In this document: positions 1-64,000 of the stretch, piece after piece
Position numbering within the stretch: the first letter of the stretch is position 1
Layout: every line of letters begins with the position of its first letter
Assembly (NCBI GenBank): GCA_038534315.1
Contig: JBCAWZ010000004.1
Coordinates: 37,837-101,836 of the forward strand
Source of the DNA: Pseudomonadota bacterium
GTDB taxonomy: Bacteria > Pseudomonadota > Alphaproteobacteria > Caulobacterales > Hyphomonadaceae
Length of the DNA: 64,000 nt
Direction: 5' to 3'
Made by a program: the position numbers and the translations under genes
The notes under the pieces: model-generated
What the model saw: only the letters and a program-made list of their open reading frames with translations
The model's database searches: none
What the model was told of the DNA's origin: nothing

Positions 1-1710
1 TGCATCCACTGGGAGCAGAGCCATCTTATCCTCAATGAAATCGCCAAGATTTGAATCTTCATCGTCGCCGATCGGCGTTTCCAGAGAGATTGGCTCTTTG
101 GCAATCTTGAGAACTTTCCGGATCTTTTCGAGTGGTAATCCAAGCTTCTCCGCGAGTTCTTCCGGGGTCGGCTCACGGCCAATCTCGTGCAACATTTGAC
201 GCTGTGACCGGACGATCTTGTTGATTGTCTCAATCATATGCACCGGAATACGAATGGTGCGGGCCTGGTCTGCGATCGATCGCGTGATCGCCTGCCGGAT
301 CCACCAAGTGGCATAAGTGGAAAATTTGTATCCGCGGCGATATTCGAATTTATCCACCGCCTTCATCAAGCCGATATTGCCTTCCTGGATCAAGTCGAGG
401 AATTGCAGGCCACGATTGGTGTATTTTTTGGCAATCGAAATGACGAGGCGAAGATTGGCCTCAACCATTTCTTTCTTGGCGATGCGGGCTTCGCGCTCGC
501 CCTTCTGAACCCTTTGAACGATTTGGCGATAATCGTCGATCGGAATCCCAATTTCTTGCGCAACGGTTGAGATCTCAGCTCGCAGGTCTTCAATTTTGTC
601 CGCTTCGCGAGTGACAAACCGTTCCCATTTCTTGGACTTGCCACCAACATCTTCGATCCAATTTGGATCGAGCTCGTGGCCGAAATAGGCCTGCAAGAAC
701 TCCGAGCGGGGCACGCCATGGGCATCGGCTCTGCGCATCAGCTGACCCTCAAGACTCATCAGCTTTTTATTGATCGCATAAAGCTGTTCGACCAGGGCTT
801 CGATCCGCGCATTGTTGATATGCATGGTCTTAAGCGTTTCAACGATACTGACTGAAATGCTCTCGTGCGAATCTTGATCCTTCTTGGCCAGGCTTTTGCC
901 TTCCAAGCGGCGCGACACCAAGCGCTCTTGTAGCATTCGGAAATTGGCGAACGAGGACGCCATCTCGTCGAGTTTTTCGAGCACACCGTCGCGAAGTTCG
1001 GCTTCCATGCCGGACATCGACATTGCCGCGCCTTCTTCCTCGTCTTCACGTTCTTCTCGAGCGTGACGTTCTTCAACCGTCTCGTCTTCACGATTCTCGG
1101 CTTCGGGCTCTTCTTCTTCTTCTTCTTCTTCCTCTTCGATCTCAGGCGCTGGGTTTTCCGCGCCATAAGTCGCTTCTAAGTCGATTAGATCGCGCAGCAG
1201 GATGCGCTCATTCACAAGCTCGTCGCGCCACACCATCATCGCTTCGAAGGTCAAAGGGCTTTCGCACAGGCCGCGGATCATCGCATCACGCCCAGCTTCG
1301 ATACGCTTGGCGATGGCAATTTCACCCTCACGCGAGAGCAGCTCGACGGATCCCATTTCGCGCAGATACATGCGCACGGGATCATCGGTGCGATCTGAGT
1401 TGCGTGCATTACCTTTCTTGGTGACGGCTTTTTCACCCGTCTTGGCAACGGCCGTGCCTTTCGGGCCCGCTTCGCCTTCTTCGTCATTTTCGACAACGCT
1501 GATGCCTTGCTCCGATAACATGGCCATCGTGTCTTCAATTTGGTCGGACGAGAGTTCATCCTGCGGCAGGATCGCGTTCAGCTCTTCAACTGTCACATAG
1601 CCCTTATCTCGGGCGACCTTCATGAATTTTTTGACTTTGGTATCGTTGAGGTCGAGAACCGGGCGGTCGTCTACCGCGGTATCGGTATCTGTTTCTTTGG
1701 CTTTCGCCAT
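1..1710 (-). CDS. rpoD: RNA polymerase primary sigma factor RpoD (3' end runs off window)
   Basis: ATG at 1710 ([10 protein letters not shown]...). Hand translation gives region 1.2 [11 protein letters not shown], region 2 [41 protein letters not shown] and region 3.2 [11 protein letters not shown] at the window edge. Absent from the ORF track because it has no stop in the window; lies downstream of dnaG. Confidence 0.97.
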
Positions 1711-1764
1711 AAACTCTTCTCCCGTCTGCCCTGGTGCAGTACTATCTGTATTTGACCCAACACA

Positions 1765-3609
1765 TTATGTTTGATCAGAACCATCTAATGCTTCGTTGAG
1801 ACGCATCGCCTTTGCTCGCCGTTCCGAGACTCGTTTGTGTCTGAGTCGCTGATCATCGAGGTCGCGAAGCGCATCCCCGGTAACTGGACTAGACACGTCG
1901 TGTCCCTCCTGGCGCGCATAATGCTCTAGAGCGATGAGCCAATCCCGTTCCTCGTTGCTACCTTGAGCGATAATCGAGCTGGTCGGGAAGTTTTTGAGCA
2001 ATTCAGCCGCGCGCAATTTTCCACAATCCACTAAATGGGTCGTCAGTGGGTCCGGGTCAACCTGCAAACCTTGTTCCAGGTGACATAAAATGGCATCACG
2101 GATCGCTCCGACGTCAGGATCTGGGAAATCTACTAAAGCAAGCAATTCAGAATGGCGTTCGGCAAGATGTGGATTGCGGGCTGCGAGAATCACAGTGCCG
2201 CGCCCTTTCATCGATTGACCTTCGCCAGACTGCGCACGAAGCAATTGGTTTTTCGACTGTGTTTCACCGAGTGTAGCGGTCTGGTTTTGGCGATTTGCGC
2301 GCTTTGGCTTCTTAGCGGCACGGAGCGACCAGATATGCTCACGCAACCGCGATTTAAGTTCCTGCTCATAGGCAGATCGAACGCCCTGATGTTTGATGGC
2401 CGATGCGGCCTTGAGCAAACGCTGCTCCAATCCGGCTTGACGTTCCGGCGTATCGACCGGTTCCAAATCCCGTTCGCGGCGCCACAGAAGTTCGATCAGC
2501 GGTATGGCTGCTTGGAGCCGCTCATGCATCGCCGTAACGCCATGCTGCCGGATCAAATCGTCTGGGTCCATGCCATCTTCAAGCAGGCAGAAGAACAAGG
2601 ATCGTCCCGGTTCTAAACCAGGTAATGCGCGTTCAATCGATCGATAGGCGGCGCCCAGTCCGGCGCGGTCACCGTCAAAACACAAAACGGGTTCAGGCCC
2701 GGCACGCCAAAGCAGAGCGAGTTGCGGCTCCGTCAATGCGGTTCCCAAAGGAGCTACCGCATGGCCGATCCCAGCCTCCGCCAAAGCGATCACGTCCATA
2801 TAACCTTCGCAAACGATGAGACCGTTGGCGTCGGTATCCCCATAGGCTTCTCGAGCCAATTTGTAGCGATAGAGAACGTTCGATTTGTGAAAGAGCGGCG
2901 TGTCGCTCGAATTCAGATATTTGGGTTTCGCATCCGGCAAAATGGCACGACCACCGAATGCAATTACGGCGTCACGCGTGTCACCGATCGGAAACATAAC
3001 TCGACCGCGGAACCGGTCATAAGGATCTCCGCCACCATCGGGTTGAACAATGAGGCCCGCTTCCAAGAGTTCCGCTTTGCTAAACCCTTTTGCGGTCAGA
3101 TGCTGAAAGGTCGTTCGCCAATCGTCGGGTGCATAGCCGAGTCGATGCCGCGTCCAAGCCTCTGCGGACAGGCCTCGTTGGGTGAGATAGGCGCGCGCCT
3201 CGCTACCGATGTCAGTGCGAAGCTGCGATTCAAAAAAGCTTGCCGCGGCTTCACAGGCGGCGAGCAATCGCAAGCGTCGATCGTAGGCTTCCTGGCTTTC
3301 GGGCGTCGCTTTTGGCAGCGGCATCCCATAGTCTTCAGCCAGTTTTTCGACGGCATCCATGAAGGATAAACGCTCTGTCTCCATCACAAAGCTGATGACA
3401 TCGCCGCCATTCCCAGATGAGAAACACTTATAGATTTGCTTTTGATCGTTGACGTAGAAACTTGGCGTTTTCTCCGTTGTGAAAGGAGATAATCCGACCC
3501 ATTCCTTACCCTGTTTTTTGAGTTTCACTTTTCGACCGATTAGATCTGAAGGCCGAATGCGCGCCTTCAACTCGTCGACAAAGCCATCAGGAATGCGGAC
3601 GCCAGCCAT
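1765..3609 (-). CDS. dnaG: DNA primase
   Basis: N-terminal zinc-binding-type region (SPFTTEKTPSF...YKCFSSG), YDRFRGRVMFPI, KYLNS, Toprim CEGYMDVI and CFDGDRAG; dnaG-rpoD order. Confidence 0.97.
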   Translation of the reverse strand: MAGVRIPDGFVDELKARIRPSDLIGRKVKLKKQGKEWVGLSPFTTEKTPSFYVNDQKQIYKCFSSGNGGDVISFVMETERLSFMDAVEKLAEDYGMPLPKATPESQEAYDRRLRLLAACEAAASFFESQLRTDIGSEARAYLTQRGLSAEAWTRHRLGYAPDDWRTTFQHLTAKGFSKAELLEAGLIVQPDGGGDPYDRFRGRVMFPIGDTRDAVIAFGGRAILPDAKPKYLNSSDTPLFHKSNVLYRYKLAREAYGDTDANGLIVCEGYMDVIALAEAGIGHAVAPLGTALTEPQLALLWRAGPEPVLCFDGDRAGLGAAYRSIERALPGLEPGRSLFFCLLEDGMDPDDLIRQHGVTAMHERLQAAIPLIELLWRRERDLEPVDTPERQAGLEQRLLKAASAIKHQGVRSAYEQELKSRLREHIWSLRAAKKPKRANRQNQTATLGETQSKNQLLRAQSGEGQSMKGRGTVILAARNPHLAERHSELLALVDFPDPDVGAIRDAILCHLEQGLQVDPDPLTTHLVDCGKLRAAELLKNFPTSSIIAQGSNEERDWLIALEHYARQEGHDVSSPVTGDALRDLDDQRLRHKRVSERRAKAMRLNEALDGSDQT

Positions 3610-3734
3610 TAACCATCCTTATGCCTATGCCCGCACTTGGGAAAGGCCGAAATCAAATCTATCAACACAAATTGGCTGGGCGCGTCATTTCAGTGAAACG
3701 CAACTTTGCCGTCACATGCCCCTTTGCTCGCGCC

Positions 3735-4223
3735 TTAAGACAACGCCTCGCGAACAGCCTTACCGGCGGAGCTACATTCTATTCGGCCGGGAAATCTTTC
3801 ACGAAGCGCGGACATGCATCGACCGACGTCCTTGAGTTTTGACGCTTCGAGGTCGCCGATGACATCCTGCACCGCACTATCTAACGCGTCGCCACTGAGC
3901 GGCTTGGGTAAAAACGCGGCGAGGACCTCGATCTCTTGCCGCTCACGCTCTGCGTCGGCAATTCGACCTGCTTCATCATACTCCGCGGCAGACACTTCCC
4001 GTTGTGCCACCATCGTTTCAAGCAGATCGACAAGCTCAGTATCGATGCAGCCATTGCAGTCGCCCCGGCCGCGCGCCATCACGTCCCGATCCGACATCGC
4101 GCATTTCACGAGCCGAAGTGTTTGTGCTTCGGTACCGGCAGTGTCTGAAGATTCAGCAGTCTCGAGCGCCTTTAAGAGACGTTCGCGAAGGCTGGTTGTG
4201 CGAAGTTGCGTGGTAGCGTCCAT
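3735..4223 (-). CDS. GatB/YqeY domain protein
   Basis: REVSAAEYDEAGR...ERQEIEVLAAFLPKPLS and KDVGRCMSAL match YqeY; usual position between carA and dnaG. Confidence 0.85.
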   Translation of the reverse strand: MDATTQLRTTSLRERLLKALETAESSDTAGTEAQTLRLVKCAMSDRDVMARGRGDCNGCIDTELVDLLETMVAQREVSAAEYDEAGRIADAERERQEIEVLAAFLPKPLSGDALDSAVQDVIGDLEASKLKDVGRCMSALRERFPGRIECSSAGKAVREALS

Positions 4224-4258
4224 AAAAGCGCATTGCCCTTACTCTGATAACGAAACCG

Positions 4259-4288
4259 CTTGACGATTTCGCCCGGTACACCCTATCT
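4259..4288 (+). promoter_or_regulatory. Candidate sigma70-type promoter for carA
   Basis: CTTGAC (4259-4264), 18 nt, CTATCT (4283-4288); resembles the alphaproteobacterial CTTGAC-N17-CTATAT consensus. Confidence 0.45.
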
Positions 4289-4360
4289 GCCACCCGTTTG
4301 CCTGATACTGCGTTAATCAAGGCTTACACGCCACAAATACAAGAGCTGGGAGATAAGCCT

Positions 4361-5533
4361 TTGCCCACCAAAAATCAATCGATTTCCGCAACGGGTGCGC
4401 TCGCTCTGGCCGATGGGACGGTTTTTTTGGGCGAAGGGGTCGGAAAAACAGGCATTGCGGTTGGTGAGTTGTGTTTCAACACGGCGATGTCCGGTTATCA
4501 GGAGATTTTGACTGACCCCTCTTATGCCGATCAGATCGTCCTATTCACTTTCCCGCACATCGGAAATGTCGGCACCAATCCCGAAGATCTTGAAGAGTCT
4601 ACCGATGCAGCAAAAACCGCCGCGCGGGGCGCCGTATTCCGTGAACCGATTACCGCTCCGTCGAACTGGCGTGCACAAGATCACTTCGGCGACTGGCTTG
4701 GACATCGCAACATTATTGGTCTGAGCGGTGTTGATACACGCGCGCTCACCCGGCTCATTCGCGAACAAGGTATGCCGAAATGTGCGATAGCGCATGACCC
4801 TGATGGGCAAATTGATGTCGATGCCTTAATCAAAGCCGCGTCCGTCTGGGAGGGGCTCGAGAACGCGGACCTCGCTTTGCAGGTCACTGAAGACGAACCG
4901 TTTGAACATGTTGAACGTCTTTGGGATCTGAGCACCGGTTTTGAGGACCAGGCGCAGGCAGATTTCCATGTCGTTGTGATGGATTACGGCGTCAAGAAGA
5001 ACATTCTTCGGAACTTGGCAAGTGTCGGCGCAAGGGCGACGATTGTCCCAGGCGATGCGCCTTTTTCCGCTATTGCAGCCCTGTCTCCGGACGGCGTTGT
5101 CTTATCGAATGGTCCCGGCGATCCTGCGGCCACAATTCTGCGCAGCAATGAAACAATCACGCAATTGATCGACAGCGGTGTACCAATATTGGGTATCTGT
5201 CTGGGACACCAGCTTTTGGCATTGGCGCTCGGCGCGGATACCATGAAGATGGAGCAGGGGCATCATGGTGCCAATCATCCTGTGAAGGATTTGAAAACTG
5301 GCAAAGTCGAAATTGTATCAATGAATCACGGGTTCACTGTTGATCCGACAACGCTTCCTGAGGGCGTGGAGCAAAGTCATCTCTCGCTCTTTGATGGAAC
5401 AAATTCTGGTCTCTCCGTCCGCGGTAAACCGATTATTTCTGTCCAACACCATCCAGAAGCCAGCCCGGGCCCGCAGGACAGTTTCTATGTCTTTGAAAGA
5501 TTCGCCGCATTGATGCGATCTGCTGCCAAATAG
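4361..5533 (+). CDS. carA: Carbamoyl-phosphate synthase small subunit
   Basis: [55 protein letters not shown] start at 4361 chosen because GGAG lies upstream; the ORF opens at 4298. Confidence 0.97.
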
Positions 5534-5673
5534 TCTGCAACGTAGACAAGCGAACTCATTCAATAGTTAATGAGAATTACAGATAATTTTGTAGACAGAT
5601 CAAATCAATGATCATAAGTATACTGGGTAAGCTATTGCTAGCATCGAGTGTGTGGGGACGCGCGCGAGAATAG

Positions 5674-5707
5674 AAAGCCGGGAAACTTGATGTTTCCCGG
5701 CTTTTTC
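5674..5707. terminator. Bidirectional intrinsic terminator between carA and lolA
   Basis: AAAGCCGGGAAAC-ttgat-GTTTCCCGGCTTT followed by TT; A-run on the left arm. Confidence 0.8.
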
Positions 5708-5723
5708 GTTTGGTCATTTAAGA

Positions 5724-6560
5724 TTAGCGCTCGTCTTCTTCATCCGCTGGATCGTCGAGACGGAAGAGCACAGGACTGACCGAAACATTCTTTTCTGTGT
5801 TCTCGAGGCTAACCTGAGTGATTTGACCCTCGGTGTTGATTGCAATCCAGCCGAGAAGATCGAACGCCTCATCGTCAAAGATAAGCGTTAGGCGTCCATC
5901 CATTTCGCCCGTCAAATCGCGAACGGTGATGGCAATCGATTCCGGACGCTTAAGGATTTGCAATACTTCGACATCAGCCCCAAACGTTATTTGCTCATCA
6001 AGTAGGATATTCAACGGGGTCGCAGAGAGCGGAACACGATCTACGGTCTCCAAATTGCTGTCTGAGATCGCGACTGTGGCTCCGTCCGCGATGATCATGA
6101 TAGGACTGGGCGCGTCGTAATCAAAGCGCATTCGGCCGGGTCTGCGCAGTGCGAAACTACCGCTCGAAACACTGTTATCGGCGTTTATCTGGGAAAAACG
6201 TCCCCGTGCGGTTCGCGCTTCAGCCAATCCGCGGCGGGCGGGGAGAATGTATCGACCCCACTCATTTTCGGAGACAATGCTGATTTCAGACTCTGCAACG
6301 ATTTCCGCGCCAGCTTGCGGCATAATCAGCTCAGTTTCGTCAATCGGTGCAGCGGGTAGCGTCTGCGGCACAATTTCAGATTCTGCGGGCAAGCTTGGCA
6401 AAGCCTCAGGGGTCTCAATCACAATTGCAGGCGTATCGGCGGGTGGTTCGACCGTCGTCTCTGCTTGGAGATCAAGCATCAAGCCGGACGCTGCCTGAGC
6501 AGAGAATAACAGCGCGACATAGGTTGGCACGATTAGGTTTAACATCGCCATTCCTTCCAT
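5724..6560 (-). CDS. lolA: Outer-membrane lipoprotein carrier LolA family protein with acidic N-terminal extension
   Basis: Signal peptide, then RGRFSQ...GSFALRRPGRMRFDYDAP...IIADG...TPLNILL (alphaproteobacterial LolA pattern). Confidence 0.8.
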   Translation of the reverse strand: MEGMAMLNLIVPTYVALLFSAQAASGLMLDLQAETTVEPPADTPAIVIETPEALPSLPAESEIVPQTLPAAPIDETELIMPQAGAEIVAESEISIVSENEWGRYILPARRGLAEARTARGRFSQINADNSVSSGSFALRRPGRMRFDYDAPSPIMIIADGATVAISDSNLETVDRVPLSATPLNILLDEQITFGADVEVLQILKRPESIAITVRDLTGEMDGRLTLIFDDEAFDLLGWIAINTEGQITQVSLENTEKNVSVSPVLFRLDDPADEEDER

Positions 6561-6725
6561 AATTGCGTCCTGGGATAAGCGGATTTGCGGAACATCAACA
6601 GGGCAGAATCAAGGCATTTGTGCCAGTTTTGGTTGCCCGCTGTTCACGATTTCCGGATTATAGGGCGTGCTCCGGCAGGAAATTCTAAAAAAAGCCGGCG
6701 GCAAACCACCAAGGAGGTGACACCG

Positions 6726-7364
6726 ATGAAACAGGTCATGATCATGACATGCGCGCTCGCACTGGTTGCGGGCTGTCAGAACGGTTTTTCGCAACGTCAA
6801 TTGTCAGGCGCAGCAGCAGGTGCTGTGGCAGGCGCTGGCGTCGGCATTCTTGCTGGCGGTGATGACCGCCGCAACGCTGCAATTGGCGCCGCGATCGGCG
6901 CGATCGCCGGAGGTGCTGTCGGGACATATATGGACCGTCAGGAAGAAGCGCTGCGCCAGCGCACAGAGGGCACTGGAATTGGCGTCGAGCGCGTTGGCGA
7001 CAAAATTGCGCTAACGCTCCCGTCCGGAGTAACCTTTCCGGTTGACAGAGCGGACATTCAGCCCGGCTTTCAAGAGCCGCTTTCAGAAGTTGCGATGACG
7101 CTGAATGAGTTTCCGTCGACAGCGGTGGATATTGTCGGCCACGCCAGTGCAGATGGCCCTGATCAGTACAATCTAGAACTGTCGCAACGACGAGCACAAT
7201 CGGTGCAGTCATTTCTTGTTGCGGGCGGCGTTCAGCAGATCCGCCTGAATGCAATCGGTGTCGGCGAAACCCAACCGATTGCGGACAACGCGACCGCCGC
7301 TGGGCGCGCTGCCAACCGCCGGGTCGAGATTCTTCTAACGCCTGTTGTTGAGGGCCAAGCCTAA
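6726..7364 (+). CDS. OmpA/YiaD-like lipoprotein with glycine zipper
   Basis: GGAGG RBS, lipobox VAGC, glycine zipper (GAAAGAVAGAGVG), OmpA-C domain (GHASADG...NLELSQRRA...NRRVEI). Confidence 0.9.
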   Translation: MKQVMIMTCALALVAGCQNGFSQRQLSGAAAGAVAGAGVGILAGGDDRRNAAIGAAIGAIAGGAVGTYMDRQEEALRQRTEGTGIGVERVGDKIALTLPSGVTFPVDRADIQPGFQEPLSEVAMTLNEFPSTAVDIVGHASADGPDQYNLELSQRRAQSVQSFLVAGGVQQIRLNAIGVGETQPIADNATAAGRAANRRVEILLTPVVEGQA

Positions 7365-7397
7365 AGACTTAGCGCGCGCGCCTGGATCACATCGCGA

Positions 7398-7766
7398 CTA
7401 GGCGCGCGCAACTTCCGATACGATGTAGGTCAGCGGCTCTTCGCCGTGATAGGCAATCGTGACGTATTCTCCGGGCCGAAACGCGTGCTCTCCCAAATGA
7501 TAACCACCTTCGTCCGGCCCTTCCTCAGGTTCGTCATAGTGGAACATCCAATGACTACCACGATGGGTTAGAAGGCCGTCAGCCCGCTCATCTGGATCGG
7601 GATGAAACCGAACAACTGTGCAGTCTTTGCGATGCTCGCGCCATGTATCGACGTCGATCAAACCTTCACCATTGAGCGGTGCCACGAGGACGTAGCCTTG
7701 GCGGTCATCGCCATCTGGATGACCCGGATTGCGCGCGAGGCGCAGTGTAATACGACTTAGGGTCAA
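7398..7766 (-). CDS. Conserved hypothetical protein
   Basis: 122 aa, TTG start, directly downstream of the USP gene. The pattern LARNPGHPDG...GYVLVAPL...W.FHYD...F.PGEYVTI resembles an uncharacterised alphaproteobacterial family I recall next to USP genes. Confidence 0.7.
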   Translation of the reverse strand: MTLSRITLRLARNPGHPDGDDRQGYVLVAPLNGEGLIDVDTWREHRKDCTVVRFHPDPDERADGLLTHRGSHWMFHYDEPEEGPDEGGYHLGEHAFRPGEYVTIAYHGEEPLTYIVSEVARA

Positions 7767-7785
7767 TTTGACCTCCTCTGCTGGA

Positions 7786-8634
7786 TTAGTGCGTGAGCGC
7801 TAAGCTCGGCCGCTGCTTGGCGCGCAGCATTGCCCGGCTGGTCCCGCCAAACAGCATTTCCCCAAGCCGGCTATGGCCATAGGCGCCCATCACCAACACC
7901 CCAACCTGGTTGGCTGCCGCCGTTTCCAAAAGGCTGTCGGAGAGGTCCCCAGACAGCACCGAGACCGTCGGTGAAAGGCCTTCGACCCGCAAATACTCGC
8001 TAAGGCTTTCGGCATCTGCACATCCGGAGGCGGAGGCGGCAGGACGGATCTTTTCCGGATGGTGGGCGATAATGACTTTGGAATAGGTCTTGATCAGATC
8101 GAGATGCATCCGCACCGCGCGCGCCGCTTGCGGGCTGCCATCCCAAGCAATCATGCTGGCTTCGTCTGGACCGTGGGTTTCGGACGCCAGGATCAAGGGT
8201 AGCTCAGCGGTCATCAGGACGTGTTCGAATGCCGGGTTGAGCGCGTGCGATGTGTTGACCGCTCCGTATGGCATGACCAGGGCTTTTGAAAGCATCGCTG
8301 CACCGGCAGCCCTCAAGGCCGGTTCTCCCACCTCATTAAGGATGGCTGGCGATAGCCCGTCACCCAAAGACTTAACCCCGTCTTGAAAGGCTTCGGACAG
8401 ACTTGCGACCGCGGCTTCCTGCGCTTTTTCGATCGCCGTAATCCCAGCGCTGCCCGTCATCACCATGTCCGGACCCGCCACATAGACAGCGGCGCTGGCC
8501 GGATCTGGCATGACAATCAAGCCCTTCAGATGTGTTGATAATCGTTTGGCCAATGCCCCTGCAACGGTGAGCTCTCCAGCAACATCGGCAGGGTCACCCC
8601 CCAGCATCGCGTAAACGGTCATATCGTCCTCCAT
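7786..8634 (-). CDS. Universal stress protein (tandem USP)
   Basis: IAWDGSPQAARAV and C-terminal VLVMGAYGHSRLGEMLFGGTSRAML. Confidence 0.9.
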   Translation of the reverse strand: MEDDMTVYAMLGGDPADVAGELTVAGALAKRLSTHLKGLIVMPDPASAAVYVAGPDMVMTGSAGITAIEKAQEAAVASLSEAFQDGVKSLGDGLSPAILNEVGEPALRAAGAAMLSKALVMPYGAVNTSHALNPAFEHVLMTAELPLILASETHGPDEASMIAWDGSPQAARAVRMHLDLIKTYSKVIIAHHPEKIRPAASASGCADAESLSEYLRVEGLSPTVSVLSGDLSDSLLETAAANQVGVLVMGAYGHSRLGEMLFGGTSRAMLRAKQRPSLALTH

Positions 8635-8990
8635 CTCTGTTTCCCTTAATCTAGGGTGTCGGATAGGCCCCGTTTATAAGGGGTATTGCGTAGGGGCTTG
8701 TCGGGTCTCAAAACCGTTTCAAATGGGTACCGCCATCGGGGCAAGCGGGTACCCAAGTCGGCATTTCGGGACGGAACCGCTCGGCGAACGAAACGCGACT
8801 AAACTCAACCAGGCATGTTTAATGTGCACGCCGGATTGATCTGAGGCATCTCCGCCACAGCAAGCTCATTTTTTTTGCTTGAGCTGTTAAACTGTCACGA
8901 AATTTGTATATGCAAAGTTCGCCGGGGGGCCTCACAGAATCCGTGGGTGCGACGGTCGCAAAGAAATGTTGACGCCAAGGGGACAAATTG

Positions 8991-9662
8991 ATGTTCAAGA
9001 CTGTTAGAAGAAGTTTCGTCGCTGCCACGCTGGCAGTCATGACGATGGCTGGATTTGCTATGGCACCAGCAAGTGCCGCCACCTTCGATTTTACGGGTGA
9101 CTTGCTGGCGTCAATTGCGCCGGATTCCGATTCCAAAGTATATACGGTGGACGGAATCACGCTGACCGTGACGGCCGGAACGTTTCCGAACGCGAATCCA
9201 AGCGATATCAATTTCGGCACCCGTCAGGTAGATCAAGATTTCTTCAGCGGTCTCGGTGCGGACGCATTTGGCGATGGGGACAATGTTGATGGGTCATTCG
9301 GCAATGATGTTCTTGTCTTTTCGTTTTCTCGTGCGGTGAAGTTTCTGAGCATCGACTTCGGCAATGTCGACGGCAATGATGATTTCGCGTTTGGCTCGGT
9401 TTCTGGAACCCTGTTTAGCCGGATCGTTAACTTCGAAGACGTCAGCAACGCCGTGCTGGTGTCGACCTTCGCAACGATGGACCAGGCAACAGGTTCGTCT
9501 TTCGGCATCGGCGCGATCGGCACGTTTGACAATTTCACCATCCAAGGCATCGAAGTGGCGGCTGTGCCAATCCCGGCCGCTCTGCCCCTGTTCTTGTCCG
9601 GCCTGTTTGGTTTGCAGTGGTTCGCACGGCGTCGTCGGAAGCTGGCAGCCCAAGCGGCCTAA
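8991..9662 (+). CDS. VPLPA-CTERM (PEP-CTERM-type) surface protein
   Basis: Signal peptide ending APASA; C-terminal VPIPAALPLFLSGLFGLQWF followed by ARRRRK. Confidence 0.9.
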   Translation: MFKTVRRSFVAATLAVMTMAGFAMAPASAATFDFTGDLLASIAPDSDSKVYTVDGITLTVTAGTFPNANPSDINFGTRQVDQDFFSGLGADAFGDGDNVDGSFGNDVLVFSFSRAVKFLSIDFGNVDGNDDFAFGSVSGTLFSRIVNFEDVSNAVLVSTFATMDQATGSSFGIGAIGTFDNFTIQGIEVAAVPIPAALPLFLSGLFGLQWFARRRRKLAAQAA

Positions 9663-9692
9663 ACAGCTCGCCTCACCAAACCGAACAAAGAC

Positions 9693-9722
9693 AAAAAAGG
9701 CGGCCCGTCCAGGCCGCCTTTC
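9693..9722. terminator. Bidirectional intrinsic terminator
   Basis: AAAAGGCGGCC-cgtcca-GGCCGCCTTTT between convergent genes. Confidence 0.85.
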
Positions 9723-9755
9723 TTATGTGTGTTCGTCTCTTAGGATAGCCCAGGT

Positions 9756-11990
9756 CTAGGCGGTCTCTTTGACTTTCGTCCCGGCGGGCGGGAAACGATC
9801 ATAGAAGCCCTCGCCCTTCTCCGCCATGTCGCGCAGAAGCTGCGGCGGCGTGAACCGGTCACCATACTTCTCGGCGAGCAGATCCGCCTCGGCCACGAAG
9901 TCCTTAATGCCCCAGATCAGATCGACATAGGAGCAGCAACCGCCGGTGTACGGTGCGAAGCCCCAGGCGAGGATGGAGCCAATATCGCCGTCCCGAGCAT
10001 CGGTGATCACACCTTCTTCAAAGCAGCGCGCGACTTCAATCGCCTGGCGGACCAGGAAGCGGTTCTTGATCTCTTGCTTGAGCGCCGGCGGACACTCATC
10101 GACCGTCACTTCGATTCTGGAGTTTAGGTCGGGCCAAAGGCGGTCTGGCTTGCCTTTTTCGTTATAGTCATAAAAGCCCTTGCCAGCTTTACGACCGACC
10201 CGGCCCTGATCTTCCACCAGCCAGGCCATCATCTGTCCCAGCTCATTGCTATTATAGTCCATGCCAGCGGCCTTCGCCATTTGGCGACCGACTTTCAAGG
10301 CTGTGTCCAGTCCCACTGAGTCAGACACTTCCAGCGGACCCATTGGCATACCCGACTGGCGACCAACATTCTCGATGATGGCCGGCTTGATGCCTTCTGC
10401 CAGCATCGCCATGCCTTCCTGTGTGTAGGTGCCAAAGCAGCGGGATGTGTAGAAGCCGCGGCTGTCATTGACAACGATCGGTGTCTTACGAATGGCCAGG
10501 ACATAATCGATCGTCTTCGCCAGCGTTTCTTCTGTGGTCTTTTCGCCCTTGATGATCTCGACAAGACCCATTCGCTCAACCGGGGAGAAGAAGTGGATGC
10601 CGATGAAGTTCTCAGGCCTGTCTGATGCTTCGGCAAGCCCGGTGATCGGTAGGGTCGATGTGTTCGAGCCCATCACTGCCGTGTCGGCGAGCTGTGCTTC
10701 AGCCATTTTCGTGATCTTGGCTTTCAGCTCAGGATCTTCGAACACAGCCTCAACCACAAGATCAGCGCCTTTGAAATCGTCGTAGGAATCCGTGGTGTGG
10801 ATCCGCGCGAGCAGGGCGTCGCCTTTCTCTTGGGTCATCTTCCCGCGGCTGACATTTTTCTCGACCAGACGACGAGCATAGTCTTTGCCCTTCTCCGCAT
10901 TCTCCTTCGAGACGTCGACCAGCACAGTTTCAATGCCGGCTTTCGCCTGCTCAAACGCGATGCCCGCACCCATCAAGCCAGCGCCGATGACCGCGACTTT
11001 GTTGAGCTCATATTTGGGATAGCCTTCCGGACGGCTCGCGCCTTTGGAAAGGGCTTGCGTTGACAGGAAGAGTGAGCGGATCATGGCTTTCGCTTCGGGC
11101 CGCTGCTGCGTGTTGATGAAGTAGCGCGTTTCAATGCGCAGACCGGCATCGATCGGCACCTGGATGCCTTCATAGACGCAGGAGAGAATGTTCTTCTGGG
11201 CTGGGTAATTACCGTATGTAGAGGCCGACAACATCATGTTGGACATGGTTGCAACCTGACCGGCGCCAGGGCTCTTATGCGGCACACCGCCGGGCACTTT
11301 GAAGCCTTTTTCATCCCAGGGCGCCTTCGCTTCAGGATTGGCTTTCACCCAGGCCTTGGCCTTCGCAACGGTTTCTGATCCGGGTGCCAATTCATTGACG
11401 ACGCCCATTTTCAACGCCTTCTCTGCGTCAAAGCTTTTGCCTTGAAGGATCAGCGGCAGCGCTTCCTGGACACCAACGAGACGTGGCAAACGTTGTGTGC
11501 CGCCAGCGCCCGGTAGGAGACCGATTTTCGCTTCGGGTAGACCGAATTGGATTTTTGGATTGTCGTTTGCCGCAACACGGTAGTGACCGGCCAATGCGAC
11601 TTCTAATCCGCCACCCAAAGCGAGACCATTCAAGGCAACGGCGATTGGCTTGCCACAGGTTTCAAGCTCGCGCAGCGTCTTGTTCAGCGCGAATCCTCGG
11701 TCGAACTGCATCTTCTTGATTTCGGCGTCGGTCATCTCTGACTCAGACTTGCCGCCACCAGCGCTTTCGCCCATTTCGCCGAGATCGGCACCGGCACAAA
11801 AGCCGGAAGGTTTGCCGGATGAAATGACCAATCCTTTGATTGCGTCATTGGTCGCAACTTCTTTGGTGATCGCAATAATGTCCGCGACGGCTTTGCCGGT
11901 CAGCGTGTTCATGCTCCGGCCAGGCACGTCAAAGACGGCATGCGCAATGCCATCGCCGTCAATGTCGAAGCTAAAGGTTTCGAGGTTCAT
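9756..11990 (-). CDS. Fatty acid oxidation complex alpha subunit (enoyl-CoA hydratase / 3-hydroxyacyl-CoA dehydrogenase)
   Basis: Crotonase domain ([26 protein letters not shown]) plus Rossmann [25 protein letters not shown]. Confidence 0.95.
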
Positions 11991-12012
11991 GTTTTCGTTT
12001 CCGTTTATGCTC

Positions 12013-12098
12013 TGTCATCCCGGCCGTCGCGAAGCGGAGAACCAGGATCCCGTTCCTCTGGGTCCCGGATAAGCTCTGTTGCGCTCTCCGGGATGACA
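12013..12098. repeat. Miniature palindromic element (alphaproteobacterial GTCATCCCGG...CCGGGATGAC type)
   Basis: Terminal inverted repeats TGTCATCCCGG (12013-12023) and CCGGGATGACA (12088-12098) around an 86-bp structured core, in an intergenic position. Confidence 0.8.
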
Positions 12099-12106
12099 AT
12101 TGATGA

Positions 12107-13312
12107 CTAAATCCGTTCGATGATCGTGGCTGTGCCCATGCCGGCACCCACACAGAGCGTGACCAGAGCGGTCTGTTTGCCCGTACGTTCCAGCTCATCG
12201 ACCATGGTGCCGAGGAGCATGCCGCCGGTTGCGCCTAAGGGGTGACCCATAGCGATCGCGCCGCCATTCACATTCATTTTCTCATGCGGAATGTCGAGCA
12301 GCTGCATCATCAGCATCGGCACAGATGCGAACGCCTCATTCAGCTCATAAATGTCGATGTCGCCAACTTCCATCCCAGCTTTCTTCAGGACTTTTTGGGT
12401 CACATAGGTTGGACCGGTCAGCATGATGCCGGGCTCGGACCCGATCGACGCCATGGCGCGGATGCGCGCGCGTGGTTTCAGATCGTGCTTTTCACCCATT
12501 TCTTTGGACCCGAACAGCACCGCAGAAGCACCGTCCACAATGCCAGACGAGTTGCCCGCATGGTGGACATGGTCAATCTTTTCCAGCTCTGGATAGCGCT
12601 GTTTGATGACTTCATCGAAGCCCATCGCGCCCATGCCAGCAAAGCTTGGCTGTAGCGCGCCAAGGCTCTGCATGGTCGCTTCGGGACGCATATGTTCGTC
12701 ATGGTCAAGCTGCACGCCGCCCATCTGGTCTTTGACCGCGACGACGGATTTGGAGAAGCGGCCTTCATCCCAAGCTTTCTTTGCGCGTTGTTGGCTCTCG
12801 ACCGCATAGGCGTCGACATCGTCACGTGAGAAGCCATACTTGGTCGCAATGGTGTCAGCACCAATGCCTTGCGGCGCGAAATAGGTCTTCATCGCGACAG
12901 TTGGGTCGGACGACCAAGCGCCACCCGATGCGCCCATTGGAACGCGAGACATTGCCTCGACACCGCCACCAATCGCCATATCGGCTTCGCCGGTCATCAC
13001 TTTCGCTGCGGCCATGTTGCAGGCTTCGAGGCCCGAGGCGCAGAAGCGGTCAATCTGAACGCCTGCTGTCGTTTCGGCATAATCGGCATTGAGAACGGCG
13101 ACCCGGGCAATGTCTGCGCCCTGTTCGCCGACGGGCGAAACGCAGCCAAGCACAACATCGTCGACGTCGCTTGTGTCGAGATCGCTGCGATCGCGAATGC
13201 CTTGCAGCGCCTGGGTGGCAAGGCTCAGCGCGGTGATCTCGTGCAGGCTGCCGGATTTCTTGCCTTTGCCGCGCGGCGTGCGCACAGCATCATAAATATA
13301 GGCTTCAGTCAT
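12107..13312 (-). CDS. Acetyl-CoA C-acyltransferase (thiolase)
   Basis: [27 protein letters not shown] catalytic motifs. Confidence 0.95.
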
Positions 13313-13763
13313 GGGACGGGTCTCCTGTTTGTTTCATTTTGGCCGGGGCCTTCATTGGGTTGACTGCGAGCGAGGCGCTGGCGCGCGCCGCTTCTTTTCC
13401 TCGGGAATCATATAAGTCCGCGCTGGCAAAGATCACCTGGCGACCAACGTTGCGGAGGCGCGCGACGACTTCGATCCGACCGACGCGCACAGGACGTAAA
13501 AAGGTGCTGTGCAGATCAATCGTCGAGGGAAAGGCGCGGCCTTCCATTTTTAACGTAGCCAGCATGCCGATCGCATCATCCATCATTGCGGACAGATATC
13601 CGCCCTGAACATAGCCAGCTGGATTGGTGAACTGAGGTTTGCCCTCAAACTTAATCCTTGTCTCCAATTGCTTCATGTCCAGCATCATCAATTCGAACCC
13701 AAGGGTTTTGGAACTCTCCGCAGGCTCGCCAAACATATCTCTGAGAAGTTGGCGATCCGGCAC
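13305..13763 (-). CDS. PaaI-family hotdog thioesterase
   Basis: [26 protein letters not shown]; overlaps the thiolase start. Confidence 0.85.
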
Positions 13764-13765
13764 GT

Positions 13766-14929
13766 TTAGAGTGTCCTCGCGATCAGCATTTTCATCACTT
13801 CATTGGCGCCGCCATAGATGCGCTGGACGCGGGCGTCCTGGAACATTTGGCCGATTGGATACTCATCCATATAGCCCCAACCACCATGCAATTGCAGGCA
13901 TTCGTCGATAATTTTGCACTGTAGATCCGACACCCAGTATTTCGACATGGACGCGGTCGATGCGTCGAGCTCGCCCTTCAAAAGCCGCTCTGTGCAGTGA
14001 TCGACAAACACTTTGGCGACGGTCGCTTCCGTCTTGCATTCGGCAAGTTTGAATTGCGTGTTCTGGAAATCCATGATCGTGCCGCCAAACGCTTTGCGCT
14101 GTTTCACATAGGCGATGGTTTCGCGCAGCGCCCGTTCGATCATGCCCATGCCCTGAATGCCGATAATGTGGCGTTCCTGCGGGAGCTGCTGCATCAATTG
14201 GATAAAGCCTTGGCCCTCTTCTGATCCCAGCAGCGCCGAGGCTGGCACTTTGACGTCATTGAAGAAAAGCTCGGACGTGTCTGCGGCGGGTTGGCCGATT
14301 TTCTTGAGGTTGCGGCCACGTTCAAAGCCCTCGACCTCATCTGTTTCGACCATCATGATCGAAATGCCTTTGGCACCTTTGGTCGGATCGGTCTTGGCGC
14401 AAACCAGGATCAGATTGGCCGTCTGTCCATTGGTGATGAATGTCTTCGAACCATTGATGACATAGCCATTGCCGTCTTTCTTGGCGGTGGTCTTGATGTT
14501 TTGAAGATCAGATCCCGTGCCCGGTTCGGTCATGGCGATGGCGCAGACAAGCTCACCCGAGGCAAGTTTGGGGAGGAGACGCTGCTTTTGTTCTTCGGAG
14601 CCGTAATGAATGATATACGGCGCAACGATCGCATTGTGCAGACCGATGCCAAAGCCGGCAATGCCATGTTGTTCGAGGTGTTCGATGATCACTGCGTCAT
14701 GACGGAAGTCGCCGCCAGCGCCGCCATACTCTTCCGGCGCCGACACCAGAAGCAGACCTTGTTCGGCCGCCTGATACCAAACATCACGCGGCACAGCGCC
14801 CGCTTCGCGCCAAGCTTCGACGTTCGGTTTCAACTCTTTGATGAAGAATTGTTCGACCGCGTCATTGAAGATTTTGATTTCCTCATCCTGGCGCCAATTG
14901 GACGGCGGTACATCGAGGACATCAGACAT
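13766..14929 (-). CDS. Acyl-CoA dehydrogenase
   Basis: AMTEPGTGSD, INGSKTFITNG, QLHGGWGYM, IYGGANE; start taken at ATG 14929. Confidence 0.95.
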   Translation of the reverse strand: MSDVLDVPPSNWRQDEEIKIFNDAVEQFFIKELKPNVEAWREAGAVPRDVWYQAAEQGLLLVSAPEEYGGAGGDFRHDAVIIEHLEQHGIAGFGIGLHNAIVAPYIIHYGSEEQKQRLLPKLASGELVCAIAMTEPGTGSDLQNIKTTAKKDGNGYVINGSKTFITNGQTANLILVCAKTDPTKGAKGISIMMVETDEVEGFERGRNLKKIGQPAADTSELFFNDVKVPASALLGSEEGQGFIQLMQQLPQERHIIGIQGMGMIERALRETIAYVKQRKAFGGTIMDFQNTQFKLAECKTEATVAKVFVDHCTERLLKGELDASTASMSKYWVSDLQCKIIDECLQLHGGWGYMDEYPIGQMFQDARVQRIYGGANEVMKMLIARTL

Positions 14930-14956
14930 GAGGGAACTCCCAAGAAAAATTATGAC

Positions 14957-14974
14957 GTTTACGTTCACGTCAAT
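14957..14974. promoter_or_regulatory. LiuR-type (MerR family) operator
   Basis: GTTTACGTTCACGTCAAT, an imperfect palindrome matching the TTTACGT-N2-ACGTAAA LiuR-type motif, 28 bp upstream of the acyl-CoA dehydrogenase start. Confidence 0.75.
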
Positions 14975-15033
14975 GTAAGGGGCCCAGCGCGTTTTGGCCA
15001 GAGGTTACGTAACGCGAAGTTGCATTGCCAGGA

Positions 15034-15549
15034 TCAGGGCGATGGTCGCGTGTGGCGGTAGAATAGGGTTTCGGGCTCCGCCTCGAGACGAAGGTCCGGA
15101 TCAAGCGTCGCGCCGAGACGTTCCGCCAAACGAATGGAATTGACATTCTCGTCGTGAATCCCGCTGATCAGTCGAGGCCAATTCAGGGTATGAACAGCAA
15201 AGTCCCGCGCCCGTTGGGCAGCCTCAAACGCGTAGCCGCAGCCCTCAAACCCTTCCCACAAGATCCAGCCGAGCTCTGGGTCTGGTAATGCAATCGCGGT
15301 GTTGAGCGAGACCAGGCCGACGGCGGTCTGATCCGATCGCGTTTCGATCGTCCAGGCGCCATGTCCGGCAATCTGCCAGCGTCCGGCGCCCGCGCAGAAC
15401 AAATCCCAAGCGGTTTGGCGAGAGACCGGTCCATCCGTGTAGATCGAACGCGGTGACGCAAAATAGCGCGCAAACGCTTCAAAATCAGATTGACGGTAAG
15501 GTCGCAGCGCCAGTCGCTCTGTTTCGAGGACGGGCGCTGCGCTTGGCAT
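15034..15549 (-). CDS. GNAT family N-acetyltransferase (RimJ/RimL-like)
   Basis: LETERLALRP, PELGWILW..FEGCGYAFEA, NSIRLAERLG; start overlaps the upstream stop (TAATG). Confidence 0.85.
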   Translation of the reverse strand: MPSAAPVLETERLALRPYRQSDFEAFARYFASPRSIYTDGPVSRQTAWDLFCAGAGRWQIAGHGAWTIETRSDQTAVGLVSLNTAIALPDPELGWILWEGFEGCGYAFEAAQRARDFAVHTLNWPRLISGIHDENVNSIRLAERLGATLDPDLRLEAEPETLFYRHTRPSP

Positions 15550-17336
15550 TAGGCCGTGAAGCGGTCAGCCGAGAGCGCCATCATTGGCTCGGCGCCGGTT
15601 TTTAGCTTTGCGAGATGCGACGCCGTCTCCGGAACCATGCGCGAGATCCAATATTTGCCGGTGATCAGCTTGTCATCATAGAACGGATCGCCGCCGCGTT
15701 TTGCCAGCGACACCTTGGCCATCAGCGCCCACATATAGGTCAGTGCAGTGAGGCCGAAGAGCTGCAGATAATCGGTCGAGGCCGCAGCGGCATTGTTGAA
15801 GTCGGTCATGCCGTTCTTCATCAACCAATTGGTGCCCTCTTCGAGCTCTGCCTTAGACGATTGCAGCGCCGCAACAAAAGGTTCCAATTCCGGATCATCA
15901 GAGTGCGATCCAATGAAATCGTCGAGCTCTGCAAAGAAGGTAAAGACGGCGCGCCCGCCATCGGCGGCGAGCTTGCGACCGACCAGGTCGAGTGCCTGGA
16001 TTCCGTTCGTACCTTCATAGATCAGCGAGATCCGGCAGTCGCGAACGAACTGCTCCAGACCCCATTCCTTGGTGAAGCCCGAACCGCCCAAGACTTGCAG
16101 CGCTTCGTTTGTCATCTTGTAACCGCGATCGGTGAGGAAGGCTTTGATGACCGGGGTCAGCAGCGCCATATAGTCGCCCGACTTCTCGCGGACTTTCTCG
16201 TCTGGCGATTTGTGCAACAGATCACCGAACAAAGCGGTCCAATAAGCGAAAGCGCGTGCGCCTTCGATGAAGGCTTTTTGATCCATCAGCATGCGGCGCA
16301 CGTCCGGATGCACAATGATCGGATCAGCGGGCTTATCTGGTGCGGCTGGACCGCTCAGCGCTCGGCTTTGGAGCCGGTCCATCGCAAAGGCGGCAGCATT
16401 TTGGTAGGCGACAGCAGCCTGCGACAGGCCTTGAACACCGACGCCGAGGCGCGCTTCATTCATCATCACGAACATGGTTCGCATGCCTTTATGCTCTTCG
16501 CCGACCAGCCAGCCCGTTGCGCCATCATAATTCATGACGCAGGTGGCATTGCCGTGAATGCCCATTTTTTCTTCCAGGCCGCCGCAAGACAGATCGTTCC
16601 GATCGCCAAGTGAGCCATCCTCATTGACCATGACTTTCGGGACCACAAAGAGCGAAATGCCTTTGATGCCTTCGGGCGCACCCTCAATACGGGCGAGCAC
16701 CAAATGGATGATGTTCTCGGTCAAATCCTGTTCGCCACCCGAAATCCAGATTTTCTGGCCGGTGATTTTGTAGCTACCATCTGGCTGCGGCACGGCTTTG
16801 GTTTTGATCAAGCCGAGATCGGTACCGCATTGTGGCTCTGTCAAATTCATCGTACCGGCCCATTTGCCGGACGCCATATTGGGGCCGTAAGTCGCGCGTT
16901 GTGCGTCGGACCCGCCCGCCATCAAAGCTTCATAGGCCCCCGATGTCAGTCCGGGATACATGCCAAAAGCCATGTTCGCAGATGAGGTCATTTCCGACTG
17001 CGCCATCGACAAGACATATGGCAGCCCTTGGCCGCCCATTTCTTCCGGCTTGTTGAGAAGCGGCCAGCCATTCTCAACAAATTGGTCATAGGCTTCTTTG
17101 AAGCCATCCGGCGTTTTGACGCTGCCATCGGCATTCCGGACACAGCCTTGTTCGTCGCCAATCTTGTTGAGCGGGGCGAGTACTTCGCTGTTGAATTTGC
17201 CGGACTCTTCGAGAATGGCGCTGATCAGGTCCGGTGTCACATCTTCAAACCCTGGTAGGTTTGAATAGTTTTGAAGCATCAGCAATTCGTTGAAAACGAA
17301 TTCAATGTCACGGACCGGTGCGTTGTAGATTGGCAT
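15549..17336 (-). CDS. Long acyl-CoA dehydrogenase (~595 aa, with C-terminal extension domain)
   Basis: TMNLTEPQCGTDL, ITGQKIWISGG, EEKMGIHG, QVLGGSGF, IYEGTNGIQALDL. Confidence 0.93.
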   Translation of the reverse strand: MPIYNAPVRDIEFVFNELLMLQNYSNLPGFEDVTPDLISAILEESGKFNSEVLAPLNKIGDEQGCVRNADGSVKTPDGFKEAYDQFVENGWPLLNKPEEMGGQGLPYVLSMAQSEMTSSANMAFGMYPGLTSGAYEALMAGGSDAQRATYGPNMASGKWAGTMNLTEPQCGTDLGLIKTKAVPQPDGSYKITGQKIWISGGEQDLTENIIHLVLARIEGAPEGIKGISLFVVPKVMVNEDGSLGDRNDLSCGGLEEKMGIHGNATCVMNYDGATGWLVGEEHKGMRTMFVMMNEARLGVGVQGLSQAAVAYQNAAAFAMDRLQSRALSGPAAPDKPADPIIVHPDVRRMLMDQKAFIEGARAFAYWTALFGDLLHKSPDEKVREKSGDYMALLTPVIKAFLTDRGYKMTNEALQVLGGSGFTKEWGLEQFVRDCRISLIYEGTNGIQALDLVGRKLAADGGRAVFTFFAELDDFIGSHSDDPELEPFVAALQSSKAELEEGTNWLMKNGMTDFNNAAAASTDYLQLFGLTALTYMWALMAKVSLAKRGGDPFYDDKLITGKYWISRMVPETASHLAKLKTGAEPMMALSADRFTA

Positions 17337-17412
17337 TGTCTTCCCCTGAATGCAGTGCGCCCCCCGTGGCGTAACGAGGGGCGATCATTATGTCGTCAAC
17401 TAAACTGAACGG

Positions 17413-17892
17413 CTAAGCGTCATCGAGTTGTTTGCGTGCAACGGCATCATAAGCTTTCACATCTTCTACCGTATTGTCGTCCGGACCAACTTTATCGAGC
17501 ATGCTTTCGAGCCACTCAATGCCGTTGTGCAGTTCCTGCAAAGCCATTTCAATATCTTCGCGCTGCGCTTCGAGTTCTTTCACCTGCTTGCGGAATTTGA
17601 TCAGCGACATACGCATCTGCGCGCGCTGGCCATCTTCCAATCCATAAAGATCAAGAATCTCGCGAATGTCAGCCAATGGCAGCCCGAGGCGTTTCAGGCG
17701 AACAATGATTTTTACCCGAGCGCGATCGCGATGCGAGTAGACGCGGGTCATGCCGTCCCGATCTGGATGAAGCATGTCTTTGTCTTCGTAAAACCGCAGG
17801 GCACGTGGGGTAATACCGAATTCCCTCGCCAACTCGGAAATCGAGTAAGTCCGGGACTCTGCTATTGAGAGTGAAGAAGCTGTATCTGGCAT
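17413..17892 (-). CDS. MerR-family regulator, LiuR-like
   Basis: YSISELAREFGITPRALRFYEDKDML.P.R; start at ATG 17892; adjacent to the beta-oxidation genes, with matching operators nearby. Confidence 0.9.
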   Translation of the reverse strand: MPDTASSLSIAESRTYSISELAREFGITPRALRFYEDKDMLHPDRDGMTRVYSHRDRARVKIIVRLKRLGLPLADIREILDLYGLEDGQRAQMRMSLIKFRKQVKELEAQREDIEMALQELHNGIEWLESMLDKVGPDDNTVEDVKAYDAVARKQLDDA

Positions 17893-17910
17893 GTCATAAC
17901 TATGGCGTGT

Positions 17911-17928
17911 GTTTACGCGCACGTCAAC
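17911..17928. promoter_or_regulatory. LiuR-type operator (autoregulatory)
   Basis: GTTTACGCGCACGTCAAC, 15/18 identical to the site at 14957-14974, just upstream of the MerR gene. Confidence 0.7.
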
Positions 17929-17993
17929 GTCAACATCCAAACGCCCAATCAACAGGGTTAGCGCTGAGCTAACAGCGATAGCCGTTTAGCTTC

Positions 17994-18008
17994 TTAACTT
18001 AGAATTAA
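17994..18008. promoter_or_regulatory. CtrA binding box upstream of podJ
   Basis: TTAA-cttagaa-TTAA, exact TTAA-N7-TTAA. Confidence 0.8.
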
Positions 18009-18090
18009 GGCCAAGCGCTGCAGTCCGTTAAGGAATCAATTTTGCTGGCCAGTATAAAGTGTGAGTCGGGCCAGAAGTGGAGTCTGCAGA

Positions 18091-21000
18091 ATGAGCAGCT
18101 ACAGTTCCTGGAGCGTAAAGGGTATTGACGACCGCGCTCGCGAAGTTGCGAAGGAGCAAGCGCGTCTAAAAGGCATTACGCTCGGCGACTACATCAATGA
18201 ATTGCTGTTGTATGGACACAGCGAAGCGGGTCCGCGTGACCAAAGCGGCGAACTGCTCGGTCACGCATCGGTTTCGCCAGCGGATCCGGACGCGCCGTCA
18301 TTGGATGGATTGGCGCAACGGATCGAAGCGGTTGAAGCGCGATCCACGCTCGCCATTACCGGTATCGATCAATCTGTCTTGGGAATGTTGTCTCGTTTGG
18401 AATCGTCCGAGCGCAATACCGCTGATCTCGCGACAAACGTCGATGATTTGATCTCCGAGCTTCGCGACACCCATTCGGCGTTGATCGAAAAAGTCGAACA
18501 GCTCGAAACCACCGGCGACAATAAAGAGAACCTTGATGCTCTAAAGGCGCTTGAGCGCGCGCTCGGCAAGTTGGCTTCGCATGTCTATGAAGAAAACACG
18601 CTGGTCCAGCAAGAAACGGCCGCCATTAAGGGTCGCGTCGAAACGGGTTTTGACGACCTTACAAATCGCTTGAACTTCGTTGAAGACACGGTTTCAGAGC
18701 GCCTCAAAGTCACCGCTGATAAAGTCGACAGAGCGGTTTCCGAAGCCTCCCGACGAGGTGGCGGCAATTCCGAAGCCGTGTTGCGTCGCCTGTCAGAAGT
18801 GCAGGCCCTTGTCGACAATCGAGTCAGCGGTGTCGAAGAAGACGTCGTTTCAGCGCTCAACCATGTCGAAGGCACTTTGATCGACGTGCAAGACCGCTTG
18901 AACACGGCGGAAGCGACAACTGATACAGCCTTAAAGGCGCTCGAGCACACTTTTGCCGCGCTCAATCAGCGTATCGATGATGTGGCGCAAGCGGCGGATC
19001 CTGAGCAAGCCGTGTTGCTGCGCCAGGAATTCGAAGACAGGTTTGAAAACCTGGCAAATGATCTGCGATCAAGTGTTGAAGACACGCGCGAAGCTTTGGC
19101 GAAAGAAATTTCAGACGCCGCGCTCAATGCCGATCCGCAAAGCTTCCCAGCGCTGGAGCGTCAGCTCACAGAAATGTCCGGCCAAGTTGAATCTCAGCTT
19201 GAGGCCTTGGCCGCTCGCGAAGATCAATTGCTGACAACGGTCAGCGAGAAATTCAACACGCTGGCTGACCAAGTCGATGAACAATTGGCGGAGAGCGAGA
19301 AACGAAACGCTGAAGCCTTTGAGCAAGTCGGCGACCAAGTGGCGTCAGCGATTTCGCGGATGCAAGCGCGTCATGATGAAACGACGGCCCGCTTTAGTGA
19401 GCGTCTGGAAGCCTTTGGTGATCGCCAAGACAAAAAGCTGTCTGAGGCTTTGGAGCATGTTTCCGAACGCATGTCGGATATGCAGGCTCGCACAAGTGAC
19501 GCAGTGTCGCCGGTTCAGCGCGCCATCGCCACCTTGGCGGCGCGATTGGAACTTGTTGAAGACGGCGACGCTGCGACGGGCGACCGGTCCAGCCTTGACC
19601 TTCCAGAAATGGTTCCGTTTGCGCCACCGGAAACAGAGTTCAATGACGCCGAAGACTCAGATCTCGCCTTCGCCGAAACGTTGGAGCCAGAGTTTGAAGC
19701 GGATATGGTCGATCCGTCAGACATGGACAGCGACGACACTGAGCCCGTTTTATCAGAAACTGAATCCCTATCCGATACGACACTCGATTACGAAACGCCG
19801 CCTGAATCGGAGCTGACGGCGGACGATATCGAAGCGCCAGAGGTTGCGTTTGCCGATGAAGACGGCGCCTTCACCGAAACGGCGCCTGAAACAGATGCAC
19901 CGCAAGACGGCGATGATGAGGCCGCACTCGCGCTGTCAATTGCCGCGCGGGTTGGCGCAATGGCCGGCGGAAGCCCATTCGCGCCGCCGGACTCCACAGC
20001 AGACGAGGAACCTGAAATAGACGCCGGTGCGTCTGAACTGGATGCCGAAACCTCTCCGGAAGACGAGGATTTCGTTGCGGGTATTCCGGGTTTGGAGGAT
20101 GGCGACGCGTTGGCGGATGAGCCCGATGTGTTTGCCGACGCCGTTGACCCGTTTGAAGACAGCACGGTCGAGGAAGAAGAGCGTCTTCCCACAGATGACA
20201 CCGAACTGGCCGTCTGGAATCCGAGCGAGGACACCGAGCCTGAAGATCCGATCTTCGATGAGCCTGAAGCGGACCTCGCGGCAGACGCCGAGGGTCCAGT
20301 CTTTGACGATCCATTTGAATTCGATGATGCCGATGACTCCGTGGGCGACGACGGGGATGTGACCCCTCAAGCCTTTGCCGAAGATTTTGACGCAGCCGAT
20401 TCTGATGATCCCGAAGACGTCTTTGGTGGATGGGATGATGGCCGCGACGAAGCGCGTGAATCTGATGTCTTTGAAGGCATGGAAGCGTCGACCGACGAAG
20501 GCGATCTCGCATTCGAGGATTTTGAAGGTGCCGAGGATGTCACGGCATTTGATGAAACGTCTGACGACGTCGACCCAGAGGTCGCAGCGGCGACCGAAGA
20601 CGATCTCGTCGATGAGGACGAAGCGACCAACTATCTTGATCGCGCGCGCAATGCGGCCATTCGTGCGACGAATGACAAGTCAACCCGCTTCCGAGCCCAC
20701 CAGGCCGGGCAAGGCGGGGTCGACAGGTTCTCTGCCGGCGACGCGAGTCCACGCAAACGGATGCCGATCTTGCTGGCCGGCGCTGCGCTGATGGTCACGG
20801 CAGCCGCTGCTGCGGGTTATATTACATTGCGTGACGATTTGCTCGCGTCGGACACAAGCTTCGATATTCAAACAGGCCCCGTCTCCGCTGCGGTCGAAGA
20901 TGTGACGCCAGTATCGGCTGCGCTGGATGAAGTCCTTGCTGAAACTGAGGCCGACGAATTTGCTGGAGAGGCGGAGAGCGCCGAAGCGACGCCGTCTGAG

Positions 21001-21909
21001 ACTTTAAGCGCAGAGAATGTCTCAGCTGAGGTCGAACCGATTGCAGCACCCGACCCAATTGTCGAAACACCGACGCGCAACCTACCGCAGATCGAGATTC
21101 CAAATGCTGTCTCGATTGATCAAGCCATTGAGAATGGCAACGCAGTCGCGCAATACCAACAAGGCGCAAGACTGCTGCAAGCAGGTGATATCAGCGCGGG
21201 TGTGGCATTGATTCAACAAGCTGCCGGAAACGGCCTGGCTGTGGCTGAGTACCGACTCGCCAAGCTTCATGAAGAGGGCCTCGGTGTGCCGCGAGACCTT
21301 GGCGAGGCGCGCGTCTGGACAGAACGTGCTGCTGAGGGTGGTAATGCAGATGCGATGCATGATTTGGCCGTCTTTTATGCAGAGGGCGAAGCAGGACTGC
21401 AGTCCTATGCGGCAGCGGCCAAATGGTTCCGTAACGCGGCTGATTTCGGCTTGGTCGATAGCCAGTACAATCTGGCACTTCTGTACGAGAATGGTTTGGG
21501 CATCTCGCCGAGCGATGAGGAAGCTGTCTTCTGGTACGAGGTCGCGGCTCGCAATGGAGACGGCTCTGCACCGGGTGAAGTTCGTCGGATCTCGGCAAGC
21601 CTTGATCCGGGCACTGTCGCCGATGTGCAAGCGCGGGCCGAGGTTTGGAGGAGTGCGGAACCGGTTGGCGCCGAGAATGGCGTGTTCGGTGAACAAGTTT
21701 GGGAAGCGAGCCAAAAGGCGCAGCTCCTGGCGGTTCAAACCGGCCTAAACACACTTGGCTATGAGGCCGGAGTTCCAGATGGGATTTTCGGCGCGGGAAC
21801 GAGGCAAGCCATTCGAGCGTTCCAAGCCGATGAAGGCCTCACGCCGGACGGGCGACTGTCGAACGCGACCATCAGCGCCATGCGCGCGAAATTTGGGACC
21901 GGCGGTTAG
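18091..21909 (+). CDS. podJ: Polar organelle development protein PodJ
   Basis: N-terminal WSVKGID.RAREVAKEQARLKGITLGDYIN, long coiled-coil, acidic disordered segment, TM helix, Sel1/TPR repeats (AEYRLAKL, AMHDLAVFY, SQYNLALLY) and C-terminal peptidoglycan-binding domain (DGIFG.GTRQAIRAFQ). Confidence 0.9.
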   Translation: MSSYSSWSVKGIDDRAREVAKEQARLKGITLGDYINELLLYGHSEAGPRDQSGELLGHASVSPADPDAPSLDGLAQRIEAVEARSTLAITGIDQSVLGMLSRLESSERNTADLATNVDDLISELRDTHSALIEKVEQLETTGDNKENLDALKALERALGKLASHVYEENTLVQQETAAIKGRVETGFDDLTNRLNFVEDTVSERLKVTADKVDRAVSEASRRGGGNSEAVLRRLSEVQALVDNRVSGVEEDVVSALNHVEGTLIDVQDRLNTAEATTDTALKALEHTFAALNQRIDDVAQAADPEQAVLLRQEFEDRFENLANDLRSSVEDTREALAKEISDAALNADPQSFPALERQLTEMSGQVESQLEALAAREDQLLTTVSEKFNTLADQVDEQLAESEKRNAEAFEQVGDQVASAISRMQARHDETTARFSERLEAFGDRQDKKLSEALEHVSERMSDMQARTSDAVSPVQRAIATLAARLELVEDGDAATGDRSSLDLPEMVPFAPPETEFNDAEDSDLAFAETLEPEFEADMVDPSDMDSDDTEPVLSETESLSDTTLDYETPPESELTADDIEAPEVAFADEDGAFTETAPETDAPQDGDDEAALALSIAARVGAMAGGSPFAPPDSTADEEPEIDAGASELDAETSPEDEDFVAGIPGLEDGDALADEPDVFADAVDPFEDSTVEEEERLPTDDTELAVWNPSEDTEPEDPIFDEPEADLAADAEGPVFDDPFEFDDADDSVGDDGDVTPQAFAEDFDAADSDDPEDVFGGWDDGRDEARESDVFEGMEASTDEGDLAFEDFEGAEDVTAFDETSDDVDPEVAAATEDDLVDEDEATNYLDRARNAAIRATNDKSTRFRAHQAGQGGVDRFSAGDASPRKRMPILLAGAALMVTAAAAAGYITLRDDLLASDTSFDIQTGPVSAAVEDVTPVSAALDEVLAETEADEFAGEAESAEATPSETLSAENVSAEVEPIAAPDPIVETPTRNLPQIEIPNAVSIDQAIENGNAVAQYQQGARLLQAGDISAGVALIQQAAGNGLAVAEYRLAKLHEEGLGVPRDLGEARVWTERAAEGGNADAMHDLAVFYAEGEAGLQSYAAAAKWFRNAADFGLVDSQYNLALLYENGLGISPSDEEAVFWYEVAARNGDGSAPGEVRRISASLDPGTVADVQARAEVWRSAEPVGAENGVFGEQVWEASQKAQLLAVQTGLNTLGYEAGVPDGIFGAGTRQAIRAFQADEGLTPDGRLSNATISAMRAKFGTGG

Positions 21910-22667
21910 CCGAAACGTGACTCTGAGCCGGATGCGGCGGTCCGAGCGCGATTCCACACGATAATGGCAATGATCACCGCCGTTGCGATGCCGAGCCCGT
22001 GCAGCTCGATGCGGCTCCAAGTGTTTAGCATCACGCCGCTTAGCCCCCACAGCAGCGCAATATAATAGAACAGTCCGCGGCTAATATAGCGGGCGAACGC
22101 GCCTGCCAGCAAAACCGCCGGAACGAGCACCGTCCAGAGCGACAGCCAGACGCGGTCTGTCGCGCCCAGGCCCAGCGTTTCTCTCATCGCCGGCGGCAGG
22201 CTGATTCCGACCGCAACGGTGAGCCAACCCGCCAACAGCCCAACATTGGCGCACAGCAGCAGGCGCCCCGGCGTGCCGTCAAAGCCGCCCATTCGGTCGA
22301 GGCGGTAAGCGCCCCACCAGGCAATCGCCAGCATCGGCCACAGCATCACGGCATTGAGCCATTCCGAGCCGATCGATTGTGCGCTGATCATCCAGAGGAC
22401 ATTGCCGGCGCCGACCAAGGCCAGCGGCACGGCGAGGCGATCTGTTGCAAAACTCGGCTTCAGATTGGACAGCACGCCATTCGCCAAATAGGCGTTGAAT
22501 ATCACCCCCCAAATCGCGAAGAAGATGCCCGGTGGGAGTTCTGGAGGAATGCCACCCTCAACCGCGCGGTCACCGATCGGTTCGCCAATTCCAAGGTTCG
22601 GCAAGGCCGGGGCTGCAAATTGCAGGATGGCGATTGGGATCAGGCTGAAGCGTGCAAATGTCGTCAT
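21906..22667 (-). CDS. Multi-pass membrane protein, TspO/tryptophan-rich sensory-like
   Basis: PPGIFFAIWGVIF motif, Trp-rich hydrophobic helices. Confidence 0.6.
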   Translation of the reverse strand: MTTFARFSLIPIAILQFAAPALPNLGIGEPIGDRAVEGGIPPELPPGIFFAIWGVIFNAYLANGVLSNLKPSFATDRLAVPLALVGAGNVLWMISAQSIGSEWLNAVMLWPMLAIAWWGAYRLDRMGGFDGTPGRLLLCANVGLLAGWLTVAVGISLPPAMRETLGLGATDRVWLSLWTVLVPAVLLAGAFARYISRGLFYYIALLWGLSGVMLNTWSRIELHGLGIATAVIIAIIVWNRARTAASGSESRFG

Positions 22668-22703
22668 CTCACGCTCTTGGCAAAAGCTGCGCCTGGTGGC
22701 CAG

Positions 22704-24353
22704 TCACTTTCCTGCCTCGGCAGATGAAACCTCTTCGGGCAACAAAGCCTGAAGCGCCTCAATTCGGTCTGCTTCGCCGGCAGGCTTATCCCAGCGGATC
22801 CGATTGATGCGTGGAAAGCGCATTGCCAACCCTGATTTGTGTCGCGGCGAGCGCTGCAGGCCTTCAAAGGCAACCTCCAGAACCAGTCCCTGCTCTGCCG
22901 TTGCGGTCACCGCTCGGACCGGGCCGTAGCGATCAATCGTGTTGTCGCGAACGAATTTGTCGAGCTGTTTCAACTCTTCATCGGTGAAGCCAAAATAAGC
23001 CTTTCCAACGGGCGTCAGCGTGTCGCCATCGTCCCCGTCTCGCCAAACACCGAAGGTGAAATCGGAATAGAAGCTGGAGCGTTTGCCATGTCCGCGCTGC
23101 GCGTAGAGCAAGACCGCATCGACCAGGAAGGGGTCGCGTTTCCACTTAAACCAAGGCCCTTTTGGCCGACCCGCCTGATACAGACTGTCCCAGCGTTTCA
23201 GCATGACGCCTTCAATCTCCGGCGCAGGCGGTGTATTCCGCGCCGCCTCGAGACTCGCCAGATCGGTCAGGTCGACCAGTGGCGAAAGATCAATCCGGTC
23301 GGTGTCGAGCGACCCGACAAAGGCTTCCAAACGCTGCCGCCTTTCTCGAAAACTCTGACCGCGGAGGTCCTCATTTCCTTCGATGAGTAGATCATAGGCC
23401 CGGATGAAGGCCGGACGCGCGACCATCTGCGCTTGCGACACGGTCTTCCGGTTAAGTCTTTGTTGTAGCTCGTTGAACGGCGCGACGCCGCCATTTGGGG
23501 CGCGGATGAGCAGCTCGCCATCCAGCGCGGCGTCAAAGGCCATGCCAGCCATCACGTCTGGAAAGGTGTGCGAAATGTCGTCGCCGGTGCGAGTGTAGAT
23601 TCGGCGAACGCCGCCTTCTGAAACCGCTTGGACCCGAATGCCATCATATTTCCATTCAGCGGCAAACACCTCTGCCCGCACCAAATCTGGATCGACCGCG
23701 TCGGGATCATCACGCTTATCCTTGGTCACCAAAGGATACGCCAGCATCACCGGTCGGAAGGGCGCAAGCATGTCCGGTACTGGCTTATCGGCTGCACCAT
23801 CAAGCCAGGCAAACAGGCTTTCGTAGGGCGGCGCCAGTCCCGGCCAGACCTCTTCAATCTCGCCAATGTCGACTTTGCCATAGGCCGCGAGCGCGAGCTT
23901 AGCGAGGCGGGCCGACACACCGATCCGCATGCCGCCTGTGATCAATTTGAGCAAAGCATAGCGACCGCGCGGATCGAGGGCGTTGAGCCAGGTTTCGGCA
24001 AGCCTTGCCGCTTGCGGCCGCGTCGCGGTCTCCAACGCTTCTATGATCTCTGGCAGCTCGGGCGGCCGATTGGCGCCATGCTCGCCGGGCCAGACCAGGC
24101 TGACTGTCTCCGCCAAATCGCCGACATAATCATAGGACAAACGAAACAGGACTGGGTCGACCCGCGCCTCAACCAGTTTGCGGATCGCGCCGGCCTTGAG
24201 TGACGTCAGCTCAATGGTTCCGCTTAGCGCCGCCAACGCCCAGCCGCGTTCAGGATCCGACTGCGCCTCAAAATAACCCACCAGAAGCGCAATCTTGCCA
24301 TTGCGTGACGGGGTCAGCAGCAGCCGATCGAGCAGATTCGAGAAGGCGTCCAT
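22704..24353 (-). CDS. ATP-dependent DNA ligase (damage-response type)
   Basis: AEWKYDGIR adenylation motif, [36 protein letters not shown]. Start set at ATG 24353; the upstream ORF extension overlaps the opposite-strand gene. Confidence 0.93.
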
Positions 24354-24452
24354 GCCGTCGATATGGCGGCACTGAGGAGACCGGTCAAACGGCAAGACTT
24401 GCGAGCGCGGGCGCAGCTGCTTAAGCGTCACTGCTTCACTCTGGAGAGATCG

Positions 24453-25967
24453 ATGTCTGACAGTATCTTTATCGGTGGGGGCGGCCCAGAACAAAACGAA
24501 GCCCAAACCCTTTTGCTCAATCGGGCCAACCGTCACGGTCTGGTCGCGGGAGCAACCGGCACGGGTAAAACGGTGACGCTGCAAATCCTCGCCGAAGGCT
24601 TTTCGAATGCCGGCGTCCCGGTGTTCTGTGCCGACGTGAAAGGCGACTTGTCCGGCGTCAGCGTCTCCGGCAGCCCGGAGCATAAGCTCCACCCCAAGCT
24701 GATCTCGCGCGCCGAAAAAATCGGTTTCGACACCTATGGCTATGAAGCGACACCAACTGTGTTTTGGGATGTGTTCGGCGAAAAGGGCCATCCGGTGCGG
24801 ACCACGATCAGCGAAATGGGTCCGCTCCTTCTGGCGCGCTTGCTGAACTTGTCAGAGACGCAGGAAGGCGTGCTCACCATTGCGTTTGAATATGCCGATG
24901 ATGAGGGCATGTTGCTGCTTGACCTCAAGGATTTGCGCAAATTGCTCGCCCATATTGGCCTGAAAGAGGTCCGCGACGAAATCAGTCGGGTGTACGGCAA
25001 TGTCGCGCCGCAAAGCCTGGGCGCGATCCAGCGCCGCCTCCTGGTCCTGGAACGAGAAGGTGCAGACACGTTCTTTGGTGAGCCAGCGTTGAAGTTGATG
25101 GATTTCATGCGCACGACACGTGATGGGCGCGGCTATGTGAACGTGCTCGACTCGACTGTGCTGATTAATTCGCAGCGGCTGTATTCCACCTTTCTCCTCT
25201 GGCTTCTGTCGGAGCTGTTTGAGGAGCTCCCCGAAGTTGGTGATCCTGACAAACCAAAAATGGTCTTCTTTTTCGATGAGGCGCATTTGCTGTTTAAAGA
25301 CGCGCCGGGCGCGCTTCTGGACAAGGTCGAACAAGTCGTCCGCCTGATCCGCTCCAAAGGTGTCGGCGTTTTCTTCGTGACGCAGAATCCGCGTGACTTG
25401 CCGGACAGCGTGTTGGCCCAGCTCGGCAACCGGATCCAGCATGCGCTGCGCGCTTACACGCCGTCAGAGCGCAAAGGCGTCAAAGCGGCCGCAGAATCTT
25501 TTCGCGAGAATCCCGCTTTCGACACCAAGGACACGATCTCTGATCTCGGTGTCGGCGAAGCGCTGGTCTCGACCCTCGATGAGAAAGGCGCGCCGGGCAT
25601 GGTGCAGCGGACGTTGATCCGACCGCCCTCCTCGCGTCTCGGCCCGGCGACCGAAGCCGAACGCAAAGCGCAAATGAAGGACAGCCCGGTCCTCGGTCTT
25701 TATGATGAAGAGGTCGATCGCGAGTCAGCTTATGAGATCTTGCTGGCGCGCGAAGAGGAAGCGGCCGAAGCGGCGGAACACGCGGCCAAGGAAGAAGAAC
25801 GGATCCAGAAAGAGCTCGAAAAAAAGAAAGCTCGGGCCAAGAAAACCTCCCGAAAGTCACGACGCCAGACCCCAACCGAAGCGGCCATTGTAACCGGTTC
25901 ACGGACGTTTGCGCGTGAACTCAGCAAATATGTCTTGCGCGGGATCTTCGGCAGTCGAAGTCGCTAG
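24453..25967 (+). CDS. HerA-like helicase domain protein (DUF853/YjgR family)
   Basis: [53 protein letters not shown]. Confidence 0.92.
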
Positions 25968-26020
25968 GGGGCAGTTGTTTTGAGGCACAGGCCATGACCT
26001 GGCCGGCGAGGTCTTATCAC

Positions 26021-26058
26021 GGGCTTTGATCTGTTCTGGCGCCCGTTTCGTATCCTTT
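26021..26058 (+). repeat. 38-bp direct repeat, copy 1
   Basis: GGGCTTTGATCTGTTCTGGCGCCCGTTTCGTATCCTTT, identical to 26562-26599. Confidence 0.97.
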
Positions 26059-26076
26059 ATCAAAGTGGATTTGCTG

Positions 26077-26511
26077 ATGCTTCAACTTCTATCTGGTCGC
26101 GCTTTCGCAGTCGCTTGTGCCTCGCTCCTGCTGTGCGGCTGCGTAACGGATATCAGTGAGACGCCCTCTAACGTGGCTGAAGAAAAGCCCGCCGCTGAAG
26201 CACGCCAGCTTGTCGGAGTTTGGGATGTCTCGCTCTTCTTCAGTTCGAGTGCGCCGCCCGCTTCAACAGTCATGGACATTCGCAGCGTCAATGAGGATGG
26301 CACATTGGAGGGCACGTTCTACAATACGCCGTTCGAAACCGCGCGCTATACGGAGCGAAAAGGAGTCGTCGCATTTAGCATCATCACACGCGACGGAAGC
26401 GGACAGTACGCGACCTCAGGACGGCTCTCCGGTGATGGGCTTGTGAACGGACAAACTTTGTCCACGGGCCGCGCTTTCATAATCACTTGGGAAGCCGAAC
26501 GACGGAACTGA
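26077..26511 (+). CDS. Hypothetical lipoprotein, predicted small beta-barrel
   Basis: ATG 26077, lipobox LCGC, G.W at the start of the domain and TWEAER at the end, alternating beta-strand pattern. Confidence 0.7.
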   Translation: MLQLLSGRAFAVACASLLLCGCVTDISETPSNVAEEKPAAEARQLVGVWDVSLFFSSSAPPASTVMDIRSVNEDGTLEGTFYNTPFETARYTERKGVVAFSIITRDGSGQYATSGRLSGDGLVNGQTLSTGRAFIITWEAERRN

Positions 26512-26545
26512 GGCGGACAATCGTGGACGCAGATAATTTGGAACG
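26508..26545 (-). pseudogene. Decayed duplicate of the 3' end of the neighbouring wHTH regulator gene
   Basis: CTGAGGCGGACAATCGTGGACGC--AGATAATTTGGAA aligns with CTGAGGCGGATAACCGTGGACGCGCCAATAATCTGGAA at ~26650-26687, with a few substitutions and a 2-nt gap. Confidence 0.75.
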
Positions 26546-26561
26546 TGCACCGAAGGGGTGA

Positions 26562-26599
26562 GGGCTTTGATCTGTTCTGGCGCCCGTTTCGTATCCTTT
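26562..26599 (+). repeat. 38-bp direct repeat, copy 2
   Basis: Identical to 26021-26058. Confidence 0.97.
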
Positions 26600-26611
26600 C
26601 AAATCGCACAA

Positions 26612-28594
26612 CTATTGGCATTCGAAATCGTCATCTCCGATTGCGCGGCACTGAGGCGGATAACCGTGGACGCGCCAATAATCTGGAAGGTTCCAATGCA
26701 TTGCGACTTCGCGGAACACGGGCGTTTGTCGATAGCCACCCGCACCTGGAAGCCAGGCTCGAGAGACGGGGAGTGGTTGTCGCCGCATATAGCCATCAGG
26801 CCCTGACGCCTTTTCCAACAGGCGGTTGGCGGCTTCGTCTTCTCCCCAAAAGCGGATTAGAATCTGTTCGCCGATAATGCCTGCGATTTCCAACTCAGTG
26901 AGCCAAACTGAGCGCAGTGCAGGATCCAGTCCGGCCTCAAGAGCCCGAACTCGCCAACGATCTTCGGTCTGCGTTTCGGCGACGTCAAACGCTCTATGAT
27001 AATTCTCCGCTGTTTCATAGTCTCCTTTCATAAGCGCTGCGAGCGCCGTCAGATAGAGGCCTTGTTCTGCGCCATATTCTGCTGCAATTTTCGCGTGACC
27101 CAGAGCCTTATCGTACTCACCAGCGTGAATGGCGTGCATGGCGAGCCCCCGGTTAAAGCTTGACGAGGTCGGATTGCTCAATTGCGCCGTTTCCAAAACT
27201 CTACGTGAGGCTGATCGGTCTCCTACACACATCAACAGCGCCTGCAGAAACATTGGAGGCGTTTCGTCGCTTGGATTGCTCGCGATAGCACGCTCATAGA
27301 AACGCCGGGACCTCACAAAATCCGCGTTCTGAAAATGCATGGCGCCAAGTGCGGCGAGCGCAAGACTGTTCTCGGGGTCCAGGTCGAGAACACGGGTCGC
27401 AAGCTGTCGCGTGGCCTCTTGGTTTTGCCGTGCCTCGCCAATTCGACCCATTTCCAATAGGTTTAATGCAGCCACTGAATGAGCGGCGGCCAAATAGGCC
27501 TGTGCAGGTACAAACTCCGGCTCATTCCTTAAAACTTGTTTCAAGATTGCGACCGCGCCATCGTCAGGCAAGACATATCGGCGGCGGTACGCTTCGACGC
27601 CGGACAGATAAATCTGATAGGTTTCAAAGTCAGGAGTGACCGATGTGGCAAATCGAGCCCTAGTTGTATCGGGGGTCTCCAATTCCGCACGAAATCGGTT
27701 TTCAATAAAATTGGCAATCTCGGCTTGTATCGCAAATGCATCATTGATTTCTCGGTCATAGGATTCTGACCATATTTGGTCGCCGGTCTTCGCATCGATG
27801 AGCTGCGCGGTAATCCGAACCCGTTCACCCGATACGCGCACCGAGCCGTCCAATAAATGGTCGACGCCAAGAATCGCGCGCATCTCGTCCACGCTTCGCG
27901 CTTGGTCCTTCATACTAAAGGAAGACGTTCGTCCAATCACTCTCAAACCATCCACACCAGAAAGTGAATTTAGAATCTCTTCCGAGATCCCGCGCGAGAA
28001 AAAGGCAATGTCATCATCTGCCGAGAGATTATCAAACGGCAATACGGCAATTGATGTTGTGCCGGCTAAGACCGGTCCTGTTTCTTGCGAAGACCGCAAG
28101 GTCAGGGTCATGAACGCCACAATGGCAATCGCGACCACCGCCATGACAAGCCCGATCTGCGGTATTGGTTTGACCGAATGGGGTGTGACTGTGTCGGCTG
28201 GCGCCGGTTCCGCTTCGGGTCTGGGAGCGATCGCTGCTGAGCCGATGGTTATATCCTGAACAGACAAGGGCGACGTCGTTGCGGCCAGTCGATACCCGCG
28301 GCGCGGCACAGTTTCGATGACTTTGGCGTCGGCTCCTCCGTTCCGGAAGGTTGCTCTCAACAATGAAATCGCCCGTGTCAGGCTTTCGTCGGCACCATGC
28401 TCTACGCCCCAAACGGCGTCGATCAGGTCGGTTCTAGAAACAACATCGCCAGTGGCCTCAGCCAGCATGCAGAGCACGCCCATCACCTTCGGCTCTATGC
28501 GGTAGTCCACTTCACCATGCCGAATGACATTTCTGTCCGGCTCAATGGTGAACGCGGCGAGCTCGAAAGCGGCCTGTGAATCAGTTTCAGCCAT
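26612..28594 (-). CDS. ToxR/CadC-like transmembrane transcription regulator (OmpR-type wHTH - TM - TolB-N-like - TPR)
   Basis: IEPKVMGVLCML...VSRTDLIDAVW...SLTRAISLLR...IETVPRRGYRL; TM IGLVMAVVAIAIVAFMTL; SIAVLPFDNLS...FSRGISEEILNSL...LRVIGRTSSF; TPR-like helices. Confidence 0.88.
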   Translation of the reverse strand: MAETDSQAAFELAAFTIEPDRNVIRHGEVDYRIEPKVMGVLCMLAEATGDVVSRTDLIDAVWGVEHGADESLTRAISLLRATFRNGGADAKVIETVPRRGYRLAATTSPLSVQDITIGSAAIAPRPEAEPAPADTVTPHSVKPIPQIGLVMAVVAIAIVAFMTLTLRSSQETGPVLAGTTSIAVLPFDNLSADDDIAFFSRGISEEILNSLSGVDGLRVIGRTSSFSMKDQARSVDEMRAILGVDHLLDGSVRVSGERVRITAQLIDAKTGDQIWSESYDREINDAFAIQAEIANFIENRFRAELETPDTTRARFATSVTPDFETYQIYLSGVEAYRRRYVLPDDGAVAILKQVLRNEPEFVPAQAYLAAAHSVAALNLLEMGRIGEARQNQEATRQLATRVLDLDPENSLALAALGAMHFQNADFVRSRRFYERAIASNPSDETPPMFLQALLMCVGDRSASRRVLETAQLSNPTSSSFNRGLAMHAIHAGEYDKALGHAKIAAEYGAEQGLYLTALAALMKGDYETAENYHRAFDVAETQTEDRWRVRALEAGLDPALRSVWLTELEIAGIIGEQILIRFWGEDEAANRLLEKASGPDGYMRRQPLPVSRAWLPGAGGYRQTPVFREVAMHWNLPDYWRVHGYPPQCRAIGDDDFECQ

Positions 28595-28723
28595 GGTCCG
28601 ATAGCGCCTTTGCCATTTCACCACGTTTTATATCGCTTGGGTTGCGAGGTTTTTCTATAGGCGATCTTTGAGACATCTGGGTAACACGCCTAAACAGACA
28701 ATTTTTTCTAATAAAAACAGACC

Positions 28724-28762
28724 CCTTAGAAACAAATCAGATTTCCCTCAGCTTCGCCTCAG
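28724..28762 (+). promoter_or_regulatory. Four hexamers phased at 11 bp; candidate wHTH binding array
   Basis: CCTTAG (28724), AATCAG (28735), CCTCAG (28746), CCTCAG (28757). Confidence 0.6.
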
Positions 28763-28826
28763 GCTTTGTGCGGCGGGCCTCGGCAGAACGGGCTCACGGT
28801 TCACACGCACAGCAAAGGAGCTCACC

Positions 28827-29162
28827 ATGAAAACCGTCCTCACATCGATCCTCGCTCTAGTCGCAGCCGCTTCAATCCCCGCATCCGCCGATCGCAGCGA
28901 TACAACGCCGTTCAGCTATAATCCGAACGAGAGCGTTGCTGAGATTTACGTCGACCTCGCAAAAACCGCCGAAACGGTTTGCGAAGCTCGTTACAAGGAC
29001 AGCGCGATCCGCGGTGTATGGGGCACCGCTGTCGCGAGCTGTGAGCGCGAATTGCTAAACGATGTCGTTGCGCAAATTGGAAATCCGCAACTGGCCGCCC
29101 TCCACAATGATGACACGCGCTTTACGGGCGGTAGCTTTGCGGAAATCCGCGACCCGAACTGA
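28827..29162 (+). CDS. UrcA-family-like secreted protein
   Basis: AAGGAG RBS, signal peptide, A..VC...C...L.DVVAQIGNPQL two-cysteine pattern typical of UrcA-family proteins. Confidence 0.65.
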   Translation: MKTVLTSILALVAAASIPASADRSDTTPFSYNPNESVAEIYVDLAKTAETVCEARYKDSAIRGVWGTAVASCERELLNDVVAQIGNPQLAALHNDDTRFTGGSFAEIRDPN

Positions 29163-29233
29163 TCCCAGAAATTGATCCCTGCAGCTTGGTCCGCGCAATG
29201 GTGCGCAAACAATGAACCAAACGATGCAGGTGT

Positions 29234-29266
29234 GTGGCGGCGCAACGGAGCGTCGCCACTTTTTTT
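29234..29266 (+). terminator. Intrinsic terminator after the urcA-like gene
   Basis: GTGGCGGCGC-aacgga-GCGTCGCCAC followed by T7. Confidence 0.85.
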
Positions 29267-29472
29267 GACGGCGATCCGGATCAAACAATGCTGATTGCCT
29301 GCGGCTTGAAGCAAGTTGAAAAGGCTGCCGACACCTGGTTTGAACTTTTCGCGTATACCGCTAGCCTCGCTGGCCCGACCGCCATCCACACGTCCAAAGG
29401 CTGCCTGATGACCCATTCGTTCGACGTAGATATCGCGGCCGCGCGCTGTGTCCTCAGACCTGGCCACACCCG

Positions 29473-30282
29473 ATGAGCTTTCGCAACGCTGCGTCGGTTT
29501 TGATGATCGCGATTGTCATCGCGGCCTGCACGCCGAATTTGAATCAGGTCGATGTCCCCGCCGATGTTGGCGACGCGTATTTGTTACGTGAAGCCGAGTT
29601 CATGGACAGTGCCGACAGTTGTGGGCCGGAATTTGTACAAGACAAACTGCCTGGCGCCTTGAAGACCGTTATTGAGCCGCTCGCGGATGGGCCGTTCCGC
29701 CCGGTCTGTGCGCGCCATGATGCGTGTTACCGCCTCGGTGAGAAAAGCCAGGCCTGGTGTGATGACCGAATGCGCGACGAAATGTTCGCGATTTGCGATA
29801 CGGGGCAGGCGGGGGTTGCATACCGCGTCCCGGAAATTGGCCCGTCTCTGTGCAGGTTCCATGGTGGCATGTACTACCGGCTGATAAATTCAACGTTTGG
29901 TGGCGTGGCTTATGGCGGCGCCCCGGGCGGTGAGATTGCCGCCATCCGTACCCAGCGCATCGCGGACACGATTGGCCAAGACGAATTTGAAATTTGTGCC
30001 GACATTCTCAATCCAACCCTGCTGATGCAGGAGTATGACATCGAATTGCACACCGGCTCGGGTCAGATGATCGATCGCGAACCAGACTTGCACGAAGCCA
30101 ATATCCGCGCCGGAGACATCGAGACGCTTTGCGTGAGCACCAATTGGAATAGCCGCTGGGACGCTGACAATATCGGTGATGACGTCTTCTTATCGCTGCG
30201 CGCGGACACGCCCGAGAGCTTTGCCTTCTGGAACGATATGGTCATCGTCGATAGCAAACAGCTCCGCATAACAGCGCGATAG
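29473..30282 (+). CDS. Lipoprotein with phospholipase A2-like domain and C-terminal beta-rich domain
   Basis: Lipobox IAAC19, DSCGP, FRPVCARHDACY (C79-x2-H-D-x-C-Y), WCD...MFAIC. Confidence 0.7.
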   Translation: MSFRNAASVLMIAIVIAACTPNLNQVDVPADVGDAYLLREAEFMDSADSCGPEFVQDKLPGALKTVIEPLADGPFRPVCARHDACYRLGEKSQAWCDDRMRDEMFAICDTGQAGVAYRVPEIGPSLCRFHGGMYYRLINSTFGGVAYGGAPGGEIAAIRTQRIADTIGQDEFEICADILNPTLLMQEYDIELHTGSGQMIDREPDLHEANIRAGDIETLCVSTNWNSRWDADNIGDDVFLSLRADTPESFAFWNDMVIVDSKQLRITAR

Positions 30283-30468
30283 TTCGAAAGCGCTTTCTCT
30301 CCAAAACGACATCGGTGGGCTGCAGCGCCCCGCAATTTGAGACACTCGAGCGTCTGCGACGGAGCTATAGACAACAGTTCGAGTGACGGGTTTAGGGTGA
30401 GGCGCTCATAACCAAAGCATCTCTTGTTGCATGTCCCTTTGAGTGCGTTCGACAGAATTGGAGTGACC

Positions 30469-30900
30469 ATGGAGAAACACCTGGAACCGAGTGAGTCGCA
30501 ACGGGCGAAACTCATGTCTTTACCGGCGGATACACCATTGGCGGTGCTCAATCTTTTCGAGTTTCATGAGCGCGCAAATTACCAGCCCGAAGACCCAGAA
30601 TATGGAACAGATGCTGCGGAAATTTCTGGCCAAGACGCCTACCGACTTTATTCCGACATCGCGGGCGAGCTCATTCAAGCGCTTGGTGGCCGGATTGCCT
30701 TTAGCACCGCCGCGGAACAAGTCTTGATTGGGCCTGATTATGCCGACTGGGACGTGGCTGCGATCATGTATTTTCCGAGCCGCGGCGCGTTCATGCAAAT
30801 GATGATGGACCCAGGCTTTCAGGAAACATCGCGGCACAGAAAGGCTGCTTTGAAACATCACTATATGATCCATCTGAAGGGTGATGCGTTTGAGACCTGA
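30469..30900 (+). CDS. DUF1330 family protein
   Basis: PLAVLNLFEF...DAYRLY...GGRI...WDVAAIMYFPSRGAFMQMMMDP.FQ...HRKAAL. Confidence 0.85.
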   Translation: MEKHLEPSESQRAKLMSLPADTPLAVLNLFEFHERANYQPEDPEYGTDAAEISGQDAYRLYSDIAGELIQALGGRIAFSTAAEQVLIGPDYADWDVAAIMYFPSRGAFMQMMMDPGFQETSRHRKAALKHHYMIHLKGDAFET

Positions 30901-31038
30901 TTTGGCCGCCATTTCGTCTTTGCCGATCTGACAAGACGCCTTGGGCTTTGGCGGCTGATATCAGCCTCTATCGGTTTGTTCGTCGGCCGCGCGGCACTAT
31001 CGCTCGGTACGATCTTACTATGATCCGGCGAAGGTTCG

Positions 31039-31539
31039 CTAGGTTTGGGCTCGAATGAACCTTTTGAAGGCGAAGGTTGTGAAGGTCGACATGCCGATCG
31101 GCACGATAAGCAATGTGCCCAATATGTAATTGCCCGACGATGCGCGCCCGATCGCTGCGAGGGCATACAATATGCTGATGACACCGACCAGCCCGAAGAC
31201 CGTCACCGCGTGGAAATACCCATTCAGTTTCCGCTCTTCGGCGGATAATTTCAGATATGGCGTCAGCCCATAGAATGATAGGATGACGCAGCATGCGAGG
31301 GAAAAGCCGGCCGCGACGCGCCACAGCAACTGACCGTCCAGGCCGTACACAAAAAATGCAAACGGCGACAATGAGGCAATCAACAGCGCCGCACACGAGA
31401 GCACGAGACCGCTGATATGCATCTGTTCATGTGGGGGAAACTCGCCGTCTTTCGCGGCGAAGATTATGAACACGGATATCAGGCCGGCGAAGATCATTCC
31501 GATCTGGCTGAGGCCAATCAACAAACTCTCATGTTCCAT
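31039..31539 (-). CDS. Hypothetical membrane protein (about 5 TM)
   Basis: 166 aa with mostly hydrophobic helices; AGGA-like RBS (AAGGAC) upstream. Confidence 0.7.
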   Translation of the reverse strand: MEHESLLIGLSQIGMIFAGLISVFIIFAAKDGEFPPHEQMHISGLVLSCAALLIASLSPFAFFVYGLDGQLLWRVAAGFSLACCVILSFYGLTPYLKLSAEERKLNGYFHAVTVFGLVGVISILYALAAIGRASSGNYILGTLLIVPIGMSTFTTFAFKRFIRAQT

Positions 31540-31725
31540 TCGATCCCTGTCCTTCTAGTTCAACGCTGTGACGGAAAACGCAACCGTGTCTCGTACCCGG
31601 CGTCAAAGCGGACATTAGCTCAGAGGCTTAAGTCGCCTTAAAACGGTCGCTGGTAAACTGGCAAGTAGTCGTCGAGACTGGATATTTGTCGGCGGTGTTT
31701 ATGTGTCGGCTTCTTTCAATACCTG

Positions 31726-31932
31726 TCAGTTATCCAGACGATCTTCATTGATAAATATTTCTTCCAGTGGTTTTCCAAATAACTGAGCAATGGCGAACGC
31801 GAGTGGGAGGGAAGGATCAAATTTACCCGTTTCGACGGCGTTGACCGACTGGCGAGAAACCCCAAGCTTTTCGGCAAGTTGTGCCTGACTCCACCCCTGT
31901 TCCGTCCGCAGAACTTTTATGCGATTTTTCAC
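31726..31932 (-). CDS. XRE-family HTH regulator (68 aa)
   Basis: MKNRIKVLRTEQGWSQAQLAEKLGVSRQSVNAVETGKFDPSLPLAFAIAQLF; GTG start. Confidence 0.93.
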   Translation of the reverse strand: MKNRIKVLRTEQGWSQAQLAEKLGVSRQSVNAVETGKFDPSLPLAFAIAQLFGKPLEEIFINEDRLDN

Positions 31933-31945
31933 AGGGATAAGACTT

Positions 31946-32380
31946 CTATATGTATTTTGAGAGTTCGCTCGACTTGCCGTGCGCCATGTACCATCTTGTA
32001 TATTGCGCCATCAACCCGCGATAAAGCAGTAGGAATCCTGGTGCTGCAAAAATCGTCATTGGTTTTGTGTCGGTCGCGCCTAGGTAACTCAGCGCTGACA
32101 TGATGACGATGTAAACGATTACGTAAAAACCAGCTTGCGATAGCGCAAGAGTTTCCACCCGGCGTTCAAATTCATCCGGATTGCGTGAGACTTTTCGATA
32201 AATGAATGCCGTCGCTGCGATGATAGAAACCGATATTGAAGCACCAGTGTATTTTTGCCATTGCTCGTCGCTCTCAAGAAGCGCAAGCGCGATAAATCCG
32301 ACAATCATCATCGCAATAGCTGAAATCATTTGAATGGTGAATTTTCCCCATCGCAGGTCAATTTTCTCTTCGGTCATCAT
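31946..32380 (-). CDS. Four-helix membrane protein, partner of the XRE regulator (DUF2178-like)
   Basis: Four hydrophobic segments with central DEFERR motif; 13 bp upstream of the XRE gene; start at ATG 32380/32377. Confidence 0.75.
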   Translation of the reverse strand: MMTEEKIDLRWGKFTIQMISAIAMMIVGFIALALLESDEQWQKYTGASISVSIIAATAFIYRKVSRNPDEFERRVETLALSQAGFYVIVYIVIMSALSYLGATDTKPMTIFAAPGFLLLYRGLMAQYTRWYMAHGKSSELSKYI

Positions 32381-32389
32381 AATCACATC

Positions 32390-32446
32390 TGTCAAGTGTG
32401 TTTGACATAATGACAAGCTTGATTGATATGTCAAGTGTGCTTGTCA
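32390..32446. promoter_or_regulatory. Paired palindromic operators and sigma70 promoter of the membrane protein-XRE operon
   Basis: TGTCAA-gtgtgt-TTGACA (32390-32407) and TGTCAA-gtgtgc-TTGTCA (32429-32446). On the minus strand, TTGACA (32434-32429), 16 nt, CATTAT. Confidence 0.75.
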
Positions 32447-32663
32447 AGCCATTGCAATTGAAAAGCCGGGAAAGGTTTTCTGCTCAACACCGAAACACAA
32501 AAATACGACTGCTCATTTTCAAACACCATTAGGCCGATTAAGCGCAGCGTTTTGGTGATTGGAATAGTCCAAAACCGTCAAAAGGTTGCGTAATGTGAGC
32601 GTCCGAAATTCGCCCCAACTAAAACGCACGAGTATTGTTCGCTCTTGACCCAGAGCGGAACTC

Positions 32664-32694
32664 TTGAGCGCTGTTCCGGGCAATCAGCGCTCAA
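32664..32694. terminator. Hairpin after the nitrilase gene (no U-tract)
   Basis: TTGAGCGCTG-11 nt-CAGCGCTCAA. Confidence 0.4.
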
Positions 32695-32700
32695 AGCCCC

Positions 32701-33534
32701 CTACACTCGACTGAGCGGCATCTCCACGTCCAGGCCGAGCGATGGAATGCGTCGGCGGGCGTCCGCCACTTTGGCGAGATCCAGATCGGCATAAATCACG
32801 CCCGGCTCAATGCCGGCTGAGTCGGCGAGCACCTCGCCCCAAGGCGCGATGATCAGGCTGTGTCCGAAGGTTTCGCGGCCATCTTCATGTTTGCCGCCCT
32901 GGGCCGGCGCCAAGACGAAGCAGCCGGTCTCGATGGCGCGGGCCTTGAGCAGCGTGTGCCAATGCGCAGCGCCGGTGACTTTGGTGAAGGCGGCCGGCAC
33001 GGTGAGAATCTCAGCGCCTGCTTGTGCCAAGGTCCTGTAGAGATGGGGAAAGCGGACATCATAGCAGATGCTCATGCCAATCTTGCCGAGTGGCGTTTCG
33101 GCCAGCACCGCCACGTCACCGGGACGGTAGGACCGCGACTCGCGATAGGATTGGCCGTCATCGACATCGACATCGAACATATGGATCTTATCGTAACGGG
33201 CGGCGACCTTTCCGGTTGGCTCGAAAAGCAGGCTGCGATTGCTGGCCCGCGGGTCACCGTCATGCCGAACCGCAACTGACCCAATCAAGAGCCATATCTC
33301 CAGCTCGCGTGCGAGTTCCGAAAAGGCGCGCACCGAGCGATCCTCGGCCTGTTTGACGAGCTTGCCTTTGGCCTGACCCCGCCGGATGTCGAGCAAATTG
33401 GTCATTTCCGGTGTTGCTACCAATTGTGCGCCATTGGCGGCGGCCTCGCGGATCAGCGCGCTCGCGTCTGCGATGTTCGGATCGATCTCGGTTTTCGCCC
33501 GCATCTGCACGCAGGCGGCTTTCAATTGGGTCAT
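32701..33534 (-). CDS. Carbon-nitrogen hydrolase (Nit1/deaminated glutathione amidase-like)
   Basis: TPEM (Glu), YDKIHMFD (Lys), ICYDVRFP (Cys) triad; ARAIETGC, GHSLIIAPWG. Confidence 0.92.
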   Translation of the reverse strand: MTQLKAACVQMRAKTEIDPNIADASALIREAAANGAQLVATPEMTNLLDIRRGQAKGKLVKQAEDRSVRAFSELARELEIWLLIGSVAVRHDGDPRASNRSLLFEPTGKVAARYDKIHMFDVDVDDGQSYRESRSYRPGDVAVLAETPLGKIGMSICYDVRFPHLYRTLAQAGAEILTVPAAFTKVTGAAHWHTLLKARAIETGCFVLAPAQGGKHEDGRETFGHSLIIAPWGEVLADSAGIEPGVIYADLDLAKVADARRRIPSLGLDVEMPLSRV

Positions 33535-33693
33535 GGATTTGGCATAGGCCAGGACGTGCAACAGCGCTAGGTCGATCAAGCGGCTTGAAACTTACGATAT
33601 TCTCAGGCTGTATCGCGGCGTTAAGACTCGCATGCGCCCGCCGGCGTCCCTATAGTCAGTCCGACGACCAAAACACCAATGGGAGGTGTCCAA

Positions 33694-35121
33694 ATGAAAG
33701 AGTATCTGCAGTTCTACATCAATGGCGAATGGGTTGATCCCGTGGAGCCACGCACGCTGGAAGTTGAAAACCCGGCGACAGAAGAATCCTTCGCGGTCAT
33801 CTCGCTCGGGTCCAAAGCCGATGTCGACAAAGCTGTCGCGGCAGCGAAAGCGGCCTTTCCGGCATTCTCGCAAACCAGCGTCGAATATCGCGCTGAATTG
33901 CTCGACAAAATCACCGCGGGCATTCAAGCGCGCATGGGTGACATGGCGGAAGCGATCTCAGATGAGATGGGTGCGCCCATGTGGCTCGCCAATGCCGCGC
34001 AAGTTCCGGCTGGTATGGGACATTTTGCAACCACGGCGCAAATCCTGCGCGATTATGAGTTCGAAGAGACCCGAAACGGTACCGTCCTGCGGAAAGAGCC
34101 AATTGGCGTTTGCGGCTTTATTACCCCGTGGAATTGGCCGCTCAACCAGATCGCTTGTAAAGTGGCACCTGCAATTGCCGCCGGCTGCACGATGGTGCTG
34201 AAGCCGTCTGAAATCTCGCCGTTGAACGCGATCCTGTTTACTGAGATCCTGCACGAAGCCGGTGTGCCAGCTGGCGTGTTCAACCTCGTCAATGGCGATG
34301 GACCCGGCGTGGGTTCGGAACTGTCTTCGCACCCAGACGTTGAGATGGTGAGCTTTACCGGATCGACGCGCGCTGGCGTTCTGGTCGCCCAAGCCGCCGC
34401 ACCGACCGTCAAACGGGTCGCGCAAGAGCTTGGCGGCAAGTCGCCGAACATCGTGCTCGAGAGCGCCGACCTTCAAAAGGCGGTGTCCAGCGGCGTGATG
34501 GCGATGATGTCGAACACAGGTCAGTCCTGTAACGCGCCATCGCGCATGTTCGTGCCGAAGGGAAAGAATGAGGAAGCGATGAAAATCGCAGCTGCAACGG
34601 CGGAGAATGTCGGTGTTGCAATGCCACGGGAAGCCAAGCCGGGCGCCATGGGTCCAATCTCAAACGGCAATCAGTACCAGAAAGTCCAGGATCTGATCCA
34701 GGCGGGTATTGATGAAGGTGCAACTTTGCTGGCCGGCGGTACCGGTCGTCCGGAAGGCCTCAATCGTGGCTATTTCGCACGCCCAACTGTGTTCGGAAAT
34801 GTCACCAATGAGATGACAATTGCACGGGAAGAGATTTTCGGCCCTGTCCTCGTCATGATCCCTTACGACACGCTCGACGAAGCCGTCGAGATGGCAAACG
34901 ACACGGAATATGGCCTCGCCGGCTATGTTCAAGGTCCGCCAGAAGAAGCCGCGCAAGTCGCGCGTCGGATCCGTGCCGGTCAGATCCAAATCAATGGCAA
35001 AGGACCTGACTTCACGGCACCTTTCGGGGGTTACAAGCAGTCCGGCAATGGCCGCGAATGGGGCGATTATGGCTTTGAGGAGTTCCTCGAAATCAAAGCC
35101 ATGATGGGGGCAGCCGCGTAA
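33694..35121 (+). CDS. Aldehyde dehydrogenase
   Basis: ITPWNWP, KPSE, SFTGST, QELGGKSP, GQSCNAP, EEIFGPV; GGAGG RBS. Confidence 0.95.
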   Translation: MKEYLQFYINGEWVDPVEPRTLEVENPATEESFAVISLGSKADVDKAVAAAKAAFPAFSQTSVEYRAELLDKITAGIQARMGDMAEAISDEMGAPMWLANAAQVPAGMGHFATTAQILRDYEFEETRNGTVLRKEPIGVCGFITPWNWPLNQIACKVAPAIAAGCTMVLKPSEISPLNAILFTEILHEAGVPAGVFNLVNGDGPGVGSELSSHPDVEMVSFTGSTRAGVLVAQAAAPTVKRVAQELGGKSPNIVLESADLQKAVSSGVMAMMSNTGQSCNAPSRMFVPKGKNEEAMKIAAATAENVGVAMPREAKPGAMGPISNGNQYQKVQDLIQAGIDEGATLLAGGTGRPEGLNRGYFARPTVFGNVTNEMTIAREEIFGPVLVMIPYDTLDEAVEMANDTEYGLAGYVQGPPEEAAQVARRIRAGQIQINGKGPDFTAPFGGYKQSGNGREWGDYGFEEFLEIKAMMGAAA

Positions 35122-35145
35122 GGCGACCTCCTCTCCAAATAGATT

Positions 35146-35185
35146 GAAGGGTCCTGATGGGGTAAAGTCAGGACCCTTCTTTTTT
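35146..35185 (+). terminator. Intrinsic terminator
   Basis: GAAGGGTCCTGA-10 nt-TCAGGACCCTTC followed by T6. Confidence 0.85.
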
Positions 35186-35206
35186 GGTCGAATTCAGCGG
35201 TCTGCC

Positions 35207-35908
35207 TTAGAATTTGTATCCAAGACCGATGCCAAACACGACCGGGTCGATGTCGACCTCAGCATCAACGGTGGCGCCGAGAGCGGTTGTGAAATCGACC
35301 TCAACATCCGTGTTGATCCAGACCTTTTTGATGTCGGCATTGAAGGCCCAGCCGCCAGGCTGGCCATCAAGATCATAGTCAAAGCCAGCTTGAATCGCGG
35401 GGCCAAAACTCGGATCATAGTCGATCCCGTCGGCCGTAGTGCCTTCATCCTCATTGAAGAAGAAGGTCGCGTTTATGCCTGCCCCAAGATAGGGCTTGAA
35501 CGGGCCGCCCGTGTCGAAGTGATATTGAAGCGTGAGGGTCGGCGGCAGTAACCAGACATCACCGAGGTCAATGTCCGCATCATCCAATGCCCCGGGCACG
35601 GTGACACCTGTCGCTTCTACGTCGTGTGGGGTCACGGCTAAGATCAGCTCAGCGGCCCAGTTGTCGTTGAAGAAGTAAGTGATATCGAGCTCGGGAACGT
35701 ACTGATCTCCGATGTCCACATCGCCAACCAATGCCGCCCCGCCAACGGACAGATCGCCGCTCTCATCCGGGATGACGCCGAGAATTCGTCCGCGTACCAT
35801 CCATGGGCTGTCGGTTTGGGCGTTCGCCGTCATGATTGTCGCAGGAATGACAGCACTCGTCACCCATGTGCTTGCCGCAAGCGCGGTTGCTAGGAGCAGT
35901 TTTTTCAT
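35207..35908 (-). CDS. ompW: OmpW family outer membrane protein
   Basis: Signal peptide, VPELDITYFF, LLPPTLTLQYHF, PYLGAG, DIKKVW, C-terminal GYKF. Confidence 0.9.
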   Translation of the reverse strand: MKKLLLATALAASTWVTSAVIPATIMTANAQTDSPWMVRGRILGVIPDESGDLSVGGAALVGDVDIGDQYVPELDITYFFNDNWAAELILAVTPHDVEATGVTVPGALDDADIDLGDVWLLPPTLTLQYHFDTGGPFKPYLGAGINATFFFNEDEGTTADGIDYDPSFGPAIQAGFDYDLDGQPGGWAFNADIKKVWINTDVEVDFTTALGATVDAEVDIDPVVFGIGLGYKF

Positions 35909-36142
35909 CGCTCTCCCCTTTCTACTGTGGAGCTTGACCAAGCCAGCCTGCGAGGGGTCTTCCAGGAGGAAACGCATTCAGCCCGTCACCTGGACATTAG
36001 CGTCCTGGCATGCGCTCCCAAATACGTGGAACCACTTAATGACGCCGGCGTCATCTTTTTCGAGAGGGCGCCAAATTAACTTGCTGTCTCTCGCAATTCT
36101 TTGTGCCATGATCGAATATGTCGTCGAAATAAGGGGTGTGCT

Positions 36143-36757
36143 ATGGCGCTCAAACTTCATCATCTGAATGCGTCAAGATCGCAAAGAATCGTCTGGCTCT
36201 TGGCCGAACTCGATACGCCACATGAGATTGTGCACTATACGCGCAACGCGGAAACCAATCTCGCCCCGCCAGACCTATTGCAGATTCATCCGATGGGAAA
36301 ATCGCCGCTATTGGAGCATGACGGAGTGGTGATTGCAGAGACCGGCGCGATCGCCGAATATCTCGTCGAGAAATTCGACCCGGAGTTTAAGCTCCATCCA
36401 ACGCCGGAGTCGGACGACTATCCTCGGTATCTGGAATGGGTCCATTCTGCTGAAGGGGCGGTGTTCCTGCCGGGTCTGTTTGGCTTCTATCTGTTGCGCG
36501 GGGAGCTCACGGAACATCCACTGGCCGCAGCAATGGCTGCAGAGCAGGCAAAAGCGATGGACCATGTCGAGCGCCACCTTTCAAAACACGCTTACTTTGC
36601 CGGTGATGATTTCTCGGCTGCTGATTGCCTGATGGGCTTTCAACTCAATTCCGCGGAAGCGCAGGGCGCGCTTAAAACACGGCCGGCGAGCCAAGCCTGG
36701 CTTGAAAAAGTCAGAGCCCGTCCTGCCTATACTGCGATGCTGAACACGGGGATTTGA
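36143..36757 (+). CDS. Glutathione S-transferase
   Basis: SRSQRIVWLLAEL, HPMGKSP, ETGAI, FAGDDFSAAD. Confidence 0.92.
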   Translation: MALKLHHLNASRSQRIVWLLAELDTPHEIVHYTRNAETNLAPPDLLQIHPMGKSPLLEHDGVVIAETGAIAEYLVEKFDPEFKLHPTPESDDYPRYLEWVHSAEGAVFLPGLFGFYLLRGELTEHPLAAAMAAEQAKAMDHVERHLSKHAYFAGDDFSAADCLMGFQLNSAEAQGALKTRPASQAWLEKVRARPAYTAMLNTGI

Positions 36758-36825
36758 TTTCGCATTTATCTGACGTTCAGGTTGGATAAGTTATCGTTTA
36801 CGCAATAACTTAGTCGGGGTTCATT

Positions 36826-37398
36826 ATGAAATTGGGGTCACTAAAATGCATTGGCGCCCTTGCTGGACTCGCCCTGCTCGGGGCTTGCGCCACAGCCACG
36901 CCATATCAAGCCGCCGGAGACGGCAATCGCGGTTATGCAAGCCAGCAAATCGAAACCGATCGTTGGAAGGTCAGCTTTTCTGGCAACAGTATGACCGACC
37001 GCAATACTGTTGAGACATATCTGCTGTATCGCGCTGCCGAGCTGACGGATCAACGGGACTATGAATGGTTTCAGATTGTGACGCGTCAGACGGATGAGTC
37101 GAAACGCTTCGTTTCAACCGGACCTGATCCGTATTTCGGCCCCTATCACTTCAACTACTATGCCGTGACCCGCAGCGGGCGGCTTGTCTATTTCCCGACC
37201 CATTATGGTTGGCGGGGCGGGTTCCATGACCCGTTCTATAGTGGCCGCATCGATTATCGTGAGATTGTGCGTTACGAAGCGGACGCCGAAATTGTTATGG
37301 GCAAGGGCGAAACGCCGGACGGCGCTGAGTATTTCACCGCTGATGATGTGTTGGCCAATCTGGCCATGCAGATTCAACGGCCGGAGCCGATAACCTAA
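36826..37398 (+). CDS. Conserved lipoprotein (CC0125/CC1285-like)
   Basis: Lipobox LGAC, ATPYQ, GYASQQI...VSFSGNSMT.R.TVETYLLYRAAELT. Confidence 0.8.
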   Translation: MKLGSLKCIGALAGLALLGACATATPYQAAGDGNRGYASQQIETDRWKVSFSGNSMTDRNTVETYLLYRAAELTDQRDYEWFQIVTRQTDESKRFVSTGPDPYFGPYHFNYYAVTRSGRLVYFPTHYGWRGGFHDPFYSGRIDYREIVRYEADAEIVMGKGETPDGAEYFTADDVLANLAMQIQRPEPIT

Positions 37399-37417
37399 GA
37401 TCGATGATACGGCAAAG

Positions 37418-37448
37418 AAAAAGCCCGCCAACGCGGCGGGCTTTTTTT
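37418..37448. terminator. Bidirectional intrinsic terminator
   Basis: AAAAAGCCCGCC-aacgc-GGCGGGCTTTTT. Confidence 0.88.
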
Positions 37449-37466
37449 ATCGTTGTTGGACATCCG

Positions 37467-38246
37467 TTAGCGGGGTGCCATGCGGATCGCGCCGTCGAGA
37501 CGGACGTCCTCGCCATTGAAGTAACCATTGCGGCACATCTCAACGGCCAGGCCGGCATATTCGACCGGGTTACCAAGCCGGGCGGGATGCGGCACTTGTG
37601 CGCCAAGGGCTTGCTTCACATTGTCAGGTGCACCCTGCAACAGCGGTGTGTCGAAGATGCCCGGCAGAATTGTGTTGATCCGGATAAACTCACGAGACAG
37701 GTCCCGTGCGATTGGCAGCGTCATGCCGACGACGCCGCCTTTTGATGCCGAATAAGCGGCCTGGCCGATCTGGCCGTCTTCTGCCGCAACCGAAGCGGTG
37801 TTCACGATTGCGCCGCGTTCGCCATCGATTGGGTCGAGCGTCAGCATGCCGGCAGCCGATTTGGCGATACACCGAAATGTGCCGACCAGGTTGATTTGGA
37901 TGATCAGGTCGAACCGGTCTGTTGGGAAATGGCTGATTTCACCGGTTTCCTTGTTGCGGCTCGCCGTTTTGATCGCGTTGCCGGTACCGGCACAATTGAT
38001 CAGGATGCGCTCCTGACCGATTGCGGCGCGAGACTTCTCGAAGCCGGCATCAACAGATTCGTCGGACGTGACGTTGACGTTGCAGAACACACCATCGAGC
38101 TCTTTTGCCATTGCTTCGCCCTTTTCTTCGTTAAGATCGAAGAGGGCGCATTTCACACCATAGCTCGCTAATGCGCGTGCTGTGGCTGCGCCGAGACCAG
38201 ACGCACCGCCGGTAATGACCGCAGAAATATTGGAATTGAGCTCCAT
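37467..38246 (-). CDS. SDR oxidoreductase, 3-hydroxyacyl-CoA dehydrogenase type-2-like
   Basis: TGGASGLG, NCAG, NTASVAA, YSASK, RLDGAIRMAPR. Confidence 0.92.
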   Translation of the reverse strand: MELNSNISAVITGGASGLGAATARALASYGVKCALFDLNEEKGEAMAKELDGVFCNVNVTSDESVDAGFEKSRAAIGQERILINCAGTGNAIKTASRNKETGEISHFPTDRFDLIIQINLVGTFRCIAKSAAGMLTLDPIDGERGAIVNTASVAAEDGQIGQAAYSASKGGVVGMTLPIARDLSREFIRINTILPGIFDTPLLQGAPDNVKQALGAQVPHPARLGNPVEYAGLAVEMCRNGYFNGEDVRLDGAIRMAPR

Positions 38247-38308
38247 GACAGATTTCCTCGCTTTATACTTTGATGGTGTCGCTGTATAAGCAATGAAACG
38301 GACGGCCA

Positions 38309-38734
38309 ATGACTGACCCAACGGAAATTATCATAGAAAATGGCGAATCCGTGCCAACGCGTCTGCCGATTCCGACAGAACGGCAGCGCAAACGGACTGA
38401 AAAGAAACTGATTCCACGCTTGCTGAGGCTCGCGGGCCGCATTCCTTTCGCAGATGATCTGGCCGCCTCTTACTATTGTGCGACCGATCCAACGACACCT
38501 CGCAAGGCGAAGCTCGTCCTGTTTGCTGCGCTCGGCTATTTCATGCTGCCAGCCGATGCGATTCCCGATGTCATTGCAGGTTTTGGGTTCACCGATGATG
38601 CGACGGTTCTGGCAACAGCCATTGGTGTTGTCGGCGCCCATATCAAAATCGAGCATCGGATGGCGGCAGAACGGCTGTTGCGGATCACTAAGCGCGATCG
38701 TCAAGACGCGCCGTCTGATGCGACTGCGGCTTAA
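38309..38734 (+). CDS. YkvA/DUF1232 family membrane protein
   Basis: ALGYFMLPADAIPDVIAGFGFTDD. Confidence 0.88.
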   Translation: MTDPTEIIIENGESVPTRLPIPTERQRKRTEKKLIPRLLRLAGRIPFADDLAASYYCATDPTTPRKAKLVLFAALGYFMLPADAIPDVIAGFGFTDDATVLATAIGVVGAHIKIEHRMAAERLLRITKRDRQDAPSDATAA

Positions 38735-39302
38735 CTTGCCGTCTCAGCAGGATTAAGCAGACAAAACCGAAACAGGCGATGCCGACCGCGGCCGGAAACA
38801 ACACCGTGGTCCAGGAATGGTTTGCCAGCGCCAATAGGACGAAAACGTTTCGAACGGCGCCGATGGCAAAGAAGGTCGCATTCTCTTCCCAGGGTCGATC
38901 ATACGCTTTTCGAACAGATGGTCCGAAACCGAGCAGATCAACAAGGGTTAGAATGATCACCGCCGATAGAGCGGTCTCGGTCAGGAACCGTAGCGGCAAA
39001 GCGCTTGCCGCCAGCGCCAGGAACACCCAGTCCATCGCCACGATGCTCCGATCTGCGCCGCGTGAGAGCGCGAGCATCGCAATGCCGAATGTGATCACAC
39101 CCGACACACCGATCACCATCGCGCCGAAGCCGCCGCCATCCAATAGTTGCGCGGCGAATACGACCAAAGTGCCCACGCCCCAAATAAACCAGGAAAACAC
39201 ATGAGGCCTTGTTTGACCGCTGATGACCGCTCGGATGTAGGGATACAAGGCCGCAAAGGTCAGCATCAGCGCGATGCTGCCAAATCCGGCTTTCAGAGAC
39301 AG
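38688..39302 (-). CDS. Conserved membrane protein (PQ-loop-like); start uncertain
   Basis: YPYIRAV..G.TRPHVFSWFIW and GFGPSVRKAY..P.EE repeat pattern. No ATG before the first helix; the start could be CTG 39302/39296 or ATG 39266. Confidence 0.65.
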   Translation of the reverse strand: MSLKAGFGSIALMLTFAALYPYIRAVISGQTRPHVFSWFIWGVGTLVVFAAQLLDGGGFGAMVIGVSGVITFGIAMLALSRGADRSIVAMDWVFLALAASALPLRFLTETALSAVIILTLVDLLGFGPSVRKAYDRPWEENATFFAIGAVRNVFVLLALANHSWTTVLFPAAVGIACFGFVCLILLRRQVKPQSHQTARLDDRA

Positions 39303-39315
39303 AAATTCTGGCGAT

Positions 39316-40731
39316 TTAGCTGGCTGGTGGATCGAAACTTGGCGCTGCAGGTCGAATTTGCCGAACCCCGCCAGCCTCAGGATCTGGAAACACTTCCATA
39401 ATCGCGAGTGAGCGTTCTGCAGTGCCGTCTTCACGGAAACGGAACAGACCGTTCACACCTGCAAAGCCCTGATCCTGCATGAGTTCTTCCGTTGTTAGCA
39501 TGCCATCTGCTGAAAGCGCCATGGACAACGCTGCGGCGTCATAAGCCGCCGCAGCAAGCGCCGTTGGGCTCGCGCCATAAGTCTCTTCGTAACGGGTTTC
39601 GAACGATTCGATCTCATCGGCTGGCGGGCTTGGGAACCACGCACCGCGCAGGCTTGGTTCACGCCAAATCTCAGGATCATTCCAACTGCTCAAACCGAGC
39701 ATTTTCACAATACGTGTGTCGACGCCGTAAAATGCCAGAAGAGGCGCGACTTGGCGCAGCCGGTTGCCGCGTTCCGGAACCAGCACGGCGACTTTGCGAC
39801 CCAGTTCCGCTTCTGCGGCGATCAGCAACGCAAAGCTCTCGGCTTCAGTGCTCGGATTGGTATTGCCTGACTCATAGAAACGAGAGGCAATCATCGTCCC
39901 ACCGGTCAGCATTACATCGCGTCGCATTTTCGCTTCGACACGTTGGCCGAGGCTGCTGAAGGGACCGAAAAAGGCAAACGCATCATAGCCCTGCAAATAG
40001 GCGTAATTGATGATTTCAGAGACTTCTTCTTCCGGAGTGATTGAAGCGAACCAAGTATTCGGGCCGGCAACAGAGGTGTCATTCGAGAAGGTGATGACGG
40101 GCACACTCGGTTTGAACTCTTCCTCAAATTCGGACGCGGGATCTAGCCTGGATCGTCCGAACAAGCTGGCAAGTGGGTCTTGAATTTCAGGTTCCGGTGC
40201 GAAGGCGTCTCTTGTCGGCGCGACATTTGCGCCAAATAGCGGGCCCAAGATCAGGTCTGCGCCGGCGTCCACCAGCTCTTCAGCGACAGCGCCAGCGGTT
40301 TCGGCAGAACCTGCTGTGTCGCGCGGCAACAAGACGTAATTCTCGTTAAACCCATCGAACAAAGCGAGCTCAATCGCCGCCAGCATCCCTTCGGCTTCTT
40401 CGCGAACAGCAGCGCGGCGATCTGAGAAGGGCAGCATGACGCCGGCGCGAAAGATGTCGCGGTCGCGCAAATGTGGTGGTGTAAAATCCTGATCTTCGAA
40501 CACATCAATGGGTTGGCTGACGCGTTCTCCCCCCAGTTCGATGTCGGGATTGATCGGAATGTCGTTACTTGTATCAACAGGTGGCGTCGCCGGTTCGGCT
40601 CGCGGTTGGCCCGTTGAAATCGGTCCGACCGGACCAGTCGGCTGGGTCGCGCAGCCCGCAACCAGTAGCGCCGTACAGAAAAAGAGGCTTGGCGCCAGCC
40701 GGCGGAAGCGCGATTGTGACCGTAATGGCAT
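39316..40731 (-). CDS. Penicillin-binding protein activator LpoA-like lipoprotein
   Basis: Lipobox VAGC, periplasmic binding protein-like (AGVMLPFS, LILGPLFG, AAYDAA, GFAGVNGLFRF..DG.AERSLAI); divergent from rsmI. Confidence 0.8.
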   Translation of the reverse strand: MPLRSQSRFRRLAPSLFFCTALLVAGCATQPTGPVGPISTGQPRAEPATPPVDTSNDIPINPDIELGGERVSQPIDVFEDQDFTPPHLRDRDIFRAGVMLPFSDRRAAVREEAEGMLAAIELALFDGFNENYVLLPRDTAGSAETAGAVAEELVDAGADLILGPLFGANVAPTRDAFAPEPEIQDPLASLFGRSRLDPASEFEEEFKPSVPVITFSNDTSVAGPNTWFASITPEEEVSEIINYAYLQGYDAFAFFGPFSSLGQRVEAKMRRDVMLTGGTMIASRFYESGNTNPSTEAESFALLIAAEAELGRKVAVLVPERGNRLRQVAPLLAFYGVDTRIVKMLGLSSWNDPEIWREPSLRGAWFPSPPADEIESFETRYEETYGASPTALAAAAYDAAALSMALSADGMLTTEELMQDQGFAGVNGLFRFREDGTAERSLAIMEVFPDPEAGGVRQIRPAAPSFDPPAS

Positions 40732-41660
40732 CTGATCGTCCCTTTGATACGGAGTCCCGATTGCGCGGGACACCTGAGTCGTCCGAAGACCCTAAAACCG
40801 GTCCGGGAGCCGCGCAACCGCCCGCGCCCGGTCTCTACTTAATTGCTACACCCATCGGCAATCTCCGCGACATCACCCTTAGAGCCTTGGATCTTTTGGG
40901 CCAGGTTGACGAAGTATTGGCAGAAGACACACGGGTGGCGCGCCGCTTGTTAGATGCGCACGGCATTCGTGCGAAACTCAGCCCTTATCATGACCATAAT
41001 GGGGCGCAGCGCCGCCCCGAAATTGTACAGCGCATCCAGCAGGGCGAAACGCTGGCTTTGATCAGTGATGCTGGAACGCCGTTGGTATCTGACCCGGGTT
41101 GGAAGCTGGTGAGTGATGCGATCAAAGCGGACTGTTTGGTTGTGCCGATCCCAGGCGCATCTTCCGCGCTGGCCGGCTTGGTCGCCAGTGGCTTGCCCTC
41201 GGATCGGTTCCTATTTCAGGGGTTTCTGCCGCAAAAACAAGGCGCCCGGCGCGCCATCCTACAGGAATTGAAATCACTGTCTTCAACCTTGATCTTTTTT
41301 GAGTCCGCCGCCCGGCTACCCAACCGATTGGAAGAGTTTTCCGATGTGTTTGGGACCGAGCGACAGGCTGTGATTGCCCGCGAATTGACAAAGTTGTTTG
41401 AAGAGTTTCGGCGCGACTCTCTCGGCGCACTGGCCGAATACTATCGAGGCGCAGGCGCGCCAAAGGGAGAGGTGGTGATCTTGGTTGGGCCCGCAGCACC
41501 CCGCAGCGTCGCCACGGAGGCTGATATTGATGCAGCGCTGCGCAGCGCGCTGGCACAACAACCCCTGAAAAGCGCCGCCCTGGAGGTGGCTGAAGCATTT
41601 GGCCTGCCGAGACGGGATATGTACCAGCGCGCTTTGGCCCTTAAAGATGCCGAGGGTTGA
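40725..41660 (+). CDS. rsmI: 16S rRNA C1402 2'-O-methyltransferase
   Basis: LYLIATPIGNLRDITLRA, AEDTR, ISDAGTPLVSDPG, ARELTKLFEE, KGEVVI. Confidence 0.95.
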   Translation: MASDRPFDTESRLRGTPESSEDPKTGPGAAQPPAPGLYLIATPIGNLRDITLRALDLLGQVDEVLAEDTRVARRLLDAHGIRAKLSPYHDHNGAQRRPEIVQRIQQGETLALISDAGTPLVSDPGWKLVSDAIKADCLVVPIPGASSALAGLVASGLPSDRFLFQGFLPQKQGARRAILQELKSLSSTLIFFESAARLPNRLEEFSDVFGTERQAVIARELTKLFEEFRRDSLGALAEYYRGAGAPKGEVVILVGPAAPRSVATEADIDAALRSALAQQPLKSAALEVAEAFGLPRRDMYQRALALKDAEG

Positions 41661-42018
41661 AAGCCGCCAGCGAAAAGCGGCAGAACGTCGCGGCCGACGA
41701 TCGGAGCGGATTGCCGAGCTTTGGTTGATGCTCAAAGGCTATCAGATCCTTGCCCGTCGGGTCCGATTGCCGATGGGTGAAATCGACCTGATCGCTCGGC
41801 GCAGCCAAGTTCTGGCCTTTGTTGAAGTCAAACAGCGCAAATCGCTGGCCTTGGCACAAGACGCGGTATCAGAGCTGGCTTGGCGTCGTATTTCGGCAGC
41901 AGCTGCAACTTGGGCAGCGCGTCGAAACGATTTGGTGACACTGACATGGCGATATGATCTTGTAGCGATTGTTGAGGGGCAGCGTCCCCACCATTTTCGT
42001 GACTATTGGCGGCCCTAA
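41647..42018 (+). CDS. yraN: YraN family protein (UPF0102)
   Basis: GRRSE, GEIDLIA, FVEVK, RYDLV; follows rsmI. Confidence 0.9.
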   Translation: MPRVESRQRKAAERRGRRSERIAELWLMLKGYQILARRVRLPMGEIDLIARRSQVLAFVEVKQRKSLALAQDAVSELAWRRISAAAATWAARRNDLVTLTWRYDLVAIVEGQRPHHFRDYWRP

Positions 42019-42074
42019 TCTTGCCAAAAGAATTGTCATACTGACGAACACTGAAATCGATTGAGGACACGATC

Positions 42075-42722
42075 ATGTCGAACCGGCTTACTCTTCTTGC
42101 GCTCGGTCTGTTAATTCCGCTGTCGAGCTGTGCCGCCGCGGCTGTCGGCGCCGCCGGGGCGGGAGCGGTCACCGCCGCTCAGGAAAAGACATTTGGCGAA
42201 GCCGTGGATGATGCGGCGCTGTCGACCGAGATCAAAAGCAATTTAATGTCGACGGGCGGCATGGGCGAAGTTGATGTCGAGGTCTCCGGCGCGCTAGTTC
42301 TATTATCTGGCCGCGTCGATACGCCCGATAAGCGCCTGCTTGCTGAGAGTCTTGCTTGGGCCGCCAAGCGGACCAAAGATGTCGCCAATGAGATCCGCAT
42401 CGAATCGGCCGGCGGTTTTATTTCCAATGCATCGGATGAGTTGATTTCGGCGCGGGTCCGTTCGCGCCTCTTGGGGTCGAGTTCCGTGCGAGCAGCGAAT
42501 ATCAATGTCGAGACTTATGGCGGCACAGTCTATCTGTTGGGCATTGCGCGTAACGAAAAAGAGCTGCGCCAGGCGGCTGAAGAAGCCAGCAAAGCCGGCG
42601 GCGTAAATCAAGTTGTGTCTTATATCCGTCTGCGCGACGATCGCGGCGAAGTGGTGCCGTATCAACCCAAGGAACCTGCGCCGAACAATCCGAACGAACT
42701 GGCGGGTGGGCCTGCCGGTTAG
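42075..42722 (+). CDS. BON-domain lipoprotein (YraP/DolP-like)
   Basis: Lipobox LSSC, two BON domains (VLLSGRV...VANEI; VYLLGIA...GVNQVVSY). Confidence 0.88.
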   Translation: MSNRLTLLALGLLIPLSSCAAAAVGAAGAGAVTAAQEKTFGEAVDDAALSTEIKSNLMSTGGMGEVDVEVSGALVLLSGRVDTPDKRLLAESLAWAAKRTKDVANEIRIESAGGFISNASDELISARVRSRLLGSSSVRAANINVETYGGTVYLLGIARNEKELRQAAEEASKAGGVNQVVSYIRLRDDRGEVVPYQPKEPAPNNPNELAGGPAG

Positions 42723-42782
42723 CGTAGCGCTTTTCTTTTTCTGATTTTCCACCTAGACGCTCTGTCCTACGGAGGAGCGTCC

Positions 42783-43739
42783 ATGAGCCTACGCGTTGCG
42801 ATACAAACCGATCCGCTAGAACAAATCGATGTCGCGTCTAACACGACATTTGCTTTGGCCGAAGCAGCTCAGGCCGTGGGGGCGACTCTCTACTTTTATC
42901 GGCCTCAAGATTTGACCTACAATGCCGGTAAGATAACGGTCCTGGCCGAACCGGCGCAAGTTCAACGAGACAATGCCGCACCTGTAATCGCGTCGGACCG
43001 GGTACGGCTGGATCTACGCGGCGATGTGGATGTGGTTCTGATGCGGCAGGATCCACCCTTCGACACGGCCTACATCACCGCTTGCCATATTCTCGAATTG
43101 CTTGCGCCAGAGACGCTGGTGCTGAACGATCCCGAGCATGTGCGATCTGGCCCTGAGAAATTGTTCCCGCTTCTGGTCGACGAATTCATGCCGCCAACGC
43201 TGATCTCGAGAGATGTGGACGAGATCGAGGCGTTTCGCGCAATGCACAAGGATGTCATCGTCAAACCACTTTATGGCTTCGGCGGCGGCGACGTTTTCCA
43301 TGTCAAACCTGGCGATAACAATTTTTCACCCCTGGTCGATTTGTTCTTGGGGCGGACCCGAGAACCCCTCATCGTTCAGGCCTTTCTGCCGGCCGTTGCC
43401 GAAGGCGATAAGCGGATCATTCTTATCGATGGCGAACCGATCGGTGGGTTTAACCGAATACCGCAAACGGGTCATGCCCGTTCAAACCTTGCGGTTGGCG
43501 GGCGTGCAGAAGCGAGCGATCTCAGCGCGGCAGATCTCGCGATTTGCAGTGCGATCGGGCCGATCCTCAAACAACGCGGACAGGTCCTGGTCGGCATCGA
43601 CGTCATTGGCGGACGTTTGACTGAGGTGAACAACACGTCACCCACCGGCGTTCAGCAAGTTCGCGAATTTACCGGTCGCGATCCGGCGGTAATGTTTTGG
43701 AAAGTGGTGCAAGAGAAACTTGCCAAGTCCAAAGTCTGA
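42783..43739 (+). CDS. gshB: Glutathione synthetase
   Basis: MRQDPPFD, PEKL, VKPLYGFGG, GDKR, RSNLAVGG, GIDVIG, TSPTG. Confidence 0.92.
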   Translation: MSLRVAIQTDPLEQIDVASNTTFALAEAAQAVGATLYFYRPQDLTYNAGKITVLAEPAQVQRDNAAPVIASDRVRLDLRGDVDVVLMRQDPPFDTAYITACHILELLAPETLVLNDPEHVRSGPEKLFPLLVDEFMPPTLISRDVDEIEAFRAMHKDVIVKPLYGFGGGDVFHVKPGDNNFSPLVDLFLGRTREPLIVQAFLPAVAEGDKRIILIDGEPIGGFNRIPQTGHARSNLAVGGRAEASDLSAADLAICSAIGPILKQRGQVLVGIDVIGGRLTEVNNTSPTGVQQVREFTGRDPAVMFWKVVQEKLAKSKV

Positions 43740-43754
43740 GGTCAGAATTCCCAC

Positions 43755-44090
43755 ATGGTGTTAAAAGCAACTTCAATCAGCGCTTTGGCTGCCCTCGCCT
43801 TTGCAGGAACAGCTTCGATCCAATTGGCATCTGCGGAACCGAGCGACGATGATTTCAATCTCGCCTTTCCAAGCGATGAAGCCGTAGAGGCGACCAACAC
43901 TGACGGATTTAATCTGCGCATGCCGGGAGATCCGGTCGGGCAACCAAGTGACGACTTTAATCTGTCTTCGGATGTGACCACGTCGAACGGCCTGTCTGGC
44001 TTGCCGGAATTTGATACCAGCGCCCTTGAAGAAGTCCCAGAGGAGGCGCCCAAAGAGGATTTGGACGCCGTGATCCGGCTCGAGCCTTAA
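43755..44090 (+). CDS. Small secreted acidic hypothetical protein
   Basis: Signal peptide, three D(D/G)FNL repeats, acidic low-complexity body. Confidence 0.65.
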   Translation: MVLKATSISALAALAFAGTASIQLASAEPSDDDFNLAFPSDEAVEATNTDGFNLRMPGDPVGQPSDDFNLSSDVTTSNGLSGLPEFDTSALEEVPEEAPKEDLDAVIRLEP

Positions 44091-44129
44091 TCGCTTGAGT
44101 CTAGGCGGGCTCTATTGATCGAGCCGCCC

Positions 44130-44144
44130 GTTCTTTATCTGTTC
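44130..44144 (+). promoter_or_regulatory. Alphaproteobacterial LexA (SOS) box upstream of comM
   Basis: GTTC-tttatct-GTTC, exact GTTC-N7-GTTC, 38 bp before the comM ATG. Confidence 0.75.
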
Positions 44145-44182
44145 TCAATGCTCTGCTAGCCTTCCTGATCAGGAGGCTTGCC

Positions 44183-45724
44183 ATGGTTTGCCGTATCACC
44201 ACATTCGCGTTTTCCGGCATCGAGGCGCAACCTGTCGATGTACAAGTGCATCTGGCGAGTGCAGCGCAACCTGTGTTCACCATTGTTGGTTTGCCCGACA
44301 AGGCGGTCGGCGAAAGCCGCGAACGCGTGCGGGCGGCGTTTAGCGCATTGGGCCTGGCGTTGCCGCCGAAACGGATCACCGTTAATTTGGCCCCGGCTGA
44401 TTTGCCAAAAGAAGGCAGTCACTACGATCTCGCGATCGCGCTCGCAATCATGGCGGCGATGGACATTATTCCGGCGGATGCGCTGGATGGGCACGCAGCG
44501 CTCGGCGAACTTTCGCTCGACGGGAAAATACAACACAGCATGGGCGTGCTTCCGGCGGCAATCAAAGCAACAGAACTTGGTCTTACCCTGATCTGCCCGG
44601 ATGTTTGCGGACAAGAGGCGGCATGGGCTGGGCCCGGCAGCTATGGCGCGGCAAATCTCATCGCCTTGATCAATCACTTTCTGGGCCGCGTCCCCTTGCT
44701 GCCGCCGGAGCGAGGTGCAGTCGACGAAACTATTGAAATCGCCGACTTGGGAGATGTGAAGGGTCAAGACGGGGCAAAACGCGTGCTCGAAATCGCGGCT
44801 GCCGGCGGGCATAATTTGCTTTTTTGCGGTCCGCCCGGCTCGGGTAAATCGATGCTCGCACGCCGCCTATCGGGTTTGTTGCCTCCTTTGTCAGCGGCAG
44901 AGTTGCTCGAAGTCTCTCAAATCCAATCTGTGGGGGGACTGCTGCAACGCGGCCAGCTTTCACGACAGCGTCCGTTTCGAGCGCCGCACCATTCTGCATC
45001 GATGCCGGCGCTTGTTGGCGGCGGCGCCCGCGCCCGTCCAGGTGAAATTTCGTTGGCCCATTGCGGCGTGCTTTTCCTCGACGAGTTACCGGAATTCCCG
45101 GCGCAGGTGCTCGACAGTTTGCGGCAACCACTTGAAGATCGGTTCGTCACCATATCGCGGGCCAATTGCCATGTCCGCTATCCGGCAAAGTTTCAGCTGA
45201 TCGCAGCAATGAATCCCTGTCGCTGCGGCGGTGGTGAAGGACAAGGTCAATGCCGGCGCGGCCCTCAGTGTGCGCAACGTTATCAAGCGCGCATTTCCGG
45301 GCCACTCTTTGACCGGATTGATTTGTTCTATGACACGCCTGCTGTCACAGCATTGGACCTCAGTGCACCAGGACCAACAGAGACAAGCGATTCCGTCCGC
45401 AAACGCGTGGCCGAAGCCCGTGCCTGTCAAGCCGAGCGGTCGCCGGATGAGCAGGGCGGCACAACCAATTCGGACATTGCCGTTCCGCAGCTTGAAGCCT
45501 GCGCGACACCGGATGCATCTGGCGCGGCGCTTCTGACCGATGCCGCGGTGAAGTTGCAACTCTCAGCGCGGTCTTACTACCGGGTTTTGCGCGTTGCTCG
45601 GACCTTGGCCGACTTGGAAGGTAGCGTCGCTGTTCGGCGCCTGCACATTGCGGAGGCGCTTTCCTATCGCCGCCGGGCCCCGACGGACATCGAGAACGGT
45701 GAAATCAGGCTTGCCAGCGGTTGA
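44183..45724 (+). CDS. comM: YifB/ComM Mg-chelatase-like AAA+ ATPase
   Basis: VGLPDKAVGESRER, NLAPADLPKEGSHYDL, GPPGSGKS, FRAPHHSAS, LDELPEF, ISGPLFDRID. Confidence 0.95.
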   Translation: MVCRITTFAFSGIEAQPVDVQVHLASAAQPVFTIVGLPDKAVGESRERVRAAFSALGLALPPKRITVNLAPADLPKEGSHYDLAIALAIMAAMDIIPADALDGHAALGELSLDGKIQHSMGVLPAAIKATELGLTLICPDVCGQEAAWAGPGSYGAANLIALINHFLGRVPLLPPERGAVDETIEIADLGDVKGQDGAKRVLEIAAAGGHNLLFCGPPGSGKSMLARRLSGLLPPLSAAELLEVSQIQSVGGLLQRGQLSRQRPFRAPHHSASMPALVGGGARARPGEISLAHCGVLFLDELPEFPAQVLDSLRQPLEDRFVTISRANCHVRYPAKFQLIAAMNPCRCGGGEGQGQCRRGPQCAQRYQARISGPLFDRIDLFYDTPAVTALDLSAPGPTETSDSVRKRVAEARACQAERSPDEQGGTTNSDIAVPQLEACATPDASGAALLTDAAVKLQLSARSYYRVLRVARTLADLEGSVAVRRLHIAEALSYRRRAPTDIENGEIRLASG

Positions 45725-45771
45725 GCTGGCCGTTTACCATTTTCTCAACTGCTTTCGCCCAAACAGAGTAA

Positions 45772-47253
45772 ATGGCCGCTGACGAAACCCATCTGACGCC
45801 GGAACAGGCATTTCTTGCGACGACGAGTCATGAGATCCGTACCCCTTTGAATGGCATTCTGGGGACGGTGTCATTGCTGTTGGAAACTGAACTCGACCCG
45901 GCGCAACGCGAATATGTTGTCGCGATCCAGCAATCGGGCAGTCAGTTGCTCGATTTGCTGAACAATGTGCTCGACTATGCGCGCATGGAAGCCGGCTCGA
46001 TCGATCTCGAGCGCGTCACGTTCCAGCCGAGCGAATTGGCACGCGAAGTCGCAGAATTGTTGGCGCCGCGCGCGCATGCGGCGAGTTTGGATCTCGCAGT
46101 ACGAACCTCCGATCGCGTTCCGGCGGAATTGATCGGTGATGATGGAAAGTTGCGGCAAATCCTATTCAACCTCACCGGCAACGCTCTGAAATTTACCCAG
46201 GAAGGTAGCATCCTTATCGATTTGGATTATCAGGCAGGTACGCTGCTGATCCGGATTTTTGATACTGGGCTTGGCATTGAAACCGACCGACAAGCCGATC
46301 TTTTTGAAGCCTTTCGTCAAGCACGGTCGACCGATGGCGACAAAGATCATGGAGTTGGATTGGGCCTCGCCATTGTCGCTCGGTTGTGCACGGCCATGTC
46401 CGGCGAAGTGCGGGTAAGTTCGACGCCAGGACAAGGCGCTGTGTTTGAAGTGCGTGTGCCGATGGCCTTGGCGCCAGGTGCTCGGACGGGTGTTTCCCCA
46501 AAACTCTCCGGATCTGTTGGATTGGCGGGTTTGCCGAAAGCGACCCTGCTGGCGGCGACCGCTGGGCTGAGTGCTGCTGGTGCCAAGCCGATTTCGCTGG
46601 ATCCACCGACACCGGCCCAAATGCGCGGCGCGGGTCTCGTCCTGGCAAGCGCCGATTTGCCGGAAGATACGCTCCGTGCGCTTTGCAATGTCGCGCCGGT
46701 GCTGATCGTGCTACGCCCAGAAGACCGAGCGCATATGCCTCGCTTCCGCACACTGGGTGCGGCGGGATGGCTGGTTCGGCCGCTGCGCGAGAGCTCTCTC
46801 ATTGAGCGGGTCCGGCTCGCCATGTCTGGAGAGTCTTCGGGAGCGGAGGCAGACGATGCTGACTTTACCGGTGAAGGCCGCGTGGTGATTGCGGATGACA
46901 ATCCAGTCAATGCGTTGATTGCCCAAAGAGCGCTTGAATCAGCGGGGTTTTCAACCAGCGTCGCCTCAACCGGGCGGGATGCTCTGGATCTTATCGATCA
47001 AACCAATCCGAGCTTGGTGCTGATGGATTTACGCATGCCGGTGATGGATGGGTTCGAAGCGATGCGCCGATTGCGCGCGTCCGGTCGCAACGTTCCTGTG
47101 ATCGCCATTTCGGCTGAGATTGATCCGGAAATCGAGCGTAAAGCGCGAGCAGCTGGTGCCGACGGTGTGGCTGCGAAACCTCTTGATGCCGACGCGTTGA
47201 GGCGGTTGGCGAGCATGTGGATCAGTCGCAAAACCGATGCGGGCGCGGCATGA
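45772..47253 (+). CDS. shkA: Sensor-less hybrid histidine kinase, ShkA orthologue (DHp-CA-pseudoRec-Rec)
   Basis: SHEIRTPLNG after only ~15 residues, N/G1/F/G2 boxes, degenerate first receiver, intact second receiver (DDNPVN...MDLRMP...KP); comM-kinase-ampG order as I recall it for Caulobacter. Confidence 0.78.
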   Translation: MAADETHLTPEQAFLATTSHEIRTPLNGILGTVSLLLETELDPAQREYVVAIQQSGSQLLDLLNNVLDYARMEAGSIDLERVTFQPSELAREVAELLAPRAHAASLDLAVRTSDRVPAELIGDDGKLRQILFNLTGNALKFTQEGSILIDLDYQAGTLLIRIFDTGLGIETDRQADLFEAFRQARSTDGDKDHGVGLGLAIVARLCTAMSGEVRVSSTPGQGAVFEVRVPMALAPGARTGVSPKLSGSVGLAGLPKATLLAATAGLSAAGAKPISLDPPTPAQMRGAGLVLASADLPEDTLRALCNVAPVLIVLRPEDRAHMPRFRTLGAAGWLVRPLRESSLIERVRLAMSGESSGAEADDADFTGEGRVVIADDNPVNALIAQRALESAGFSTSVASTGRDALDLIDQTNPSLVLMDLRMPVMDGFEAMRRLRASGRNVPVIAISAEIDPEIERKARAAGADGVAAKPLDADALRRLASMWISRKTDAGAA

Positions 47254-48998
47254 GCGATGCCAGCCTAGACCCGACAAAGGAAACACCCCGCTTCCTCCGT
47301 GCGCTCCGCGCGCTGCGCGATCGGCGCATGGCGGCGATGTTGCTCTTGTCGCTGGCCGCGGGCCTGCCCTATGGCGCGGTGCTCGGGACATTGAATGCCT
47401 GGCTCACCCAGGGGGGTGTCACCCCGTCCACGATCGGCGTGCTATCGATCATGACGCTCGGCTATTCGTTCAAATACCTTTGGGCGCCCGCCTTTCAGGC
47501 GCCGAAGAGTCCCCCCATGCTCACCCTCGGACCGCGGCGGTCATGGTTGCTCGTTTTCCAAGTACCAATGGCCGTTTTACTGGTGGTTTTGGCGCTTTCG
47601 GATCCAATTGCAAACATTGGTATCGTGGCGCTGATCGCGCTTCTCGTCGCACTGATGTCGGCGACGCACGATATTATTCTTGATGCCTGGCGCATCGAAG
47701 TCGCCAGGTCTGAAGAAGACAAGGATTTGATGGCCGCGATCTATCAGTTCGGCTATCGATCCTCGATCTTCATCACAGGTTTTGTCGCCCTATTGCTGGC
47801 GGCGCGGATCGGCTGGGTGGCGGTCTATTGCCTGATCGGCGCGATGATGTTGCTCGCAGTGTCCGGTACGCTTATTGCCCCTGAGCCCGACCATCCAGAG
47901 GATGAGGATGGAGGCCGTCAGAGTTTTCTACCGAGCTTACCGGAAGGCTTGCGGGAACGGGTGGTACAAGCAGCGACGCTGAGCTGGGCGATTGCGGGAT
48001 TGATGATCGCGGTGTTCGTCATTCGGACATTCACCAGCGAAGATCCGCCAAGTGCGCGCGATTTTGTCCGCAACCAAGGACCAATCATTGTTGGGTTGAC
48101 CGTTATTTTGCCGGCTTTGGTGTCGGTAGTCTTGTTGCGACGGCCTGGGGTTACCGCAACGACGCTGGATGTGGAGGCGATACCAAAGCGCGGTTATCCC
48201 CGAGCCATGGTGTCCTTGTTTCGGGCGATATTCGATCCGCTTATGGAATTGATCAACCGGCTCCGATGGGGCGCTTTGTTGGTGCTTTTGCTGGCATTGA
48301 CCTATCGCTTTACTGATGCGGTTTGGGGCGCATTCGCCTATCCGTTCTACTTGGGCGAAAATTATGGTGCTTTGAGCCACACGCTCGATGATGTCGCCAT
48401 CGCTTCCAAATTCTTCGGGGTCTTGATGACGATTTCAGGCGCGGCAATTGGGGCTGCAGTGATTGCCTTTATTGGGCGCATGCCGGTTCTGGTGATTGGC
48501 GCCATTCTCGCAGCCGTCACCAATTTATTGTTTGCGGATCTCGCGGCCGGTGGCGCGGCGATGGACGCGTTTCTACGTTTTACGCAACTTGGTCCGCCAT
48601 TGGTGGTTTTTGCGGAATGGGCGGCAGTAATTTCTCCTGAAGCAGTTGCTGCGGATCAGGGCCAGCGCATGGCGCGTTTGATGATGGCGATCGCAGGCGA
48701 AAACCTCGCTGGTGGCTTTGCCAGTGTCGCGATTGTGGCATTCCTCACTGGCGTCGTGAATCCGCGCTTTGCGGCAGTTCAGTATGCGCTGCTAGGATCC
48801 CTGACCATGTTGATCGGAACACTTGGCCGACCTTGGCTGGGTGAACTTATTGAAACAGATGGCTTCTACACCGTCTTCATCGTGACGTTCTGGCTCGGCG
48901 GCGTGGCAGTTCTTTTGTCGCTGTTCGAATGGTATCGACAAGCCAGAGAGAAGCGCGCCGAACACGCCGGTGCGGAAGTCCCGGATGCTGCCGAGTAA
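47250..48998 (+). CDS. ampG: AmpG-family MFS muropeptide permease
   Basis: AAGLPY, YSFKYLWAP, GPRRSW, SATHDIILDAWRIE, QYALLGSL; ATGA overlap with the kinase stop. Confidence 0.9.
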   Translation: MSDASLDPTKETPRFLRALRALRDRRMAAMLLLSLAAGLPYGAVLGTLNAWLTQGGVTPSTIGVLSIMTLGYSFKYLWAPAFQAPKSPPMLTLGPRRSWLLVFQVPMAVLLVVLALSDPIANIGIVALIALLVALMSATHDIILDAWRIEVARSEEDKDLMAAIYQFGYRSSIFITGFVALLLAARIGWVAVYCLIGAMMLLAVSGTLIAPEPDHPEDEDGGRQSFLPSLPEGLRERVVQAATLSWAIAGLMIAVFVIRTFTSEDPPSARDFVRNQGPIIVGLTVILPALVSVVLLRRPGVTATTLDVEAIPKRGYPRAMVSLFRAIFDPLMELINRLRWGALLVLLLALTYRFTDAVWGAFAYPFYLGENYGALSHTLDDVAIASKFFGVLMTISGAAIGAAVIAFIGRMPVLVIGAILAAVTNLLFADLAAGGAAMDAFLRFTQLGPPLVVFAEWAAVISPEAVAADQGQRMARLMMAIAGENLAGGFASVAIVAFLTGVVNPRFAAVQYALLGSLTMLIGTLGRPWLGELIETDGFYTVFIVTFWLGGVAVLLSLFEWYRQAREKRAEHAGAEVPDAAE

Positions 48999-49007
48999 TC
49001 GACAGCA

Positions 49008-51287
49008 CTAGAGGTCCGAAGTCACGCGATCAATGTCGTAAGCCGCAACAGTCGCCAGATTGACCACATCATTTACCGTCGCGCCCAGCGAGGCGATTTG
49101 CACGGACTTGGACAGTCCGAGCAAGACGGGTCCGATTACTGTTGCGCGACTCATGCCTTCAAGCAGCTTGGTCGAGATCGACGCCGAATGAATGGCCGGC
49201 ATGACGAACACATTGGCGGGGCCCGATAGGCGAGAGAAAGGGTACAGGACTTTGTGCGCAGGATTGAGTGCCATTTCGGCTGAGATGTCCCCTTCATACT
49301 CGAAATCGATGCTCGGATCCTTGTCCAAGATGCAGACCGCATCGCGGACTTTTTCCGCGCGCTCTCCCATTGGGTTGCCAAAGGTCGAATAAGACACGAA
49401 CGCCACTCTTGGTGAGAAGCCGAGCTGCTGGACCGCTTTGGCGGCTTCCCGAGCAATCCCGGCCAGCTGTATCCCGTCCGGCAACTCGTTCACGCTGGTG
49501 TCCGCGATGAAGATGGTGCGGCCGCGATTGAACACCATCGACATACCAATCGTGCTCGCGCCGGGGAGCGGATCGAGACACATTTGTACGTCGTTCAGGC
49601 ACACATCATAATTCCGGGTGACACCTGTGACCATGCCGTCAGCGTCACCGAGCGCCAGCATACACGCGCCGAAAACGTTCCGGTCCTGGTTCACCAAACG
49701 TTGCGCGTCGCGCTTCAGATAGCCTTTGCGTTGCAAACGCGCATAGAGGAAATCTGTATAGTCCGTATTGCGATCCGAAAGGCGCGCATTGACGATTTCC
49801 AAACTGTCTTTCGGAACGCCCATTTGCTGCATCGCACGCTCGACCTGTTCGACGCGGCCAATCAGGATAGGTTGACCCAGTCCTTGGTTCTTAAACGACC
49901 AGGCTGCGCGGACGACTTGTGGTTCTTCGCCTTCGGCAAAAACAATCCTTTTTTGGGCTTTTCGAACCGTGGATTGGATGCCTTGTAGGAAGCTGGCCGT
50001 TGGATCGAGGCGTCGCGCCAAAGAATGGCGATACTCTTCCATGTCGGCGATTGGCTTCCGCGCGACACCCGTATCCATTGCTGCCTGCGCGACAAAAGGG
50101 GGAATGAAGCTGATCAGCCTGGGATCGAAAGGTGTCGGGATAATGTAATCAGGACCGAAACGTGGTCTCGCGCCGTGGTATGCTGCGGCGACTTCGTCCG
50201 GCACGTCTTCTCGCGCCAGCTCTGCGAGGGCACGGGCCGCGGCGACCTTCATCTCTTCATTTATGCCACGGGCGCGTACATCAAGCGCGCCGCGGAAGAT
50301 GTATGGAAAGCCGAGGACGTTGTTCACTTGGTTGGGGTAGTCGGAGCGGCCAGTTGCAATGATCGCGTCGCCGCGAACTTGCCGAATATCTTCCGGAGTG
50401 ATCTCCGGATCCGGGTTTGCCATGGCAAAGATGATTGGATTGGCCGCCATGTTGCGGACCATGTCCTTGGTCACAGCGCCTTTGATCGACAGGCCAAGAA
50501 AGACGTCGGCGCCGTCCATTGCCTCTTCCAGCGTCCGCTTTTCGGTTTTGACCGCAAACGCCGATTTGAACTGATCCATGCGCTCGGTGCGACCTTCATA
50601 GATCACACCGCGAGAGTCGCATAAAAGGATGTTCTCAGGCTTCACGCCGAGGTGCCGGATCAGTCCCGAGACGGACAAGCCCGCCGCACCCGCACCGGAT
50701 ACGGCCACTTTGACCTCTTCCATTTTGCGGCCTGTGATGTTGCAGGCATTGATCAGGCCGGCTGCGGCGATGATGGCGGTGCCGTGCTGATCATCATGAA
50801 AGACAGGCACATCAAGATCGTCACGGAGCTGTTGTTCGATCAGGAAACACTCTGGAGAACCGATGTCTTCCAAATTGATGCCGCCCCAGGTCGCACCAAT
50901 ATTGCGGACCACCGTGCAGAACTCGTCCACCTCTTTCGTCGTCACCTCAATGTCGAAACTGTCGATGTCCGCGAACCGTTTGAACAAAACAGACTTGCCT
51001 TCCATCACCGGCTTGGACGCCATTGGGCCGAGATCACCCAGCCCGAGGATCGCTGTGCCATTTGAAATGACCGCGACTGTATTTCCTTTGGCGGTGTATT
51101 CGTAGGCGAGATCTTCATCCTCGGCGATCGCTTTCACAGGTACCGCTACGCCCGGGCTGTAGGCGAGCGAGAGATCCCGCTGAGTGCCCATTGGCTTCGT
51201 CGGCAGCATGGACAGCTTCCCGGGAGTCGGATAGGCGTGAAAATCCAGTGCTTCCTGGTCGGTAAAACTCGGGCGCTTTTTGGTCAT
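49008..51287 (-). CDS. maeB: NADP-dependent malic enzyme with PTA domain
   Basis: LSLAYSPGV, HDDQHGTA, GAGAAG, GRSDYPNQVNN, C-terminal phosphotransacetylase-like domain. Confidence 0.96.
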   Translation of the reverse strand: MTKKRPSFTDQEALDFHAYPTPGKLSMLPTKPMGTQRDLSLAYSPGVAVPVKAIAEDEDLAYEYTAKGNTVAVISNGTAILGLGDLGPMASKPVMEGKSVLFKRFADIDSFDIEVTTKEVDEFCTVVRNIGATWGGINLEDIGSPECFLIEQQLRDDLDVPVFHDDQHGTAIIAAAGLINACNITGRKMEEVKVAVSGAGAAGLSVSGLIRHLGVKPENILLCDSRGVIYEGRTERMDQFKSAFAVKTEKRTLEEAMDGADVFLGLSIKGAVTKDMVRNMAANPIIFAMANPDPEITPEDIRQVRGDAIIATGRSDYPNQVNNVLGFPYIFRGALDVRARGINEEMKVAAARALAELAREDVPDEVAAAYHGARPRFGPDYIIPTPFDPRLISFIPPFVAQAAMDTGVARKPIADMEEYRHSLARRLDPTASFLQGIQSTVRKAQKRIVFAEGEEPQVVRAAWSFKNQGLGQPILIGRVEQVERAMQQMGVPKDSLEIVNARLSDRNTDYTDFLYARLQRKGYLKRDAQRLVNQDRNVFGACMLALGDADGMVTGVTRNYDVCLNDVQMCLDPLPGASTIGMSMVFNRGRTIFIADTSVNELPDGIQLAGIAREAAKAVQQLGFSPRVAFVSYSTFGNPMGERAEKVRDAVCILDKDPSIDFEYEGDISAEMALNPAHKVLYPFSRLSGPANVFVMPAIHSASISTKLLEGMSRATVIGPVLLGLSKSVQIASLGATVNDVVNLATVAAYDIDRVTSDL

Positions 51288-51422
51288 TGGAGCGGGCTTT
51301 CGGAGCGTTCGGAATGAAAAAGGTCGGCTAGACGGTAAAGTCTCCTAAGGCGGTCCGGCGGGCCGGACAAGCCGCAGTTCGCAACACGAAATAATACGCT
51401 GTATCACAGTTTCGAGATTTGA

Positions 51423-54143
51423 ATGGCTGACCCCGCCGAAACCCAAGCAAAACCGACCGACAAACCGGCGAAAAAACCGAAAGGGCCGACGCCCTTTATG
51501 GTGCAGTATTTGGAGCTCAAGGCGAAGCACCCTGATGCGCTCTTATTCTTCCGGATGGGTGACTTTTATGAGCTGTTCTTCGAGGATGCGGAACGGGCTG
51601 CAGCCATTCTTGACATCACGTTGACCGCACGCGGCGCGCACGATGGCAAGCCGATTCCGATGGCGGGGGTACCGTATCATGCGGCTGAATCATATCTCGC
51701 CCGGCTGATCAAATCAGGCGAACGCGTAGCGATTTGCGAGCAAGTGGAAACGCCCGAACAAGCCCGCAAGCGGGGCGGCTCCAAGGCATTGGTCAAGCGT
51801 GATCTTGTTCGGATCGTAACGCCGGGCACGATTACCGAGGACACTCTACTGTCACCGCGCCAAGGACAAGCCTTGGTCGCCATTGCATTTGCAGCCGGTG
51901 GCACGCAAGCGGCGCTCGCCTCCTGTGACATATCAACCGGCGCGTTTGAGGTCGTTTCCTTGTCGCCTGACGAGATCTCGGAAGCTCTGGCCGCGCGACC
52001 TGTCTCGGAACTCATCCTGACAGACGCAGATCAAGACCGCCCGGCCCTTCTCGAGGCGCTTGCTGCCTTGTCCGCTCCCGTCACGCGTCGTCCCGCCAAT
52101 GCGGCCAAACCGTCTACCGGTGAGCGCCTCATGAAGCAGGCCTACAACGTGGATACGCTGGATGGTTTCGGGGCATTTGAGCGGGTCGAACTCGCGGCTT
52201 GCGGTCTGTTGCTCGACTATTTGTCCCTCACCCAAGCCGGTGATGAGATCCGGTTGGACCGGCCTGTCCGCACAGCGGCGCGCCGCGGCCTAGCGATTGA
52301 TGCGGCAACGCGGGCCAGTTTGGAGATTGACCGCACCGTCAATGGTGGGCGACAGCAAACAGTCCTCAAAGCGATCGATCAGACACTCACCGCGCCGGGC
52401 GCGCGCCTCTTGTCTGCGCGGCTGACCCGCCCAGAATTTGACAATGATACCATTGAAGCACGGTTTGACGCTGTTGCGTTTTGTCTCAGCGAACCTGATT
52501 GCCGAGCGCGCTTAAGACAGCATTTGAAGGCCATACCGGACCCGGAACGGGCACGTGGCCGGTTGCGACTGGGTCGTGGGGGGCCACGCGACCTTGCTGC
52601 GATTGCAGCGGCGCTGCGTGCCGGTGAAGCCTGCGTCGCTGAATTAACGCGACATGGCTTAGGACTGCCTGCGGACCTCGACCGCGCCTGCCAGGCAATG
52701 ACGCTCAGCTTACAGCCAGAACTGGCCAGGCTGGCGGGTGATTTGGATCAGGCACTTGCAGAGGATTTGCCGGCATTGGCGCGCGATGGCGGCTTTGTCG
52801 CATCGGGTTGGGACACGGTCTTGGACGAAGCGCGGCACTTGCGCGCCGATAGTCGCCAAGTGATCCTCGAGCTACAGCAGTCCTATGTTGAAGATACCGG
52901 CATTCAAACGCTGAAGATCAAGTTCAACAATGTGCTGGGCTACTTTGTCGATGTCCCAGCGCGGCAAGCCGATAAGCTTTTGCAACGGCCGTTGGCGGAG
53001 ACCTTCATTCACCGCCAAACGCTGGCGTCAAATGTTCGGTTTTCGACAGAAACACTGAGTGAGCTCGCCGGCAAAATTTCACGCGCCGAGGACAGCGCCA
53101 AAGCAAGAGAGCGCAGCATATTTGATGGCTTTTGTGAGCGCGTCGAATCTCTCGCTGAACCGCTCGCCAGGGCGGGCCTGGCGCTTGCCGAACTGGATGT
53201 TGCTGCGGCCAATGCGGAATGGGCGGACGCAACTGATGGCACGCGACCGGAACTGGTTGAAGCGCCGGTTTTCCTTGCTGAGGGGCTTCGCCATCCTGTT
53301 GTTGAATCGGCCCTACGTGCGGACGGGCAAGGATTTACGCCCAATGACATCAACCTAGACGCCAGTGGTGAAGCGGCCGCGAGGCTTGCTTTGGTTACGG
53401 GTCCCAATATGGCGGGCAAGTCGACCTATTTGCGGCAGGCTTGTCATGCCGTCATTCTTGCCCAAGCGGGTTTGTATGTCCCCGCCCGCCGGCTGCGCAT
53501 GGGCCTTGTCGACAAGGTGTTCTCCCGGGTCGGCGCCAGCGATGATCTTGCCCGCGGACGATCGACGTTCATGGTCGAGATGGTCGAGACGGCCGCGATC
53601 CTAAACCAGGCCACAGAGCGAAGCTTTGTGATCTTAGACGAGGTCGGACGTGGAACATCAACTTATGACGGCCTCGCCATTGCTTGGGCGGCGGTGGAGC
53701 ATTTGCATCAGACCAATGGGTGTCGCGCACTCTTTGCCACTCACTATCATGAATTGACCGGTTTGGCAGACGAGCTCGCGCACGCCACAAATCTGTCTTT
53801 GCGCGCCAAGGACTGGAATGGAGAATTGATCTTTTTGCATGAGGTCCAGCCCGGCGCGGCGGATCGATCCTATGGCGTACAAGTCGCTCGGCTTGCAGGC
53901 TTGCCCGCCAAGGCTGTCAAGCGTGCACAGCAGGTTCTGAAACAGCTGGAAGCAAAAGTGGGAGCGGTCGAAACCCTGCCCCTGTTCGCGGCGCTCGGCG
54001 CAGAGGATGCTTCGGAGGAAATGACAAAGCCCGCACCGGATCCGGCACGGGCTTTGTTGGATGCTGTAGAGCCGGACGAGCTAAGCCCGCGCGACGCGCT
54101 CGATCTGATCTACCAGCTTAAGCGGGCTGATAAATCAGATTGA
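51423..54143 (+). CDS. mutS: DNA mismatch repair protein MutS
   Basis: [53 protein letters not shown]. Confidence 0.97.
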
Positions 54144-54162
54144 GGTGCGACGTCCGCGCCCC

Positions 54163-56145
54163 TTACGGGTTCGCGGCGGTTGGCATGCCACACGGGCCTG
54201 ACAGAAAGTCGAACATCTCGGTGAACATCAGATCGTAATGCTCATAAAAGATGGTTCCGAAGAAGTGGTTGGCACCTTTTAGCACGACATATTCGTGTTG
54301 TTTGTTGTACCGCTTTAGGCGATCGACGAAGAGGTCGGAGTGCACGATTGGCACGCGCTCATCAATCTCGCCATGTATTACCATGACAGGCACATTCACT
54401 TCATCGACATGAGCAAGCGGGTCAAAGCCGTCGGCGGTTTTCCGATAGGTCTTGTCGGTGAAGTCCCCGATCTGTGCGAGGAATGACCGGAAGCGACGCT
54501 TCTCCGAGACACCCGCGCCCGGGATGGCACAATTGAACACGTTGGGCGAGCGCATCGAAGCGACGAAGGCTGAGTACCCACCATACGACCATCCAAAGAT
54601 GGCCGCTTCATCGGGTTTGCCGTAGCCTTTGTCGACGACGAACGCCAATGCGTCTTCGACATCGTCCTGCATCTCATAACCCCAGCGTCCAAACCCTGCT
54701 TTCAAATGCTCTTTGCCAAGCCCGGAAGAGATTCGGAATTGCGGCTGGACAACAAGGTATCCGCGGCTTGCAAGAAGCTGCGCCCACATATCGAAGCCCC
54801 AATAATCCCGCGCAACTGGTCCGCCATGCGGCATCATGATCACCGGGAACGGTCCCTCGCCATTTGGTTTCGTAATCAGCGCTGGCATGTTGAGCCCATC
54901 GCGGGCTTCAAAATATTCCCAAGTCACATCTGCCAGAGCTTCTGCCGGCAAATTTGGATTGGACGAGCCGAGATAGTCGATGCTCGATTTGTCCGTCAGC
55001 AAGAAATAGGACGGAGGGGTTCTCGGTCCGGAGCTTTGAATAACGATCTTCGAATCGTCGTCTGATCGGCTTATGATCACGTTGAGTGCGTTCGGAAGCA
55101 CTTGATTGATCGCGTCCATCAAACTCGCTTCATACGGATCGATGTGCTCGAAACGAGGGCGCTCAGCGCCATAAACGTAGCTCGCAATCTCGAATAATTC
55201 TTTTTCAGGGCGCCAGATCCGATTCAAGCCGAGCGCATCATAATCCTCATGATGAAAGAGCATCTGACCGAACTGGCCTTTGGCGAGATTGTACTCGTAA
55301 ATCGCTGCGGTGTCGGTGGCGTGATTTGAGATGATATAGAATTTGTTTGGATCGGATTCATCTTGAGCCACAGGGTTGAAGATCTCAGCGACCGCATCAA
55401 TTGTTGGCTCCGCCCTGTAAACTTCTTTCCATTTACTGTCCCCATTGGCCCTTAGCAGGATGACCGGTGCATCGGTGGTCTCGTCGATCGTGTTTTGCAG
55501 CCGGGGCAAGCCGTCACGGCCGTACAAGCCGGAACTGCTGCTCGCGCTTCCCCGAGACACCAGGTCCAAAGCGCCTGAGTCCAGGTTGAGCTTGTAGATA
55601 TTGGGTGATCGGGTGAGATCCGAAGAGTAGGATACCAGAATGTTTTCTGGATCCCATGGCATTGTCGAGATGAGGCCGCCTGAATTGTATTGGCCAAAGT
55701 CGCGTTCTACTGTGCTGCGGCGATCAAAACGTCGTTTTGGAAGATCTTCCCATTCTCGATCGTTCACGTTGATCGTGGCCAGTTTCACAAACTGCTTCGA
55801 GTATGGATTCCGCCTGTCTTCCCAGACCTGCCACATCGGAGAGACGATGGTTGTACTGTCGAGCCAAGCCGCAGACCGGATTTTCAATTTTTCGGAAGAT
55901 CCGAAAACCAGCGGGGACTTTGACAGGTTTGCCGTCTCAAAGACGAGCAAAAGCGGATTGCTATCTTTTTCCAGCCTTTGAACCGTCGCGAGATACTTTC
56001 CATCTGGTGAGACGGATGCCGCCTCGAATGCAGGATCATTGATGAAGTGTTCCATTGGAGGCGTCGCAACTGCGGGAAGCGCAGCAACGCCAATAAGTGC
56101 AAACGCGGCAAGAAACGCTTTGGAGATGCCACCTAGCCAATTCAT
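54163..56145 (-). CDS. Secreted S9 family (prolyl oligopeptidase clan) peptidase
   Basis: Signal peptide, beta-propeller-like N-terminus, PHGGP, GWSYGG (Ser), HGEIDERV (Asp), GANHFF (His). Confidence 0.92.
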   Translation of the reverse strand: MNWLGGISKAFLAAFALIGVAALPAVATPPMEHFINDPAFEAASVSPDGKYLATVQRLEKDSNPLLLVFETANLSKSPLVFGSSEKLKIRSAAWLDSTTIVSPMWQVWEDRRNPYSKQFVKLATINVNDREWEDLPKRRFDRRSTVERDFGQYNSGGLISTMPWDPENILVSYSSDLTRSPNIYKLNLDSGALDLVSRGSASSSSGLYGRDGLPRLQNTIDETTDAPVILLRANGDSKWKEVYRAEPTIDAVAEIFNPVAQDESDPNKFYIISNHATDTAAIYEYNLAKGQFGQMLFHHEDYDALGLNRIWRPEKELFEIASYVYGAERPRFEHIDPYEASLMDAINQVLPNALNVIISRSDDDSKIVIQSSGPRTPPSYFLLTDKSSIDYLGSSNPNLPAEALADVTWEYFEARDGLNMPALITKPNGEGPFPVIMMPHGGPVARDYWGFDMWAQLLASRGYLVVQPQFRISSGLGKEHLKAGFGRWGYEMQDDVEDALAFVVDKGYGKPDEAAIFGWSYGGYSAFVASMRSPNVFNCAIPGAGVSEKRRFRSFLAQIGDFTDKTYRKTADGFDPLAHVDEVNVPVMVIHGEIDERVPIVHSDLFVDRLKRYNKQHEYVVLKGANHFFGTIFYEHYDLMFTEMFDFLSGPCGMPTAANP

Positions 56146-56168
56146 GATCGTGTCCTTCTTAAAGATAA

Positions 56169-56227
56169 GGAGCGGCCATTATAGGCCGCTCCCAATTTTT
56201 CGGTTGAGTGCTTCAAGAAATCAACCG
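56169..56227. other. Two intercistronic hairpins between the TonB receptor and the peptidase
   Basis: GGAGCGGCC-attata-GGCCGCTCC (56169-56192) and CGGTTGA-13 nt-TCAACCG (56201-56227). Confidence 0.6.
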
Positions 56228-56243
56228 TTTGAGTCATCACAAA

Positions 56244-59200
56244 TTAGAATTGCTTCCCAACTTGCACAAAGACTGTCCGGCCGAATACGTCATAGCCGGT
56301 TCCGATCGGGACGTTCCGGACTGAGAACGCGCCGTCTGGATCGACATATGGTGGCTCTTCACCAAACAGATTCTCAATACCAACTGTGAAGTCCCACGTG
56401 CCTGGGCTGTAGGAGAGCGACGCGTTGTGGACGAAATAGTCGTCAGTGAAGTCGACTGGGTTGTCCGGTGCGGTTGGATCGAATGTGTCCGTGCGATCTT
56501 CTTGCTGGTCCGAAATGTACCGGGTGAAGAAACGACCCGTCCAATCGCCATAGGCTGCCGCGATGGCTGTGTTGACACGCCATTCAGGGAAACCGATTTC
56601 GTCTTTGTCGTCGTCAATCGCGTTGGCGATCTCTTCGGCTGTCGCAGTTGGCGCAAGAAGATTACTGAGGTCGAGGAGACGCTCATCAGTCTTGGTCGCC
56701 CGAAGGTCAATCGAGAAGTCGAGTGGACGCTCGTTCAAGATGAACTCTTTTTCGAACAGCATGTTGATGTCGAAACCTTTGGCCGTTTCACGACCAATGT
56801 TGATGACGCTCGAGTCAACGACGTTGATCAAACCACCGGCATCACGAGTGACCCGTGAACAGAAGCCAGAAGCCAGGCCCGGATTATCGACATAGCAGTC
56901 ACGAACGATGAAGGCTGCGCTTGGCTCAGCAACAGAGTCGGTGATCTCGGTGTCAAAGTAAGTGACGTTCAAACGAAGGTCGAAGCTATCGAACCAAGGC
57001 TGGTCCATTGTGAAGCCATAGGTGAACGTTTCAGATTCCTCAGCCTCCAACGTGGTTGAGCCACCCGAATTGATTTCTGTTGACTGTGTGGTCGCCAAGT
57101 TTTCCGCCAGGCCGAGGCTCAACGGATCAACACCAGCGAGTGTGCAGTTTTCCAGGGTTTGCGCTGACCGGTTGTCTTCTGTCGGATCATAAACGTCGGG
57201 ATCGGTCGGGTTTGCACCTGGCGCCCGCGCGTCGGTCGGAACAATACAAGGGTCACTGACGGTATTAAAGCCGGTTGACCCAGCCAAGAACTGCTCGCGC
57301 AGGCCTGGAGCGCGGTACGATGTTCCGGTCGTTGCATTGAACGCCAACCAATCAACGGGGCGATACTTTGCCTTACCGGAGTAAGTCCAGAGCGCGCCGA
57401 AATTCGACTCTTCGGTCCAACGTGCCGACAGGTTGAAGGTCAGCTCTTCAGCACCAGGAATGCCTCGGATCGGCGTGATTTCCGTTTCCGCGAAACCTTC
57501 GTAAAGGTCACGGCGACCCGTCGCACCTTGGTCAGCAAAGGAGCCGTACAAGAGGCCATCAGCTGCGACATCGTCCGGATCTGAGAAAATGCTCTCGTCA
57601 CGGTATTCGAAGCCAACAACCAGCGGCACAGCGGCGCCATTCCATGGCAATTCAAAGAGATCACCCTGGATGATGCCTTGGAGGACCGTCTGGTCGACCT
57701 GCGTGTTGAAGTTCCGTGTGCCAAACAGATAGTCGGTTTCAGCTTGGGTCGCGAACGAACCGCCGCCATCTTGGTAGACGCTTGGAGCAAAAAGATTGAC
57801 CGGAACACATGGGACAGAAAGCAAGTCTTCGTCGCCGAAGATGCCGACTTGTTCATTGTTTGGCAGGCCATCGCCGTCCGTGTCGATGCCGCAAACGATT
57901 TCGCCGTCGACTTCAACCGATGTGTTCAAAGATAAAAGCAGGCGGTCGTTCAGAACACCAACCCGCTTCGACTGACCTGAAGATTCAGAATACTGTGCTG
58001 AAACTTCATAGGTCCAATTGTCCAGGCCAGCGTTTTGGAACGCCGTCAGGTCACCTTTCAGACCGCCAACAAAACGGGTTTGTGACACGTTGACGTCAAC
58101 AGTGTCCCGGTCGCCACGAATCGACAGGATCGGATACCAGCCAACCGGATTGATCGCATCCGCGACGCCCTCACCAAAGAAGGGGTCATAGACCTCGGCA
58201 AGAGACGCAAAGCAGGCAACCTCATTACACGGATTGTATGGGTTCTCTGCCGGAATGGTGGGGAACAACAAGCCTGGACCGCCGTCGATCGAGCTTTCCC
58301 GCTTGGAGTAAAGCGCTTCGAAGAAGACCGAAGAATTGTTCCAGTCGAGATCATACTCACCGTAGGCGACCATGCTTATGCGCTCTTGGCCGGAGATAAG
58401 GTCCGCATTGTCGGCGCGGTCACTGTTCAGGACGTTGTAGAAGTCAGATTCGGTATCGATTCCAGCGTCCGGAATCGGAACACCAAAAATCGATGCCTGC
58501 GATTCCGAGAAGTTTGGAATGCCGATATTGGTCGACCCTTCGGTAAAGTAGATCGATCCAAAGGGCGAGACGTTCAAGGAGTCACCGAAGTCAAGGATCC
58601 GGTTTGTACGGAGATAGTCACAACCCGTCTCATCCGTGCCGCCAAGCTGAACGTCGCCATTATCTGGGTTAATCACAAAGTCGCGCTCACAGTCTGCCGT
58701 GAATTCGCGATCCGCAAAGGAGATCCGTTCGCGGTTGAAGTATTCCATACCGACGCCGATGAAGCCCCGGTCATTGTTCATACCCCACGCCGCAGAAATC
58801 GTGGCCTCTTTACCTGCGCCGCCGGTTTCGGTTGGCGCCGTAAACTCGGTGACCAGCTCGAAACCTTCAATGTCGTCACGCAGGATTGCGTTTGCAACAC
58901 CGGCAACAGCATCAGCACCGTAGATCGATGACGCACCATCCAGAAGGACTTCGACCCGGTCCAACATGATAGATGGGATCAAGTTCAGGTCCGGAACAGA
59001 AGGCGCGCCTTCCACGCCTGCTGGCGCGATACGGCGGTTGTTCAAGAGGAGCAACGTCCGTTCGGCGCCAAGGCCGCGCAGGTTGACCGTGTTTCCGCCT
59101 GGGCCGTTATCCAGAACGAAGCCGTTAAATGTGGCGTCGATCTTGATGCCGCTATCGGCAGTTGAGTTTTGCAGAATGTCAGCTGCGCTGACCAGGCCAA

Positions 59201-59468
59201 CGGCGCGAGACACGTCTGCAGACAGGATCTGCACCGGCGAGATCGATGAGAACTCATCGCGGCTAATCCGCGAGCCGGTGATCACAATTTTATCCTGGGT
59301 AAGCGACTCGTCTTCCGACGTTTCCGAAATCACTTCGACGTCGTCGATCGGGTCCTCATCAGGGGCGTCTTGAGCGTACGCTCCTCCGCAAAGGGCGAGT
59401 GCACTAACACCCGCAAAACAGATCGCGCGGCCAAAGCCCGAACGTCCTCGGTTCTGGGTATTCCCCAT
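56244..59468 (-). CDS. TonB-dependent outer membrane receptor (1074 aa)
   Basis: Signal peptide, IVITGSRI TonB box region, plug VNLRGLGAERTLLLLNNRR, DGASSIYGADAVAGVAN, C-terminal GRTVFVQVGKQF. Confidence 0.95.
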   Translation of the reverse strand: MGNTQNRGRSGFGRAICFAGVSALALCGGAYAQDAPDEDPIDDVEVISETSEDESLTQDKIVITGSRISRDEFSSISPVQILSADVSRAVGLVSAADILQNSTADSGIKIDATFNGFVLDNGPGGNTVNLRGLGAERTLLLLNNRRIAPAGVEGAPSVPDLNLIPSIMLDRVEVLLDGASSIYGADAVAGVANAILRDDIEGFELVTEFTAPTETGGAGKEATISAAWGMNNDRGFIGVGMEYFNRERISFADREFTADCERDFVINPDNGDVQLGGTDETGCDYLRTNRILDFGDSLNVSPFGSIYFTEGSTNIGIPNFSESQASIFGVPIPDAGIDTESDFYNVLNSDRADNADLISGQERISMVAYGEYDLDWNNSSVFFEALYSKRESSIDGGPGLLFPTIPAENPYNPCNEVACFASLAEVYDPFFGEGVADAINPVGWYPILSIRGDRDTVDVNVSQTRFVGGLKGDLTAFQNAGLDNWTYEVSAQYSESSGQSKRVGVLNDRLLLSLNTSVEVDGEIVCGIDTDGDGLPNNEQVGIFGDEDLLSVPCVPVNLFAPSVYQDGGGSFATQAETDYLFGTRNFNTQVDQTVLQGIIQGDLFELPWNGAAVPLVVGFEYRDESIFSDPDDVAADGLLYGSFADQGATGRRDLYEGFAETEITPIRGIPGAEELTFNLSARWTEESNFGALWTYSGKAKYRPVDWLAFNATTGTSYRAPGLREQFLAGSTGFNTVSDPCIVPTDARAPGANPTDPDVYDPTEDNRSAQTLENCTLAGVDPLSLGLAENLATTQSTEINSGGSTTLEAEESETFTYGFTMDQPWFDSFDLRLNVTYFDTEITDSVAEPSAAFIVRDCYVDNPGLASGFCSRVTRDAGGLINVVDSSVINIGRETAKGFDINMLFEKEFILNERPLDFSIDLRATKTDERLLDLSNLLAPTATAEEIANAIDDDKDEIGFPEWRVNTAIAAAYGDWTGRFFTRYISDQQEDRTDTFDPTAPDNPVDFTDDYFVHNASLSYSPGTWDFTVGIENLFGEEPPYVDPDGAFSVRNVPIGTGYDVFGRTVFVQVGKQF

Positions 59469-59738
59469 ATCTCTCTCTCCTATGAACTATCTCATAGCGC
59501 GAGAACTCGCTCCGACACGACTCTCACACAAATTTCAAAAGGCGCACGTGTCATACAACTGTCAAGAAATCCGACTGTTATAGAATGCTTAATGGGATAA
59601 GAAGCTGCGCAAGTGCGGCTTATTTGTCACGGAATCTTCCGCTCTAAGGATGCGAGCTGCAGGATAGGGCTCGAGTGTTTCCCATACTTGGGAGATTATG
59701 CCCCTTGCCAGATTGTAAGAAAGGCGTGTTATTCTGTT

Positions 59739-60353
59739 ATGGTCAGGATGAATTCGGGGAGAAAACCGGTGTTGCGAGTGTGTGGGGCGGTGATTGCGGC
59801 GAGCATTCTAGGTGGGGTGTCCTATGCGCAAACGGGTAGCGGCACACTTCAGACCTGTCTTGCAATTCCCGATGATGCCGAACGGCTCGCCTGCTTCGAC
59901 GCTTTGGCGAGCGCCGTGCCCGACCCGGAACGAGCGCCATCCGAAACCGCTGCGATCGCACCAAATCCACCACAAACAGAGCTGGTGCCGCCGGTGCCGC
60001 CCCCTGTTCCAAAACAGCAGGTAGAGACCGCCGTCACGTCGCCGCAAGAACCCCGCGCGCAAGACGTGGCCGTTCAAGCCCGACCGGCGCCACCACCTCG
60101 GCCGGCGCGCGAGGAAAGCCAGCGGGTGAGTTATGACGCGACAGTGGTCCAGACACAGCGCGACCCTTACGGGAAACTGTTGGTCAAACTGTCCAATGGT
60201 GAGATCTGGAAGCAAACCAGTCGAGGCCGGGCTTTCGAGCCAAAAATTGGGTCGGCTGCGGCGGTGCGCCAATCGTTCAGCGGCGCTTGGTTTGTCGATT
60301 TCGAGTCGACGCGGGATACAGTTCGTATGGTGACAACCAAATTCGCGGACTGA
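59739..60353 (+). CDS. Secreted hypothetical protein
   Basis: Signal peptide, C..IPDDAERLACFD helix pair, Pro-rich linker, C-terminal GKLLVKLSNGEIWKQT beta domain. Confidence 0.7.
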   Translation: MVRMNSGRKPVLRVCGAVIAASILGGVSYAQTGSGTLQTCLAIPDDAERLACFDALASAVPDPERAPSETAAIAPNPPQTELVPPVPPPVPKQQVETAVTSPQEPRAQDVAVQARPAPPPRPAREESQRVSYDATVVQTQRDPYGKLLVKLSNGEIWKQTSRGRAFEPKIGSAAAVRQSFSGAWFVDFESTRDTVRMVTTKFAD

Positions 60354-60479
60354 CAAGGCGGGCGTTGGCGACGTGCACGCGATCTTTAAGCGCTATCGAC
60401 GTTGCGCACACATTCCTTATAACCCTGTATGTGAACACGCGGCTGGGGGCCGCAACTGGCAAGTCCGGAGAAAAGTTGC

Positions 60480-61256
60480 ATGGCATATGAAACGTTGCTC
60501 ACCGAAGTCGATGGCGCGGTGGCACTGATCACATTGAACCGTCCGGACGCGCTCAACGCGTTCAACAATCAGTTGATGGATGAGCTTACCGTCGCGCTCG
60601 ACCGGTTTGACCAGGATACGGATATTGGCTGCGTTATTCTTACCGGCTCTGCCAAAGCCTTTGCCGCCGGGGCTGATATCAAAGAGATGCGAGACAAGTC
60701 CTATATGCAGGCATATTATGAGGACTTCATCACGCGTAATTGGGAGCGCGCGGCGCGCATGCGCAAACCGCTCATCGCGGCGGTCAATGGATATGCGCTG
60801 GGCGGTGGATGTGAACTTGCAATGATGTGCGACTTTATACTTGCCGGCGAAAAAGCAAAATTTGGTCAGCCCGAGATCACTATTGGAGTCTCGCCGGGCG
60901 CGGGCGGTACGCAGCGACTTACCCGCTTTGCTGGAAAAGCCAAAGCCATGGAAATGTGCCTGACTGGACGGATGATGGATGCGGCAGAGGCTGAACGGTG
61001 TGGACTTGTTTCGCGTGTCGTGCCGGTTGATGATCTCCTGGATGAGGCGCGTGCAGTGGGCAAAAAGATAGCCGCGATGCCGCGTGCAGCAGCAATGCTG
61101 ACAAAAGAGATGATCAATGCCGCTTACGAAACACCGCTGAGTCATGGGGTGATGTTCGAGCGGCGTCTATTCCATTCGCTGTTCGCGACCGAAGACCAGG
61201 CTGAGGGCATGGCGGCTTTCGTGGAAAAGCGACAGCCACACTTCAAAAATCAGTAG
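60480..61256 (+). CDS. Enoyl-CoA hydratase
   Basis: [32 protein letters not shown]. Confidence 0.95.
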
Positions 61257-61360
61257 AGTTCAACAAACTGCATTGCGTCGGTTCTGAGCGGTTGACGCCA
61301 GCGAACCCGGGAGGTAATGACCCCGCTTCCCGCGAAGGCCACGGGCAAAAGGAGCAGTGC

Positions 61361-61624
61361 ATGGCTAATACTCGATCCGCTAAAAAGATGGTGCGCAAAA
61401 TTACGGCACGTACAGAAGTGAACAAGGCACGTCGTTCACGGATGCGTAGCTATGTGCGCAAGGTCGAAGAAGCGATCGAAGCTGGCGATAAAGCGGCCGC
61501 GTCTGAAGCGCTCCGCGAAGCTCAGCCAGAAATCATGCGCGCAGCAGGCAAGGGTGTGCTCCATAAGAACACATCGTCCCGAAAGATCTCACGGCTTTCC
61601 TCGCGCATTCGTAGCATGGCGTAA
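61361..61624 (+). CDS. rpsT: 30S ribosomal protein S20
   Basis: [13 protein letters not shown]...[10 protein letters not shown]...[16 protein letters not shown]; AGGAG RBS. Confidence 0.97.
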
Positions 61625-62036
61625 CGCGCACCAAATTCATCCTGACACGCACAATTCTCTCTATGTCTCATACGCTTGGGACGAAACGAGCATGCGCGGT
61701 ATTTTCCCATAAAGTGCGACATTTTTTTGTCGGTAATTCACAGCTATGCGGCCAGCTTGAGGTTGACAGAACAAAGCATGAATACCTAGTGTTGGTAGGG
61801 CTCTCAACGGTGAAAATGTAATTCGCTGAAAAAAAATTAGCCGACAGTTCAAGGACTTTAGGCGAGTCAACTGGCAAGCGACCGCAAATCGGATTTTTCT
61901 CCTATTGCCAGCCAAAACTCCGTCTGGTTAACTCCTTTCACCAACGGAATTGTCCTCTGTGTACCGCGTATTTTGGGCCCCAACTATTGTGAGCTGGGTG
62001 AGAGGGAGTGTGTGTGAATTCCTGAGGTTACCAAGA

Positions 62037-62045
62037 TGTTGATAA
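62037..62045 (-). promoter_or_regulatory. DnaA-box-like 9-mer upstream of dnaA
   Basis: TTATCAACA on the minus strand, one mismatch to TTATCCACA. Confidence 0.4.
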
Positions 62046-62076
62046 TTTAAAGAACAGAAACAGAAAGGGGCATCTA

Positions 62077-63543
62077 ATGGGGCTATTGAGCGGGGTAGAG
62101 AGAGAGGCAGGAGCAGAAAGCGACTTAGGCGGGGCGGACGTCCCAGACTCGCCCGGCGCACGAGAGCTGTGGGATCGGTCATTGGCCGCCGTCCGCAGTG
62201 AGGTCCCTGCTGAAGCATACGCCAACTGGTTGGCATCTGCGCGTTTTGTTGCGGAAGTGAACAAGTCGATCGTTATTGCGGCGCGTGATCCTTTAACACT
62301 TGATCGTATTGAAGCCGATTTTGCACGTCCCCTTCAGCGTGTTTGGCGACAGTTTGATCCAAAACAGCGACGTTTGCGTTTCAAACTGTGGTCTAGGATT
62401 TCGCCAGAAGTGCGCGACATGGTGGGCAATCCTTGGGCATTGCCGCAATCCAAAGAAGCGAGCCCGATGAATGCCGGTCGTGACGACAATACGCTGCGGC
62501 AGAGCATGAGTTTTGACACTTTGGTTGTGGGCGAGTCTAACGAGCGCGCTGTTGGCATTGCGAAACGCGTTGCATCTGGTGCGCCAGTGCCAGCCGGTAT
62601 CGTCGTGATGTACGGTCAACCCGGAACGGGTAAGACGCATTTGCTGAAATCGATCCAGGCACACGCCACCTCCCAAGGCGATCCCCGTCGCTTGGCGTAT
62701 TTGTCTGCGGAAGAATTTATGACGCGTTTTGTTGAAGGTGCGCGCATCGGGGACACGGCAGAACTGCAAGCCTTTGTGAAGAAGAATGAGCTTCTTCTCA
62801 TCGACGATCTGCACTGGATCGCTGGTAAGGTGAAGACAGACAAAGCCTTCTTTGGAGCGATCCGCGCGGTCACTGCGGAAGGCGGTCACGTGATCATTAC
62901 GGCCGATGCAGCGCCGGGTGACATGGTCGGTTTGTCGAAAGAACTGAGCAGTGAAATTCGCGGAGCTGCGGCAGTTGAGGTCGGCATTCCTGATCAAGCG
63001 ATGCGGAAGGAGATTGTCCGCCGTCACATGGACTTGATTGCCGAAAGCACACCAAACTTCCAGCTCACCGATGAGATGATCACCAGGATCGTCCAAGCTG
63101 TGCGCGGGCCGGGCCGGGAATTGTGCGGGGTCTTATGGAGCTTGCAGCTGGAAACTGGTTATGGCGAGCATGCGCCAACGCCGGAAATGCTGGAAGCGGT
63201 GATCCGTCGAATTGCAGGGGCGCCTCGGACGCCAAGCTTGGACGATATTAAGCGAGCCTGCATGCAGGCGTTCAACCTCGGTAAGTCAGAGATTGAAAGC
63301 GCCAGCAAAGTTCAGTCTATTTGTTATCCACGACAGATTGCCATGTATTTGTCGCGCGTTATGACGGACAAGTCTTACCCGCAGATCGCTATGGTCTATA
63401 AGAAAAAAGACCATACCACGGTCCTTCACGCCTATCGCAAAGTGAAATCAGCGATGGAAGAGGGTGACACCGATATGGCTAACGATGTCGAGCGGGCGCA
63501 GCAAGCGATTTATGACCGTCTCGCCGCACATGACATGAACTGA
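62077..63543 (+). CDS. dnaA: Chromosomal replication initiator DnaA (divergent)
   Basis: Walker A GQPGTGKT, Walker B LLIDD, sensor II GRELCG, domain IV PRQIAMYL...DHTTVLHA; position between rpsT and dnaN. Confidence 0.88.
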   Translation: MGLLSGVEREAGAESDLGGADVPDSPGARELWDRSLAAVRSEVPAEAYANWLASARFVAEVNKSIVIAARDPLTLDRIEADFARPLQRVWRQFDPKQRRLRFKLWSRISPEVRDMVGNPWALPQSKEASPMNAGRDDNTLRQSMSFDTLVVGESNERAVGIAKRVASGAPVPAGIVVMYGQPGTGKTHLLKSIQAHATSQGDPRRLAYLSAEEFMTRFVEGARIGDTAELQAFVKKNELLLIDDLHWIAGKVKTDKAFFGAIRAVTAEGGHVIITADAAPGDMVGLSKELSSEIRGAAAVEVGIPDQAMRKEIVRRHMDLIAESTPNFQLTDEMITRIVQAVRGPGRELCGVLWSLQLETGYGEHAPTPEMLEAVIRRIAGAPRTPSLDDIKRACMQAFNLGKSEIESASKVQSICYPRQIAMYLSRVMTDKSYPQIAMVYKKKDHTTVLHAYRKVKSAMEEGDTDMANDVERAQQAIYDRLAAHDMN

Positions 63544-63602
63544 CACGAAATACACAGGCAGGTCCTGTAAAGGCTTGCAATTCGTAGCGAATTCGTGACG
63601 CT

Positions 63603-63635
63603 ATCAGCCCGTTCCAAAGCTTGGAGCGGGCTGAT
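63603..63635. terminator. Strong hairpin between dnaA and dnaN
   Basis: ATCAGCCCGTTCCAA-agc-TTGGAGCGGGCTGAT, 15-bp stem with one G-U pair; weak U-tract. Confidence 0.55.
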
Positions 63636-63689
63636 TCATTATGTGCTGTGTGAGCGGCGCTGGGCCCGTGTGTAAGACGAGATAAAACG

Positions 63690-64000
63690 ATGAAATTCAC
63701 AATCGAACGTGGCGCTTTGCAGAATGCCCTTTCTCACGTGCAGAGCGTGGTTGAGCGCCGCAATACGATACCGATCTTGTCGAACATCCTGATCGAAGCC
63801 GCCAACGGCTCGGTTCGATTGACCGCAACAGATCTGGATATTGAAGCCGTCGATCATGCCGATGCAAAAATAGACGCGGAGGGCGCCGTGACGGCGCCTG
63901 CATCGACTCTTTTTGATGTTGTTCGGAAGTTGCCTGCCGGTGCCGATGTTGAGCTTGCGCTCAATCCTGAGAACCGACAAATCACCTTGACATCGGGGCG
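63690..64000 (+). CDS. dnaN: DNA polymerase III beta clamp (5' part, truncated by window)
   Basis: MKFTIERGAL...VQSVVERRNTIPILSNILI...LTATDLDIE...LFDVVRKLP. Confidence 0.96.
   Translation, partial: MKFTIERGALQNALSHVQSVVERRNTIPILSNILIEAANGSVRLTATDLDIEAVDHADAKIDAEGAVTAPASTLFDVVRKLPAGADVELALNPENRQITLTSG

Follow-up and report, generated by a model that had tools for sequence, protein, structure and literature searches.

Glutamates at the Box VII arginine positions of a Hyphomonadaceae DnaA and absence of the arginine finger in a clade of Caulobacterales

The DnaA protein encoded in a 64,000-nucleotide stretch of a Hyphomonadaceae genome (order Caulobacterales), in the following called the window, carries no arginine at either of the two Box VII positions corresponding to R281 and R285 of E. 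coli DnaA. At the same time it is the only full-length DnaA found in the 95%-complete genome, is under purifying selection and has kept both its cis ATP site and its DNA-binding determinants intact. Judged by sequence and gene context, it is most probably the orthologous, sole and functional chromosomal initiator of its host, operating with a remodelled Box VII. The absence of the arginine finger is an old, lineage-wide trait and not a peculiarity of the gene in the window.

Arg285 has been described as a conserved oligomerisation motif that is key to the formation of ATP-DnaA filaments and to origin opening (PMC13643167; PMC6727663). The same residue has been used for orienting DnaA on origins (PMC6727663; PMC13643167).

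The dnaA gene and Box VII of its product

The dnaA gene (62077..63543, + strand) is translated without internal stops into 488 residues, referred to below as window DnaA. It is preceded by rpsT, encoding ribosomal protein S20 (61361..61624, + strand), and followed by dnaN, of which the 5' part lies in the window (63690..64000, + strand) and whose complete reading frame (L105:4527-5645), extending past the window's end, encodes all three beta-clamp domains. A RecF-like gene (L105:5671-6783) comes after dnaN on the contig. The order enoyl-CoA hydratase, rpsT, dnaA, dnaN, recF is that of the classical dnaA-dnaN-recF locus. DnaA boxes were not found above chance within the window. This applies also to the DnaA-box-like 9-mer TTATCAACA (62037..62045, - strand), a single site with one mismatch located 32 nt before the start of dnaA, which is a possible autoregulation site.

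Window DnaA matched the Pfam families DnaA_N (residues 30-91), Bac_DnaA (140-295) and Bac_DnaA_C (389-456), each score exceeding the cut-off of its model (PF11638, PF00308 and PF08299, respectively), so that domains I, III (AAA+) and IV (HTH) are present in a single polypeptide. With the NCBIfam equivalog TIGR00362 it reached 293.5 bits, below the cut-off of 343.9, in an end-to-end match (1-435 of 437). This score is the fourth lowest among 111 alphaproteobacterial families sampled. Scores below the cut-off were obtained for every genus member scored and for most of the family, and equivalog models of this type would under-score genuine initiators such as window DnaA and its relatives. The protein is not an Hda, as it has domains I and IV and gained 56.9 bits with TIGR03420 compared to a cut-off of 194.8.

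The ATP-site motifs are retained, namely Walker A (G180-T187, 62614..62637, + strand) with K186 and T187, Walker B (D243-D244, 62803..62808, + strand), sensor I (D277) and the sensor II arginine R347, corresponding to Ec R334 (63115..63117, + strand). In an alignment of 47 sequences K186, D244 and R347 are invariant, and T187, D243 and D277 are conserved in at least 90%. The single-stranded DNA-binding positions V219, K251 and K253 (Ec V211, K243 and R245) are kept, as is W32 of domain I. In the DnaA-box-binding domain IV (63232..63540, + strand) we compared the E. coli reading residues R399, R407, P423, D433, H434, T435 and H439; R419, P435, D445, H446, T447 and H451 are preserved, and K411 replaces R399 conservatively. 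Retention of Walker A/B, the sensor II arginine, PRQ and the DHTT...H motif had already been noticed in a sequence-only reading of the gene, and the alignment agrees with it. The further substitutions listed there (in the helix after Walker B, in the domain I motif and in the KKK before DHTT) are present as described. An AlphaFold2 model computed from an alignment of 47 relatives (mean pLDDT 90.9) shows three folded parts, and its best Foldseek matches were the DnaA structures 8btg, 3r8f, 2hcb and 2z4r, with TMt values of 0.91 to T. maritima domain III (2z4r) and 0.88 to B. subtilis domain III.

Box VII was aligned with HMMER to the DnaA proteins of B. subtilis (8btg) and A. aeolicus (1l8q/2hcb), and with MAFFT to E. 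coli DnaA (NC_000913). Both alignments are gap-free in this region and concordant. The Box VII helix comprises residues 288-295 (KELSSEIR, 62938..62961, + strand), which form one helix in the AlphaFold2 model, followed by a strand (298-301). Thereby, K288 corresponds to Ec D280, E289 (codon 62941..62943, + strand) to R281, S291 to K283, E293 (codon 62953..62955, + strand) to the arginine finger R285, and R295 to G287. The sequence-only reading had assigned the two glutamates by eye to R281 and R285 with codons starting at 62941 and 62953, and both the assignment and the coordinates proved right. A glutamate facing the gamma-phosphate is electrostatically awkward.

Position Ec 285 is occupied by Arg in 23/23 finger-keeping DnaAs (24/24 when E. 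coli is included) and by Glu in all 23 sequences of the genus. Within the family 39 of 42 sequences have Glu or Asp and the remaining three Val or Gln. With such a fixation at the finger position the substitution is not due to chance. At Ec 281 the main clade of the genus has Glu in 18 and Gln in two sequences. The deep clade of the genus has Arg here, as do 15 of the 19 sequences from other genera of the family, so the change from R281 to Glu is specific to the main clade. It is fixed there (as Glu/Gln) alongside Lys or Arg at Ec 280 and Ec 287 and the disappearance of a basic residue from Ec 283. Position Ec 287 is basic in all 20 main-clade sequences (17 Lys, 3 Arg), Met in the deep clade, and R, Q, K, L, H or M across the family.

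Within the main clade of the genus column identity reaches 95% in Box VII, compared to 83% over the whole protein. The dN/dS ratio of dnaA is 0.03-0.10 at a dS of about 0.8-1.0 in the closest genus pairs, which were chosen since synonymous sites are saturated in comparisons with dnaA of the window itself. These values indicate that the glutamates are maintained by selection and are not a sign of decay.

Distribution and history of the finger loss

Box VII was read in 87 DnaA proteins from genomes at growing distance. Arg was present at Ec 285 in 19 of 19 other alphaproteobacterial families, a sample chosen so as to cover the ten DnaAs outside the Caulobacterales that score lowest with TIGR00362, of which nine were read (the tenth could not be extracted). 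Six families of the Caulobacterales were sampled, and R285 is kept in two of them and replaced in four. Besides the family of the window, these four include a Caulobacter-like family with His at Ec 285 throughout its five genera, one with Leu, Tyr or His, and another with Val, Ile, Gln, Lys or Asp at this position.

In the maximum-likelihood DnaA gene tree all finger-less proteins fall into one clade (ultrafast bootstrap 98, SH-aLRT 95), and the two Arg-keeping families of the Caulobacterales group among other Alphaproteobacteria. The simplest reading of this tree is that the finger was lost once, in an ancestor of the four families, and that the position then drifted or was re-fixed. His in the Caulobacter-like family and Glu or Asp in the Hyphomonadaceae would be later replacements of the lost finger. 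The other Box VII arginine would then have been inverted in the main clade of the genus (D280-R281 to K/R-E), with a new Lys or Arg at Ec 287. The sequence-only reading had proposed, as one of two possibilities, an initiator with a remodelled interface and had suggested an alignment and phylogeny across the Caulobacterales. The evidence favours such an initiator; the trait, however, is not special to the gene in the window, as the loss of R285 is common to four families.

One DnaA of the Caulobacter-like family carries His at Ec 281 as well as at Ec 285, as confirmed by HMMER alignment to 8btg. We tentatively take this family to be the Caulobacteraceae, since the N-terminus of this DnaA matches that of C. 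crescentus DnaA. The sensor II arginine is found at 356-358 in the Caulobacter-like sequence, matching the published R357 (PMC3193534). In C. crescentus dnaA is essential and its ATP switch matters (PMC3193534). With a finger-less DnaA in the Caulobacter-like family and an essential dnaA in C. crescentus, the absence of the finger is compatible with a role as initiator. In full-text searches, which did not extend to subscription journals, we found no paper noting a finger-less DnaA in Caulobacter or the Hyphomonadaceae.

Co-changes and the contact between subunits

Six columns show conservation among the finger-keepers together with a change in each of the four finger-less families, namely Ec R285, R342, N255, 174 (P-loop), L168 and E424. 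In window DnaA position 174 (Thr in E. coli) is P182 of Walker A, in a column altered throughout the finger-less clade, and R342 of the sensor II helix is S355 (63139..63141, + strand), the arginine having been lost along with R285 across the clade. N255 corresponds to R263 (62863..62865, + strand). This residue belongs to helix alpha3, which according to AAA+ topology should lie beside the Box VII helix.

Ec 255 is Arg or Lys in all 42 sequences of the family compared to Asn or Asp in the finger-keepers, and a sister sequence with Asp at Ec 285 also has Arg at Ec 255. For an independent sample 1.84 billion proteins were searched and the best 150 representatives taken, of which 148 were counted. 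Lys or Arg occupied Ec 255 in 21 of the 22 representatives with an acidic residue (Glu or Asp) at Ec 285, in only 2 of the 96 with Arg, and in 6 of the 30 with other replacements. Arg at Ec 342 was present in none of the 22 representatives with an acidic Ec 285, compared to 51 of the 96 keeping R285. The association of R263 with an acidic residue at Ec 285 is a lead, and weak as evidence of covariation, as the sequences are related and it may reflect a single event.

We infer that the finger-less Caulobacterales probably start replication through a rewired contact between DnaA subunits. DnaA would still assemble head-to-tail on closely spaced boxes near hemE, with the contact at the ATP of the neighbour no longer made via R285. 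This contact may have been re-made by other basic residues (R263 family-wide, K288 and R295 in the clade). Alternatively, ATP sensing might take place mainly in cis, by way of sensor II. Resetting of the ATP switch would be the task of HdaA, whose own arginine finger is intact. A lineage with an altered origin and altered regulation could have lost the finger. The lethality of DnaA(R285A) in E. coli is suppressed by an origin in which the sites specific for ATP-DnaA have been converted, according to the account of Grimwade et al. 2018 in a review (PMC6727663). As R285 becomes dispensable in E. coli once these sites are changed, this offers a plausible evolutionary route to the loss of the finger. 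Put more broadly, and only tentatively, four of the six sampled families of the Caulobacterales, apparently including Caulobacter, may use a homo-oligomeric initiator without the canonical finger, in which, in the Hyphomonadaceae, an acidic residue is paired with R263.

A more specific form of the rewired contact, which does not exclude the general one, is that the finger moved from helix alpha4 (Ec 285) to helix alpha3. A salt bridge with E293 would then position R263, and the filament would keep an arginine at the gamma-phosphate of the neighbour. In AAA+ proteins these two helices pack next to each other on one side of the sheet. In the AlphaFold2 model alpha3 spans residues 254-267 and alpha4 residues 288-295, so that R263 as well as E293 is located towards the C-terminus of its helix, and both would belong to the surface facing the nucleotide of the neighbour. 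Such a relocation would agree with the Arg or Lys at Ec 255 in the complete family and in the sister sequence with Asp, and with the rarity of this combination among R285 keepers in the independent sample. However, the proximity of R263 to E293 or to the ATP of the neighbour is one that would be predicted from general AAA+ topology only. Furthermore, R263 is kept in family members with Val or Gln at Ec 285, so the pairing is not obligatory, the other finger-less families (with His, Leu, Tyr or Val) lack such an arginine, and a single event may account for the association. We consider a relocated finger possible, but rather doubtful.

A working finger shifted by just two residues, with R295 (Lys in most of the genus) in the role of R285 and a merely cosmetic change of Box VII, is unlikely. 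The residue at this position is basic throughout the main clade, and as it closes the Box VII helix, its long side chain could swing to the interface. Two methods, however, align R295 without gaps with Ec G287, and in the alignments as well as in the model it lies two residues past the finger position and not at it, where its placement would have spoken against the sequence-only reading. On a helix, moving by two residues turns the side chain by about 200 degrees. In addition, Met takes its place in the deep clade of the genus, and the variability of the residue across the family means that R295 cannot explain the family-wide loss of the finger.

HdaA, the presumptive origin and copy number of dnaA

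An HdaA-like gene encoding 251 residues with a clamp-binding-type motif near the N-terminus is present on another contig of the genome. Its Box VII arginine aligns with the finger of E. coli Hda. A trans-acting finger for resetting DnaA-ATP is therefore still encoded, whereas that of DnaA itself is gone.

The origin of C. crescentus is flanked by hemE. In the genome of the window hemE is located on another contig, and in four genus members with closed genomes about 450-570 kb separate it from dnaA. In H. neptunium the replication origin maps near hemE, and a prediction based on DnaA boxes gave no clear result (PMC6650430). Upstream of hemE we detected DnaA-box-like 9-mers at recurring positions in 24 genomes of the genus, some of them exact consensus sequences, judged by their positional recurrence only. 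Some of these boxes form same-strand pairs 11 bp apart. The TTCCACA upstream of the hemE gene of the window genome is not significant alone; a signal emerged only when positions were compared across the genus. The boxes agree with the intact reading helix and would fit a head-to-tail assembly on adjacent boxes.

It is very unlikely that DnaA has been kept in this lineage mainly as a transcription factor or box-binding protein, with replication starting without unwinding by a DnaA filament. DnaA-independent initiation has been reported in some cyanobacteria. The absence of the finger that E. coli requires to form ATP-DnaA oligomers, the large distance between dnaA and hemE in the closed genomes and the function of Caulobacter DnaA as a transcription factor as well (PMC3193534) would be in line with such a role. 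Against it stand the ATP-site and single-stranded DNA-binding residues and HdaA, all conserved under strong purifying selection, and the boxes at conserved positions at the presumptive origin. Moreover, dnaA is essential for replication in Caulobacter, and the Caulobacter-like DnaA is also finger-less in our alignments.

Searches with TIGR00362, PF00308 and TIGR03420 detected no second full-length DnaA in the assembly of the window (95.45% complete), and no second dnaA was found in the genomes of the genus, family and order that were searched. The only other DnaA-related genes of the host are the Hda-like gene and a 124-aa ORF resembling domain IV only. Each of the 24 other genomes of the genus has one dnaA, and in the family a single gene was matched in 117 of 120 further genomes; the remaining three, with no match, are 65-88% complete. 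Additional matches in these genomes were either fragments of this one gene or partial and weak, and among the assemblies several consist of a single contig. Profile searches for additional copies, as suggested along with the sequence-only reading, gave a single dnaA in each genome with a match. The other possibility raised there, that window DnaA is a non-initiating paralogue (a regulator, box-binder or filament capper) beside a canonical dnaA elsewhere, is extremely improbable: the loss of both Box VII arginines would be expected of a derivative that no longer oligomerises and the TIGR00362 score is below the cut-off, but the gene is present in single copy, also in single-contig assemblies, and sits in the dnaA-dnaN-recF locus, and no canonical dnaA was found elsewhere in the 95.45% complete assembly.

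Comparison with known systems

A whole clade, apparently including a leading model of the bacterial cell cycle, lives without the arginine finger, and one of its families has the opposite charge at this position. The role of the finger becomes testable in Caulobacter crescentus, with His at the finger position, and in Hyphomonas neptunium, with Glu and a new Arg. The clade can be related to the dispensability of R285 in E. coli after a change of site affinity, which points to a co-evolution of initiator and origin. If true, a relocated or rewired trans contact would give ATP sensing a structural basis unlike that of the paradigm established with E. coli, Aquifex and Bacillus.

Window DnaA shares the four-domain architecture of the canonical DnaA proteins (E. 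coli; B. subtilis, 8BTG/8BV3; A. aeolicus, 1L8Q/2HCB/3R8F; T. maritima, 2Z4R). Common to both are furthermore Walker A/B, sensors I and II, the single-stranded DNA-binding residues of the H/B motifs, the reading residues of domain IV, the dnaA-dnaN-recF locus and Hda as a partner. Unlike these proteins, it has Glu in place of R281 and R285 and has lost K283 and R342. L290 of AID-2 is replaced by Ala and Ec N255 by a new Arg, and Lys/Arg residues have newly appeared at Ec 280 and 287.

Caulobacter DnaA, which is subject to HdaA/RIDA via R357, comes from the same order and the same finger-less clade. The sensor II arginine and HdaA are kept in both, and an origin on the hemE side is presumed. 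The Caulobacter-like proteins are 25-28% identical to window DnaA. They have His at Ec 285, His or Arg at Ec 281 and Arg at Ec 283, whereas window DnaA carries Glu, Glu and Ser at these positions and, in addition, R263.

The E. coli strain combining DnaA(R285A) with the synthetic origin oriC-allADP shows, as described in the review, that a DnaA without the finger can support life, provided that the sites need no cooperative binding specific for ATP-DnaA (PMC6727663). There, Ala and the origin were engineered. The loss in the Caulobacterales is natural and ancient, and in the family of the window it reverses the charge and is accompanied by other substitutions.

Hda/HdaA is, like window DnaA, a DnaA-type AAA+ protein and the only other one in the genome. 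It differs in having a single AAA+ domain without domains I and IV, and a clamp-binding motif. To DnaA-ATP, Hda provides an arginine finger in trans.

DnaA-box-like sites near hemE and dnaA

The intergenic stretch preceding hemE (L106:2533-2880 on contig C8 of the window's own genome assembly, with counterparts in the hemE regions of relatives, L107-L129) is likely the replication origin. When 24 genomes of the genus were compared, DnaA-box-like 9-mers were found at recurring positions in this region, some of them being exact copies of TTATCCACA and some forming same-strand pairs with a spacing of 11 bp. Two TTAAC elements are also present upstream of hemE in the window's own genome. In closed genomes of the genus, this region lies about 450-570 kb from dnaA.

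Upstream of dnaA itself, a DnaA box with one mismatch (TTATCAACA) was detected on the minus strand at window 62037-62045, 32 nt in front of the start codon. This lone site, not above chance expectation, may be a candidate for dnaA autoregulation.

Further DnaA-related genes of the genome

A 124-aa ORF on contig C34 (L002:1411-1785) corresponds by resemblance to DnaA domain IV alone. It lacks the AAA+ domain, and the DHTT signature is replaced by R-D-R-S-T-V-A-H-A. Judged from its sequence, the product resembles a small box-binding-like protein.

The genome also contains an HdaA-like gene encoding 251 aa (L034:1417-2172, contig C11), in whose product the Box VII arginine is conserved along with a motif of the clamp-binding type. 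The P-loop sequence of this protein is G-S-A-K-S-G-L-T, so that the Thr is not preceded by the lysine normally seen in Walker A.

DnaA divergence and the residues preceding DHTT

DnaAs of f6, another family of the same order (L082-L084), are strongly divergent (249-317 bits with TIGR00362, the NCBIfam DnaA equivalog model) and carry a two-residue insertion immediately N-terminal to Box VII, yet they retain the arginine finger. High DnaA divergence in the order is therefore not tied to loss of the finger only.

In the window's DnaA, DHTT is preceded by K-K-K (residues 442-444; window 63403-63408, K443-K444 region), giving extra positive charge beside the DNA-reading helix. Both positions equivalent to G430-G431 are Lys in the main clade of the genus. 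Whereas canonical DnaA exhibits G-G-R in front of DHTT, this clade exhibits K-K-K.
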